Made by a program: the position numbers and the translations under genes
The notes under the pieces: model-generated
What the model was told of the DNA's origin: nothing
Databases searched by the model: none
Seen by the model: only the letters and a program-made list of their open reading frames with translations
From: Mobula hypostoma
Lineage: Eukaryota
Reading direction: 5' to 3'
NCBI RefSeq assembly: GCF_963921235.1
Contig: NC_086097.1
Span: forward strand, 136,526,001-136,590,000
DNA length: 64,000 nucleotides
Shown here: piece by piece, positions 1 through 64,000 of the stretch
Layout of the letters: the number at the start of each line of letters is the position of its first letter
Numbering within the stretch: position 1 is the stretch's first letter

Positions 1-2284
1 CAAAAGCTGGAAAAATGAAATTGAAATATGGTCTCATATTGCAGAACTGGAGAAGACGAAGCATACCTTGGCTGTTGTCAGGAAGAGCGAGAGAGACTGT
101 GATGGGAATTTCGGTGGAAGACTTGAACAAAGGTGACGCTATGAATAGGCTAATAAATCCACGTGACTTTTTTTTGAAGGAAGAAAAGGATCGGATTTAT
201 GAGGCATATTCAGACTTTGACAAAATTTACAGAGAAAATTCTAAAGATATGGCTGATTATGTTATTGATTTTGAACTAAAGTACAGTCGCATGCAGAAAT
301 ACAAAGTGGAACTTCCTGACACTGCATTAGCTTTTAAATTGTTGGTACTGCATGTCTAGACATAAAGGACAGATAGCTTGCGTTAACTGCATGCACAGAA
401 CTTACACTTGCATCTATGAAATCAGCACTGAACAGGATTTTTGGAGAAAAGTCCATTAAGACAACAGTCCAGTTTGAGTCAGGAAATGGCATACTTCACT
501 GAGCAAAACAAGATTATAGCGAGCGTAGATCCAACAGTGACCAGACAAGGGAACCATTACCTGCCACAAGTCCAATAAGCAAGTGTGGTGGGAGATCGAA
601 ATGTGCGGTATCTCAAAGTACTTACCACGAGGCAAGAAACTGTCTGCACAGAACTGAACAAGTTAGGCTAACTGAAGAAATTAACAAATCTGAAGATGTA
701 GAAGAGTGCCATATCACATTGTTTGCAAAGGAATCACTCGCTAATAAGCAGATATCTGAGGGAGAGATTTTGATGATAGAATCTCTAGGATCTGCTGTTA
801 CTGGTGCACACACACAGAGCGGAGAAAAATGGCTTGAAAGCTATGTAAGTGAACAAAACCAGAATAAAATGCAGAAACTGGTGAACACAGATACACCTAG
901 TAACAAAGCATTCACATTTGGAGATGGAAAGATTATACATTCTACCAAAAGAGTGAAAATTCCTGCAAAACTAGGGCAGACAAAATGTTACATTGAATTG
1001 GAGATGGTACTAGTGAACATTCCATTACTCTTTAGTAAAACTTCCCTCAAGAAACCTGAAGCAGTGCTGGATATGGAGAATGACCAGGCAACAATGAATC
1101 TACAGCCAGTGCCTCTTGAGCTCACCAGCTCCAGACATTACTGTGTGAACATTCTAGATAAAGATTTACTGAGAACCATTGTGAGAATGCAGTACTAACT
1201 GTCACACAAAACAAGACCACAGATGTGAAGTGTAAAGTATTGTTCAAACTTCACAAGCAGTTTGGAGACACTTCAATTGAAAGACTTTGGAGACTGCTCA
1301 GGTATTCAGGAAACAAAGACACAGATTGTTTTTCCACTGCAAAGCAGATAATTGACAGCTGTGAGATGTGCCAGAAGTTTAGAAAGCCCAAGCCCGTGCC
1401 TGTGCTTGGTCTGCCACCAGCATCTGAATACAATGAAACAGTAGCCATAGACCTACATGAACTGGAGCAAGGAGTGTGGTATCTGCACATCATTGATGAG
1501 TTCACATAAATACCTCAGAGATAGTAAAAAATCTTCATCTGTTCCTGGATAAGTGTGTATGGCCCACCTCAGAAAGTATTCAGTGATAATAGTCCTGAAT
1601 TTAGTAAAGATGAGTGCAGAGATATGGCAGAGAACTTGCACATTGAAACAAAGACAACAGCGGCATATAGTCCTTGGAGTAATGGACTTCTGGAGTGAGA
1701 CAATTGAACATTAACTGAAATAATACTGCAGGTATAGAAAAGCAATGGTTGTGATTGGAACACATCCCTGGACTGGGCCCTTATTGTGAAGAATACCAAG
1801 CACAATGTACATGGCTATAGCCCGTATAAATTGGTATTCGGCCAGAATCCAAACCTTCCCTCTGTACTGGTTGACAGCTTACCTGCTCTAGAGGGCACTA
1901 CAAGGAGTGAGTGGGTTGGGAAACATAGTTCAGATTGCATGCATCAAGGAAGGCTTTCTCTGAGGTAGAGTGTTCAGAGAGAATTCACAGAGCACAGAGG
2001 CACAGGGCACAGGTCCGTCCTACAAATGACAAATATGACACGGGGACAAAGTGTATTACAGAAGAGCAGACCGTACAAAAAGGAGAGGTCCTGAAGTTGT
2101 TATTGGTCAGGATGGAGTTGTGGTATTGGTGAGAAATGGAGGTACATATGTGAGAGTGCATCGTTCCAGACTACATAAGGCACAAACTGAAGACCATCAG
2201 ACTTCATGGAGAATGACACAAAACATTGAAAAGCACTGCCAATCATCTGGATGGATTGTACCATATACAAGCACATCGAGGTAG
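1..2284 (+). mobile_element. Degenerate Ty1/copia LTR retrotransposon internal region (gag - zinc knuckle - protease - integrase), GalEa-like; truncated before RT
   Basis: Gag-like ORF 15-359. Degenerate CX2CX4HX4C knuckle CAVSQSTYHEARNC at 602-643. Protease region with FTFGDG and IPLLFS (719-1198). Integrase LHKQFG..CEMC, VAIDLHE, GPPQKVFSDNSPEF (1561-1602), TTAAYSPWSNGLLE and C-terminal GPEVVIGQDG..VRVHRSRL. Protease is followed directly by integrase, which is the copia domain order. Many stops and frameshifts. Confidence 0.85.
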
Positions 2285-2389
2285 TATTGTGCTAACGGTT
2301 CAGTGAGTTATGAGAGAAGACTACATTGTGGGCATCACTGGAGCGGAAAAATTAAACTGAGCAACTCCTTCACCTCAAGGTGAAATTAG

Positions 2390-2822
2390 GCTTTCCTTCT
2401 GTATTGGTTAACAGGGCTCTCAACCCCAGCTTTTCCACAGCTCACAATTCTGCCCTAATCTCTCTCCTCGCCAACAGCAAAGAAAGGGTTCCCCTCATCC
2501 TATCTCACCCAACCAACCTCCATATACAAGAGATCATCCGTTGTAACTTTTGACAAGTTCAACAAGGTTGCACCATCAGACACCACTTCCACTCCAATCT
2601 ACCATTCACATTGTGTCAGGGCCATTCTCTTCAACACTCCCTGCTCTCTTCCCTTTGCTTATCTCTCCCATACCCTCACCCCACCCAATTCCACCTGTCC
2701 ATCACCCCTCCCCATCCAGTTCCACCTATCACCTACCAGAATTCTAGACTCCCTCCCACCTCCATACTACCATATCCTGGCAATCTTTCCACCCAGTACT
2801 GATGAGGGATCCCAAACCAAAA
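2390..2822 (+). mobile_element. Old Penelope-like element fragment
   Basis: 2425-2620 resembles the RVPLVVTYHPTSLRVQHII segment of the Penelope copy at 57.6 kb. It ends in a decayed pLTR motif (gtactgatgagggatcccaaacc). Confidence 0.6.
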
Positions 2823-2823
2823 T

Positions 2824-3400
2824 AGGACATAGAACATAGAAAACATACAGCACAATACAGGCCCTTCAGCCCATAAAGCTGTGCCAAACATGTCCCTACC
2901 TTAGAACTACCTAGGCTTTACATATAGCCCTCTATTTTTCTAAGCTCCATGTAGCCATCCAGGAGTCTTTTAAAAGACCCTATTGTTCCTACCTCCACCA
3001 CCGCCGCCAGCAGCCCATTCCACGCACTCACCACTCTCTGCGTAAAAAACTTACCCCTGACATCTCCTCTGCACCTCGTTCCAAGCACCTTAAAACTATG
3101 CCATCTCATGCTAGCCATTTCAGCCCTGGGGAAATAGCCTCTGACTATCCACACAATCAATGCCTCTCATTATCTTGTACACCTCTATCAGGTCACCTCT
3201 CATCCTCCGTCACTCCAAGGAGAAAAGGCCGAGTTCACTCAACCTATTCTCATTGGGTATGCTCCCAAACCAGGCAACATCTTTGTAAATCTCCTCTGCA
3301 CCCTGTCTATGGATTCCACGTCCTTCCTGTAGTGAGGCGACCAGGACTGAGCACAGTACTCCAAGCGGGGTCTGACCGGGGTCCTATATAGCTGCAACAT
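2824..3400 (-). mobile_element. CR1 LINE 3' end, 5'-truncated
   Basis: Minus ORF ...RGKFFTQRVVSAWNGL...SFKRLLDGYM is the CR1 ORF2 C-terminus. A short-repeat tail (catagaa) lies at the left end. Confidence 0.85.
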
Positions 3401-4384
3401 AACCATCTTCTGCCATCACAGGTGTAGCGTGCCTTGCTGAGTTCTTTTAACATTTTGTTTTTTGTTATCAGCTGTGATGAAATTCCCCAGTACTATCATG
3501 ATACAGATTCTCATCAGTAATGCAGGTGTGACTACCTGACATAAATGATTTCTTAAAAGTCAACTTTTTGATTAAAGATGGGACTTTTATACCTCATTAC
3601 ATCTGTTAATTATTTTCAAGTAGTGTCTAGTGTTTTAACTGTTCTGTTTTCTTTTTAAAGAGCACATTTAATGTTGTTAAATGGTATGTTTAAACCTATA
3701 TCTGTATCAGATATCAAACACTCTTTCATTTCCTTTTAGCAACCATATATTTTTTGTTATGTTTTTTCTCTCACTTCTGTATCAAGACCTGATACTTTGC
3801 CTATTATTCATGCACAGGATGTGGGTATTGTCTGCAACAGCATAATTTATTCCCCACACTGCTGGCCCACATATGAGAAAATGTAATATGCAGCTAAACT
3901 CTCAACAGGTCAGGCAGCATCTGTGGAGAAAGGAACTGCTCTGATGAAAGATAATGGAGCTGAAGCATTAACTGTTTCCCCCACTTACATTTATACAGTG
4001 TCTTGATAGATTAGAAACATCCCAGGGTGCTTCACAAAGGAAAAATAATAGTAAAATAATAAAAATAGTATAACTAATATAATAATAAAAGTAAAAATAA
4101 AATGGATTCTGGTTAAAATACAAAATGCTGGAAATACCCAGAATGTCAGGCAGCATATGTGGAGAGAGAAACAGAGTGAAAATGCTTGAGGTTGAAGACC
4201 CTTCATGAAAACAAACTGAACTAAATTGTTTCAGTAACTGATAGGAAGGGCTTATACCGCAGCAGGGTTAAGGTGGAGCTAGTTGGAAAGTTCATCATGA
4301 GGGCAGACACAAACAGAAGCTGACGGGCCAAATGGCCTCCTGCAGAGTGCAATGGAAAGTTAGGGAGATGGATTGCAGTAAACA

Positions 4385-5212
4385 ATTTAATGAAATCATA
4401 GAATCATTAAAGCACAGGAGGAGGCCATTCAGCCATCCTGTCTGTGCTGGCAGAGAGGGCAGACCGTTACTTCCTCAAAGGATTCCAACAGATTTGTCAA
4501 GCAAGATTTTCCCTCAGGAAAACCATACTGACTTTGGCCTGTTTTATCATGTGCCTCCAATTACCCTGAACTCTCATCCTTAATAATAGACTCTAATAGA
4601 GTCTATTAAATAGCGCCAATAGGCTGGTCCTGGACTTATTTCCATCTGGCATAGTTTGCATATTGTTGTTTGATTGTTTGTGGTTTTTGTATTGCTATAT
4701 TTATGCTCTATTCTTGGTTGGTGCAGCTGTAACAAAACCCAATTTCCCTCGGGATCAATAAAGTTTATCTATCTAATATCTGAAGTCAGATATTATTGAA
4801 GTCAAGCTAACTGGCTGATAATTTCCTGTCTATTTTCCTGTGTGGAGTGACATATGCAATTTTCCAGCCCTCAGGAACCGTTACAGATTCTGGTGACCCT
4901 GGAAAGATCACTACTAATGCCTTCATAATTTCTTCAGCTACCTCCTTCAGAACTCCGGTGTGTCGTCCACCTGGTCCAGATTACTTACTTACATACCTTC
5001 ATCTTCCCAAGTATCTTCTCTTATGGAATAGCCAGTACACTCACTTCTGCCCCCCGGCTCTCTTGAATTTCTGACATGTTGCTGGTGTCTTCCACAGTGA
5101 AGACTGATGCAAAATGCTTATTCAGTTTATCCACCATTTCCTTGTTCCTCATTACAGCCACCCCAGTGTCATTTTCCAGCAGTCCGACGTCCATTCTTGC
5201 TTCTAGGCTCAT
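4385..5212 (-). mobile_element. CR1 LINE fragments, interrupted at about 4609-4773
   Basis: Minus ORF ..NKEMVDKLNKHFASVFTVED.. is the CR1 ORF2 linker; nucleotide similarity to the CR1 at 37.2-37.6 kb. Confidence 0.75.
4609..4773 (+). mobile_element. Short LINE 3' tail (Rex1/Babar- or L2-type) inserted in the CR1
   Basis: Ends aatttccctcgggatcaataaagtt followed by (tatc)n; the CR1 sequence resumes afterwards. Confidence 0.6.
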
Positions 5213-5482
5213 GGAGTCATAGCATCATAGATCACTAAACACAGGAAAAGGCCCCTCAGACCATCTAGTCTGTGCCACACTATTAATCTGCTGGGTCCCA
5301 TTGAACTGCACCCGAACTATGGACCCTTCCATTCATGGTCCTACACAAATTTCTCAAAAATGTTGAAATCAAACTCATATCCACCACTTCCGCTGGCAGC
5401 TCATTTCACACTCTCACCATCTTCTGAGTGAAGAAGTTTCCCCTCATGTTCACCTTAAACATTTCACCTTTCACCCTTAACC

Positions 5483-7020
5483 CCCCTGCTCTATGCACTT
5501 TACACCTACAGTATGACTGTGTGGCTCAGTACAGCTCCAACACCATATTCAAGTGTGCTGATGTTGTGGGCTATGTCAAAGGTGGTGATGAATCAGCATA
5601 CAGGAGAGAGATTGAAAACTTGGCTGAGTGCTGTCATCACAGCGACCTCTCACTCCGAGTTGGCAAGACCAAGGAACTGATCCAGCAGGAAGAAGAATCT
5701 CCATTGTATGTGGTGGGATGCAACCTCAATGGCTCTCCACACGGCTTTAGGCCACCTGGACAACACAAACACCTACATCAGGATGCTGTTCATCAACTAT
5801 AGCTCAGTATTTAATACCATCATTCCCACAATCCTAATTGAGAAGTTGTACAACCTGGGCCTCTGTACCTCCCTCTGCAAATGGATCCTCGACTTCCTAG
5901 CCAGAAGACCACAATTTGTGCTGATTGGTGATAACATATTCTCCTCACTGACAATCAACACTGGTGCACCTCAGGGGTGTGTGCTTAGCCCACTGCTCTA
6001 CTCTCTATATACCCATGACTGTGTGGCTAGGCATAGCTCAAATACCATCTACAAATTTGCTAACGATACAACCATTGTTGGTAGAATCTCAGGTGGTGAC
6101 GAGAGGGTGTACAGGAGTGAGATATGCCAACTACTGAAGTGGTGCTGCAGCAACAACCTGGCACTCAACGTCAGTAAGATGAAAGAGCTGATTATGGACT
6201 TCAGGAAGAGTAAGACAAAGGAACACATACCAATCCTCATAGAGGGATCAGAAGTAGAGAGAGTGAGCAGTTTCAAATTCCTGGGTGTCAAGATCTCTGA
6301 GGATCTAACCTGGTCCCAACATATCAATGTTGTTATAAAGAAGAAAAGACAGCGGCTATACAGTACTTTATTAGGAGTTTGAAGAGATTTGGCATGTCAA
6401 CAAATACACTCAAAAACTTCTATAGTTGTACCATGGAGAACATTCTGACAGGCTGCATCACTGTCTGGTATGGAGGGGCTTCTGCACAGGACCGAAAGAA
6501 GCTGCAGAAGGTTGTAAATCTAGTCAGCTCCATCTTGGGCACTAGCCTACAAAATACTCAGGACATCTTTAGGGAGCAGTATCTTAGAAAGGCAGCATCC
6601 ATTATTAAGGACCTCCAAAACCCAGGACATGCCCTTTTCTCACTGTTACAATCAGGCAGGACGTACAGAAGCCTGAAGGCACACAGTCAGCGATTCAAGA
6701 ACAGCTTCTTCCCCTCTGCCATCCGATTCCTAAATGGACATTGAATCTTTGGAAACTACCTCACTTTTTTAAAAATATACGGTATTTCTGTTTTTGCACA
6801 TTTATTTTTAAAATCTATTCAATATACGTAATTGATTTACTTGGTTATTTATTATTATTTTTTATTTTATCTATTTTTTTTTCTCTCTGCTAGATTATGT
6901 ATTGCATTGAACAGCTGCTGCAAAGTTAACAAATTTCACATCACATGCCGGTGATGATAAACCTGTTCCTGATTCTGATTTTGACATGTATGTACTCTGA
7001 TAATAAATTTTGCTTTGAAA
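5483..7020 (+). mobile_element. Rex1/Babar-type LINE RT and 3' end (a younger copy at about 5720-6980 inside an older Rex1-type fragment)
   Basis: ORFs 5708-6382 and 6379-6744 contain [42 protein letters not shown] (catalytic ADD mutated), FKFLGV and RFKNSFFPSAIRFLN. Tail gataaacctg...attctgatt. Confidence 0.9.
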
Positions 7021-7793
7021 TTTAACCCATAATCTCTAGCTCTAGTCTCACCCACCCTCAGTAACAATTACCCTATACCCCTCATAATTTTATATACCTC
7101 TATCAAAATTCCCCTCATTCTCCTATGCTCCAGGGAATAAAGTCCTAACAGATTCAACCTTTTCCTGCAACCCAGGTCCTCAACTCTTGACAAATCCCTT
7201 GTAAATTTTCTCTGCACAGTTTCAACCTAATTGATATTTTTCCTGTAGATAGGTGACCAGAATTGCACACTATACTCCAAATTAGGCCTCACCAATGTCT
7301 TATACAAGTTCAAAATAACATCCCAATTCATGTACTTAATACTTTGTTTTATGAAGGCCAATGTGCCAAAAGCTCTCTTTCAACCCTATCTACCTGTGAT
7401 GCCACTTTCAAGGAATTAAGGATCTGTCTTCCCAACTCCCTTTGTTTTACCGCATTCCTCAGTGCCCTACTGTTCACTGTGTAAGTCCTACCCTGGTTTG
7501 TCCTCCCAAAGTGCAACACCTCACACTTATCTGCATTAAATTCCATCTTCCATTTTTCAGCCCATTTTTCCAGCTGGTCCTAATTCCACTACATGCTTTG
7601 ATAGTCTTCCTCACTGTCCACTACATCCCAATCTTGTCCAATGTGCTGATCCAGTTTTCTACATTATCGTCCAGATCATTGATAAACAACAATGGACCCA
7701 GCACCCATCCTTGCACCACTCTACTTGTCACAGGCTTCCAGTCAGAGAGGCAATCATCCACTACTGCTCTCTGGCTTCTCCCACAAAGTTAAT

Positions 7794-8302
7794 TGTTACG
7801 GGGAAGCAGATTCGGTAAGTGGGACAGAAGACACCAACTACAACTAAGCGCATTAACTATTTATTCACAAGACAAGCAGTGAAGCACTCAACCAAGCATC
7901 TAAGTCAAACAAGCTCCCTAACATCCCTAAGACACTAAGCAGTCAATATTTTTTCAAGTTAAACTTGGTTACAGATATGTACTTGTCTTAACTGGGTGCC
8001 CAAAACAGACTAAACATAAAAACAGTGGCGAATTCTTAACTAAAGTGTGCGCACAGGCCTACTGCACTACAGCATACCCCCACTGTTTAACATTCCCACA
8101 GCACCCCCATCTACTGGTCCACGGTGACTCGAGAGGAAAAGGGACCACGTGTACACATGCTAGATTTAAATCCTACCAGTGCCGTGACGTCGACAGCTAG
8201 TGGGAGGGGCTGCAATGCTCCTTACAGTAGCCACTCCCCGCCTCCAACTGGGGAATGGCTTTTGATGAGCAGGTAAGTCAAGACACTTACTGCAACAGCA
8301 AC
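7794..8302 (-). mobile_element. LTR retrotransposon remnant: 433-bp LTR (7794-8226) with polypurine tract, Gypsy-like
   Basis: On the minus strand, GGAGGCGGGGAGTGGCTAC precedes TGTAAG (8226) ... GTAACA (7794), giving TG..CA ends. An AATAAA-like signal lies near 7860. The element interrupts the CR1. Confidence 0.65.
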
Positions 8303-8529
8303 TTCTAATCCAATTTACTACTTCAGCATGAATGCCAAGCGACTGAAGCTCCTTAACCAACCTTCCATGTGGGGCATTGTCCATGTAGACAACATCTATT
8401 CCCTTGCCTTCATCAACTTCCCTGGTAACTCCCACAAAAAAACTCTATAAGATTGGTTCGACATGACTTACCATGCACAAGGCTTATCCTTAATCAATCC
8501 TAGTCTATCCAAATACTTGTATCACAAAA

Positions 8530-8990
8530 GTAATTCCAGGATTGAGTGGCTTGTCGTATGAAGAGCATTTGATGGCTCTAGGCCTATATTCGCTAGAACT
8601 CAGAAGAATGAGGGGTGACCTCACAGGAAACCTATTGAACGGTGAAAGACCTTGATAGAGTGGATGTGGACAGGATGTTTGCTATGGTGGGAGAGTCTAA
8701 GACTTGAGAACACAGCCTCAGAATAAAGGGGTGTCCTTTTAGAATGGAGATGAGGAGGAATTTCTTTAGCCAGAGTGTGGAATTCTTTGCCACAGGCAGC
8801 TGTGGAAGCCAAGCCTTAATGTACTTAAGCTAGAGGTTGATAGATTCTTCATTTGTCAGGGTTTAAAGGGAAATGGGGAGAAGGCAGTAGATTGGGTCTG
8901 AGAGAAAAATTGGATCAGCCATGATGAAATGGTGAAGCAGACACAATAGGCCAAATGGCCTAATTCTGGTCCTGTATCTTATGGTCTTAT
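8530..8990 (+). mobile_element. CR1 LINE 3' fragment
   Basis: High nucleotide similarity to 13860-14325 (gtggatgtggacaggatgttt...ggccaaatggcctaattct...tcttatggtctt). Confidence 0.85.
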
Positions 8991-9607
8991 AAATGGTCCC
9001 TTAGAATACTTTCAATAACTTAACCACTACTGATGTCAGACTCAGCACCCTATAATTTCTCAGTTTATTCTTAGAACTTTTCATAAACAACATTAGCTAT
9101 ACTCCAATCTTCTGCCACTTCAGCCGTTGGTAAGGATGTTTTAAATATCTCAGCTAGGCCCATTAGAATTTCTACACTAGCCTCCTCCAAGGTCTGAGGG
9201 AACAGCTTGTCAGATCCTGGAGATTTATCCACCCTATTTTGTCTCAAGACAGTAAACTCATCCCAGTATACCGTCCATGACCTCCCTGCTGTTTTGCCTC
9301 ACTTCTATGGATTCTCTGTCAGAATGAAAAGCAAGGACCAATTAAACCAACTTTCGGAATTGAATGACCTTGCCTGGTGTTTCAGGGCTGGGTGTGTCTG
9401 CACCTGCATCATCCAATGCCCCTGGCACTCTTTCTCTGCCAACAGTCCCACACCCCTCTCACAACGTGCCATCCTTGCCATTCCTAACATCCCTTGCTCC
9501 TTTCAGATTTACAAACTTGTTCTCCCCTCCATGTTGACAAATACAGTACTGTACAAAAATCCTAGGCACCCTAACTCTATACATGTGCCCAAGACTTTTT
9601 CTCAGTA

Positions 9608-10270
9608 CTACAGAAGCAGAATTAGGCCCTTTGGTTCATTGAGTCTGCTCTACCATTTCATCATGACCGAACCGTTTCCCTCTCAACAGCATTCTCCTCG
9701 TAATCTTTTGTGCTCTGACTAATGAAGAACCTGTCTAAAATACACCCAATGACCTGGCCTCTACAGTCATCACCTATGGCAATGAATTCCACAGATTCTC
9801 CACCCTCTGGCTCTATTCTGAGCCTGTGCCCTCTGGTCCTAGACTCGCCCACCAGCAGAAACATCCTCTCCACAGCCATTGTATCTAGGCCTTTCAACAT
9901 TCAACAGGTTTCCATGCGATCCTCCTTCATTCTTCTTAATTCCAGCGAGTATCGGGCCAGAGCCATCAATCGTTCCTCACATGATAAGCCTTTCATTCTA
10001 GGAACCATTCTCACAAACCTCCTCCAAACCCTCTTTCTTAAATAAAGGGCCCAAAACTACTCACATTATTCCAAGTGAGGCCTCAGCAGTGCCTGGTAAA
10101 GCCCCATCATTACATTATTGCTTTTATAATTCTAGTCCTCTAGAAATGAGTGCTGCCATTGCATTTGACTTCCTCACCACCACTTCAATCTGCAAATTAG
10201 GGAATCCTGCACCAGGACTCACAAGTCCCTTTGCACTTCGGATTTTTGAATTTTCTCCCCGTTTAGGAAT
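9608..10270 (-). mobile_element. CR1 LINE 3' fragment
   Basis: Minus ORF MLKGLDTMAVERMFLLVGESRTRGHRLRI; CR1-type 3' UTR. Confidence 0.8.
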
Positions 10271-10699
10271 TAGTCTATGGTTAAACCATTTAGAGTGAAG
10301 AAGAACAGAGAGATATTGAGCTGAGCGATAGGGCATCTTCACTCTTTGCGACCTCCCTTGTCATAGTCTTCCCTCAGACCACATGAGGTCGCCATCTCCT
10401 GTGGGAACTGCTGTCTGCCGCTCAGCTCTCGCCTGGTTCATGGTGAATCGTAAAGCACGTCTTGTGCCCACCTTCCAGCCAAGCCGTCTCTTTCACAAGT
10501 CTACGACCAACCATTCCTGAGACTCAGGTATTAACTGGCACAAGTGAGCGACGTGTCCCACCCACCGTTGCACCTTAAACCATTAGGCCCCATTTTAAGG
10601 TAGCCTTACTATTAATGTACACCTTCATACACGTTTGCGAGTTGGGACCTAAGCCCTTACATTTTTAATAAAGTTGTTTTACTTTTCAAAAAGTTTTCA

Positions 10700-11092
10700 G
10701 TGACTTCAGAGAGCCCGGCGTTGCTTTAAGAGCGCCTTTCGGGGGCGGGGCGTTGACGTGATTTGTTTCGGGTTATTTTGATTGATTTTCAGGCTATGGA
10801 GTTCCTTCCCCACATGTTTTCTGCGGTGTGGGGTCTTTAATCTGGGACCGTCTCTAAACGAGTCACTGAAAAGTTTGGCCCTCTGCAGATTCCCCAAAAC
10901 TCTGAGTGGGTGGAGATTAATCCGTGTTTCTCTGTTGCCTAATCACTGTTAGCTCCACCTCAAACAGTACTTGAGCAGAGGAATTTGTCAGCACTTCTGT
11001 GAGTGCGAGACAGAAGTGGACCCGGAGTCTCCTGTCCTCTCCCTCTCACCCCCCGCCCCCCCAGGTCCTGGAATGAGAAGGATGCTCCGGGG
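10700..11092 (+). promoter_or_regulatory. Putative promoter / 5' UTR region of the syntrophin gene (GC box, CRE-like site, CpG-rich)
   Basis: GGGGCGGGGC at 10742-10751 is followed closely by TGACGTGA at 10754-10761. CpG density from about 10.7 to 11.45 kb is visibly higher than in the flanks. The region is non-repetitive and directly upstream of the first coding exon. The TSS cannot be determined. Confidence 0.55.
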
Positions 11093-11365
11093 ATGGCGTT
11101 GACGGCCAGGGTGCAAAGGAGCGGGCTGCTGGACGTCCTGGTGCGGGACACCTGGCACCGAGTGTTGGCCTCTCTGTACGACGAGACCCTGGTGTTGAGC
11201 TGTGACCAGGCGGCCGATCCCGCGGCATGGAACGGTGTGGCCAACGGGAACCAAGACGGCTCGCCGAGCCCGTGCGCAAGCCCTAGGGCCGGAGGGGTCC
11301 GCAATGCCTTCTCCGAGCTGCCCGAAAGTGTCAGCAACAGGAAGAGGAGCGTCAGGGTCATCAAG
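11093..11365 (+). CDS. SNTB1: Beta-1-like syntrophin, first coding exon (N-terminal half of split PH1 domain, start of PDZ)
   Basis: ATG in strong context (GGGATGG). Translation MALTARVQRSGLLDVLVRDTWHRVLASL...GVRNAFSELPESVSNRKRSVRVIK matches recalled SNTB1 motifs QRSGLLEVLVRDRWHKV and GVRTAF..PESISNQKRGVKVLK. Donor AAG|GTACTG, phase 0. Syntrophin family identity is firm; exact orthology is less so. Confidence 0.88.
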
Positions 11366-13644
11366 GTACTGGAGCTCCTGACCGGCGGCGATTCTGGGGT
11401 GGGAAGGGGGAGATTACCCCCGCCCGGCCGAGACCCTGCACCAGGACAAAGGGCAGGTGGCTGGGGGCGGGAGTGGTCTCTAGAAGCAGTGGGGTGTCGG
11501 GGGGGGGGGGTATCCCGGGAAAGGGTCTGGAAAGTGTCTTGGATAGAAGGATGCCCTCACAAATGTTAGGGGCTCCCAGGAGGGGCTGGTGTGCCCTGGC
11601 TGATGGTTGAATGTCCATTCCGAGAAGGGTGGAAGAGCTGGGTCCATTTCTCCTCCTTCCCACCCACCACCACAGCCGAACTCTCACTTTTTGGACAGAT
11701 ACTTCTGGGCAAAGTTGTGATGGCTCCGAGACTGGGGTTCCTTCTGCAACACAGGCATTGGCATCAGTCCCCCCCCCCCCCGTTTCCTAGCATCGATGTC
11801 CCCAGTCACCCTGAGTTCCGGTCCCTAGATTCCAGCACTGACATCCCCAGTCTCCCCGCATCCCAAGGCTCATGCCCAATTTCCTCCCCACCCCAATACC
11901 CTCTCTATTTCCAGGCTTGTAAATATGAGCTTCTACTCTGATTTCTGTCTGAACTTATTTTATTATTTAAACATTTGCTGTTCACACACACTTTACCTTA
12001 CAGAGGCTTTAAAGATGGAGGGCAGGGCAATGGTTAATAATTATTGCTATCCCTCACTGGCCTGTGAAAATCCTGCAGCAAGTATTCACAGATGGAAATA
12101 CCACAGGATTTGTGGAGGCAGCAAGTAACCCTTTGCGTGCCGAATGCTTTGCCGTGTTACTTAAAGTTCAGTGGGGCTTAGCCAGTAAGCGATTAGGATT
12201 CCAGGCAATTTACTTTCATGATTGTAACTTTAGTTCTTATTTCTAGGACGTGCATTTTGCTTCACGGGATCTATAGATACTAATAATCTCGAATTGTGCC
12301 CAGTTGACAACTACCAATCATGTTCCAGTCAAACAGCGGGTCATTGGTTTCCTTTCACAAATTACTGGATTACTGAGGTTTAGTGAAATGAGTAAATACA
12401 TTTGATACTGCAGAGTATTAACTAATCGCCCTCTTGAAAATAAACTTCTTCAATCCAACCAGAAACTTCAAACTGTTCAGAATTTAACTTGGTTTTGCAA
12501 TCAGTTTCATTATTGACATTGGAGCAAAAGTGATTTGTTCTACTTTCAAGAGGTAATGATTAGTGAAGGACATGACATCAGTTCTCAAAGTACTGCAGAA
12601 GTCATTTGATGATGCAAGTTAAGGTTGAGTTTCTAGAAAGGCCTAATAAAGCTTCGGGGTCTTGACTTCCATGGGGGGGAATGGGTTTGAGGAATGTATG
12701 TGGGAGAGGACAGGGATGAGTTATGAATATGACAGCTCTGTAGACTTTACCAAGTACTTGTTGCCTTAATAAATTTCTGCAGAATGTTGCCAGGTTGGAG
12801 GCTGGGCTCCACTATATTAGGACCTCGAGACATTGAATCGTACAGCATGGAAATGGGGCTCTTCAGCCCAACTAGTCTATGCTAACCAAGATGCCCATTT
12901 GGTTTGGTCAACATCCTTCTAAACCTTTACCATCGATATACCTGTCGACTTGTCCTTTAAATGCTGTAATCGTACCCACCTCAACCACTTCTTTTGGCAT
13001 TTCGTTCCATGTATGCAGCACTCTGTGTGAAGAAATTGCCTGTCAGGTCACTTTTTAAATCTTTTTTCTCTTATCTTAATTCTATGCCCTTAAGCCTATG
13101 CTGTTTTGGGCCCCTTTTTGAAACCCTTTCCCTGGGGAGGGGGTGTGGAGAGACTGTGTACCTTCACCTTGTGTATGCCCCACTGTATACACCAGAGAGA
13201 AGAGCGAACTAGGTTGTGGGGAGGTGCAAGTGTCTTGGATGCTTTTAACTGTCCTGGGTTTAATTGTGGACTGAGGCCATTATTGTTTTCACCTGTGTCA
13301 CCAATCAGACCTGCATCCTCACTTGGAAATGGGCTTCTAGGATCAATAAGTAGTCCCATATAGCAAAGTATCATGAATGTTTTATCACTATTCACTGGGA
13401 CACCATGGGATTAAGTACGATGTGTCTCATTATCAAAGACCCTTTTCCATTCTTAATGCAGGTATTTAAAATACAGAGGCAATGTGAGAATTAAGAACCC
13501 ATTCAGTTTCAGAATTGGGTCAGAACCAAGTTGTCTCTACAAACCTCACTGCCTTGGTTCCACATCTGTAATAGCAATGGTAATTTATGAAGTCCAGTTT
13601 TGAACATCAGTTGATCCCTCTCTCAGAACTAATCTCTTTCTGAA

Positions 13645-14325
13645 GGTTAATTTGCAGATTGAGTCTGTAGTGAGGAAGGCAAATGCAGCATTGGCATTCT
13701 TTTCAGGAGGGCTCGAATACAAAAGCCAAGGATGTAATGTTGAGACTTTATAAAGCACTGGTGAGGCCTCACTTGGAGTATTGTGAACAGTTTTGGGCCC
13801 CTATTCTCAGAAAGGATGTGCTGAAACAGGAGAGGGTTCAAAGGAGGTTCACGAAGATGATTCCAGGATTAAACAGCTTGTCATATGAAGAGTGTTTGAT
13901 GGCTTTAGGCCTGTATTCACTGGAATACAGAAGAATAAGGGATGACCTCATTGAAACCTATCAAATGGTGAAAGGCCTTGATAGAGTGGATGTGGAGAGG
14001 ATGTTTCCTATGGTGCGAGTGCCTAAGACCATAGGACACTGCCTCAGAATAGAGGGGTGCCCTTTTAGAATGGAGATTTCTTTAGCCAGAGGGTGGTGAA
14101 TCTGTGGAATTCATTGTCACAGGTGGTTGTGGAGATTAAATCTTTATGTATATTTAAGCCAGAGATTGATAGGCTCTTGATTGGTCAGGGCATGAAAGGA
14201 TATGAGGGGTGGGGGTGCTGGTGGAAGGCAGGAGATTGGGGCTGAGAGGAAAAATGGATCAGCCATGATGAAATGGTGGAGCAGGCTCAATGGGCCAAAT
14301 GGCCTAATTCTTCTATATCTTGTGG
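13645..14325 (+). mobile_element. CR1 LINE 3' end
   Basis: ORF 13683-14099 with MLRLYKALVRPHLEYCEQFWAP..ERVQRRFTKMIPGL. Confidence 0.9.
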
Positions 14326-14412
14326 TCAAAAGGAGTAGAAGATCTAGTTTCTCACTGCCCCATATACTCTCCCTAAAATCATCTTGGAATACAGGACTCC
14401 CGCTTTAAGGTA

Positions 14413-14586
14413 ACACAATGTGCTGGAGGAACTCAGCAGGCCAGGCAGCATCTGGAGGCAATGTTTTGGATTGAGACCCTTTGTCTGGACTCAAATTGAC
14501 TATTGCTTCACTTCCTCTCTCCCCCCCCCCCCCACACCCCAGCTGCTGCTCAGCTGGCTGAGTTCCTCCAGTAGATAGTTTGTGTG
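14413..14586. mobile_element. Fold-back mini-element made of two inverted Penelope pLTR ends
   Basis: Perfect 15-bp inverted repeat ctggaggaactcagc (14423-14437) / gctgagttcctccag (14557-14571). The arms resemble the pLTR at 56671 and 58052. Confidence 0.6.
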
Positions 14587-15039
14587 CAACAATCACAGGG
14601 CATAAGCTGTTTGTTCTTGGACATGAAGGCTTTGTGTTATCTGATGTTGGCTGGAGTCAGAGGACACTTCAATTAGTGCTCTTAATGTCTGTATAACACA
14701 ATAATGACACATCATTGTTGTTAGAATTGCAGGTTCTGAGTGGGTATTGCTCGTGAACCAATATTTGCCCCAATCTGAATAATCTCGATTTACTGACCCT
14801 GCAATCTCTTCAAGCCCATCTCTCCCCCATTTCCCAGCCCTACATACTGCTTAACCCCAGTTCCAACCCATTGCAGGAACCACTCCACTTCTGATAGCCA
14901 TGCCTGTCATCTCCTCTGCTCCTCTTCTGCAGCCCCTCCCTGTTCCATCGTTTAAGAAATTCACTGGCAGTGTTTCCCCTGGTGGGAGTGAGGTTTCGGT
15001 ATGCAGTTGCCCATTTGGGATGGAACTGGAGAGGATGTC

Positions 15040-16060
15040 GTGGGGTTTTAGAGATGTGCTGTCTTCTCCACTGCCGCTGGCAGCTCATTCCAGATACCAG
15101 CTATTTCTGTGAGAAATTCACCCTTCGTATCACCTTTAAACCTTCCCCTTCTCAAACTAGCCTATGCTGTGTGGTTTTGGACACCTGTACCATTGAAACT
15201 GCTCTTGACTATATTATTGCCTCACATAATTTTATGTTTTTTTTTGTCATCTCTCTGCCCGCTTTTCTCCAGGGAAAGTAGACCCAACCTACTTGTGACC
15301 TCCAATTCCAGAAGCATGCTTGTGAATCTCTTCTGCACCCTCTAGCTTAATCACTTCATTCCTGTTGAGTGCTAACAAGAGCAATGCACCATGTTGGTTA
15401 GGCCGCATGTGCACCCTAACCAGCATCTCGTACAACTAAACTTACACCCCAACTCTCATTCAGTACTCTGAACTGTGAAGGGAAGCATGTCACATGTCTT
15501 CACTGCTCTGTATACCATTGATGCCATTTTTTTAATTTAGAGAACTCAGTATCTGTACCCCTGGGTCTCTCTGTTGTACCACACTCTTCAGGACCATGTC
15601 ATTGGTGGTATAATTCCAGACTTGATTTAACTTCCAAAGGTGCATCAGTGTGCACTTTCCTGAGTTAAATTTCATCTGCTATGCTCTTCAAAGGTTCAAA
15701 AAGTTCCCTTGTCCATATTCCCGGTTGATCTATGTCCTGTTGTAACCATAGACAACTTTTTTTCACTGTCCACCACACCAATTTTGGTGTCACCCACAAA
15801 CGTATTGACCATGCCAACAACATTATATTCAGATTATTAAAATATATGACCAACAACAGATGACCCAGTACTGATCCCTGCAGCACAACACTGGTCACAG
15901 ATTTCCAGTCTAGAAAAACCAGCCTCCACTACCATCAAGCCAATTTTGTATCCAATTGGCAAGCTCACCCAGGATCCAGTGTGTCTGAACTGGCCTGCCA
16001 TGCCAAAGGCCTTGCTTAAATCCATCTAGAGCACATTTAATTCTCTGCCCTTATCAATCC
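15040..16060 (-). mobile_element. Old CR1 LINE fragment
   Basis: Minus ORFs MDLSKAF.. and TSVVLQGSVLGHLLLVIY are decayed RT motifs. Confidence 0.7.
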
Positions 16061-16662
16061 CCTGGGCCAGATCTGGCAGATGTACCTTTATAACTTACCA
16101 CTGTGGAGACTGTGTTAACACCTAGATCAGAAGATGTTTATGGGAGTCCTGGATTCAGGACAATAGACAGGAAAGTCAAGCTGAGGCCAGATCATGATCT
16201 CATTGCATGATTGAGCAGTTTGGAGAGACTGGGAGATCAACTCCTTATAAGCCTTAATGATCATCAGTCCTTGCGTGCCTCAGTGTGAAATGTTTGATGT
16301 TTCTCTTAATGAAGCACTTTGGGACATTGTTCTGGACATTTTAATGGAGGAACATAGAAGAGATTTTCTTCAAGTATTTAAAATGAAAAACTAAAGTGAG
16401 TTCAATTTAATTTTTCGTAGGAAAGACAATATCCCTATGTCATGTCCTTCTGTGTGCTGTATTGGAGACAGCTGACATTTTGTGCTCATGTCTTTGAAGT
16501 GGTCTCTTCTCTCAACTGAGAAGAGGTGCCCATTGGCCTTCAGATGCCCCTGTAGTCCAATGTTGGTTGGTGAGCTAATGCCCTTAGCTTTTGTATGGTT
16601 GGATAGCACTGTGATGGTCTACACTAATCCCTAAGGTTAACACCTTTGTTTCCTTCTTTCAG

Positions 16663-16882
16663 CAGGAGGTTGGGGGTTTGGGGATCAGCATCAAAGGAGG
16701 CAAAGAGAACAAGATGCCAATCCTGATCTCGAAGATCTTCAAGGGTCTAGCGGCTGACCAGACTGAGGCTCTGTATGTCGGGGATGCCATCTTGTCTGTG
16801 AACTCCGTGGACTTGCGAGATGCAACACATGACGAAGCAGTACAGGCTCTGAAGAGAGCGGGGAAAGAGGTACTCCTGGAGG
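16663..16882 (+). CDS. SNTB1: Beta-1-like syntrophin, second coding exon (PDZ domain)
   Basis: Branch-like CTAAT at 16624, pyrimidine tract, AG at 16661-16662. Translation [73 protein letters not shown]. Donor G|GTGAGT at 16883, phase 1. Joins in frame with the previous exon. Confidence 0.96.
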
Positions 16883-19800
16883 GTGAGTGAATGCTTAGAA
16901 ATTCCGGCCACATCTGTGTACACATCCACTTGTGATTGCCAATTGAGTTCAATGCAGACGCAATGAGCCACGTTCAGATCTTGCCATGTGACTGCTCCAT
17001 CTGTGTAACCAGGACTGGATTCATTTCTGCAGAATTTCCGTACTCCTTCATAATTTTCAATGTTTGAAGATATTTTAAAACCAAATTTCATTTTCAAATA
17101 TTGAGTTCAAATCCTAACCCTTAATCTGTCTAAGATAATATTTAAATATTGTTTGTGAAGCCAGTTTCATAAAGAAGTATTATTGGTGCAATGTCTAAAG
17201 TTTCTTCCTGGTAGTCTGCATGTGAATGGGCTATTGTAAGACTTTGGGTAAATTGAATGTCGCCATGCTATTTTCTGTTATTGGATGCATTACTTATAAA
17301 TCTTAGAAATTTAGACCTTTTGTAAAAGTCTGAAACGGAAGGCATTTCTAAAATGCCACAGACATATGAAAGTCCTCTACAGCCAGTAACTAGTGACCAC
17401 TGCTGTAATGTGCAATTTGTTCAAAAAAAAAATAAGATAATGACCAGATAGTGTTTTGCACTGGTTGTTTGAGAATCTCACACTGTCACTAGTAAGAGCT
17501 TCAAATTATTGGTGTGGGGTCAGAAGGGACAGAAAACACTTGGTTTATCATCTTGTCCAAACATCACCACTTATGACGGTGCTGCGCTACCCCATTAATG
17601 CACAGGGAGAATTAGATTGAGATTCTAGTATGGGATTTGAAAGTTCGTATTTCATCATTCAGAAGCATGGATGCTACCACTGCAGTATGGCACTTGTATT
17701 CCTGTCCATTTCTGGAGCATTGCATCCATATACCAGCACCCCTCCAGAAGCAACACTGTCTACACTTCTCCCTGCCTTGATAAAGCGGCCAACATAATCA
17801 GATACCGGTCTGCCTGTGTATTCTCTCTTCTCCCACTACCATTGGGCAGAAGGTTTTAAAAAAAAAGCTTGAAGGCATGAGCCATCAGGTGCAATCACAC
17901 TTCTGTCTCACTGCTGTTAGACTGTTGAATGATAAGATGAATTATTGACCTCACAATCTACCTTGTTATGACCTTGCACCTTACTGTCAGCCTGCACTGC
18001 ACTTTCTCTACAGCTGGAACACTTTATTCTGCATTCTGTTATTTGTCTTTCCCTTGCATTGCTTCTGTGCTGGTGTGATGAAACGATCTGTACTGATAGC
18101 ATGCAAAACAAAGCTTTTGGTAAAGTTTTTACCTTGATAACAAACCAATTTATCAGGTGTTACAAAACTGCAGTTACAGGTTAATATGCCAAGAATTTCC
18201 AACAAGCCCCCCCCCCAATAATTAAACTATTAGTGATGTGTGGGTACTGTTGCTTCTTGAATTGTGGGGTGGGTCAGTCATCCATGAACATAATCACTCT
18301 GCCACTGATGACTGTTCCTTCAGCTGTTTGTGTCCTAAGCCCCGAGATTCCACCCAAAAGCTCCCTTGCTCTGGGTCTCTCTCCTCTACAATATCCTCTT
18401 AGGCCAAACCTTTGGCTACCAGTCCTAATGTTTATTTTCTTGGAGTCAAATTTGATTGAAGCTGGGGAATTTTTCCCCTGTTACATGGACTGTATGAATA
18501 TAAGTCATACATTTCAGTTTCTTGTGAAACTTCTGGAATATGTTGAGAATTCATTTGCTTTGTTATTTAGAGATGGAACTTGTTGATTGTCTGTACAAAC
18601 AGATGTTATCCTTCTTCCTGGAGCCATTCTTGAACCAAAATGTCAGACAGTTCTGAAATTTTATGTATTGATATGTATTGTAAAACTGAGCAAGATGGAT
18701 TGTAGCTGAATAAATTTGAGCTCCAAACCCGGAGTTTTACTGGCTAAGCTGGTTCTAGGAATCTTCTTGTGGAAAGTGAGATGACTAAGTCAGCGAGGGC
18801 CCTGTCACCTGACTAAAGTGGAGGTTGGTTTAACATCTCGAATTAACTTTAGTGGATTGAATGTAAAATCAATGTGTTGTGGGTTGTTTAAGATGAGCAA
18901 GTGGTGAGGTGAACGATAGCAGCAAATAATCTGCTGGAGGAGCTCTGGTTGAGCAGCATGTGTGGGAGGAAATGTATTATCAGTGTTTTGGGTCATGTCC
19001 CTGCATCAGGATCTTGAGCTCCTCCAGCAGATTGATCACCAAAGTAAATTTATTATCAAAGTATATGTATGTCACCATATACAACCCTGGGATTAGTTTT
19101 CTTGCAGGCATTTACAGGAAAATAAGAAATACAATAGAATTTATGGAAAAACTATCATATCTGACAAACAACCAATGTGCAAAAGGAGACCAACTATGCA
19201 ATAAATGCTTAGAACATGAGTTGTAGAGTCCTTGAAAGTGAGTCTGTCAGTTGTGGAATCAGTTAGAGTTGAGGTGAGTGAAGTTATCCATGCTGGTTCA
19301 GGAGCCTGATGGTTGTGAGGTAATAACAATTGTTGCTCCAGATTCCAGCACCTGCAGTGTCTTGTATTTCCGGAGAGACAGTTAATGTTAGTGTTGCATT
19401 GTATTGTGTTTAAATTGGGAATGAATAGGCTCATGATGTCATCCACTAGGGCAGATCTGCCACCCTAGTGAGAGCTCTTCAAATCCACGTTCAAGGCACT
19501 TGGAGAGGGAGAGACCACAGCTGAGGCTTCCTGTGAAATTGCAATCCATTTAGCCTCTTCACTTTTGACTAGTTCTGCCAATTCAGGACAGACGGTGGAA
19601 ACTGTGGTAGAAAAGTCCAGGGTTCAGGTCGCACATGAGCTCTTGAACACAAGGACTCGTGCTCGTGCTCCATTGTCAGTCGACCAGAGATGACCTATTC
19701 CTTGGAAATATTGAACCGGTGAGTTGCACTGCATCACGTTCCCAGAAGCTGGGGAGTTCCTCCAGGTATAAAGACAAAAGAGACTTAAGATATTCCCAAG

Positions 19801-21703
19801 ACCTATGGGTTAGTGTTTGTAAGTTGTGGACGTGCCAAGTTGGTGTCCCAGCACTTCCTTGGGCTGTGATCTTTGCTGCAGATAAAGCTAATTTTTTAGA
19901 AATCTTTTAGATGCTGGAATCTAGAGCAGAAACCCAATTCTGGCAGAACTGAGTGGGTCAGTCAGCATCTGTGGAGGCAAAAGTGTAAGTCAAAGTTCTG
20001 AGGCTTTGCAGGGTCTTGACTTGTACCTTTTGGCTTGACAGATGCTGGTTGATCTGAGTTTTACCATTGTTCCTGTTTGTTCTGTTGGGTGTCTCAGGCT
20101 AACAAAAGAACCTAGAAAAGAAGCAGTTGGGGAAAGGTAATCTGATGGGAAGACCTGCATTATGGCATGTTTGCTTTTCAAGCAATTGATCCATATCATT
20201 TTTTCTGTAATGTAAAGCTGCATGTTCTGCATACATGTCAAGAAATAAGTTGGGGAAAAAATAGCATTTATTTCCTTTTCCCCCTTAAATTCTGAGTGAA
20301 TTTTATTTTGTATCTCAAATTTTTGGGTAGTGATTTGAGTTCTGAAAGGACAAATTTCAGTCACCCATTGGTCGTAAGGTGGGTTTGTTACAAAGATAGA
20401 TTTGCCCTGTGTTTTCACTGTTCCAAACTGAAAATGCTGGAGGAACTCAGCAGGTCCGGCAGCATCTAGGGAAATGAATAAACAGTCAACGTTTTGGGCA
20501 GAGATCCATCATCAACATTTTGTGTTCTAGGTTTCCAGCATCTGCAAAATCTCTTGTGTCTGTGATTCTCACAGCTGATTTGTTATCTTGGGAATCACGA
20601 TCGGCTTGGATGACTTTTTCTGATGTCGCAGCCATGACTCGATGATCCCGGACAACACTTGTGCTCCTAGTACAGTCTGCTGCTATATAAACCAATATTG
20701 TCAACACCCTGTACAAGAATTAACAGGTTCCATTGCATCATTCCAAGTATTCAGGGAGGCAAGCTGCAGTGTTGGCGTTCAGTCACTATAGAGTAATATG
20801 CATCAGCCATGCCTTAAAGTAAATTGCTTCAAATGTCCAGCAAGAAAGTATCTTGCATATTTCTCCTCCCTCCCCCCACTCCAATCTGTACGTGATTCTA
20901 CCCTTCCCCAGCCTCTACTTCCCTTTCTATCAGCCCCTTCTTCTTTCTTCCCTTAAATTAATCACCTCCACCCCTCCCCAAGGGAGTGTTTCACTTTCTC
21001 CACTCGCTGTGAAAGGAGGTTTCTCCTGGGACTCGGGATTTGAGAGCAACTGTCCATTAATTAGTTTTGGTTCTCCTCCTCTGAACCTACCCCATGAAGT
21101 TCACTCTTCGGACTCAGCACTGACTGCAGTTGCCAAAAGGATTAAGGTGAGAACTCAGTGGAAAGTGAAGAACAGAGATGAGGTTAAGAATAGATTGCCT
21201 AAGAACTACATCAGAAATGAAGAGCAATGTTCACAGCAGGCAGTTGTTGAGATCAGTACCTGATGTTGTTGGGGATGGAAACTGAATTCCAAGGCAACGT
21301 TTGTGTAAAAAAAAAAAAAAACAACAACAACACAGACTTACAGGCTTATGCACAAAGTTTCTTTTAAGTATGATAGACTGACATGCTTCCAGGAATCGCA
21401 GAGCTACTGTGACTAATCCCATTTCCTGCTTCTTGGTCTGTAGCTTGTTGGGTTGGTGTTAACCATGGCGAAGACTCGACCTGCCATCTCCCTTTCAGTC
21501 AGTTCCAGGCCACTATTATCGGGGGAAAACATTTCTATTCAATTTCCCTCTAATCCTTCCATAAATACATAAATTTTCACCTTGCCTCAAGCCAATGGAG
21601 AAGGGATGTTTAATATGTTTTTCTGGTGAGTGCTGCTTGTATGATGCTGTGTGTGTGTTTGTGATATTGCTGTCAGTAAACTTTTCTTTACATCTGTGCA
21701 TAT

Positions 21704-22246
21704 CCATTCAGTGGGCACTCTGTTAGGTACACCTGCTCATTCATGCAAATGTCTAAACAGCCAATCACGTGGCAGCAACCCAATGCATAAAATCATAAAA
21801 TCATGCAGATGTGGCCAAGAGGTTCAGTTGTTCAGACATCAGAATGGGGAAGAGCTGTGATCTGAGCCGCTATGATTGTTGGTACCAGACTGTTCTGAGT
21901 ATCTCAGGAACTGCTGATGTCCTGGGATTTTCACAAACAACGTTCTCTAGAGTTTACAGAGAATGGTGGGGGTGGGGGGGGGGGGCAGGGGAAGAAATCC
22001 AGCGAGTGGTAGTTCTGTGGGTGAAAATGCCTTGATAATGAGAGAAGTCGGAGGTGAATGACCAGCCTGGTTCAAGCTGACAGAAAGGCAACAGTAACGC
22101 ATAACCACATGTTACAACGGTGGTGTGCAGAAGAGCAACTCTGAGCATATAACACGTCAAACCTTGAAGTGGATGGACTACAACAGCAGAACATGACGAG
22201 CACAGTGGCCATATGAGATATAGCTAATAAAGAGGCCACTGACTGT
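21704..22246 (+). mobile_element. Internally deleted Tc1/mariner DNA transposon
   Basis: Decayed TIRs cattcagtgggcactctgttagg / gctaataaagaggccactgactg. Transposase N-terminal remnant LSISGTADVLGFSQTTFSRVYREW (paired-like HTH). Inserted in a LINE tail. Confidence 0.75.
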
Positions 22247-25200
22247 CTGTACTTGTGCATGTGACAATAAACTTGAATTTAGCTTTGTTAGCGTTGTGGT
22301 TCAGTTACTGGGCAAAAAGCCATAGTCCGGCCCATTGATCCAGAGACTGGAGTTTGAACTCTCCAGATGGAGAATTTAAATTAAAAATATCTGGAAAATG
22401 AAAAGATTCTCCCATGAAACTCTCAGATTAATGCATGAGGCTCTTGGTTTCACACGCACCATTCAGGGAAGAAAATCTCTGGCTCTTGCTTGGTCTGGCC
22501 TGTATCCAGACCAACTAATGTGTTTGACATTAACAGCCTCCACAGTGCAGAGGTGGACAATAGTCAGTGGTCCACATCTGGTGAACAAAAATGCAATTAA
22601 AAAAATAATTGTTTCCCTTGGTTGGGCCTTTCATAATTCTATTTACCTCATTTTAATCTCTACTAGCCTCCTACACCTTTTTTTTTTAAAGAAGAAACCC
22701 AAACTGACTGAACCCCTTCCTTGGGAAATGTGCTACAAAAGTTCTACAATCCTAATACATTTTAATGAGAAACTTCAATTGCTTCTCTTGAAAAGAAATT
22801 AGCTTTAAGCATGTATTTCAATTCATTTTGTAATGGGACAAATCTATTTTATAGTGATGTTGCTGGGATGATTGCACTTGTCATCTCAGCCCAACTATTC
22901 ACTCCAAGGCAACAAAGGTGTCCACATGGTGGAATAATCAGCTTGGCTTTTGCAGCTTTAGGCATTCATTCTGAATGGTGCTAACCACGTACATTTTACT
23001 GACTTTGCACCATTTGTTAGGAGAAGGTTAGAGTGACCAACGTGGACTTCTGGTCTTCCCTTTGCAACACCAACAGTAAGAAGAAAGTGTTCCCCATGGC
23101 AGGAGAGTGAGATTTGAGGAACACCGAATCGGAGCTATTGGTCGCACAAGCAATGTTTTGCACCACACTTGGTGTCGTCAGGAAACTGGTATCTGGGGAA
23201 GAAAAATCTCAACAGCAGTGATGGATAAAGCATGAAAAGTTACAGAAATGCAGGGTTGGAGAACAGCTCTTTCCAAAAGCTAGTACTGGCATAATGGGCT
23301 GGGCAGCCTCACTCCCTACTGTAAGATTCCATGATTTGCAAATTCCAATAAAGGTACAGAAAATTAATGTGCCCAATGTCCATGTCTCCAATCTTAAATA
23401 GAGTTCCTTTATTAAAAAAATCTTGTATTTCCAGGACTGAAGCTAAATGTCACCAGTTAGTGCTCACTTAATCATCTCTTTCCCCATTGAAGGATTATTG
23501 AAGTGAATCTTGAATTAGTGTCATTTCTCTTCCCCCCCCCCCCCACTCTGAGGTTTATGACTTCGCTAGTAAATAACACTAGCTGGAAGCAATTGCAAAT
23601 GTCATTCGTTCACTGCGTTCCAAGTTTAAGTGAATCTTGGAGCACCTCACTGCGTAAACTAAATTAACCTATGCACTTGGCTCATCTTTAAGAGATCTCT
23701 AATCAGTTCCTCTGTCCCACAGTCCAGTAACTATATTTTGCCTTAAAGTATTCACCTTCTAAATTCTCCTCTTGAGTTTGCTTTCTTTTCCTCCTCAGGC
23801 AACACGTCCCCGATCACAGCAACTCACTGCGCTGATTTAAACAAATTCTCATCCACTCTCTTGTTATTAACCCGTATCGTCTGGTAGCTGACCCTTGTAG
23901 AAATTACTGCTGTTTCATCAGAAAGCCATCCAGAAAGAAGAAACAACATGAGCCATGATTCCTATAGGGATGTAGGGATTTTGGCCAGTGTATCTGAAGT
24001 TGCTGGTCCTGGAGTTAACCCTCCCATCTGTATATCCGTTTGATTGTGGAGTGGGGCAGTGTAGTAACAGGCTTGTTACTGCATAGTCATCTTCGAGCAC
24101 CAATCTCAGAATCAGGTTTAATATCTCCGGCAGCCGTCGTGAAATTTGTTGTCTTTGTGGCAGCAGTGCAATGCAGTGAGAGAATAATGAGAGAAAAGCA
24201 GCTAAATGTGGGGACGTGCATACATTTACATTGTATTAGTTAAATAAGCAGTGAAAAACAGAAATTTAAAAAATTAGTGAGGAAGTGTTCATGGGTTCAA
24301 TGTCCATTCAGAGATCCGGTTGGTAGAGGAGGAGAAGCTGTTCCTGATTGTAGAGTGTAGGCCTTCAGGTTTCTGTACCTCCTTCCTGATTGTAGTAATG
24401 AGAACAAGGCATGACCTGGGTGCAGTTTTGCATTAATCCCATTTCTTTTTATTCTGCCATTGATCTATGACCTATGGGCAATTCAGTATCAATTAGCCCT
24501 CGTAGCCCACACAGCTTTGAACATGTTTTTAATTTCACTTTTTGTACTGGTAACACTCATTTTTAATGAGGCCTTTTCCTCAGCAGACTTATGCCTCAGT
24601 TTATGCCCCACATGAGCCTTCTCCCTTCCCTATCATTCTATTCATTGCACATTTTCATTGGAGGAGAATTAAGTGATGCAAAATTTGCTAGCAGTTTTAG
24701 TAAATGCAGCTCCAGATGATATTAAGTGATATCTCAGAATCTAGTGGTGCCCAGAGAAGCCATTCAGCCCATCATGCTGGCGTGGCACTCGTGCCCTGAA
24801 ACCACTCTAGTTGGTGCATGCCCTTCCTCACGAACACAAATGTGAGTGGTGCCACTCAGCAAAGCAGCCAACATAATGATGGGCCCCATCCCAGCCCAGT
24901 CATTCTCTGTTCTCTCGCCTTGCCATCAGGCAGAAGATGTAAAATTTGAGAACGCATATCACTAGGCTCAAGGACAGCTTCTATCCTGCTGTAAGCAGAC
25001 TCTTGAATGACCTATTAAACAATGCAGTTTAACTCTTGATCTCTCGGTGTACTTTATCATGGCTTTTGTATTTTATGTTTGTTCCTGCACTGTGATTTCT
25101 GTGTAACTGTTGTGATACTGTATATTCTGCATTTCCTTGAATTCATTTGTACTACTTTGATGTACTTGTGTATTGGATGATCTGTTCAGATAATACATAA

Positions 25201-25519
25201 ATAAAAGTTTTTCACTGCATCTTGGTACTTGTGACAATAATATTACCAATTACCAGGAAGAGGTATCTGAGAACTCTGTACAATAGGCCCTGCCTTGGTC
25301 ATATGTCATAGCAGCTGCCACATGACCAACCGCATTAATTTGCGCTTTTTTGAGATAAACCACAAAACTGAGCAATTAACTCTGCCACATCCTCCAAATG
25401 TTGCCAGCATGGGTATAACAAGCAAAAAGGCCTCCTCTCTGCGGTAAATCCGAGAATTTTTTTTGAGATGTTGCTCCCTGAATATGGGGATATTGCTGAC
25501 TTTCTAGTATGATAGTTGG

Positions 25520-26615
25520 CGGAATTCAGAGGGATGTTGATCAGCTGGGTAATTGCGCTGTGGAATGGCCAAATGGAGTTTGATCCTGATAAGTCTGAGG
25601 CGTTGCATTTTGGGAAGACAAATCAGGGCTTTCAGTATGAATGCAAGGTGAGTGGTGTAGAACAGGGGACCTAGCAGTGCGAGTACACGGCTGCCTAACA
25701 GTGGTGTTGCAGTTAGACAGGGTGGTGGAGAAGGCCTTTGGCACGCTGGGTCACATCAGTCAGGGTGCTGTCAGGCTGTAGTTGCACAAGATGTTGGTGA
25801 GGCCATATTTGTAATATTATGTTCAATTTTGGGCACTCTGCGACTGGAATGGATGAAGAGGAGATTTATGACGATGTTGCTGGGACTTCATGGACGGAGC
25901 TCTGGAGACAGGTTGGGACTTCATTAATTTTGCCTATAATACAATGAGAGGTGAGGTTATTGAGATGTCTTATGAGCGAACCATATCGGATTGATTGGAG
26001 AATGTGGTAAGTGTGCATGTGGCTCGTTGCTCACACAGTGAATCGATTGGGCCTCCTACGTGCGGGAGGTACTCTGCTTTTGCACAGGCTTTCAAGTTTT
26101 GGACTCAACAGGCTTGATTCGTAGCAGCCATTATGTAAGCTGCCCAGTGTATACCGTTTCTAACATCACTCAGTAAAATGTTTAATCACACTACTACATT
26201 GACGTTCCTGCTTTGTGCGTATGGATAGATGGTCATTTTCCTAGTGTTGGGGAATCAAGAACTAGAGGGAGTAAGTTTAAGGTGAGAAGGGAAAGATCTA
26301 CTGTGAGCCTGAAGGGCAGCTTTTTCAACCTTAGTGGCCAATAGTTGAAGTTTGCTACCTTGATGAAGTGGTTAGGGCAGGCATATTAACAGCATTAGAA
26401 AGGTACTGGGACAGGTAAGGTCTAGAGCAGGGGTTCCCAACCTGGGGTCTACAGACCCCTCAGTTAATTGTAGCAGTCCATGGCACACAAAGTTTGGGAG
26501 CTCCTGGTTTAGATGGATATGGGGTAAAGATGAGGAAATGAGACTAGCTTGGATGCGACCAAAGCCTTGGTTGCCCTGGAACTGAAGGGTTTGTTTCCAT
26601 GCTGTGTGACACTAT
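25520..26615 (+). mobile_element. Old CR1 LINE 3' region, interrupted
   Basis: Decayed aaatggagtttgatcctgataagtctgaggcgttgcattttggg (MEF..KCEVLHFG), gttggtgaggccatat and aagaactagagg motifs. Confidence 0.6.
26428..26506. mobile_element. Tiny hAT (Charlie-type) MITE
   Basis: TIRs caggggttcccaa / ttgggagctcctg; flanking 8-mers gtctagag / gtttagat match at 6 of 8 positions. Confidence 0.65.
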
Positions 26616-27789
26616 GACCTGGAGCAGATCCAGCTGGAACCTTTGACAGAAAATTGGACAAACACTTGGGAAAACGGTGATTTCGAGGTCTGTAGGGCAA
26701 GAGCTGGCATTGCTGTGATGGGCCAAATGGCTGCTCGTGGTATAAGATGCTATGTGGAAGTTGTGAAGTCCTTGGTCAAAGGCTTGAGTGTTGCCAGCAA
26801 GGTTCTCAGCAGCTTCAGTCCAAGAGCCATGTAAGGATGCAGAATCAATGGAATGTTGATCAGCAGTGTCTCGGTGAAAATCAGTAAGGACATGGATTAG
26901 GGTGAGGAAGCACACATGGAAACCTGTTGCCATCCACCTGTCAGTGTGAGGGCAAGAGAGGAGGGCTTCAAGCTTTAGAAATTTGTTGACTAGGTCCTTG
27001 TCTCTGAGGGCACTCTTTAGTCGTAGAATTGTGGTACAGCAATGAAACAGGCCATTCAGCCCCTCATCTATGCTCACCGTAGTATCTGTCTTTGCTAATC
27101 CCATTAGCTTGCATCGGGCCCATGTTCCTCTACATCGGAGTATGGAGCCAAGGGTATTTCTGGTCCACTGAGGGTCTTGATGGACGTGGAGAAAGTACAG
27201 GGAAAAGAAACGCAGATTGATGCTTAATCTGATGTTTAAATCAGATTAACACCAGCGAAAGCAAAGTGAGACGGGGAAGAGCAGCGTGGATGTTGAAGGG
27301 AGCTCTGGGATGTGAATGGCAGTGGGTGGAGAACAGTCAGTCCTGGATGTGGATGAAGGAGCTCGAGGCCAAGGAGCGATTCAAGTCAGACAACACGGAA
27401 ACAGGCCCTTTGGCCTCACTCATCCGGGGTGGCCAAGATGCCTGTCTACCTGAATTCTGCTTTGTCTGTACTTGCACCAGTATCTCTCTATCCTTTCCTA
27501 CCCAGGTACTTGCCCAAATGCCTTTTCAAGCATTGCAATTGTACCTACCTCTATCACCACTTCTGGTAGCTTGTCCCTTATATCCCCACCCTTTGAATAG
27601 GAAAACAATTTCTTCCAAGGGTCTGCACCAAGACTTGAAACACCGGACTGCAAAGAGCCTCTCAGTGTCACTTGGCATGTGTTGAGGAGCTGAGGGGAAT
27701 TGATGAGTTAATTCCCAATCTCACCCTTTGGACAGTACCCTCCTCCAAAATGTGAGCCATAAAGTTGAAGGCACTTTTGTTACCCCAGT

Positions 27790-28745
27790 TTAGTTTAGTC
27801 AAGTTTATTATCATTTAATTATATGCTTATATACTGTTAAACAAGACAGCGTTCACCTAACCAGGGTGTAAAGCACAGTAGTATGCATAACACACAATTG
27901 ATGAAAGTAAGGGTAAAATCTACAGATGAATTGTGCATAAATAAATGAAGTAAGATGTATAGATATTGTCAGGTGCAGAACAGATTAACCGGTGATACTT
28001 CAGATGCAATGTGGCAGAGAGTTCAGAAGCCTAATGGCCTGAGGGAAGAAACTTTCTCACCCTGACCAGTCATGTTTTTATGCATCGGAGTTCCCTGCCT
28101 GATGGTAGAAGGTCAAAGGATGCTGGATGGATGGGTGGGATTCTGAATAATACTTAGGGCCCTGCCTACACAATGCTCCTGATAAATATCCCTGAATGAT
28201 ATAGGGAGACTCCTATGATCCTCTCAGCTGTTCTCAGTCCTTTTAAGGGACGTCAGGTTCGATGCTCAGCTGCTCCCATACCAGATGGCCATGCAACTTG
28301 TCAGGCCGTTCTCAATGGTACTCTTATAAAATGCAGTTAAGGGTGGAGGGGGTAGAGAAGCATCTCGCTTTCATCAATCTCCTTAGGAGATTAGCTTTCT
28401 GGGTGGTGGCATTAAGGGTCCAGGTGAGATCATCTGTGATGTGAACTCCCAGGAACTTGGTGCACTTAACTCTCTCTACAGAGGAGCCATGTACTCGCAG
28501 AGGGAGATGGTTCAGCTGCACCTTCCCGAAGGCCACAATGATTTCCTTCTCGACATTCAGGCTTGGGTTGTTCTTGCACCAATCCACCTGCCACTCTACT
28601 TCCTCTCTGTACTGTCTCCTCATCACTGTTGAGAAAGCCATCTGCTGTTGCCACACAAACTTGATGACACTGCTTGAGCTGAGTCCTGTGACGTAGTCAT
28701 GTGTCAGCAGTGTGAACAGCAGCAGGAGGAGCAAGCAGCTCTTGT
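27790..28745 (-). mobile_element. Rex1/Babar-type LINE 3' part
   Basis: Minus ORF LLFTLLTHDY..SVIKF..YREEVEW..WCKNNPSLNV..ERVKCTKFLGVHITDDLTWT. Confidence 0.85.
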
Positions 28746-28989
28746 CCACTTCAGAGGCCAGGGAAGTCTAGATCTAGACTTTGTAAGGATTACAGATTTC
28801 CTTCCCTGAAGAACATTGGTGAGGTGGAGGGCATTTAAGGTAGGTGTTTGTTTTAGATTGATTTAAAGAGGTTAAACCATGGTAGATGCAGTGGTGGGTT
28901 TGAATTGGTAGCTTCAGATAATTGGTCCAGTAACCTTGAACTTTGAAACCATTTCCTGTCCACGAACTGGGTTTATCTTGCCAACCTTC

Positions 28990-29863
28990 AGCTACGTCCA
29001 CACTAGACCGGATAAATCCATAACCGAAGCCTTTCCTCTTCGTTTTGACCCTCCATCCACACTGAAATGACGTTTTCCTCCCCCGAAAACAGAGCTTTTC
29101 CAAAACACTCTCCGGAGTGTTTAAATCTGAAAACGCCGGTTGGCTGTTGTAGTGTGTACGGGGTAACCGGCTAATTTTAAAACCGCTGTCATGACGTGCC
29201 GGAACTAATGGTGGCGGCAGCGTGGCATTTCATTGTTTTCTTGAACACAACCTCCAACACCACAACGACATCTGACAATAGATGTGTAACAGCCTAATGT
29301 AACATTGTATGGAAATACAAGGTAACACTGATGTAGACATGCTTTATACATTTAACAAGGTGCTTTATTAATGTATTGCTTGTACAAACATTCAATAGAT
29401 GTAATTGTTACTTTTGCCCAGTAACGCATTTTATTGCACATGTTAAATACAGCAAAATAATACACTAAGACATGGCAAAAGTAAAGGCAAACAAATGAGA
29501 TAACAGCAAATTTCACTTTTGCCCAGTAACAAGTCTTATTGCATTTAGTTGTAGTCATCCCTTTCATTGGTGAAGAGACTATGGCTGTAGGAAATGTTTC
29601 TGGACAAACGCGCACCGTCTTTCGTTTGGCAGTTTCCTTTTAAGTTTTTCTCATCTGTAACTGGACAAATGCACACCAAGTATAGTTTCCTCTTCTCTTG
29701 TTTTCTGTAGATGTGTCCTGCGCATGCCCAGTAGGAGGAGATTCGCCCAAATATCGGTTTTAATGTGGACGGAGGTATTTTCAAAAACGCCTGGTATGGA
29801 TGCCTATCGTTTTTACACGAAACCAGCGTTTTCAAAATAATCCGGTCTAGTGTGGATGTAGCC
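28990..29863. mobile_element. Non-autonomous DNA transposon (MITE), PIF/Harbinger-like
   Basis: 23-bp TIRs gctacgtccacactagaccggat (28991-29013) / atccggtctagtgtggatgtagc (29840-29862), one mismatch. CpG-rich interior. The 3-bp TSD is not clean. Confidence 0.75.
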
Positions 29864-31389
29864 CTAGATTCTCCCATAGAAAGGTGGATGATCTGGTGGG
29901 CATCTTGGCATTTCACTCACCCACACAGAAAGATTGGCCATTGTCCCTATTCCACATTGGACGAGTTTGTTGCCTTCATTTTTTTTTTCTGCACTCTGTT
30001 TAATGGTTTGAGAATTAATCTGCAAATTCCCTTGCAGATGGACTTGTGCATTAATTCTGTTTGCTGTAAGTTGTCCTCACACTTCTACTGTGACTCTCAT
30101 TCTCTGAGAGTGCAAAGACTCTGTGACATCTAGCCATGGTGTCAAAAAAAAAATCCTGTCGAGCTAAAAGATTTTGACTCTTTCCTGGACAGTAATTATG
30201 TAGAAGTACTTTAAATTGAAACTGGAGAATCATCAGTCAGTAAAGCTTCTTTCAAACCAAAGACTTAGTTTCTCTTATCTCTGCTCATATAAATCTAGCC
30301 TCTTGGGCATGTCCCACCTTATCATTGAGTGCTTAGGTCTGTGTAACAAATTGTTAATGTGCTGGTAGCTTTCCCTGTTAAGGCATTTCAGGGCATCTTA
30401 CATTTTGTGGACATGCCCATTTTTCTAAATGTCCCTCCCCACCTACCCCTCGCCTGGTTCTGGTAAAGGGTCCCACACCTGAAAAGGTAACTGTTTCTCT
30501 TTTTGTAAGTCGTCAGATTTGATTTGACTTCCATGGATGCTGCTGAGTTTTTCTTCAGTGTTGTCTGGTCTTAATGCCCAAAGGAATGTTATCAAACAAG
30601 TGAAAGTTGTACAGCAGGGAAACATGCCCTTTGGCCTGTCAGGTCTCTGCTACCCTTTTGAACCAATCCTATGCTAATCCTGTTTCATTCTCTCCACGTT
30701 CACTTCACCTCCCCCCAAATTCTACCACTGACTTGCACACCAGGGGCAATTTATAGTCAACAATTTATCTACCGACCCGTGTGTTTTGAGGTATGGAAAA
30801 AAAAACTGGAGCACAGGAAACATACAAATTCCACACATTCAGCACTTGGGTCACTGGAACTGTTGAGTGAACAGGTTTATTATCACTGACATAGAACATG
30901 TTTTGCAGTAGCAGTACTGTGTGAAGACATTTAAAAATCTATGAATTACAAATAATGGGGAAAAAAAGGCCAACTTAACACTTGGTCAAACAAGGTGGAC
31001 CCTTGAGTTGAAAGGGGAGATAACAGATTCAAGGAAGGAATCCCAAAACAAGACTTGAAGGCACCGTTGCTAATGTGTTGGAGCAGTGTTGGTAGTGGGG
31101 AACACTGATGGATGTTCCATCTGTATAACTGCAAGGTCTGGGTTGTCTGATGTCATGGTGCAACAGAATGCACAAACTTTGGCTCGGAAGCAGTTGACCC
31201 TCATTAAGCACTGAATTTTAGTATTGTTCATGGGTTGACATACAAGGTCTTTGTGAAATTTTGCTTGTGACATGCCCTAAGGCGAACTTGATTGTTTTAT
31301 TACAATATGTTCAGTTACTGGTCTGCCTTGGTGTTTTATCGCATATCTTCCAGAAATATTAAAATATATGTACTGTATTAATAGTTATC

Positions 31390-31546
31390 ACTTTATCTGA
31401 ACCAGATTTATTATCTGACTTGTATGACATGTATGCAGAAGCAGTACAGTGCAAAGATATAAAGTGACTTTATCTGAACCAGATTTATTATCTGACTTGT
31501 ATGACATGTATGCAGAAGCAGTACAGTGCAAAGATATAAAGTGACT
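31390..31546. repeat. Perfect tandem duplication, 77-bp unit x2
   Basis: actttatctgaaccagatttattatctgacttgtatgacatgtatgcagaagcagtacagtgcaaagatataaagtg starts at both 31390 and 31467. Confidence 0.95.
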
Positions 31547-32240
31547 ATAAATTACAGAGAGTGCAAAGAAAAGGAATAATGAAGTAGTTTTTTCAATGGA
31601 CTGCTCAGAAATCTGATGGGGAAGAAGCTGTTTTGTGAATTGTTGCCTGTGGGTCTTCAGGCTCCTGTACCCTCCTGCTGGATGGTAATAAGAAGAGCAC
31701 GTCGTGATTGGTGCCTCCTCCTTGAAAGAATGCCTTGAGAAATTGTTCTTGGTGGGGAGGGTTGTGCCCAAAAGAGCTGGCCAAATCTACAGCCTCTTGC
31801 GATTCTGTGTTGAGTATTTATGGAACTTTGTAAGAGTCTCTGACATACCAAATCTTTTCAAACTCCTAAAGAAGTAGAGCCGCTGCTGTCTTATTCATGA
31901 TTGCATCAATGTGTTGAGACCAGGACATTGATGCCCAGGACCACAAAGCTGCTCACGCTTCACTGCTGAATCTTCAATGAGAACTGTGTGTGTTCTTCCA
32001 ACTTCCTCTTCCTAATGTCTCCAATAAATTCCTCGGTATTGCTGACATTGAATGTGAGATTGTTGTTGCAACACCATTTAACTAGGTGCTCCATCTCACT
32101 TCTGCGTGCCTCTTCGTCATCATCGTGAGATTCTACTGACAACAGCGGAGTAATTGGCAAATTTATATGCATTTGAGCAGTGTTTAGTCACACAGTCATG
32201 AGTGTGGACGGAGTAGAGCAGTGAGCCTAGCATACGTTAT
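31547..32240 (-). mobile_element. Old Rex1/Babar-type LINE 3' part
   Basis: Minus ORF DEEARRSEMEHLVKWCCNNNLTFNVSNTEE and ..GYRSLKTH... Confidence 0.75.
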
Positions 32241-33109
32241 GTACCTCTTTAATATAATAATTGGAAGTTAATAAGGCACAAAACAAGCCTTTAGCCCAAT
32301 TGGTCCATGTCAGCCAAGATTCTTTTCTGAGGTAGTCCCATTTCGTTCAGATCCTACAAGATCTTTCCTATCCATGTACCTTCCATCCATCCAAGTGTCT
32401 TTTTAAATGTTATTCCATCTGCCTCAAGCATTTCTTCTAGCAGTGTTTCATTTACCAACCATCCCTTGCATGAAGTTGTTGCCCTTTAGGTCCCTTTTTA
32501 AACCCCTTTCCTCTCAACTTGAACTTATGCCCACTAGTTTTTGATTCTCTTTCCCTGGGAGACAGACTGTGTGCATCCAACCTGTTTTTGCTTTGCATTA
32601 TTTCACATCTACCTCTGTAAGATGCTCCTTGTTTTCTTGTAACCACCTCCAAACCTTGTGTAGCCAAACACTCTGCTGCTAGTCCATGAGTCTTCATGGG
32701 CTTTATCTCTCCTACAGAGGAGTGATCATCAGCTGGGAGTAGCTGAGCATGAGCAGTAAATGGCTTTGAGACAGGCAGTAATTATGTAGGGTGGGGAGCA
32801 CATTGGCCTCAACAGAATTCTCAGATTTGAAGTAGAAGCAAGTTGATGCCAAAGGACTGCCTAGAATGTTTGTATTATCTCGTAAGTAGAGGGGAGAGGT
32901 CATTTTAATCCAACTCCTGCCTCAGATCCCAGGGGCAGGGTGGAACTATTGGAGAGAAGTATTGGGAGGCTCATGTAGAACAGTAATCACTCCCAACAGC
33001 CTCTGTTTGAAAACCTCAGATGTTCTGCCATTTAGAAAGATTGAAATCATTGCTCATGGGTAAAACATTTGGACTGGTGATATGAGTTGACCTTCACACT
33101 GACTGCCTA

Positions 33110-34740
33110 TGCCATCTGTACAGCATAGCAACAGGCTCTTTAGTCCCCTGACTATACATTGTACTTGTCTATATTATTCCCATATACCTACATCTAGTAT
33201 ACGGGAATAATATAGACAAGTACAATGAGCTCAACCAGAAACTGAATGTTTATAAGTAGGGCATCAGAACGAGAGTAAGAGGGACGTCAGCAACTGTTGT
33301 GTACTCTGCTTCACAGAGACGTGGCTCACCGCCCAGCACACTAGACATCATCCACTATATGGACCATGTGGTAGCATCAGGTCAAGGCAGAGATGTTGGT
33401 GTTTGCTTCATGATTAACTAATTGTTCTGTTTCAGTCCTGCTTCCCCCAACCTAATCATATAGCAGTCAAGTGAAATCTTTTCTACCTGTCAAGGGAGTT
33501 ATCTACTGTCATTCTGGTACATTTCACCACTGGGCAATGTCAGACGCCCCCTCGAGGAGCCAAGCACCCTGATCAGCAGCCTCAAGGCAGTGTACCTGGA
33601 CAGTTTCCTGGTCATTACGAGGGACTTCAACCAGGGAGCTTGAAGAAGTCTCTGGCAAATGACCAGCAAGATGTTACCTACAGAACATGAGGAACCAACA
33701 CACTTGGTTATACCATTATCAAGACCACTTACCGGGCAGTTCCATGCTTGCACTTTAAGTCCGCTCCCCTGACTATACTTCTACACCTGGCATATAGGCA
33801 GAGACTGATGACTGAAGATAGCATCAGAGGAGTCTTTACAGGACTGCTTTGAATCAGTGGACTGGACCAGATTCAGGGGTTCATCTTCAGATCTGAACGA
33901 ATAAGCCACAGTCATCACTGACTTCATCAAGACCTGTATAGATGAGTGCGTGCCTTCAAGAGCATATTGAGTTTTCCCAAACGAGAGCACCTGGATGAAC
34001 CAGGAGATTCACATTCTGTTGAGGGCCTTATCTGTGGTATTCAAGATCTACGATGCAGAATCCTATAAAGTTGGCCAGGTAGAACCTACGGAAGTCCATT
34101 GAGAGCAAAAATGCAATTCCATGTGAAACTAGGGACACAACAGGATGCACAACTTCTATGGAAGGGTTTGCCTACCATTACTTCGTATAAGACATGAATA
34201 GCACTGATGTTTCATTCCCCAATGAGCCTTACATTCACCCTTTGAAAGGGAGAGTAACGCTACACTGTGTCAATCCCTACTGCGTCCAGCAACCTTGTGA
34301 TGTATGTCCTGGAGACCGATGTCATAGCATCCTCTGGGAGGGTGAAGCCTTCAAGATGTCAGACACAAATGATCTATGTGTCCAGGTACTGAAAATCTGT
34401 GGCAACCAACTGGCTGGAATTTTTTTTTTTTTTTTTTAAGGAAATCTTCAATCTCTCACTGCTGTAGTCTGAGATTCTCGCCTGTTTCAAAATGGCAGTA
34501 AAGATTACTGTGCCCAGGAAGAACAATGTGAGATGCCTCACGTCTATTGTAATGAAGCACTTCAAGAGGTTGGTTATTGCCTAGAATTCCTGTCTGAGCA
34601 AACACCCCAACCACTGCAGGTCTAAGAGGAGGTAAATAAGCTTCTAAACCTAGGCCTTGGTACCTCCTTCTGCCACTGGATCCTCATCAGGAGAGTCATT
34701 AGGGATTGGTAATGACATCTCCTCCTCCTACTCGGTCTCT
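33110..34740 (+). mobile_element. Degenerate Rex1/Babar-type LINE, endonuclease to early RT
   Basis: CVLCFTETWL at about 33298, GDFNQ at about 33620, and decayed LQDCFESVDW, FPN..WMN and LKICGNQLAGIF motifs. Confidence 0.75.
33157..33227. repeat. Inverted repeat: perfect 25-bp arms, 71-bp hairpin
   Basis: cattgtacttgtctatattattccc (33157-33181) / gggaataatatagacaagtacaatg (33203-33227); the spacer is also largely self-complementary. Confidence 0.95.
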
Positions 34741-34899
34741 AAGAAGCTGCAGTTCCTTTGGTACTGGTACCCCTCTCATATAGATGCTTGGCCTACTGCT
34801 GTACTCTCACGGGTTGCATTTGCACAAGAGGTTGATGTTGGTCAGGCAGCACAAAGTTTAAAAAGAGGGCTTTGGGAACTTTCCAATGGGCTAAAATCA

Positions 34900-37800
34900 T
34901 AACTATCTATTAGGCACTTGGCAGGGGCCAATAAAAAGACGAGAGGTGTAAGCAGAGCAGCTATTGTGTGAGTGCTCAGTGTTAGAGTGGTCAGGCTTTG
35001 GCTCAACAGGCTTGGGTAAGCACAGGCAGAGGTTCTAAGTAAGTTTTTTTTTCTCATAGTGTGCTAAGGATGGGCCCAGAGTTAGTGGTATGTTACTTAT
35101 TTGAGATGTGGGAACTTTGGAAGACCTTCAGTCTTCCTGATAAATGCATTGAGCTGCAGCTCCTTAGAAAACGTGTGAATGAACTGGAGCTGCCGATCTG
35201 TGACCTTTGGCTCATACGGGAAAATGACGGAGAAGCTACAGGAAGGTAGTTACCCCTAAGTTGCAGGAGGCAGGTAAATGTGTGACTGTCAGGGGTAGGA
35301 AAGGGAATAGACAGCCAGTGCAGAGAACCCCTGTGGCTGTTCCCCTCAATAATAATTCTACTGCTTTGGATACAACTGGGCAGATGACCTAGCAGAGGAA
35401 GTCACAGCCACCTGATCTCTAGCACTGAGTCTTTGTAGCTCAAGGGGGTGGGGGGGAGAAGAGTGTGGTAGTGATGGAGGATTCCATAACTGGAGGGGCA
35501 GACAGCAGATTCTGTGGATGTGTGTGAGAGAGAGAGAGACAACTGGATGGTATGTTGTCTCCCAGGTGCCAGGGTCTAGAATGTCTCTGATCAGGTCCAC
35601 TCATTTTGAAGGGGGAGGGTGAACAGCCAGAAGTTATGTACACACTGGTACCAGCATCATCGGTAAGAAAAAGGAGAAGGTTCTGAAGAGGGAATATAGG
35701 GCGTTGGGTAGAAGTTGAGTAGCAGAGATGCCAGGGTAGCAATCTCTGGATTGCTGTCTGTGCCACGTGCCAGTGAGGGTAAGAATAGGATGATCTGGCA
35801 GGTGAATGCCTGACTGAGGAATTGGTGCAGGTGTTAGGGTCTTGGATTCGTGGATCATGGGATCTCTTCTGGGGACAGGGCAGGTTGCGCTTGAATCAGA
35901 GTGGGATGAATATCTTTGTGGGGAGGTTTGCTAGACCCGTTGGGGAGGGTTTCAGCTACTTTGGAAGGAGGATGAGGACCAGAGTGACAAGGCTGAGGAT
36001 GGGGCGGTCAGTATAGAACTAGATGAGGTGTGTAGTGGAACTGTGAAGAAAGACAGGCCGCTGATAGGCAAAATTGCAGTCAGTGCGATGAGTTAAAGTT
36101 TAACGGGGGCAAAATCAAAAAGAGTGAATACAGGACTGAAGGTGTTATGTTTGAATATATGCAGTATATAGAATAAGGTAGATGATCTCGTAGTGCAGTT
36201 AAAGATTGGTAGGTATGTTGAGGGCATTACTGAGTTGTGGCTGAAAGAGGATCATAGTTGGGAGCTTAACATACAAGAATACACATTGTATTGAAAGGTG
36301 AGGCAGAGGGAGCGGGGTGGCTGTTTTTTTAAAATTGAAATCAAATCTTTAGAAAGAGGTCACATACTGTGAGATCGGAAGATATAGAATCTTTGTGGGT
36401 AGAATTAAGGAACTGCAAGAGTAAAAAGACCCTGATGGGAGTTGTTTACAGGCCTTTGAACAGTAGTCAGGATGTGGGCTACAAATTACAATGGGATGTA
36501 GGAAAGGCATTTAAAATGGATAAAAGTTGTGGTCGTCATGGGTGATTTCAATATGCAGGTAGATTGGGAATATCAGGATGTTGCTGGATCCCAAGAGAGA
36601 ATTTTTAGAATGCTGATGAGAGTTTCTAGAACAGCTTGTGGTTGAACCCACTAGGGGAATGGTAATTTGGGATTGGGTGTTATTTAATGACCCAGATTTG
36701 AACAGGGAACTTGAGGGAAAGGAACCATTAGGAGGCAGTGATCATAATGTGGTAAGATTCATCTTGCAGTTTGAGAGGGAGAAGCTAAAGTCAGATGAGG
36801 AGCAGGCCAAAATTGATTGTGAAGGGACCCTATTTGGGATCACAGCAACACCATAATGGCTGGAGTTCCTGGGAGCAATTCGGAAAGCACAGGAAAGATG
36901 TATCCCAAAGATTAAGTATTCCAAAGGGAGGATGAGGCATCTGTGGCTGACAAAAGTCAAAAGGGGGCATATAATATAGCAAAAATTATGGGGAAGGTAG
37001 AGGATTAGAAAGCTTTTAAAAACCAACAGATGACTAGAAAAGCCGTAGAGTAAAGGTGGAATTTGAAGGTAAGCTAGCTAAAAATATCTGAAAGTTTCTT
37101 TTTCAGATATATGAAGAGTAGAAAAGAGAAGAGTGGATATTGCACCACTGGAAAATCTCAGTGGAGAGGTAGTAATAGGAGACAAAGAAATGGCAGACAA
37201 TCTTAAGTAATTTGCATCAGTCTTCACCGTGGAAGACAGTAGCAGAATGTCAGAAGTGTGAGTATGCCAGAGGGCATAAGTGAGTGTTTCTATTTCAAAA
37301 GGAGAAGATACTAGAGAGCCTTAAGTTTAAGGGTAGATAATTCCCCTGGACCAGACGGCCTACACCCCAGAGCTCTGAAAGAAGTACTGAAGAAATTGTG
37401 AAAGCATTAGAAATGATCGTTTAAGAAAGACTAGATTCTGCAATGGTTCTGGAGGACTGGAAAATTGCATATGTCACTCCACTCTCAAAGGGAGGGAGGT
37501 AGAAGAAAGGAAATAATAGGGCAGTTAGCCTGACATCAGTGGTTGGAAAATGTTGGAGTCTATTATTAAGGATGAGGTTTCAGGGTACTTGGAGGCACAT
37601 GACAAAATAGGCCAAAGTCGGCCTGGTTTCCTTAAAAAGAAATCTTGCCTGGCAAATCTGTTGGAATCCTTTGGAGAAATAACAGCAGGATGGACAGTCA
37701 ATGGATGTTGTTTACTTGGATTTTCAGAAGGTCTTTGACAAGGTGCCATTCATAAGGCTGCTTAAAAAGAAAAGCCCATGGTATTACAGGAAAGGTACTA

Positions 37801-38890
37801 GCATGAATAGAAGATTGATTGACTGGCAAGAGGCAAAGTGGGATTAGAAGGGGCCTTGTCTGGTTGGCTACCAGTGACTAATGGTGTGCCGCAGATTTTA
37901 GTGTTGGTACTGCTTTTTGTATTTGTCTGTATGTGAAGGATTTGGATGAAGGAATTGATGGCTTCGTGGCCAGGTTTGCGGGTGAAGATAGGTGGAGGGG
38001 CAGGAAGTATTGAAAAAGCATGGTGACTGCAGAAGGACTTGACAGGTTGGGAGACTGAGTAAAGAAGTGGCAGACAGAATATAGTGTAGGGAAGTGTATG
38101 GTCATGTGTTTTGGCAGAACGAATAAAGATGTGGACTATTTTCTAAGTGGGGGGGGGAGTTTAGAAATCGGAAGCAAAGGGGCCTGGAAATCCTCATGCA
38201 GGGTTCATTAAAGGTGACTTGCAGGTTGAGTCAGTGGTAAGGAAGTAAATGCAACATTAACATTAATTTTGAGAGGACTAGAATCTAAAAGCAGGGATGT
38301 AATGCTGAGGCTTTATAAGGCAGTGGTCAGACCGCTCATGGAATATTGTGAGCAGTTTTGGGTTGCTTGTCTAAGTGAAGATGTGCTGGCATTGGAGTGT
38401 GTCGTGAGGAGGTTCACAAGAATGATCCCAGGAATGAAAGGGTTAACATGTGAGGAGCTTTTGTTGGTTCTGAACCAGTACTTGCTAGAATTTAGAAGAA
38501 TGAACAGGGATGTCATTGAAACCTATTGAATATTTAAAGGTCTAGATAGTGGATGTGGAGAGAGAGTTTCCTATAGTGGGCGAGTCTAGGACCAGGGGGC
38601 ATAGCCACAGAATGGAGGGACGTCCATTTAGCACAGGGAAGAGGAAAAATTTCTTTAGCCAGAAGGTGGTGAATTTTTGGAATTCATTGCCACAGATAGC
38701 TGTACAGGCCAAGTTATTGGGTATATTTAAATTGGAGGATGATAGGTTCTTGATTAATCAGGGCATCGACAGTTACAGGGAGAAGGCAGGAGAATGGGTT
38801 TGAGAGGGATAATAAATCAGCCCTGTTTGAATGGTGGAGTAGTAGAGTCAATGGGCCAAGTGGTGTAATTCTGTTTCTTTGTCTTGTGAT
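34900..38890 (+). mobile_element. Near full-length but degenerate CR1 LINE (ORF1 with esterase-like domain; ORF2 APE endonuclease and RT)
   Basis: ORF1 remnants C..FEMWE..ELQLLRKRVNELEL, CCLPGARV (35553) and VHTGT. ORF2 remnants LKVLCLN, VMGDFN, LGGSDHN, SPGPDGLHPR, MLESIIKD, VYLDFQK, LRLYKAVVRPLMEYC and NFFSQKVVNFWNSLP. CR1-type 3' UTR. Confidence 0.9.
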
Positions 38891-38892
38891 AT

Positions 38893-39945
38893 TGCTCTCT
38901 ACGCTCATGACTGTGGTGAGCATTGCTCAAGCACCATCTATAAATTTCAAAGTCCAAAGTACAGATTTGTCAGCGTACAGAACCCTGAGGTTTGCTTTCT
39001 TGTGGGCATACTCATAAATCCAAGAACCAATGAAAGGCTGCACCCAGTAAGGTGAGCAAACAACCATTGCGCAAAAGACAACAAACTGTGCAAATACAAA
39101 ATAAAAAAGAAACGAGCTTGGTCCGGAATTGTGACTCTGCCCATGAGGTTTGCTTTTCAGAGATCGTACCTGGACCTCTTGTATCTTGAATGCCGCTGAT
39201 CTGTCCCTTGGCAGACTGCGTGTCTCATGGTTCATCCAGGGCGTCTGGTTGGGGAAGACTGATTTTGTGGAGAGACACTTGTCTATGACTTTTTTTTAAT
39301 AAAGTCCATGACAGGCATGCTGTATTCATTCAGATCTGTTGAGTCCTTGATTTGCAAATGCCACTGGTGTTGGTAAAATCTCAGGTGGCAATGGGGAGGT
39401 GTACGGGAGTGAGGTTGGCTGGTTGAGTGGGGTCACAACAACAACCTGGCACTCAACCTCAAGACTAAGGAAGCGATTATGGACCTCAAGAAGGTGAAGT
39501 CAAGACACGGTACTCCTCATGGAGGTTTCAACGGTGGAAGGGCTGGGCCCAACACACTAAAGCAATCATGAAGAAGGCAAGCTAGCTGGTCTATTTTGTT
39601 AGGAGTGTGAGTAGTTTTAATTGGTGTTTGTTGGAGAGCATTCTGCCAGGTTCCTTGACTGTCTGATATGGTGTCTCCAATGCACTGGATCACAAGAGGC
39701 TGCAGAGGGTTATAGATTCAACCAGCTCCATCACGGGCACCACCCTCCCAACCATCAAAGATATCTTCAAAAGGCAACTCAAAACCAGCTTCCCTTCCAT
39801 CAGATTCTGTATCGTCCATGAACGCAAACTTGTTCTTTCCTTTTGCACTACTTATAAATTTTATAGTGTTTGCATTGTACTGCTGCCACAAAATAACAAC
39901 TTTAACGTCATATAAGGCAGTGATAATAACCCTGGATCTGGTTCT
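38893..39945 (+). mobile_element. Old Rex1/Babar-type fragment interrupted at about 38947-39350 by an opposite-strand LINE piece
   Basis: ctctacgctcatgactgt..ccatctataaattt continues after the insert as gcaaatgccactggtgttggtaaaatctcagg, collinear with 6000-6300. Confidence 0.6.
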
Positions 39946-40630
39946 GAACTATTTTGGCAGGGTCTCGTGTGTTTCATTATTTAACTTTGCATTTACCCAA
40001 GCTGAAATCAACTAGATGGCAGATATGAATGCTTTAATGGGGTGAGTCATTGTGATCTGTGATGTGCTGCCTGAAAAGTTGGTGGAAGCATATTCAGCGG
40101 GAGTTTCCAAAGAGGAAGATCTCATAAATATACTTAAATAGCAGATAGCTCTATGTCTGTGGGAAAGGGTATGGGGCAGACACTAATTAGGAAGTGGATT
40201 TAAAGAACCAGAGCCACTACCAACAACATGCCTTCTTCTTATTGTTACCATCAGTAAGGAGGTAAAGAAGCCTGAAGAGAGACACTCAGTGCTCATGGTT
40301 TCAATATCCATTCAGAAATCAGATGGTAGAGGGGAAGAAGTTGTTCCTGAATCTCCAACCCACTGCTTTAGTTTACTTCTGTTTTGTACTACTTGATTTA
40401 ACTGTTTAATATGCATACTATATAATTCTTTTTTGTATTTACCATGCTTTGCATTGTACTGCTACCATAAACTTAAATTTCACATGTGCCAATGATTTTA
40501 AACCCGATTCTGATTGTTTATTATCATTTTTCAGTGCACATGTGTAAAGGATTCACAGTTGTTACTCTGAATCCAATACAACATAAAAGAACACAACCAT
40601 AAAAATATAATAAGTATAAAAGCAATCCTA

Positions 40631-40937
40631 TGTTGGCGCATGGCCAAGTGGCTAAGTCATTGGTCTAGTGATCTGAAGGTCGCTAGTTCGAGCCTCAGCT
40701 GAAGCAGCATGTTGTATCCTTGAGCAAGGCACTTAACCACTCATTGCTCTGCGATGACACCGGTGCCAAGCTGTATCGACCCTAGTGCCCTTCCCTTGGA
40801 CAACATCGGTGGCGTGGAGAAGGGAAACTTGCAGCATAGGCAACTGCCGGTCTTGCATACAACCTTGCCCAGGCCTGTGCCCTGGAAACTTTCCAAGGCA
40901 CAAATCCATGGTCTCATGAGACAAATGGATGCCTATA
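40631..40937 (+). mobile_element. tRNA-derived SINE with CORE-like central domain
   Basis: A box TGGCCAAGTGG (40641-40651); B box GTTCGAGCC (40686-40694); CORE-like ccttgagcaaggcacttaacc; 7-bp TSD aatccta (40624-40630 / 40938-40944). Confidence 0.85.
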
Positions 40938-41319
40938 AATCCTACAAAATGCAATGTAAAAGTAATTGAGTGTGATTTTATATACACATTTTTTTGTATG
41001 TAAATAAAGTGACTAGGTGCAGGCATATATAAACACAAGGTGACTGACAGGAGGTGATAGAGACAAAGTCACTCTTCCAGGTCATATCAGGGAACATGAA
41101 ACGCGATAGGGCAGTGTCAGTGTAGGAATGAGATGCAGAGTGTAAGCATAAAGTGGCAGTGCGTGGGGGATGAGGGTACTAAAGTGCAGTGGAGAGTGGC
41201 TGATGTGGATGTTTAGGTGGTGGTGGGGTGTGTTAATGCGTGGAGGTGTTGATCAGCCTGACTGGTTGGGAAAAGTAACTTTTTGAGTCTAGTGGTACTC
41301 AGTCCCTCATTAAAGAGCA

Positions 41320-41700
41320 AAAGACATGGGAGCAGAATTGGATGATTTTTTTTTTATCATGGGCCCCTTGAATCCATACTCCAAATGCCCTTGATAATCA
41401 AGAACCTATCAACATCTGCTTTAAGCATACCCAATGACTTGGCCTCTACAGTTAACAATGGAATGAAATCCACAGTCACTACTCTCTGGTTATAAAGAAG
41501 TTCCTCCTCATCTGTTCTAAAGGTATGTTCTTGTATTCCGAGACCATGCCGTCTGGTTCCAGACAATTCTGAAAACATCCACTCCATGTCCACTCTAATC
41601 TAGGTCTTTCAATATTCAATAGGTTTCAATGAGATTTCCCCCCCCCCCCCAAGTTCTTCTGAACTTTAGTGAGCACAGACCCAGACCCTTCAAATACTCT
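41320..41700 (-). mobile_element. CR1 LINE 3' fragment
   Basis: Minus ORF ..NQRVV..VEAKSLGMLKADVDRFLI. Confidence 0.7.
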
Positions 41701-44700
41701 AAGTGCAGGTTATCTGGTCAGTGATAGTGCCGGAGTCCAGGAACGGGGGCATCTTAATTCAGCAAGATGCCTGTGGTCTAGCTAACTGTGGCAGTTTAGT
41801 GTAGCCTCCTACAGATGTTGTTAGATGACCAACAGCTGTTAACCTGCAGATGCAGTTGCATTGTTCTCTCCTAACGATGCATGATCTGCTGATCCAGAGT
41901 CCTGATGCAGGGTTTTATTCAAAATGTTTATCATTCTTTTTCCTCCACAGATGCTGCTGGACCCGCTGAGTTCCTCCAGCAAACTGTTTGTTGCTTCAAA
42001 TTCCAGCTTCTGCTTTGTGTCTCCACGACTAGTGATGATCAGCTCAATTTCTCTCCTGCAGATGCTGCCTGACCTGAGTGTTTCCAAAATTCCGTTCTTA
42101 TTTCAGCATTCCAGCAGTGTTTTGCTTTGGGATTGGACAATGGTTGCGATCACAAGCTGGGCTTGTAACAAGCAAGCTTTGAATTGTCTCCTTGTGATGT
42201 TGGAATTGTGATCATAATGTGATAGAATTGGGGGCTGAGCTTAATAAGTGGATTCCCCTCTCCTATGGTCTGGGCTAAACTGGTGCCAACAATTTAGTGC
42301 ATACCTGAAATCTTTAATGGCTCTACCACCACACTCTAAGTTGATAAATCCACATTTTAAATAAAAGGAGCTTTGGAAATTCCTTATTTTTTGAAGTAGA
42401 TACTCAGCTAAACCAGATATCGATATGCAATTGCTAAAGAACAGATTAGCATATTAAATGATGGGAAATGGACTTTGACTCTACAATACTAATGCTTCAT
42501 AGTACAGTCTTGCCCTTGTCAAGATGCAAACAGTTCATTGAACTCAGATAAAGGTTTGATTGTAATCAAGGAGTACTTAACATTTACAATGGAGCCTTTA
42601 TTCCAATTTGTGATTCAGTGACGAGTGGTTTCTGACCAGCGCATCAAATCCCATCGTTCTTGAGGCTTCAGTTGGCCACAGCTGACGGAGACTGGTGAAT
42701 GCTCGGACATTGTCCAGGAAATCTGACCTCTGGGAGACTCCAGCACGGTGGAAGTGTGCTGCACAGGAAAAGTCTGGGTCATCTGTTGTGAATAGCAACA
42801 AGGTTGTGATACCCAGTGCTGTCTTGTGAGGTACTTTCCCCTCCCCCATCACCATTTTGGGAATGGGGAAAGTAGAACAGAGAGAACTGTGTGTGCAGTG
42901 GTAAGAAAACATGGAAACATTCTCTTCTACCTTCCCGATTCTTTACGAGTGGAGATATTTTTCATGTGCTGGAGGTTCCTGATGAACTTTGGCCCAGTAG
43001 CCGAACTTAACCATTCACAGTGCAGATTTCTCTTTAAATGGTCACGTCCCATTTAGGATTATATACATCAGCCAGATCAGATAAGGATGACAAATACTCT
43101 TCCCCGAGGGACTTCAGTGAGCCAGATGAGTTTTACAACAATCCAGTTGTTTTAAGTTTAGATGTCCTGAGACTAGCCTTTCTTTGAAGTTACAGATTTT
43201 TTTAAAAAAAACTGCAGAGATTGGAACCTGAGACATTGGCTGTGTTTCTTTTTCCATGGAGGCTGTTTGATTTCTTGAGTGATTCCAGATTTGGGTGGTT
43301 AAATAGTTCAGCTGTCTTGGTAGTAGGCACCTAACTCAGGTAGTGATTGAACTTTGTAACTGCCGACTCACTCTTCATTGCCTTTGTTCGGGGATGAACG
43401 GGTGAACAACACATAACAGCACTGTCTGCAAACGAATAAGGTGATCTGACATTTTATAAAGCAACTGGGCACCTCCTGGGTTAATCTCATTTTTTCCTCA
43501 TGAGAAAAGCTCCGTTTAGATGTCAGACTTGCTAGAGAGGCTGGCTTTGTTTTCCTTGAGCTGAAGCAGGCAATTGATAGAAGTATACAGAAATAAGATG
43601 CATAGATAAGATGGAGCAGTAAGGAGCATCTGCCCATAGCAGGGGTATCAAAGACTAAATGGGATCGGATTAGGGTGAGGAGTAGGGTGTTAGAGGAGAT
43701 CTGAGGAAGAGATTTTTTTTAAATCCGGAAGGCAGCTATAATCTGGAACGCACTGCTTGAGTGGGTGGTGGAGACAGAGGATCCTCCAGTGGGTTAAGAG
43801 ACATCTGGATAAGCACTTGAATTGTCAAGGCTGGCAAGTGGGATGGGATCTTGATGGTCAGCATGGATTTGGTGAGCTGACACAGTGATTCTAAAACAGA
43901 TGTGCCTTGTGTTTAACTCCTCTTAATCTCTTTTTAAAAATCTGTACTATCTCATTTCCAACCTTCGTGCAAGTAGACCCAGCCTTTTATTATTTGTTCA
44001 AACAAAAACCTCACGTGATGTGACCCCTTCTATTAAATCTCTCCTTAAGCTGCTGTGGGGATACAAAATGCTGATGTGATATTTCTGGTTGAGAACACAA
44101 CTGTCCCAGGGCATAACCGCCAGTGCAGGAGTCTGTGTGTTTTATTATGTTGCTCCATCCCAAAGATAATGTCATGACGGTACAGTGTCTCCCACAAAGA
44201 AGTGTGGACTTTGACCTGCAGGGCAGGTTGTGCAAGTTCAGTTGTTTCAATGGAGATACAGAGAACCTTTTGTTGATAAAATACGAAGCACTGGAACAGC
44301 AAGCAACTGAAGATAAACCTGTTAAATGACATGAGTCCGAGTATTGCTGAGCTGTTCTCCATTATCTGGTAGTAAGCAAATCTGGCTGCTCTCCTTTCAA
44401 TGGATGACCTGTTTGACATGTATGGTGAGGTGCAGATACAATGAAAAGTGTGCTGTCCCAGGATGCAAACACCAGTGCAGTAGTCTGTGTGTTTTGTTCT
44501 ATCCCAGAGGTGTCACCATAAGGGTACAGTGTCTGACACTGAAGTTATGTGGATTTGCATAGAGGTAGGGACTACCCTGACCAGATTAACCTTGGATTAG
44601 TTATAGGGAATGGAGATGTGTTTGAAAGAGCTTGTCATTGAGATCAGTAAGTATTAGTTTGGTCATTGGACTAGTGAGCCAGGGGCCTGTATTAATGCTA

Positions 44701-46309
44701 CTGCAGGCAGGAGGTACAGAAACCTGAAGACCCTAATCCTGGTCTGACCTGTACAATCCTAACCCTACCTCAGCAACGGGACCCCACAGGCCACCTCTTG
44801 CACTTCATTGTCATTTTTTTTACTCTAAGGTCCTGTACAGTTTTGCTTCACACTGTATTGTACAATTTTGTGTGTAATTTTGTATTGTGTTGTTGGTGCC
44901 TATGTGCTTGTGGTGCTACCTTCCAAGTACATTATCAACACACTGTCCTCTGCCTCTCCATTTACACAGCTAAACTTGCACAACCTCTATCCAAGAGGTC
45001 AAAGTCCACATAACTTTAATGTTAAACACTATACTTTTTATAATGACACGTTTGGGATAGGGTAATGTGTTAAATACAGACTCCTGCACTGCTCTTTGTA
45101 CCCTGGGCAGCAAGTTTTCCCATGTACCTGCACCTCGCTATACATGTACACGTGATAATAAACTTGACTTGCTCCAGGGATGCAAGCTTAGTTCCCATCA
45201 CAGCAGCCAGGGAATGGAATTCAACTAATTAATTCAATATGGAATAAATCCAACTTAAAGACAATTGGTGCTGACCTGCTAATACCAGTCTGGATGATTC
45301 CTGCATCCCTGAATCAGCACAAAACAGATCCCAAGCTTGTGAAATGAGCAGGAAGTTTCCCTGTGCCAACCTCAAGATTTAGTGACTCCTGCCAGATAGT
45401 GGACACTCAGCAGTTGTTTATTAATAGTCTGTTGTTGAGGGTATGCGGTATGAAATGACTGGGAGACGAGCTCTGCATTCCAGTTGTCAGAGAGCAGACG
45501 GCTCTAGTGGATGCATCGGAATCTGTACTTCCTTCCCCAGTGTTGTGTTTCCCTGTGGCACAGCTTGTGAAGCAACGGCTGTCATTGTGCTGTGCTCTGT
45601 GTGTAGGTTGCTCAGTGCCCCCGGTCCACATTTCTACTCCTTAAACTTTTTTCCATCCCTCTGCTGTTAAGAAGTTTTGATCTGTCCCAGCTTTCATCTG
45701 GCGTCCATCACTTCCGCTTTGGCCTTGCAGTCTTGGCAGTGTAGAAGCCAGAGTGTGAGAATGTCAACGTGCTAATGAAAGTCAGACAATGGCAGTGTTG
45801 GGAAACAGTCTACATTTCCGGGGCAGCAAGTTAACTAAATTGACACACCGCATGGTTTCACCAAGAAGACTAGTACCTCTGTGTCTGAGCAGATCAGAGT
45901 TTTATGAAGAACTTTGTTGAAAGCAGTCCTTGTTGCTGTGTAGGAAGTTGAAATATTGACTCCCACATCCAAAGACAGTGATATAATATTGTCAGTGCTG
46001 GAATCTGTGGCGACAAACAAGATGCAGTGTGTGTGGCCCTTCATTTTCTCCACCTACAGTATCACCTCTAAACCTCTGTCACTATTTCCACTTTTCCCTC
46101 ATCCATTCGTCTGTTGCCCCTCTTTAGCTTGTGTCCCTTTAGAACAGAGATGAAGCAGCATTTCTTTAGCCAGAAGGTGGTGTAGCTGTAGAAGTTCTTG
46201 CCATGGCCAAGTTATTGGGTACATTTAAAGTGGTGGTTGATAGGATCTTGATTACTAAGAGCGTCAAAGTTTACAGGGAGAAAGCAGGAGAATGGCACTG
46301 AGAGGAGTT

Positions 46310-46595
46310 CTCTATTTATTGAAATACACCACGGAATAGTCACTTCTGGCCCTTCAAACCACATTGCCCAGCAATCTCCAGATTTAATCCTAGCCTAATC
46401 ACAGAACAATTTACAATAACCAATTAACTGATCACCCAGTGCGTCTTTGGACCATGGGAAGAAATTGGAGCACCCGGAGGAAACCCACGTGGTCACGGGG
46501 AGAACGTACAAACTACTTACAGGCAGCGGTGGGAATTGAACCTGGATCGCCTGTACCGTAAAGTCTTGTGCCCACCCCAGTGCTAACATGCCGAC
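46310..46595 (-). mobile_element. V-SINE (HE1-like) inserted in a CR1 3' fragment
   Basis: Minus-strand B box GGTTCAATTCC (46532-46542) followed by V-domain-like gttctccccgtgaccacgtgggtttcctccgggtgctcc. Confidence 0.8.
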
Positions 46596-47644
46596 CAAAT
46601 GGTAACAATAAATGAGGCATGGTGGAGCAGACTCGATGGACTGAATGGCCTAATTCTGCGCCTGTGTCTTAAGGTCTTGTGGTCTTATCTGGATTCACCT
46701 TTTGCATGCCAGCTCTTGTGTCATCCCTCTTTACTGGCTGTCTTCTTTCTACTCAATTATTCAATCCAGATGATTCAGTCCATTCTATAAGAAGTAATGG
46801 AAGCAAAGCACAGTAAATTATAGGTCAGTAACCTTGCTTCAGCAGTGGTTGGTAAGATTTTAAAGTTGATAAGATTACAGGGCACCTGGAAACACGTGGT
46901 CAGATGCACAAAATCAGCATTCTTTCCTTAAGGGGAGATCTTGCCTATCAAATTGGTTGCAATATTTTTTTTGGGAGATGGATGCTTTATTGATCCAAAA
47001 GAAAGTTAGTGTCACAGTAGTATTACAGTACACAGATATACAAATATTGGAAGAGAAGAAAGAATAAAATAAGTTACCTTAACGATAAGATGTACAAGGT
47101 TTGCAAGTCAAAGATTACAAGATTTACAAGTTCACACTGATAAGATGGTAGTGTAAGAATTACTGTAATATTATACAGTAATGAGGGCCTATTCACACTG
47201 TCCAGATAAGAACTGATGGTAGTATTGCACAGGTGTCCACAATAGCAGGCTGTGGTAAACAGAGCTAAAAAGAGCTTAAACGGAGTTCTGGTAAACAGGT
47301 TAATAAGAGGAAGTAACAAGCAGGACAGAAAGCGTCAGTGGATGTTTACTTGAATTTTCAGAAGGCCTTTGACAAGTTGTCTAATTCTGCTCTACTGTCT
47401 TGTATGCCTAAAACATTGAGTACAGCATGGAGCTGTTGGTCATGACTCTTGTGCTCCAGTATCCAGATTGGGTTCAAAACCCAAACTGTGGGATGAGAGT
47501 GTGCCCCTCCGAGGCATAGCTGTCCGTGCACTGCATGTTATCGTACACCACCCTCAATTTGGAAGAACATGAAAAAAAAATAAGTTAAAAGGTTGACCTG
47601 AAGCTAATTGTGCACTTATCAACAGTGTGATCAGTGATGTAGAC

Positions 47645-48499
47645 CAGTGGTCCCCAACCACCGGGCCGCGAGGAAACGATATGATTTGGCGATAGGAGTC
47701 AGCTGCACCTTTCCTCGTTCCCTGTCACGCGCACTGTTGAGCCATTACGCATGCGAGGTCATTACCCGCGCGTCATCCATGTCGGCGTGGGAAGATCAAA
47801 TCCTCGAACTTGCAAATGACGGCGGGATGAAAAGTATGTTTGACATAACATCTCTGCCGGCATTCTGGATCAAAGTCAAGGCTAAAAATCCTGAGATAGC
47901 CACGAAAGCACTGAAAATGTTGTTTCCATTTCCAACATATCTCTGCAGTGAATGCAACGAAAACTAAATTGCGGAATAGACTGGACATAAGGAACTCCCT
48001 TCGAGTATCGCTGTCTCCCATCACCCCTCGATAGGACCGACTTGTTACAGAGAAACAAGCCCAGGGCTCCCACTGATTCAGCGATATTGGTGCGTTGCAA
48101 TGATTTTATATGTTCAAACGGGGAAAATATGCGCTGTGTGTTTAATATTAAATTCGTTAGATAAACCCTTTTAGAAACGAAATTGAGTGTATTAGCCACT
48201 TATCAGCGACATTCTGGTCGTGATTAACAACCCCCCCCCCAACAGAATCGCCAAAAAGGATTTGCAGAGAAAAATAAAATCAGCTGGTGACGACGCGCAT
48301 GCGCACTTGTGCCCGCGCAAGGCTTCATGGTCATTGTAGTCTTTCTCTAGGTAAACACAAGGTATTTGCCTGCTAGTCTTGCCTGTTGGCAACCCTACCC
48401 TCTCCCCGCAGCCCCCCCCCCCCCCCCGGCTTGGCCGGTCCGCAAGAATATTGTCAATATTAAACCGATCCACAGTGCAAAAAAGGTTGGGGACCCCTG
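47645..48499 (+). mobile_element. Non-autonomous hAT transposon (Buster/Charlie group), 855 bp
   Basis: TIRs cagtggtccccaacc / ggttggggacccctg. Perfect 8-bp TSD atgtagac (47637-47644 / 48500-48507) with central TA. Transposase C-terminal remnant FWIKVKAKNPEIATKALKMLFPFPTYLC..TKLRNRLDI..KQAQGSH*. Confidence 0.95.
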
Positions 48500-49374
48500 A
48501 TGTAGACTAACTGGTAGCTCAAGATCAAGTTGAGATGTTTAATGCCCTCTTAAATTAGTCATCAGCCCTGGTGGTAATAAACAGGAGTGGGTGGTTGGGT
48601 TAATAAGAATGCACTGTCATTAAACCGTGAACCAAAGTTTCAACTTTCTAGTTGATTCCCTGCAACCAAGAAAATGTTGTGACCTTCTACATTTTCAGTC
48701 TGAGAAGGGAGAACAATGTTCTTCTAAACCCTGGGATTTGAGTTGAAGACCAGGCCAGCCTGTTGAACTGTTTGTGTTCAGAATGCATTGATGTGCAACA
48801 TGTGTATATCCCAGAGGTGAGGGTTCACTTACAAGGCAGCCAGTAACTAATTATATGTTGTCTCTAAGCTCTTGGTGCAAAACAGAACATCTGTAGAACT
48901 GTTAACTTGCTTGAGAAGCAGACACTGCACGTGACTGCTTCCCAATTGGATTACAATATAAATACAAAGATTAATGGAATAAGCGCATTATGCCCTTAAG
49001 TATATTATATTCTGCTCCCATTGTTTTGAGTCGGTAAAATACCAGCAACTTGCTATTCACATTTAACTTGCTGCAGCTATAAAATAAAATCCAACTAGTT
49101 TTGGGAGTCTTTCCTAATTCTCAACATCAAAACCTAGGTCATGTTTAGATTGCAGTTCTGGATAAGAACTCGGGCCAAGTTCTGTTTCTTTGTCGCATTT
49201 GGTCAGAGTGGGACCCAACTTGTAGTGCTCCGTGATGTGACGGTTCTCCATTCAGACTTGGTTCATCTCTAACAAAGGTGATTTGATCAACTTCAGTTTA
49301 CGCTTTGTTTTGAAATGGAAGACGATGAACTTGTGAAGTTAACCCTTGCTTTGGTCATATGCATTTTGGTCAAA

Positions 49375-49752
49375 TTTAGAAACATTTCGAATGTTGAAAG
49401 GCATGGACAGAGTGGATGTGGCAAAGTTGTTTCCCATGATGGGGGAGTCTAGTATGAGAGGGCATGATTTAAGGATTAAAGGCTGCCCATTCAGAACAGA
49501 GATGTGAAGAAATTTTTTTAGCCAGAGGGTGGTGAATCTATGGAATTTGTTGCCACGGGCGGCAGTGGAGGCCAAGTCATTGGGTGTATTTAAGGCAGAG
49601 ATTGATAGGTATCTGAGTAGCCAGGGCATCAAAGGTTATGGTGAGAAGGCGGGGGAGTGGGACTAAATGGGAGAATGGATCAGCTCATGATAAAATGGCG
49701 GAGCAGACTTGATGGGCCAAATGGCCGACTTCTGCTCCTTTGTCTTATGGTT
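49375..49752 (+). mobile_element. Young CR1 LINE 3' end
   Basis: gagagggcatgatttaaggatt..aattttttt agccagagggtggtgaatctatggaat..ctgctcctttgtcttatgg. Confidence 0.85.
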
Positions 49753-49904
49753 CTTTCCCTCTGGCACCATAACGATGTAAGTTGTGTGACCGTGAGAGAG
49801 CTGTGGAGGGAACTGCAGAGCAGTGGAATGTCTGAACACTGAGGCTGTTCATTTGGAAGATTTGATGAGACCAGCTGGAAGCTCAAAGACATCTGCTGAT
49901 TTTG

Positions 49905-50725
49905 GACCAAAGGCAAGCCATGGGCCATTTGGTCCATTGTGTCTGCTCTTGCATTCCATCATGGCTGATTTATTATCCTATTCCTCTCAACCCCACTTTC
50001 CTGCCTTCTCCCTGCAACTTTTGATGCCCTTGCTAATCAAGAACCTTTGTAAGCATTAAATATTCTGAATGACTTGGCATCCACAGCCATGTATAGCAAT
50101 GAATTCCACAGATTCACCGCCTCAACGTCCCTCACTACAGGAAACACCCTCGCCCCATCCACACTATTTATGCCTTGCAATATTTGATAGGTTTCAATAA
50201 GATCCCCACCCTCATTCTTCTAAACTACAAGTACAGGCCCAGAACCAACAAATGCTCTTTATACAATAAACCTTACATTACTAGAATCGTTCTCATGAAC
50301 CTCCTTTGGACCCTCTATTTCTTGGACAGGGGTTCAAAACAGCTCTCAATACTCCAAGTGTTGTCTAATCAATGCCTTTGTAAAGCCTCAGCATCACATT
50401 CTTGCTTTTTTTTTATTCTAGTCCTCCAGAAATGAATGCTAACAATACATTTGCCGCCTTTACCACTGACTCAATTTACAACATTCCCTAAAGGTTAACC
50501 TGCACAAGGGCTCCCAAGTCTCTTTCCACCTCTGATTTCTGAACATTCTCTCCATTTAGAAAATAGCTTATTCCTTCTACCAAAGTGCATGACCATACAT
50601 TTCCCAATACTATATTCCATCTGTCTCTTTGCCCATTCTCCCAATCTGTCCAAGTCCTTCTGCAGACCCCCTGCTTCCTCAACACTACGTGTCCGTCCAC
50701 CTACCTTCGTATTGTCTGCAAACTC
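49905..50725 (-). mobile_element. CR1 LINE 3' fragment
   Basis: Minus ORF FADNTKVGG..LQKDLDRLGEWAK..KCMVMHFGRRN. Confidence 0.85.
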
Positions 50726-51509
50726 TTGTCCCTGACCCACTTGCATCTAAGGGCCTTGTTGATGGGAATAGTACTCTCAGGTCCATACTACTCAGTACCA
50801 GAGTTTATCATTACTGCAGGAACTTCACATGATTTTATTTCTTAATGGTTAGTGGACATCGTGTGGGAAGAAAGGGTTTGTAGAAATGTACAGTATAAAG
50901 CACAACCCCAGTTCCACCCAGTAACCTTGCCAAATTACAGAGGACTTGCATATACGAACTTTTAACTACAGTTGGCATTAGCTCCTCAAGGAATATCCAA
51001 GTAACATGAATTCCTTCAGTTGCACTGCTATTTTGATCTGCATAACCCCTCTCCATCATCCTCCATCTATCAATTCCCATCCCCGAGTGTGATTTCTGCT
51101 TCCCTTGAATCTCTCCATTTGCACTACCTTGTAGGAATAAGCTCTTCCTCCCCCTCACTCCCTGGGACAACTTTTCTCCTCTTTCCCCACGGAATATTTA
51201 GGACCTCTAATACCAGCTTTCCTCACAACAGGAAACATCCATTGCCAAGCAACGCACACAAGATGCTGGAGGAACTCAGCAGGCCGGACAGCATACGTTG
51301 GGGGCGGGGGGGGAAGTACAGTTGATGTTTCAGGCTGAGACCCTTTGGAAGGACCTGCAGATTTTCTCTTGTTTATGATGTCCATTGCCATGATTTTCCT
51401 TTACATCACCACTCTTTCTACCTTTTCCTTAATGGCATTGCATTTCCATGGATAGCACTGCTGTTGTGGTATCCTCCCTGTAGGTCTCCAGTAGGTTCAT
51501 TTTTTATTT

Positions 51510-51732
51510 TTATTTTAAGATGCCACATGGTAACAGACCCTTCTGACCCATCGAGCCCAAGCTGCCCAATTACACCTGTGTGACCAATGCGCCTACGTTT
51601 TTGGAATGGGGGAAGAGCCCCATGTGGTCATGGGGCAAACGTGCAAACTCCTTACAGACAGTGGTGGATTTGAACCCAGGTTGCTGGGGCTCTGATTGTG
51701 TTGCATTAACAGCTATGCTACCATGCTGCCCC
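51510..51732 (-). mobile_element. Second, more decayed V-SINE (HE1-like) copy
   Basis: Minus B box GGTTCAAATCC (51666-51676); similar to 46310-46595. Confidence 0.7.
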
Positions 51733-54700
51733 AAAGTTGCTTGACCCTTTCTAATACGATCAATAAGAAGAGTGTAGGTCCTGAAGGTTATGAATAAAAT
51801 GTAAGAATTTTGTCATATGCTGAGCAGACGGTTTTTAAATCTCATTCTGTCAGAAGCCCTTGGTGAGCATTGCAGACGAGCAGAATCCAAAACAGTTTTT
51901 GAACCAAGCTAATTTTTATGGGTCAATTTAAATGTCTTGTTTTGGAAAATGAATGGGATTCAAACCCAGATCAGGCACAGTCCAGAGGGTTTTTACTGAT
52001 GGCTGTTTGGAAGGGTGAGTGCCCTAGGGAGTTTACCCAGACAAAAGGCCAGCATTGCAACAATGTCATTATCCTATAGGGTGCTTGTCCACAGACTGGT
52101 TGGCAGCTACAGGGTCCCCTCTGGGTTCTCATTTCTGGTAATTGAAGACGATTTATTTTGGCTCCCAAAAAAAAATGCCAGAATTTCAAAGTAACTGAAC
52201 AGCTTGGAGCGCTAATATGATATTGCACAAGAGGGCATTTGTACCAATGCAGTGTTTTGCTTAGAAGACTGCTGTACTCACTGTTCACTATTCTGTAATG
52301 CTCCAAACGCACTGTAGCTCAGCAAGGCATGTTTATTTAAAAGAAAATCATGCTAACTTGGTGAAAAAAGTATTAAAGAGTGTTGTTTCCTTCTTTAGAC
52401 ATTGTTCTTTAGACGTCGGCCAATCTGATAATTGGTTTAAAGCTAGATGGTTATTTAAGCGTGACCATTGAAAGTCACTAGAAAGATCAGAAGGAGGAAA
52501 ACTACTCTTCTAAAAATGGTTGCTGTGGCTACAGATGGTGAATTATCTCCCTTCATCGAGCGATTTCCCGATTATAGACTTGCATATTTGGAGTATGATA
52601 AGACCTGGCCAAAAAAGGATATTCTTAAAGAGAAAATCTATCCCAAGGCATTTAATGGGAATGAAAGTAGCAGAAAAGAATGCATTCCTTGCGCTGCTCA
52701 AAGTGGCATATTTTTGTTGGATAAGGTGTTACAGGTTACAGAACAAAGCAATAGATAGAGTTAGACCTCAGCCATGATTGAATTGAATAAGGACGCAAAT
52801 GCATAAGAAATAGGAACAGGAGCGGCCTCCATTCAGGCAGAACCTTGGCAGAAAACCAACTTCCTGCCTGATCTCCAGCTCCCTCCTTTGCTCTTAATTG
52901 TAAAGTTAAAACATGGCCCGCCCCACCGAGGGTGATCTTGAGTCCAAACGCAAGGACTTGTCTCCATGCTAAACCCAACCAAACACTGTATCTCGAGGTT
53001 GCTGTTGATCTCCAATTGGGAACAGAGGGCAGATCGCCCTGACTTGAGTGTTTTGTCAGAACACACCTGAGCCAATCCAAGGTGTGGTCAGCTGTCGTTG
53101 AACTTGGTTAGCAAGGCCAGGTTCAAACACAAGCTTTCGGTGTCTAAAGTTTTCTTGACACCCCACCCCCCAGTTCCTGAACATCATGTTGAAGAATCCA
53201 CAGCTCCCTGAGTTGAAGAATAAAGTTGATCTATGTAGATAAGGAAATATTTAGGACTGCAATGAGAAGATGAGTTTCTCTGTATTCTGAAGTTCGACAT
53301 CCCTGTTATGACCTAGGGTGGCAGACTTCCTTGATGATGCTATTTAACCTTCCTGAAGCAATGCACTATGAAGATGGACTGAATGGAAGGAAATGGTGGA
53401 TTGGGCAGTGTGTATCACTCTGCAGGTTTTGTTGGTCCAGAGCAGAGCAATTGCCATACCAGGCTGAATTGCAATCTGTTGGGGTACTTTCTATAGCATT
53501 CCCTGTGAAGATTGAGAATCCTCAGGGACAAGCCAAATCTCAAGTACCTAAGAAGGTAAGTTCACTGGTGAGCTTCTTGATCACTTCGTGGAAGGACCAA
53601 AGGAGGTAGTTGGTGATATGGATGCCAAGGAATTTGTAGTTGTCAATTGTCTCTACAGCAGAAATCAACATGAGGGGTAATTGCCAGATTGCCCATAAGC
53701 TGAGACCCTCACATTTAAAGTTGTCATGTTCATTCAGTGCTTGGCTTTGGTGTACCATCACACTGGGTTTTCAGTGTGAGTTGAACATGACCTGAACTCT
53801 CCATTAAAGATTAGGCTCCTGTGCCTGACCTTGATGAATTGACACCAGACTGTGTGAAGAGATATTGGGTTGGTCAGGATGCAGTGGAGAGTGTTAAGGA
53901 AGAAGTCCAGAGCGTAGGGTCCTAATTCAAGAAGGACAAATAAAAGCATGAGAGTCCTTCACTTCTCTCCATGGCCTAGAAACACTAAAGGCAGCTGAAA
54001 GCACGTTTCAGCAATCCAGCCTCTGTTGGATCTAACCACAGTGAAAATCCCAATCAAGAGACAACACCCAAATAGCTCCTGGCAAAGATGCAGTGAGTTT
54101 GGTTTTGCCTTAACCTTTACTAAATACTTGAGGTCTGGAGTCGAGAGAGGGGAGGATCCATTTCCGATTGTCACCAACTTCGCCTCCGCTACAGCAGAGC
54201 CTTGCCTACAAAATGGGTGGGTACATTCACGTGCGAGTTTTCCCAACATTGTAACCAAATGCTCTTAGGCAATTAATAATAGGTAAGGCATGTACATTCA
54301 GGTTCTCAGCAGACCTGTTTTGCAGTGATTTGTGCTACCTGCTGACTCAACCCCTTTTCGGTGGAGGGTGAGATGTTTTCCCTGCTTTTGAATAGCTGAG
54401 ATCTCACCGATTTTAAACCTGTTCAAGCCAATCACTCCAAAGTTCTTGGTTCCTTCAGGGCACTGAGCATGTTTTCCTGACTCTCATTAGCTTTGGATAC
54501 CTACCTGCTGGAATTCTAGTTTGTTGTCATTTTTTTGAGAGTTGACTTCATTTCCTATTGGAACCTTTGAGCCATTTTGTGGCTGCCTGTGCCAGAATCC
54601 TCCTGAGGCAACGCCAGGACTGGCCATCCTCCACCCGGGGGGGGGGAAAGGGCAAATTTCTGGATTTCATTTTGCAATCCTGAGACATATCTTTGGGCTG

Positions 54701-56096
54701 CATGGTGAAGCACTCACCGAAGCGTTCAGTAATTACTAAGTTAATGAAGCAAAGACAGTAGTTGGCATGAACGCACAGGCAGCAATGTGATGAGAGCTGG
54801 ATGATCTGTGCCTGGTGCTCTGAGGAGACTGACCAGCTGAGGAGTGCAGGATGCCTATTGACTGACTTGCTGAGGAGTTGTTCTGGAGTTTAAGATCTGG
54901 TCCTGCGAGCAGCAACTTGCTGAGAAGCTGAGCCTGGACTTTGTGCTTCTCTCTTGGGAGGTGATTGCGATGTACACTGAACCTCAGCCAACATTATATC
55001 AGAGCTCCTGGAAGTATCAGTGATCGTGACTCGCTCTGAGATGTGGTGAGGTTATATGTACAAGTTCTAGTTTATTGTCATAGGCACACGTGCACAGGGA
55101 AATGATACAATGCCACATACAATGTTACAAAAGTTAGCTTTTGGTAGTAGCATAGTCCGTAAGTTAAAGAAAATAAATTCACATAAGTTGTATATAACTT
55201 GCATGTGCTCAAAATGAACAACATGCAGTAAACATAGTGACATAGTGCAAGATTGATAGAAAGGAAAAATAATAAAGTCCGAGGTAAGGATTTTTCAGGT
55301 TGATTAAAGAACCTTTAAACAGGTTGGGGAAGAAGCTGTTGCTGAAGTGTGGGTCTTCAGGCTCCTGTACTTCTCTGTGCTTGATGGCAGCATCAAGAAA
55401 AGCTTATGGCTTGGATGGCGGGAGCCCCTGATGCTGGGTGTCACCTTCTGAGACGTCATCACCTCCTGCAGGTACCTCAATGGTGGGAGGAGCTGGACCC
55501 GTGATGGAACTGGCTGAGTCCAGATCTAGTTGGTGGGACAGACTCTATCCAGTCTGCTCTTACTTGGTGTTCCAGATTGCAGCAGGACGTGAAACCTTGG
55601 CACCCTGAAGTGATGTATCTTCACATTTTGAACAATAGTTAATGATGTTTTGCACTCACTATCAGCATAAATGGATCCAACGTCCGCTGTGCCTTAACTA
55701 CATAACTGCAAGTTCCTCAGTGACCAATTATCGTCTTTCCAAAATAATGTAATGTATTGATCATCTTAATATCTGACTGGGCACAGCACTTATTTAGCTT
55801 GTTATTATGCCGGAGACAATCAGTGCTGTCAGAAAGGGCCAAGTTATCGATAGAACTTTAGCACTGCCATATTAGGTAAAAAACATTTACAGTGTTCAAA
55901 GGTAACTTTTCAAAACATTTATCTTAAGTTTTTCCTAAGGATCTTTGTGTTTCCTCAGCTTTGCCCTCCCACGTGTCCTTGCTAATCTTTGGACTGTGAT
56001 TAGAAACCATGTTGTAGCACTCTAACTCCCCGAGATTTGGACTTCTGTCCCCGAGCCTCCTGGCCTCTCTCCTCCTTTCGGTCACCTTTCAATAAA

Positions 56097-56545
56097 CTCC
56101 AAGTCAAGTCAAGTCACTTTTTATTGTCATTTCAACCATAACTGCTGGTACAGAACATAGTAAAAATGAGACAACATTTTCCAGGACCATGTTTTTTCCA
56201 GTACAAAAACTACACTGAACTTCGTAAGAAAAAACACAAAAACTACACTAGACTACAGACCTATCCAGGACTGCATAAAGTGCACAAAACAGTGCAGGCA
56301 CTACAATAAATAATAATAAATAATAAACAAAACAGTAGGCACGGTAGAGGGTATAGTAGGTTGTCAGTCCAGGCTCTGGGTATTGAGGAGTCTGATGGCT
56401 TGGGGGAAGGAACTGTTACATAGTCTGGTTGTGAGAGCCCGAATGCTTAGGTGCCTTTTTCCAGATGACAGTGGGGAGAAGCGTTTCTAGGAGGGGTGCA
56501 TGGGGTCCTTCATAGTGCAGTTTGCTTTGTGGCTGCAGCGTGTGG
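56097..56545 (-). mobile_element. Rex1/Babar-type LINE 3' end
   Basis: (caagt)n tail plus cttttattgtcatt (minus-strand AATAAA); the C-terminal coding remnant continues to about 56545. Confidence 0.7.
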
Positions 56546-56705
56546 TGTATATGTCTGTGATGGCATTTACTCCAACAAGACAGCCTAGTCAAATCCATTT
56601 GATATTTAGTGAGTTCAACAAGCTTGGGGTTACCACTGACCAGAAACTCAACTGGACCAGCCCTGTAAATGCAGCAGGCCAGGCAGCATCTCTAGGAAGA
56701 GGTGC

Positions 56706-56741
56706 AGTCGACGTTTCAGGCCGAGACCCTTCGTCAGGACT
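56706..56741 (-). ncRNA. Minimal type I hammerhead ribozyme in the 3' pLTR
   Basis: Exact reverse complement of 58055-58090, in the same sense as the element ORF. Confidence 0.8.
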
Positions 56742-58054
56742 AACTGAAGGAAGAGCGAGTAAGGGATTTGAAAGTTGGAGGGAGAGGGGGAGATCCAAAA
56801 TGATAGGAGAAGACAGGAGGGGGAGGGATGGAGCCAAGAGCTGGACAGGTGATTGGCAAAAGGGATACGAGAGGATCATGGGACAGGAGGTCTGGGAAGA
56901 AAGATGGGGGGGACCCAGAGGATGGGCAAGGGGTATATTCAGAGGGACAGAGGGAGAAAAGGAGAGTGAGAGAAAGAATGTGTGTATAAAAATAAGTAAC
57001 AGATGGGGTACGAGGGGGAGGTGGGGCATTAGCGGAAGTTAGAGAAGTCGATGTTCATGCCATCAGATTGGAGGCTACCCAGACGGAATATAAGGTGTTG
57101 TTCCTCCAACCTGAGTGTGGCTTCATCTTTACAGTAGAGGAGGCCGTGGATAGACATGTCAGAATGGGAATGGGATGTGGAATTAAAATGTGTGGCCACT
57201 GGGAGATCCTGCTTTCTCTGGCAGACAGAGCGTAGGTGTTCAGCAAAGCGGTCTCCCAGTCTGCGTCGGGTCTCGCCAATATATAAAAGGCCACATCGGG
57301 AGCACTGGACGCAGTATATCACCCCAGCCGACTCACAGGTGAAGTGTTGCCTCACCTGGAAGGACTGTTTGGGGCCCTGAATGGTGGTAAGGGAGGAAGT
57401 GTAAGGGCATGTGTAGCACTTGTTCCGCTTACAAGGATAAATGCCAGGAGGGAGATCAGTGGGGAGGGATGGGGGGGACAAATGGACAAGGGAGTTGCAT
57501 AGGGAGCGATCCCTGCGGAATGCGGGGGGGGGGAGGGAAAGATGTGCTTAGTGGTGGGATCCCGTTGGAGGTGGCGGAAGTTACAGAGAATAATATGTTG
57601 GACCCGGAGGCTGGTGGGGTGGTAGGTGACGACCAGGGGAACCCTATTCCTAGTGGGGTGGCAGGAAGATGGAGTGAGAGCAGATGTACATGAAATGGGG
57701 GAGATGCGTTTAAGAGCAGAGTTGATAGTGGAGGAAGGGAAGCCCCTTTCTTTAAAAAAGGAAGACATCTCCCTCGTCCTAGAATGAAAAGCCTCATCCT
57801 GAGAGCAGATGCGGCGGAGACGGAGGAATTGCGAGAAGGGGATGGCGTTTTTGCAAGAGACAGGGTGAGAAGAGGAATAGTCCAGATAGCTGTGAGAGTC
57901 AGTAGGCTTATAGTAGACATCAGTGGATAAGCTGTCTCTGGAGACAGAAACAGAAAGATCTAGAAAGGGGAGGGAGGTGTCAGAAATGGACCAGGTAAAC
58001 TTGAGGGCAGGGTGAAAGTTGGAGGCAAAGTTAATAAAGTCAACGAGCTCTGTT

Positions 58055-58090
58055 AGTCCTGACGAAGGGTCTCGGCCTGAAACGTCGACT
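58055..58090 (+). ncRNA. Minimal type I hammerhead ribozyme in the inverted pLTR
   Basis: AGTC (stem I) - CTGACGA (core) - AGG gtctcgg CCT (stem II) - GAA - ACGT (palindromic, loopless stem III) - C, cleavage site - GACT (stem I). All core nucleotides are present. Confidence 0.8.
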
Positions 58091-58384
58091 GCACCTCTTC
58101 CTAGAGATGCTGCCTGGCCTGCTGCGTTCACCAGCAACTTTTATGTGTGTTGCTTGAATTTCCAGCATCTGCAGAATTCCTGTCCTCAGCCCTGTAAATA
58201 CTGTGACTAACATAGAAGAGTATCCTGCTGTGAGTAATTCACCTTCTGAGACCCCAAGGCCTTTCCATCATCTTGAACACACATGTTAAAGTGTGATGGA
58301 CCACCTTCAATTCACTTGAATGAATGTAGCTCAAAACGCTCTTTTCAAGCTCAACACCTTTCAGGACAAAGCAGCCTGTCTCCA

Positions 58385-59680
58385 TTCCTCCTGTAATCCA
58401 TGACCAGCTCCTTTGTTTTTGCGACATTGAGGGAGAGGTTGTTTTCTTGACACCACTGTGTCAGAGCGATGACTTCTTCCCTGTAGGCCACCTCGTTCGA
58501 GGTTAGGCCAATCAATGTTGTGTTGTCGGCAAATTTAATTAGCAGATTAGAGCTGTGGGTGGCAACACAGTTATGGGTATACAAGGAGTAAAGGAGTGGA
58601 CTTGGGAGCCCCTCAGAGCTGCATACTATATTGAGAGAGGGGTGGAGGTGAGGGAGCCCACTCTTACAACCTGCCAGTGATCTGGCAGGAAGTCCAGGAT
58701 CCAGCTGCACAAGGTAGGGTCAAGGCCGAGGTCTCTGAGCTTTTTGTCAAGCCTGGATGGAACTATGGTGTTGAATGCTGAACTGTAGTCAATGAACAGC
58801 GTTCTCACATAAGCATCCTCCTTCTCCATATGTGTAAGGAGGGTTTGTAGAGCAGTGGCTATTGCGTCGTCTGTTGATTGGTTGTGTTGGTAGGCGAATT
58901 GTAAGGGGTCCAGTTTGGGTGGTAGCAAGCGACTGTCCACAGGTTGGAAACATCTGCGTACCTCAGCCTCAGAGATGACCAGGTTGCAGGTTGTAGTGGT
59001 GGCTTTCCTCGGAGGCTCAGAGTAAGTGCAAAAGCGATTGAGCTCAGCTGGGAGAGAGGCCGCGATGTTGGCGGCACCACAACTTTTGGCTTTGAAGTCT
59101 GCGATGGTATGCAACCCTTGTCACAAGTCATGTGTGCTACTCAGTGAATACTAACTCAATCTTGTCCCTGTATTGTTGTTTCGTAGCCCTGATAGCTTTG
59201 TGCAGATCGTAGCTGCTTTTCTTGAGCTCCAGCTGATTGCCGGCAGTGTAAGCTCTGTCGTGCAGTAAGTGCCGCTCACATGGAACTATTGATCCAGGGT
59301 TTCTGGTTTGGGAAGACTCTGACCATCTTCTGGGGGACAACATCATCAATGCACATCTGGATGACTCCACGTGACCCATCCATGAACTCGGAGACATCCT
59401 CATCACGGAACACATTGCAGTCGATGTCACTGAAGCAGTCCTGCAGCATGGGGGCCAATTGTTCGGACCAACAGTGGACTGCTTTAACAATGGCCGCCTC
59501 TTGTTTCAACTCCTGCTTGCACATCGACAAAAGCAGGATCGAAGCGTGATCTGATTTTCCAAAAGCTGGGCAAAGGAGAGCTTTGTAAGCGTTGCGGAAG
59601 GGAGTGTAACAGTGGTCAAGTATCTTACCTCCACGAGTGCTCGTGGGTGTATTAGTGAACGCTGTATGAACGTGATCAGG
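58385..59680 (-). mobile_element. Rex1/Babar-type LINE, endonuclease to RT with internal deletions
   Basis: Minus ORFs TRGGKILDHCY..FGKSDH, LDPLQFAY..STDDAI..YVRTLFIDYSSAFNTI and [20 protein letters not shown]. Confidence 0.9.
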
Positions 59681-59924
59681 CATTTGTGGTATAAATTTTA
59701 AAAAAACATGAGAATTGTGATTTCCTAGGCAAGACAGCATGTTGTCCTTTAGTTCTGAAGGCCTAGCGTTAAGCATGCTGGACAAGGGGAGCAACTATTT
59801 GGCATGCTCAGGCTCTCAGTCCAAAAGTCTGTCATCTCCAAGTTTTCTGAGTGACATACTTAATCACATGCCAGCAGAACTTCTAGTATTCACAACTCTG
59901 AACTTCTTAAGGAGTTCCACTGCA

Positions 59925-60680
59925 GCCAAAGTAAAATTTATTATCAGTACATACATGTCTCCAAATGCAACCCTGAGATTTTTTTCTGCGGGCATACTTA
60001 GCAAAATCTTTAGAACAATAACTGTAAACAGGATCTGTAAACTGTAAACATCGGGAACTGTAAACTGTGCATTTACAGATAGTAAATAACTAGCAATAAA
60101 TAAAATATGAGCATGAAATAACAATACAAGAATCCTTAAATGAGTGTAGCTATCCCTTTTTTGTTCTAGAGCCTGATTAAGGGTAGTAACTGTTCTTGAA
60201 CCTGGTGGTGCGCTTCCTGGGGCACCTGTACCTTCTCGCTGATGGCAGCAGGCAGTAAAGAGTCTGGCCTGGGTGGTGAGGATCTTTGGATGCTGCTTTA
60301 GGGCATTATTTCATATAGACATGCTCAATAGTTGGGAGGGTTTGACCCATGATGTGCTGGGCAGAATTCACTACATTTTGTAGGATTTCCATTCAAAAGC
60401 ATTGGTGTTCCCACACCAGGCCACAATGCAGAAGTCAGCATTCTTTCCACCACACATCTATAGAAGTTTGACAAGATTTTTGATGTGTTGAACCTCCGCA
60501 GACTCCTGAGGAAGTAGAGGCACTGTCGTGCTTTCTTCACAATTGTATTTATATGATGGGTCCAGGACAGGTTCTCTGAGATAGTGACACCCATGAACTT
60601 AAAGTCACTGACCCTCTCCACCTCTGATCCTCTGAGTACTGGCTCATGGACCTCTGGTTTCCTTCTCCTGAAGTCTACTT
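59925..60680 (-). mobile_element. Rex1/Babar-type LINE 3' part
   Basis: Minus ORF ERVSDFKFMGVTISENLSWTHHINTIVKKARQCLYFLRSLRRF. Confidence 0.85.
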
Positions 60681-62658
60681 GGCGATGCTACGATGTAGTA
60701 AAATTTGGTATTGTCCGCAGTGATTTCTCGCAGCACAACCTGGACTTGCGCCTGTTCAAACCACACGGAGGCATGCTGCTCTCAGAACTCCGGCAGCTTC
60801 AAAGCGACATGTTGCCTAACTCTGAATCACCCCAGAGCGTCAGGGTCACCAATGTGGGATTTTGTGAATAAAACGTGAGAGCTGTTTTGTGTGCTTAATA
60901 AAAGCCGCAGCCCTTTACTTCCATTACGTCAGACACCATCTCTTAAACTGAATACAACAACTCAATGGCAGTGTTTGTGAATTATGTAGGTCATTTTCTA
61001 TTATGAACAATGAGTCATCTGTCGCCCATTACATTACCTGACAGGCCTGTTTCTGTGTCTGCTGTGATGTTCCATGACTTGTCCATAGTGTCTGCTACAA
61101 GGTTTCTGGAGAATGATAGATGATGTTGAGAAGTAGTTTATCCATCTGTTCTTTCCTCGACTACCTTATAGATAAAGCGATGGCCCATCTCACCCATTCA
61201 CCTACCTACACTAATCCCATTTACCCAGATTAGATCCTGGGAAAGTCAGCTGAATTCTAGCAAATGGTACCCATTTAATCATTTGATCTCGGGAGGTGCT
61301 GCCAAAGGAGTTGGTGGGGTTGTATACAATTACTATGTTTAAGAGGCACAGGGTGGACGTAGAGGGATACAGTCCTAATATGGGCAAGTGGGATTAATGT
61401 GGATGGGCAGACATTGGCATGGACGTGGTCATTCAACCATACACATGAATACAGCCAAATGAAACAGGGTTCCTTTGGGGCCAGGGTGCAAAACACAGCA
61501 CTGACAGTCACAGTTGGCACATAGACCGGCGGTAGCAGAGAAACATCCAGTCACAGAAAAATAACAAAAGGCCATGTCACTCAGGGACTTGAGCTGTGGA
61601 TTTATGGTAGGTGGGATGTTGTCCTGGATCCACATTTCTGCAAGAACAAGCACACAGTGGTTCCTCATCGCGTGCTAGTACAGCTGCAGACAAACGCAGT
61701 CCAGCTGGTCTTCCACTGGGAGAGCCAGCCTGCAGGGGCCAGCACAGATTCTGCTCCCTCCCACACCGCCTCCGGCATCTTCTTCCTTGAGCAGCTGCAA
61801 CAGGCACGTCAAGGCAGGAGGGCCTGGTCCACGGAAAAACCGAGGCCACGCGACTCCCCGCCGCCTGACTTACCAATTGATCGGATTTCCAGCATTCTCC
61901 ATTACCAGTCCAACAGGGTCTCGCGATTACAAGAAAAACATCCAAGACAACACTTCCATTGTTTTCTGGACTGTACTCCGCCCCGAAAGCCGCCTTCCTT
62001 GGTGGCTATAGCAGCTGATGACACAGCGCGCATCAAGTCCAGGTCCACGGCTACCCAACGATTTGACAGTGGGGTAGGCCTTCAGTACTTGGTGATCTTG
62101 GTATTCAGTCGTGTCTTGTGATGGTAAGAAAGCTGTAAAGAATGAACAATTACACCATTGGTTGTATCTGGAGATGCCACTGTGACTGAGCACTCTCCCA
62201 TCTTACCATGGTGTGCTGTGTGGCTCTGTGATTCTTCATGTCTGGCACTGCTCACTAATTCCTATTGGTTCAACCAAGTTGGCGTGTCTTGTCTGTTTAC
62301 CACCCACGCTTCCTCTGAGTGTCTTCAGCCATTCTGTTCTTGGTTTGACTGTCTTTTCCTTCACTTGCAGATGCACAGTAAGTTGGTGGTGCAGACTCCC
62401 TACCTGGCCAGAACCTAGCCACCTCTCGCCTCTGATAGGAACGTCCACCAGAGGAGGGTTTAAGAGCGGAAGATGGCTTGCCCAAGAGGCCAAGGGAAGA
62501 CTTGTCCTCAATGCGTTGGAGTGTCTTGTGGGTTGTAGGGACGACTGGTATCAAGAGAAATGGGGGGAGGAACAAGACTGATTCATTGCTTAGGTTGTGG
62601 AGTGGTGGAACAGACTGGACTGGATGAAGGATCACGAGTCCCTCAATTTCAACAATTA

Positions 62659-63279
62659 GATTATGAAGACGCGTAGTCCTCTTTTATTGTCATTTAGTAA
62701 TGCATGCATTAAGAAATGATACAATATTTCCTCCGGTGTGATATCACAAAACACAGGACAGACCAAGACTGAAAAAACTGACAAAACCACATAATTATAA
62801 CATATAGTTACAACAGTACAACAATACCATAATTTGATGAAGAAGTCCATGAGCACAGTAAAAGTTCAAAGTCTCTCAAATGTCCCACATCTCACGCAGA
62901 CGGAGAGAAGGAAGAAAAACTCTCCCTGCCATACCCAACCACGGTCCGACTCTGAGTCATTCGAAAACTTCGAGCTCTGATCAGCTCGCCGACACCGGGT
63001 ACTGAGCGCCATCACTATCCAAACGATTCGACCTCCTTCTTGGTCGCCAACAGCAGGCAAAGCTGGGGATTTTGAGGCCTACCCTCCGAAAGATTCCCGA
63101 CCGCGCAGTATTGACAGCAGCAAATGAGCGTTTCAGAAATTTTTTCAGATGTTCCTCTGTGCTTTCACGTCCATCCTCATCAAATCAGAATTGTCCACGG
63201 CCCCTATTTAACAGATACGATATCATTTTTCATCGGAGGGCTGCGCACGCGTGGCGCACTGCTTCTCTTCTCCTCCCGC
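62659..63279 (-). mobile_element. Non-coding, non-autonomous retroelement with LINE-type 3' tail
   Basis: The minus strand starts ggcgggaggagaagagaagcag and ends aaatgacaataaaagaggactacgcgtcttcataatc. Flanked by caatta (62653-62658 / 63280-63285). CpG-rich, with no RT remnants seen. Confidence 0.55.
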
Positions 63280-64000
63280 CAATTAACTGAAACGCAGGCT
63301 TCGGTCTCCAAAAACATCAAGGCACCTGACAATGAAGGACCCATGGGAGAATGCCCTTCAGGAGAAATGCAGGCTGTTCTGTTGTATCAGTGTGAAGTTA
63401 TTGCTCAATGTTATAGTTGCTGCCATTACTGAGTGGTTGACTTCAAAGACCAGGATTAAAGGAGATTTTCTGCGGGCTGCCGTGGAAAATTAGTTCCAGA
63501 GAAGCCTTTTGATTTTTAGAGATAACTGCATTACTGCCATCTTTTGCAGATAGCAATCGTTGGATCTGGCTCAACAGTGAGGAGTGTGTGGCCTGGGTTC
63601 TCTTTCAGTGTTACGTCAAGTACATTTACTGCAGGTGCCAACATTCCACATATCTGCAAACTTCCAGAAAATTTCTGGCTTTGAAACGATATGAATTGGA
63701 GGGCGGAATGGTTCAGCAGTCCTAAAGAATTCTACCATAACCATTATTCCCTTTAACTTTATATTATTAGACGTTCACAAGGACAGGTGCTCCTTTAGAT
63801 CTAAGGACTGGCTCACATTCACCAAATGTACAGGCCAGCCTAGACACCTGCAAAGATGAGCCATCTTCTATAAAGCTCTGTAAACTGTTGGCGGTACAGC
63901 AGAAGAAGAGATAAAAGGGTGGCGGGGGGGGGGGAGAATCTAACTTAATGAAAGTCAAAGTCACAGGTACAATGAAATTCTTACCAGTAGAAGCATCACA

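Follow-up and report, generated by a model that had tools for sequence, protein, structure and literature searches.

The window, that is, the whole stretch of 64,000 nucleotides that was analysed, contains the first part of a beta-1-syntrophin-like gene (SNTB1) on the plus strand, and a truncated Penelope-like element sits in the second intron of this gene. The identity and strand of the host gene are confirmed. Coding exon 1 (11093 to 11365, plus strand) has a GT donor and no database match by itself; going by its likeness, it is presumably the syntrophin N-terminus. Exon 2 (16663 to 16882, plus strand) encodes a PDZ domain, as judged by domain and structure matches, with beta-1-syntrophin as its best solved match, and a protein search with this exon returned multi-PDZ proteins only. 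A PH_17 search placed another host exon about 109 kb from the window start, and exons 3 to 8, located by family search and short motifs, lie past the window end on the plus strand in the 200 kb downstream, with splice sites that fit at exon 3. Intron 2 extends from 16883 to 105694 (88.8 kb; coordinates continued past the window), therefore the hammerhead motif at 58054 to 58091 is intronic and in the sense strand, with the donor at a distance of 41 kb and the acceptor at 48 kb. The first-pass annotation had assigned the motif to a syntrophin intron, in sense orientation, and the PDZ exon upstream and exons 3 to 8 downstream on the same strand bear this out. An end of the gene before the motif is excluded by the downstream exons and by the extent of intron 2.

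A single Penelope-like insertion, 5'-truncated and 1.5 kb long, occupies 56671 to 58186. Sequence comparison shows that it is bounded by a 13-bp target-site duplication (56658 to 56670 and 58187 to 58199, plus strand). The element's own 3' pLTR (56671 to 56744, minus strand) is the antisense arm, which comes first on the host transcript. It is followed by the 3' untranslated region (56745 to 57028, minus strand), a 5'-truncated open reading frame (57029 to 58050, minus strand) and an inverted, 5'-truncated pLTR copy (58052 to 58183, plus strand) that starts 2 nt before stem I of the hammerhead and runs, tail included, to the outer 3' end of the family. The inverted repeat pairs 56665 to 56747 with 58049 to 58131, and 74 nt of it are identical (56671 to 56744 and 58052 to 58125). 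The reading frame holds the end of a reverse transcriptase (RT) region, a CX4CX2C linker and a GIY-YIG endonuclease. It starts after the RT catalytic motif, which is missing, and has one frame break near 57530. The telomerase-like RT domain of the Neptune clade is thus truncated here: the alignment begins at residue 113 of homologue P0123, past the YVDN motif at 99 of that protein, and Pfam gave no RT match for P0121 or P0123. The endonuclease matches PF01541 with E = 0.0004, just under the curated cut-off, the CCHH motif residues can be read in the translation, and relatives with 75-94% identity are annotated in Mobula and Hypanus.

The pLTR, the inverted 5'-truncated copy and the one-sided tail are all present, and an inverted 5'-truncated neighbour copy with a one-sided tail is described as typical of EN+ Penelope-like elements (PMC8557442). 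The linker, found in the 57029 to 57547 frame, fits the CX2-5CxxC pattern. It is shared by Neptune and Nematis and points to one of these two clades; Neptune is the Penelope-like clade reported in vertebrates (bioRxiv 10.64898/2026.07.22.740005). The Neptune EN+ elements described by Craig et al. 2021 (PMC8557442) and Frangieh et al. 2024 (PMC11167929) share the C-terminal GIY-YIG domain, the linker, 5' truncation, the adjoining inverted 5'-truncated copy, a pair of 3' ends separated by about 30 nt and copies made from uncleaved RNA; however, the left arm of the insertion in SNTB1 ends about 30 nt before the inner of the common 3' ends is reached. Across the 1.92 Mb of DNA that was fetched, the family's 3' ends fall in two clusters about 30 nt apart, at pLTR positions 102-107 in 39 of 129 copies and at 133-135 in 67 of 129. 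A tail with two start sites has been explained for the anole element (PMC11167929). The first-pass annotation had assigned the motif to a minimal hammerhead of a Penelope-like pLTR in an inverted copy; the pLTR arms, the GIY-YIG reading frame and the 13-bp duplication agree with that assignment.

Several other features were seen in and around the element. The 3' untranslated region ends (56745 to 56790, minus strand) in a pyrimidine tract, then CAG and TAG, immediately before stem I, an arrangement that putatively resembles a 3' splice site; the plus-strand copy has no such tract. In Drosophila virilis Penelope an intron end lies at the 5' end of helix I (PMC4209133). A broken LINE-like RT lies to the right of the insertion (58351 to 59800, minus strand), and the target site appears to be within an older LINE fragment. 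Related Penelope-like families have left older pLTR fragments, decayed and with broken cores, at 14421 to 14453, 20435 to 20514, 41949 to 42013 and 51246 to 51354, and an exact 77-bp tandem duplication occupies 31390 to 31546. In ray gene sets, pieces of Penelope-like reading frames (P0123, P0124 and P0128) are annotated as isoforms of host genes, namely divergent protein kinase domain 1C, mucin-2 and chitinase domain-containing 1; these are either read-through into a repeat or annotation errors.

A minimal hammerhead and its family

Reading the sequence confirmed that 58054 to 58091 (plus strand) is a minimal type I hammerhead with the conserved core CUGANGA...GAAA...UH of the Penelope-like class. 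The 5' arm of stem I (58054 to 58058) is followed by C3 to A9, CUGACGA (58059 to 58065), an unpaired A, a 4-bp stem II with G10.1·U11.1, G12 to A14, GAA (58079 to 58081), the palindrome ACGU (58082 to 58085), C17 of the GUC triplet (58086) and the 3' arm of stem I (58087 to 58091). The predicted cut lies between 58086 and 58087. The complete core at 58055 to 58090, the GUC ending at 58086 and a stem III reduced to the palindrome without a loop had been recognised in the first-pass annotation and are read directly in the sequence; palindromic positions 15.1-16.1 without a loop III are the pattern of the Penelope-like minimal class. For stem I the annotation had listed AGUC/GACU. These four pairs stand and are kept in 36-43 of 45 family variants, and a fifth, terminal U·G pair (58054/58091) had been missed; the resulting 5-bp stem lies within the 4-5 bp of the class. 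Neither a stable stem III nor a loop I-loop II contact region was found in the 58054 to 58091 motif.

The register of stem II has to be revised. A test on 45 distinct variants (69 motifs) from fetched DNA of the same genome showed that in the AGG/CCU register given earlier the core-proximal pair is formed in only 25 of the 45, whereas pairing is seen in 41 of the 45 if a single A is left unpaired after A9 (GGGU/RCCY, with CUCG as the loop). Going by this test, stem II most likely pairs GGGU with GCCU after the unpaired A, and it follows that the subfamily has a G·U pair in place of the conserved G10.1-C11.1. The G-C pair, which is highly conserved and not demanded by the descriptor, is absent from both the 58054 to 58091 copy and the dominant subfamily. 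An extra nucleotide that follows position 9 and precedes 10.1 is also described for Penelope minimal hammerheads (PMC4209133).

The earlier proposal of a hammerhead search gave a divided result. Rfam returned no hammerhead match to the motif at either threshold, but Rfam is uninformative for minimal hammerhead motifs. A scan of both strands of the window with a type I descriptor gave exactly two matches, at 58059 (plus) and, identical, at 56737 (minus). The second match belongs to an identical 38-mer (56705 to 56742, minus strand), antisense to the host gene. Applied to 300 shuffled windows, this descriptor gave 0.10 loose matches and 0.003 matches with a palindromic stem III per window.

The family is very large. 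The exact 36-mer occurs 32,886 times (16,386 + 16,500) in 3.48 Gb, with 0 for the controls, as expected from the earlier description of an abundant repeat family. Core and stem patterns give 65,202 motifs genome-wide (32,524 + 32,678), and the bare core with the palindrome gives 100,750 intact cores (50,186 + 50,564) against 103 (57 + 46) for the reversed control; on average, every 35 kb of genome thus holds about one such core. The sister variant with G-C at 10.1-11.1 has 4,891 exact copies (2,440 + 2,451), and the G·U subfamily outnumbers it by 6.7 to 1. CpG decay as the source of U11.1 was rejected, since U copies in which the other four CpGs are all intact exceed the C copies by 6.7 to 1. 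A C at position 7, which favours a self-inhibiting hairpin, is present in 49 of the 69 motifs.

Minimal type I hammerheads reportedly were placed in the pLTRs of metazoan Penelope-like elements by Lunse et al. in 2017. Those described by Cervera & de la Pena 2014 (PMC4209133) have the same core, a 4-5 bp stem I without loop III, the same palindromic 15.1-16.1 and the same pLTR position, and occur mostly as single or opposite-strand copies from truncated elements; the family described here differs in that its dominant subfamily has G10.1·U11.1 (32,886 copies versus 4,891 with G-C). The loads given in the same source for coelacanth (about 4,000 minimal hammerheads) and Xenopus (about 9,000) are far below the 65,000-100,000 motifs counted here, although the descriptors differ. 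For axolotl, 126,247 canonical type I hammerheads are reported (PMC7229834); with a genome of 28 Gb, the core density in the ray is several times higher, again with differing descriptors. The metazoan non-LTR retrozymes (PMC7229834; bioRxiv 10.64898/2026.07.22.740005) are also high-copy repeats with type I hammerheads and a weak stem III, and many of their copies are intronic (about 43% in Xenopus), as here. However, retrozymes are head-to-tail tandem non-coding units, while at this locus there is no tandem array and inverted arms surround a coding Penelope-like body. The two hammerheads of the insertion face opposite ways and so cannot dimerise in cis. Among the papers searched, none described this ray family in cartilaginous fish, though the supplements of PMC4209133 may list such motifs; bioRxiv 10.64898/2026.07.22.740005 mentions retrozymes in one chondrichthyan. 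The copy load of the family is what stands out, and the locus is otherwise like known Penelope hammerheads.

Origin of the copies

The 5' starts of 112 young copies bear on how the family is copied. Eighteen lie at pLTR positions 4-10, in the 5' arm of stem I (four of them at loci that had been chosen for containing the full 36-mer), and three lie at 36-40, within 3 nt of the cut site, past which the search is less sensitive. The inverted arm at 58052 begins at pLTR position 4. Genome-wide junction counts, which are not normalised, are 1,128 at position 7, 1,172 at position 13, 240 at the cut site, 109 at position 31 (8 nt before it) and 134 at position 43 (4 nt after it). Among 100 position-13 matches listed, about 82 belong to one fold-back class (hand count). 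The excess at this position is mostly that one class, therefore the raw totals do not confirm the 5'-end cluster; only the other classes do. The twofold excess at the cut site was considered as a footprint of cleaved RNA and rejected, since fold-back microhomology explains most of the inspected cases: the first 20 loci comprise 16 fold-backs with microhomology, three internal changes and one duplication, and run-off into unique flank was seen in none of the 20. A small contribution from cleaved RNA to these junctions may exist. Given 18 starts at stem I versus 3 at the cut site, and no run-off, most copies are made from uncleaved RNA. A spliced origin of the copies that start at stem I was also rejected; their upstream sequences have no common exon. 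Very short back-to-back stubs with recurring junctions were noted among the loci L201-L220, in which the inverted arm ends at pLTR 11 or 24 and the direct arm starts at the cut site, joined through 3-4 nt of microhomology that includes the stem I arms.

The insertion in SNTB1 can be pictured along the same lines. A single uncleaved element RNA would have been the template for priming from both cut ends of the target, at the 3' start points that are fixed in the family. The first cDNA would have run 1.4 kb and the other about 130 nt, stopping just past stem I, a common stopping place. The motif would be complete because the short cDNA stopped there.

The copy is young. Its arms are identical, and its body is 92-96% identical to the closest sister copies. 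A 479-nt contig of depth 6.5 from one other organism (run X19) matches the right flank from 58187, where the duplication begins, and extends 279 nt upstream; such a contig could hardly continue upstream through the repeat, so the orthologous site is likely empty in that organism. A-to-G differences in contigs of four sequencing runs are found in the two large runs of unrecorded kind as well, and were read as family variation.

Predicted folding and possible cleavage of the intronic copy

Whether the motif can act as a ribozyme depends on what it pairs with in the host transcript. In equilibrium folding of the pre-mRNA from 56600 to 58200, which ignores kinetics and proteins and leaves aside that something else could already occupy the antisense arm by the time the sense arm is made, each base of 58055 to 58091 is paired to the upstream arm with probability 1.0. 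The arm duplex is predicted at -172.8 kcal/mol; the best motif homodimer, itself not the active fold, reaches -30.3. As the arms lie back to back, transcription of either strand makes the antisense arm ahead of the sense ribozyme, here by about 20 s at the mammalian elongation rate quoted in PMC10919898. The isolated monomer is also predicted to prefer an inactive hairpin (-11.0 kcal/mol), in which GACG of the core pairs with CGUC, over the open form (-7.0 kcal/mol; open probability 0.0006). With cleavage-competent folds defined as having stem I formed and the core and palindrome free, sampling gave 2 in 1000 for 58030 to 58200, 0 in 1000 for 57900 to 58300 and 0 in 1000 when the upstream arm was included. 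The first-pass annotation had proposed a partner-dependent cleavage site in a host intron, which the analysis does not support. This proposal did not account for the antisense arm at 56671 to 56744 in the same pre-mRNA, and it fits poorly with the rarity of competent folds even without that arm and with sense copies that are not depleted in introns.

Published activities are modest. Penelope minimal hammerheads show no cleavage as monomers and low cleavage as dimers (PMC4209133). The anole hammerhead cleaves only with the element protein and is dispensable for insertion in vitro, and it left no RNA-seq ends at its site (PMC11167929). In Xenopus, one of nine dimer elements cleaved very efficiently in vitro (bioRxiv 10.64898/2026.07.22.740005), and by analogy the ray family could be active as a tandem. 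Passages in PMC544870, PMC2837043 and PMC3365414 contain neither a rate for a G·U pair at 10.1-11.1 nor results on introns that are cleaved.

A partner in cis within SNTB1 was rejected. From exon 1 to the last coding exon, no further sense copy was found in which ACGU is intact, and the two other young copies in sense, which lie about 75 kb downstream, have ACAU instead. A matched partner would thus have to come in trans, as had been proposed. The ACAU copies lie together with an inverted pair in a later SNTB1 intron (132860 to 133799, continued past the window; L027-L028). Intact same-sense hammerheads 2-6 kb apart within one intron were seen elsewhere: copies in a glypican-like span (L097-L098) at offsets 562149, 566407 and 572860 from C12:69787701, pairs at further C12 glypican-like offsets (68060/72561 and 316491/318439), and a pair at 258991/261120 in the C12:68572001 span. 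Such pairs could dimerise in cis and are better candidates for intronic cleavage than the SNTB1 copy. The best of them is at offset 572860, with no antisense partner within 8 kb.

If sense copies were cut in introns to the harm of the host, they might be expected to be lost. Strand counts were made in five plus-strand genes covering 1.73 Mb, namely SNTB1 and 1.6 Mb inside four others that include the located glypican genes. The 54 intact cores divide into 27 sense and 27 antisense. Those without a partner number 11 sense and 13 antisense (95% CI of the sense share 0.28-0.65), those with an antisense copy upstream within 8 kb 14 and 12, and those with an antisense copy only downstream 2 and 2; element bodies divide 17 to 16 by strand. 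With the even split of all cores and of the unpartnered ones, strong purging of sense copies is unlikely. Three LINEs from these spans served as controls, with their sense assumed from their RT-like frames: one is biased (43 to 69, p = 0.018) and two are not significant (2 to 8 and 46 to 53), which makes the sensitivity of the strand test modest. With 24 unpartnered copies in five genes, the test is small and would miss weak selection or harmless cleavage. Tethering of exons can let splicing tolerate the cleavage of an intron. Weak selection, or cleavage tolerated by splicing, may be present.

The motif is the inverted terminal repeat of a truncated Penelope-like insertion in intron 2 of a beta-1-syntrophin-like gene, and from these observations and the modelled folds we consider it highly probable that it is inert, because it is predicted to pair with the element's complementary repeat, which is transcribed 1.3 kb earlier. 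With the arms back to back and the antisense arm always upstream, a duplex of 74 bp would arise in the nascent RNA about 20 s after synthesis of the first arm. A molecule that escaped the duplex would be expected to fold into the hairpin that pairs the core with the palindrome, and a trans dimer would depend on four base pairs only.

The duplex itself could affect the host without catalysis, through editing, nuclear retention or altered splicing, as is known for inverted Alu pairs. The perfect complementarity over 74 nt at a distance of 1.3 kb would favour such an effect, and 26 of the 54 intact cores have an antisense partner upstream within 8 kb. The site is, however, more than 40 kb from either splice site, and the 14 to 12 split of partnered cores is expected by symmetry and is thus uninformative. 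An effect of this kind at this locus seems improbable. Slightly harder to defend is a low-rate cut of the nascent intron by a second family hammerhead in trans, probably helped by the element protein. Nuclear RNA should be rich in identical partners, given that the core is intact and that 32,886 genomic copies match it exactly, and both dimer cleavage (PMC4209133; PMC6765202) and protein assistance (PMC11167929) are reported for hammerheads of this kind. Against this stand the antisense arm upstream, a 4-bp ACGU interface of -1.7 kcal/mol set against two monomers that are each 4 kcal/mol more stable when misfolded, the G·U in place of G10.1-C11.1 and the absent strand bias. By analogy with the anole protein, which binds its RNA at the start of the reading frame (PMC11167929), the insertion would also lack the binding region. 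Domestication of the motif as a conserved regulator of syntrophin mRNA can be practically dismissed: amniote introns do hold self-cleaving motifs in the sense of long introns (RECK and other hammerheads, and the HDV-like CPEB3 ribozyme; PMC6155905, PMC10919898), and this motif too is intact, sense and intronic, but those are single-copy, conserved and canonical, whereas this one is a recent, minimal repeat copy without loop-loop contacts or a stable stem III, with identical arms, a body up to 96% identical to other copies and a likely empty orthologous site in one related organism, and it is intact because it is young.

Implications for the Penelope family in rays

The SNTB1 copy is one among tens of thousands of interchangeable transposon remnants, and as a single locus it matters little. 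The family is of wider interest. Its most amplified subfamily has lost the conserved G-C pair, a hint that such elements can spread without full catalytic speed. Detectable dimer cleavage by this family in the introns of its ray host is a long shot, and cutting at the SNTB1 site is a slimmer chance still. Should family-level cleavage be true, nascent RNA would hold enough identical palindromic partners for dimers to cut host introns, whether the partner comes in trans or from the same strand a few kb away, and back-to-back insertions such as the SNTB1 copy would be built to silence themselves. Rays would then be a system in which cleavage by Penelope hammerheads in vivo could be settled, with the partnered copies as internal negative controls. 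The 65,000-100,000 copies fall into natural classes, namely unpartnered copies, copies blocked by an antisense arm, same-strand pairs, copies with G-C versus G·U at 10.1-11.1 and copies with palindromes broken at the CpG, and these classes enable a controlled test of cleavage in vivo.
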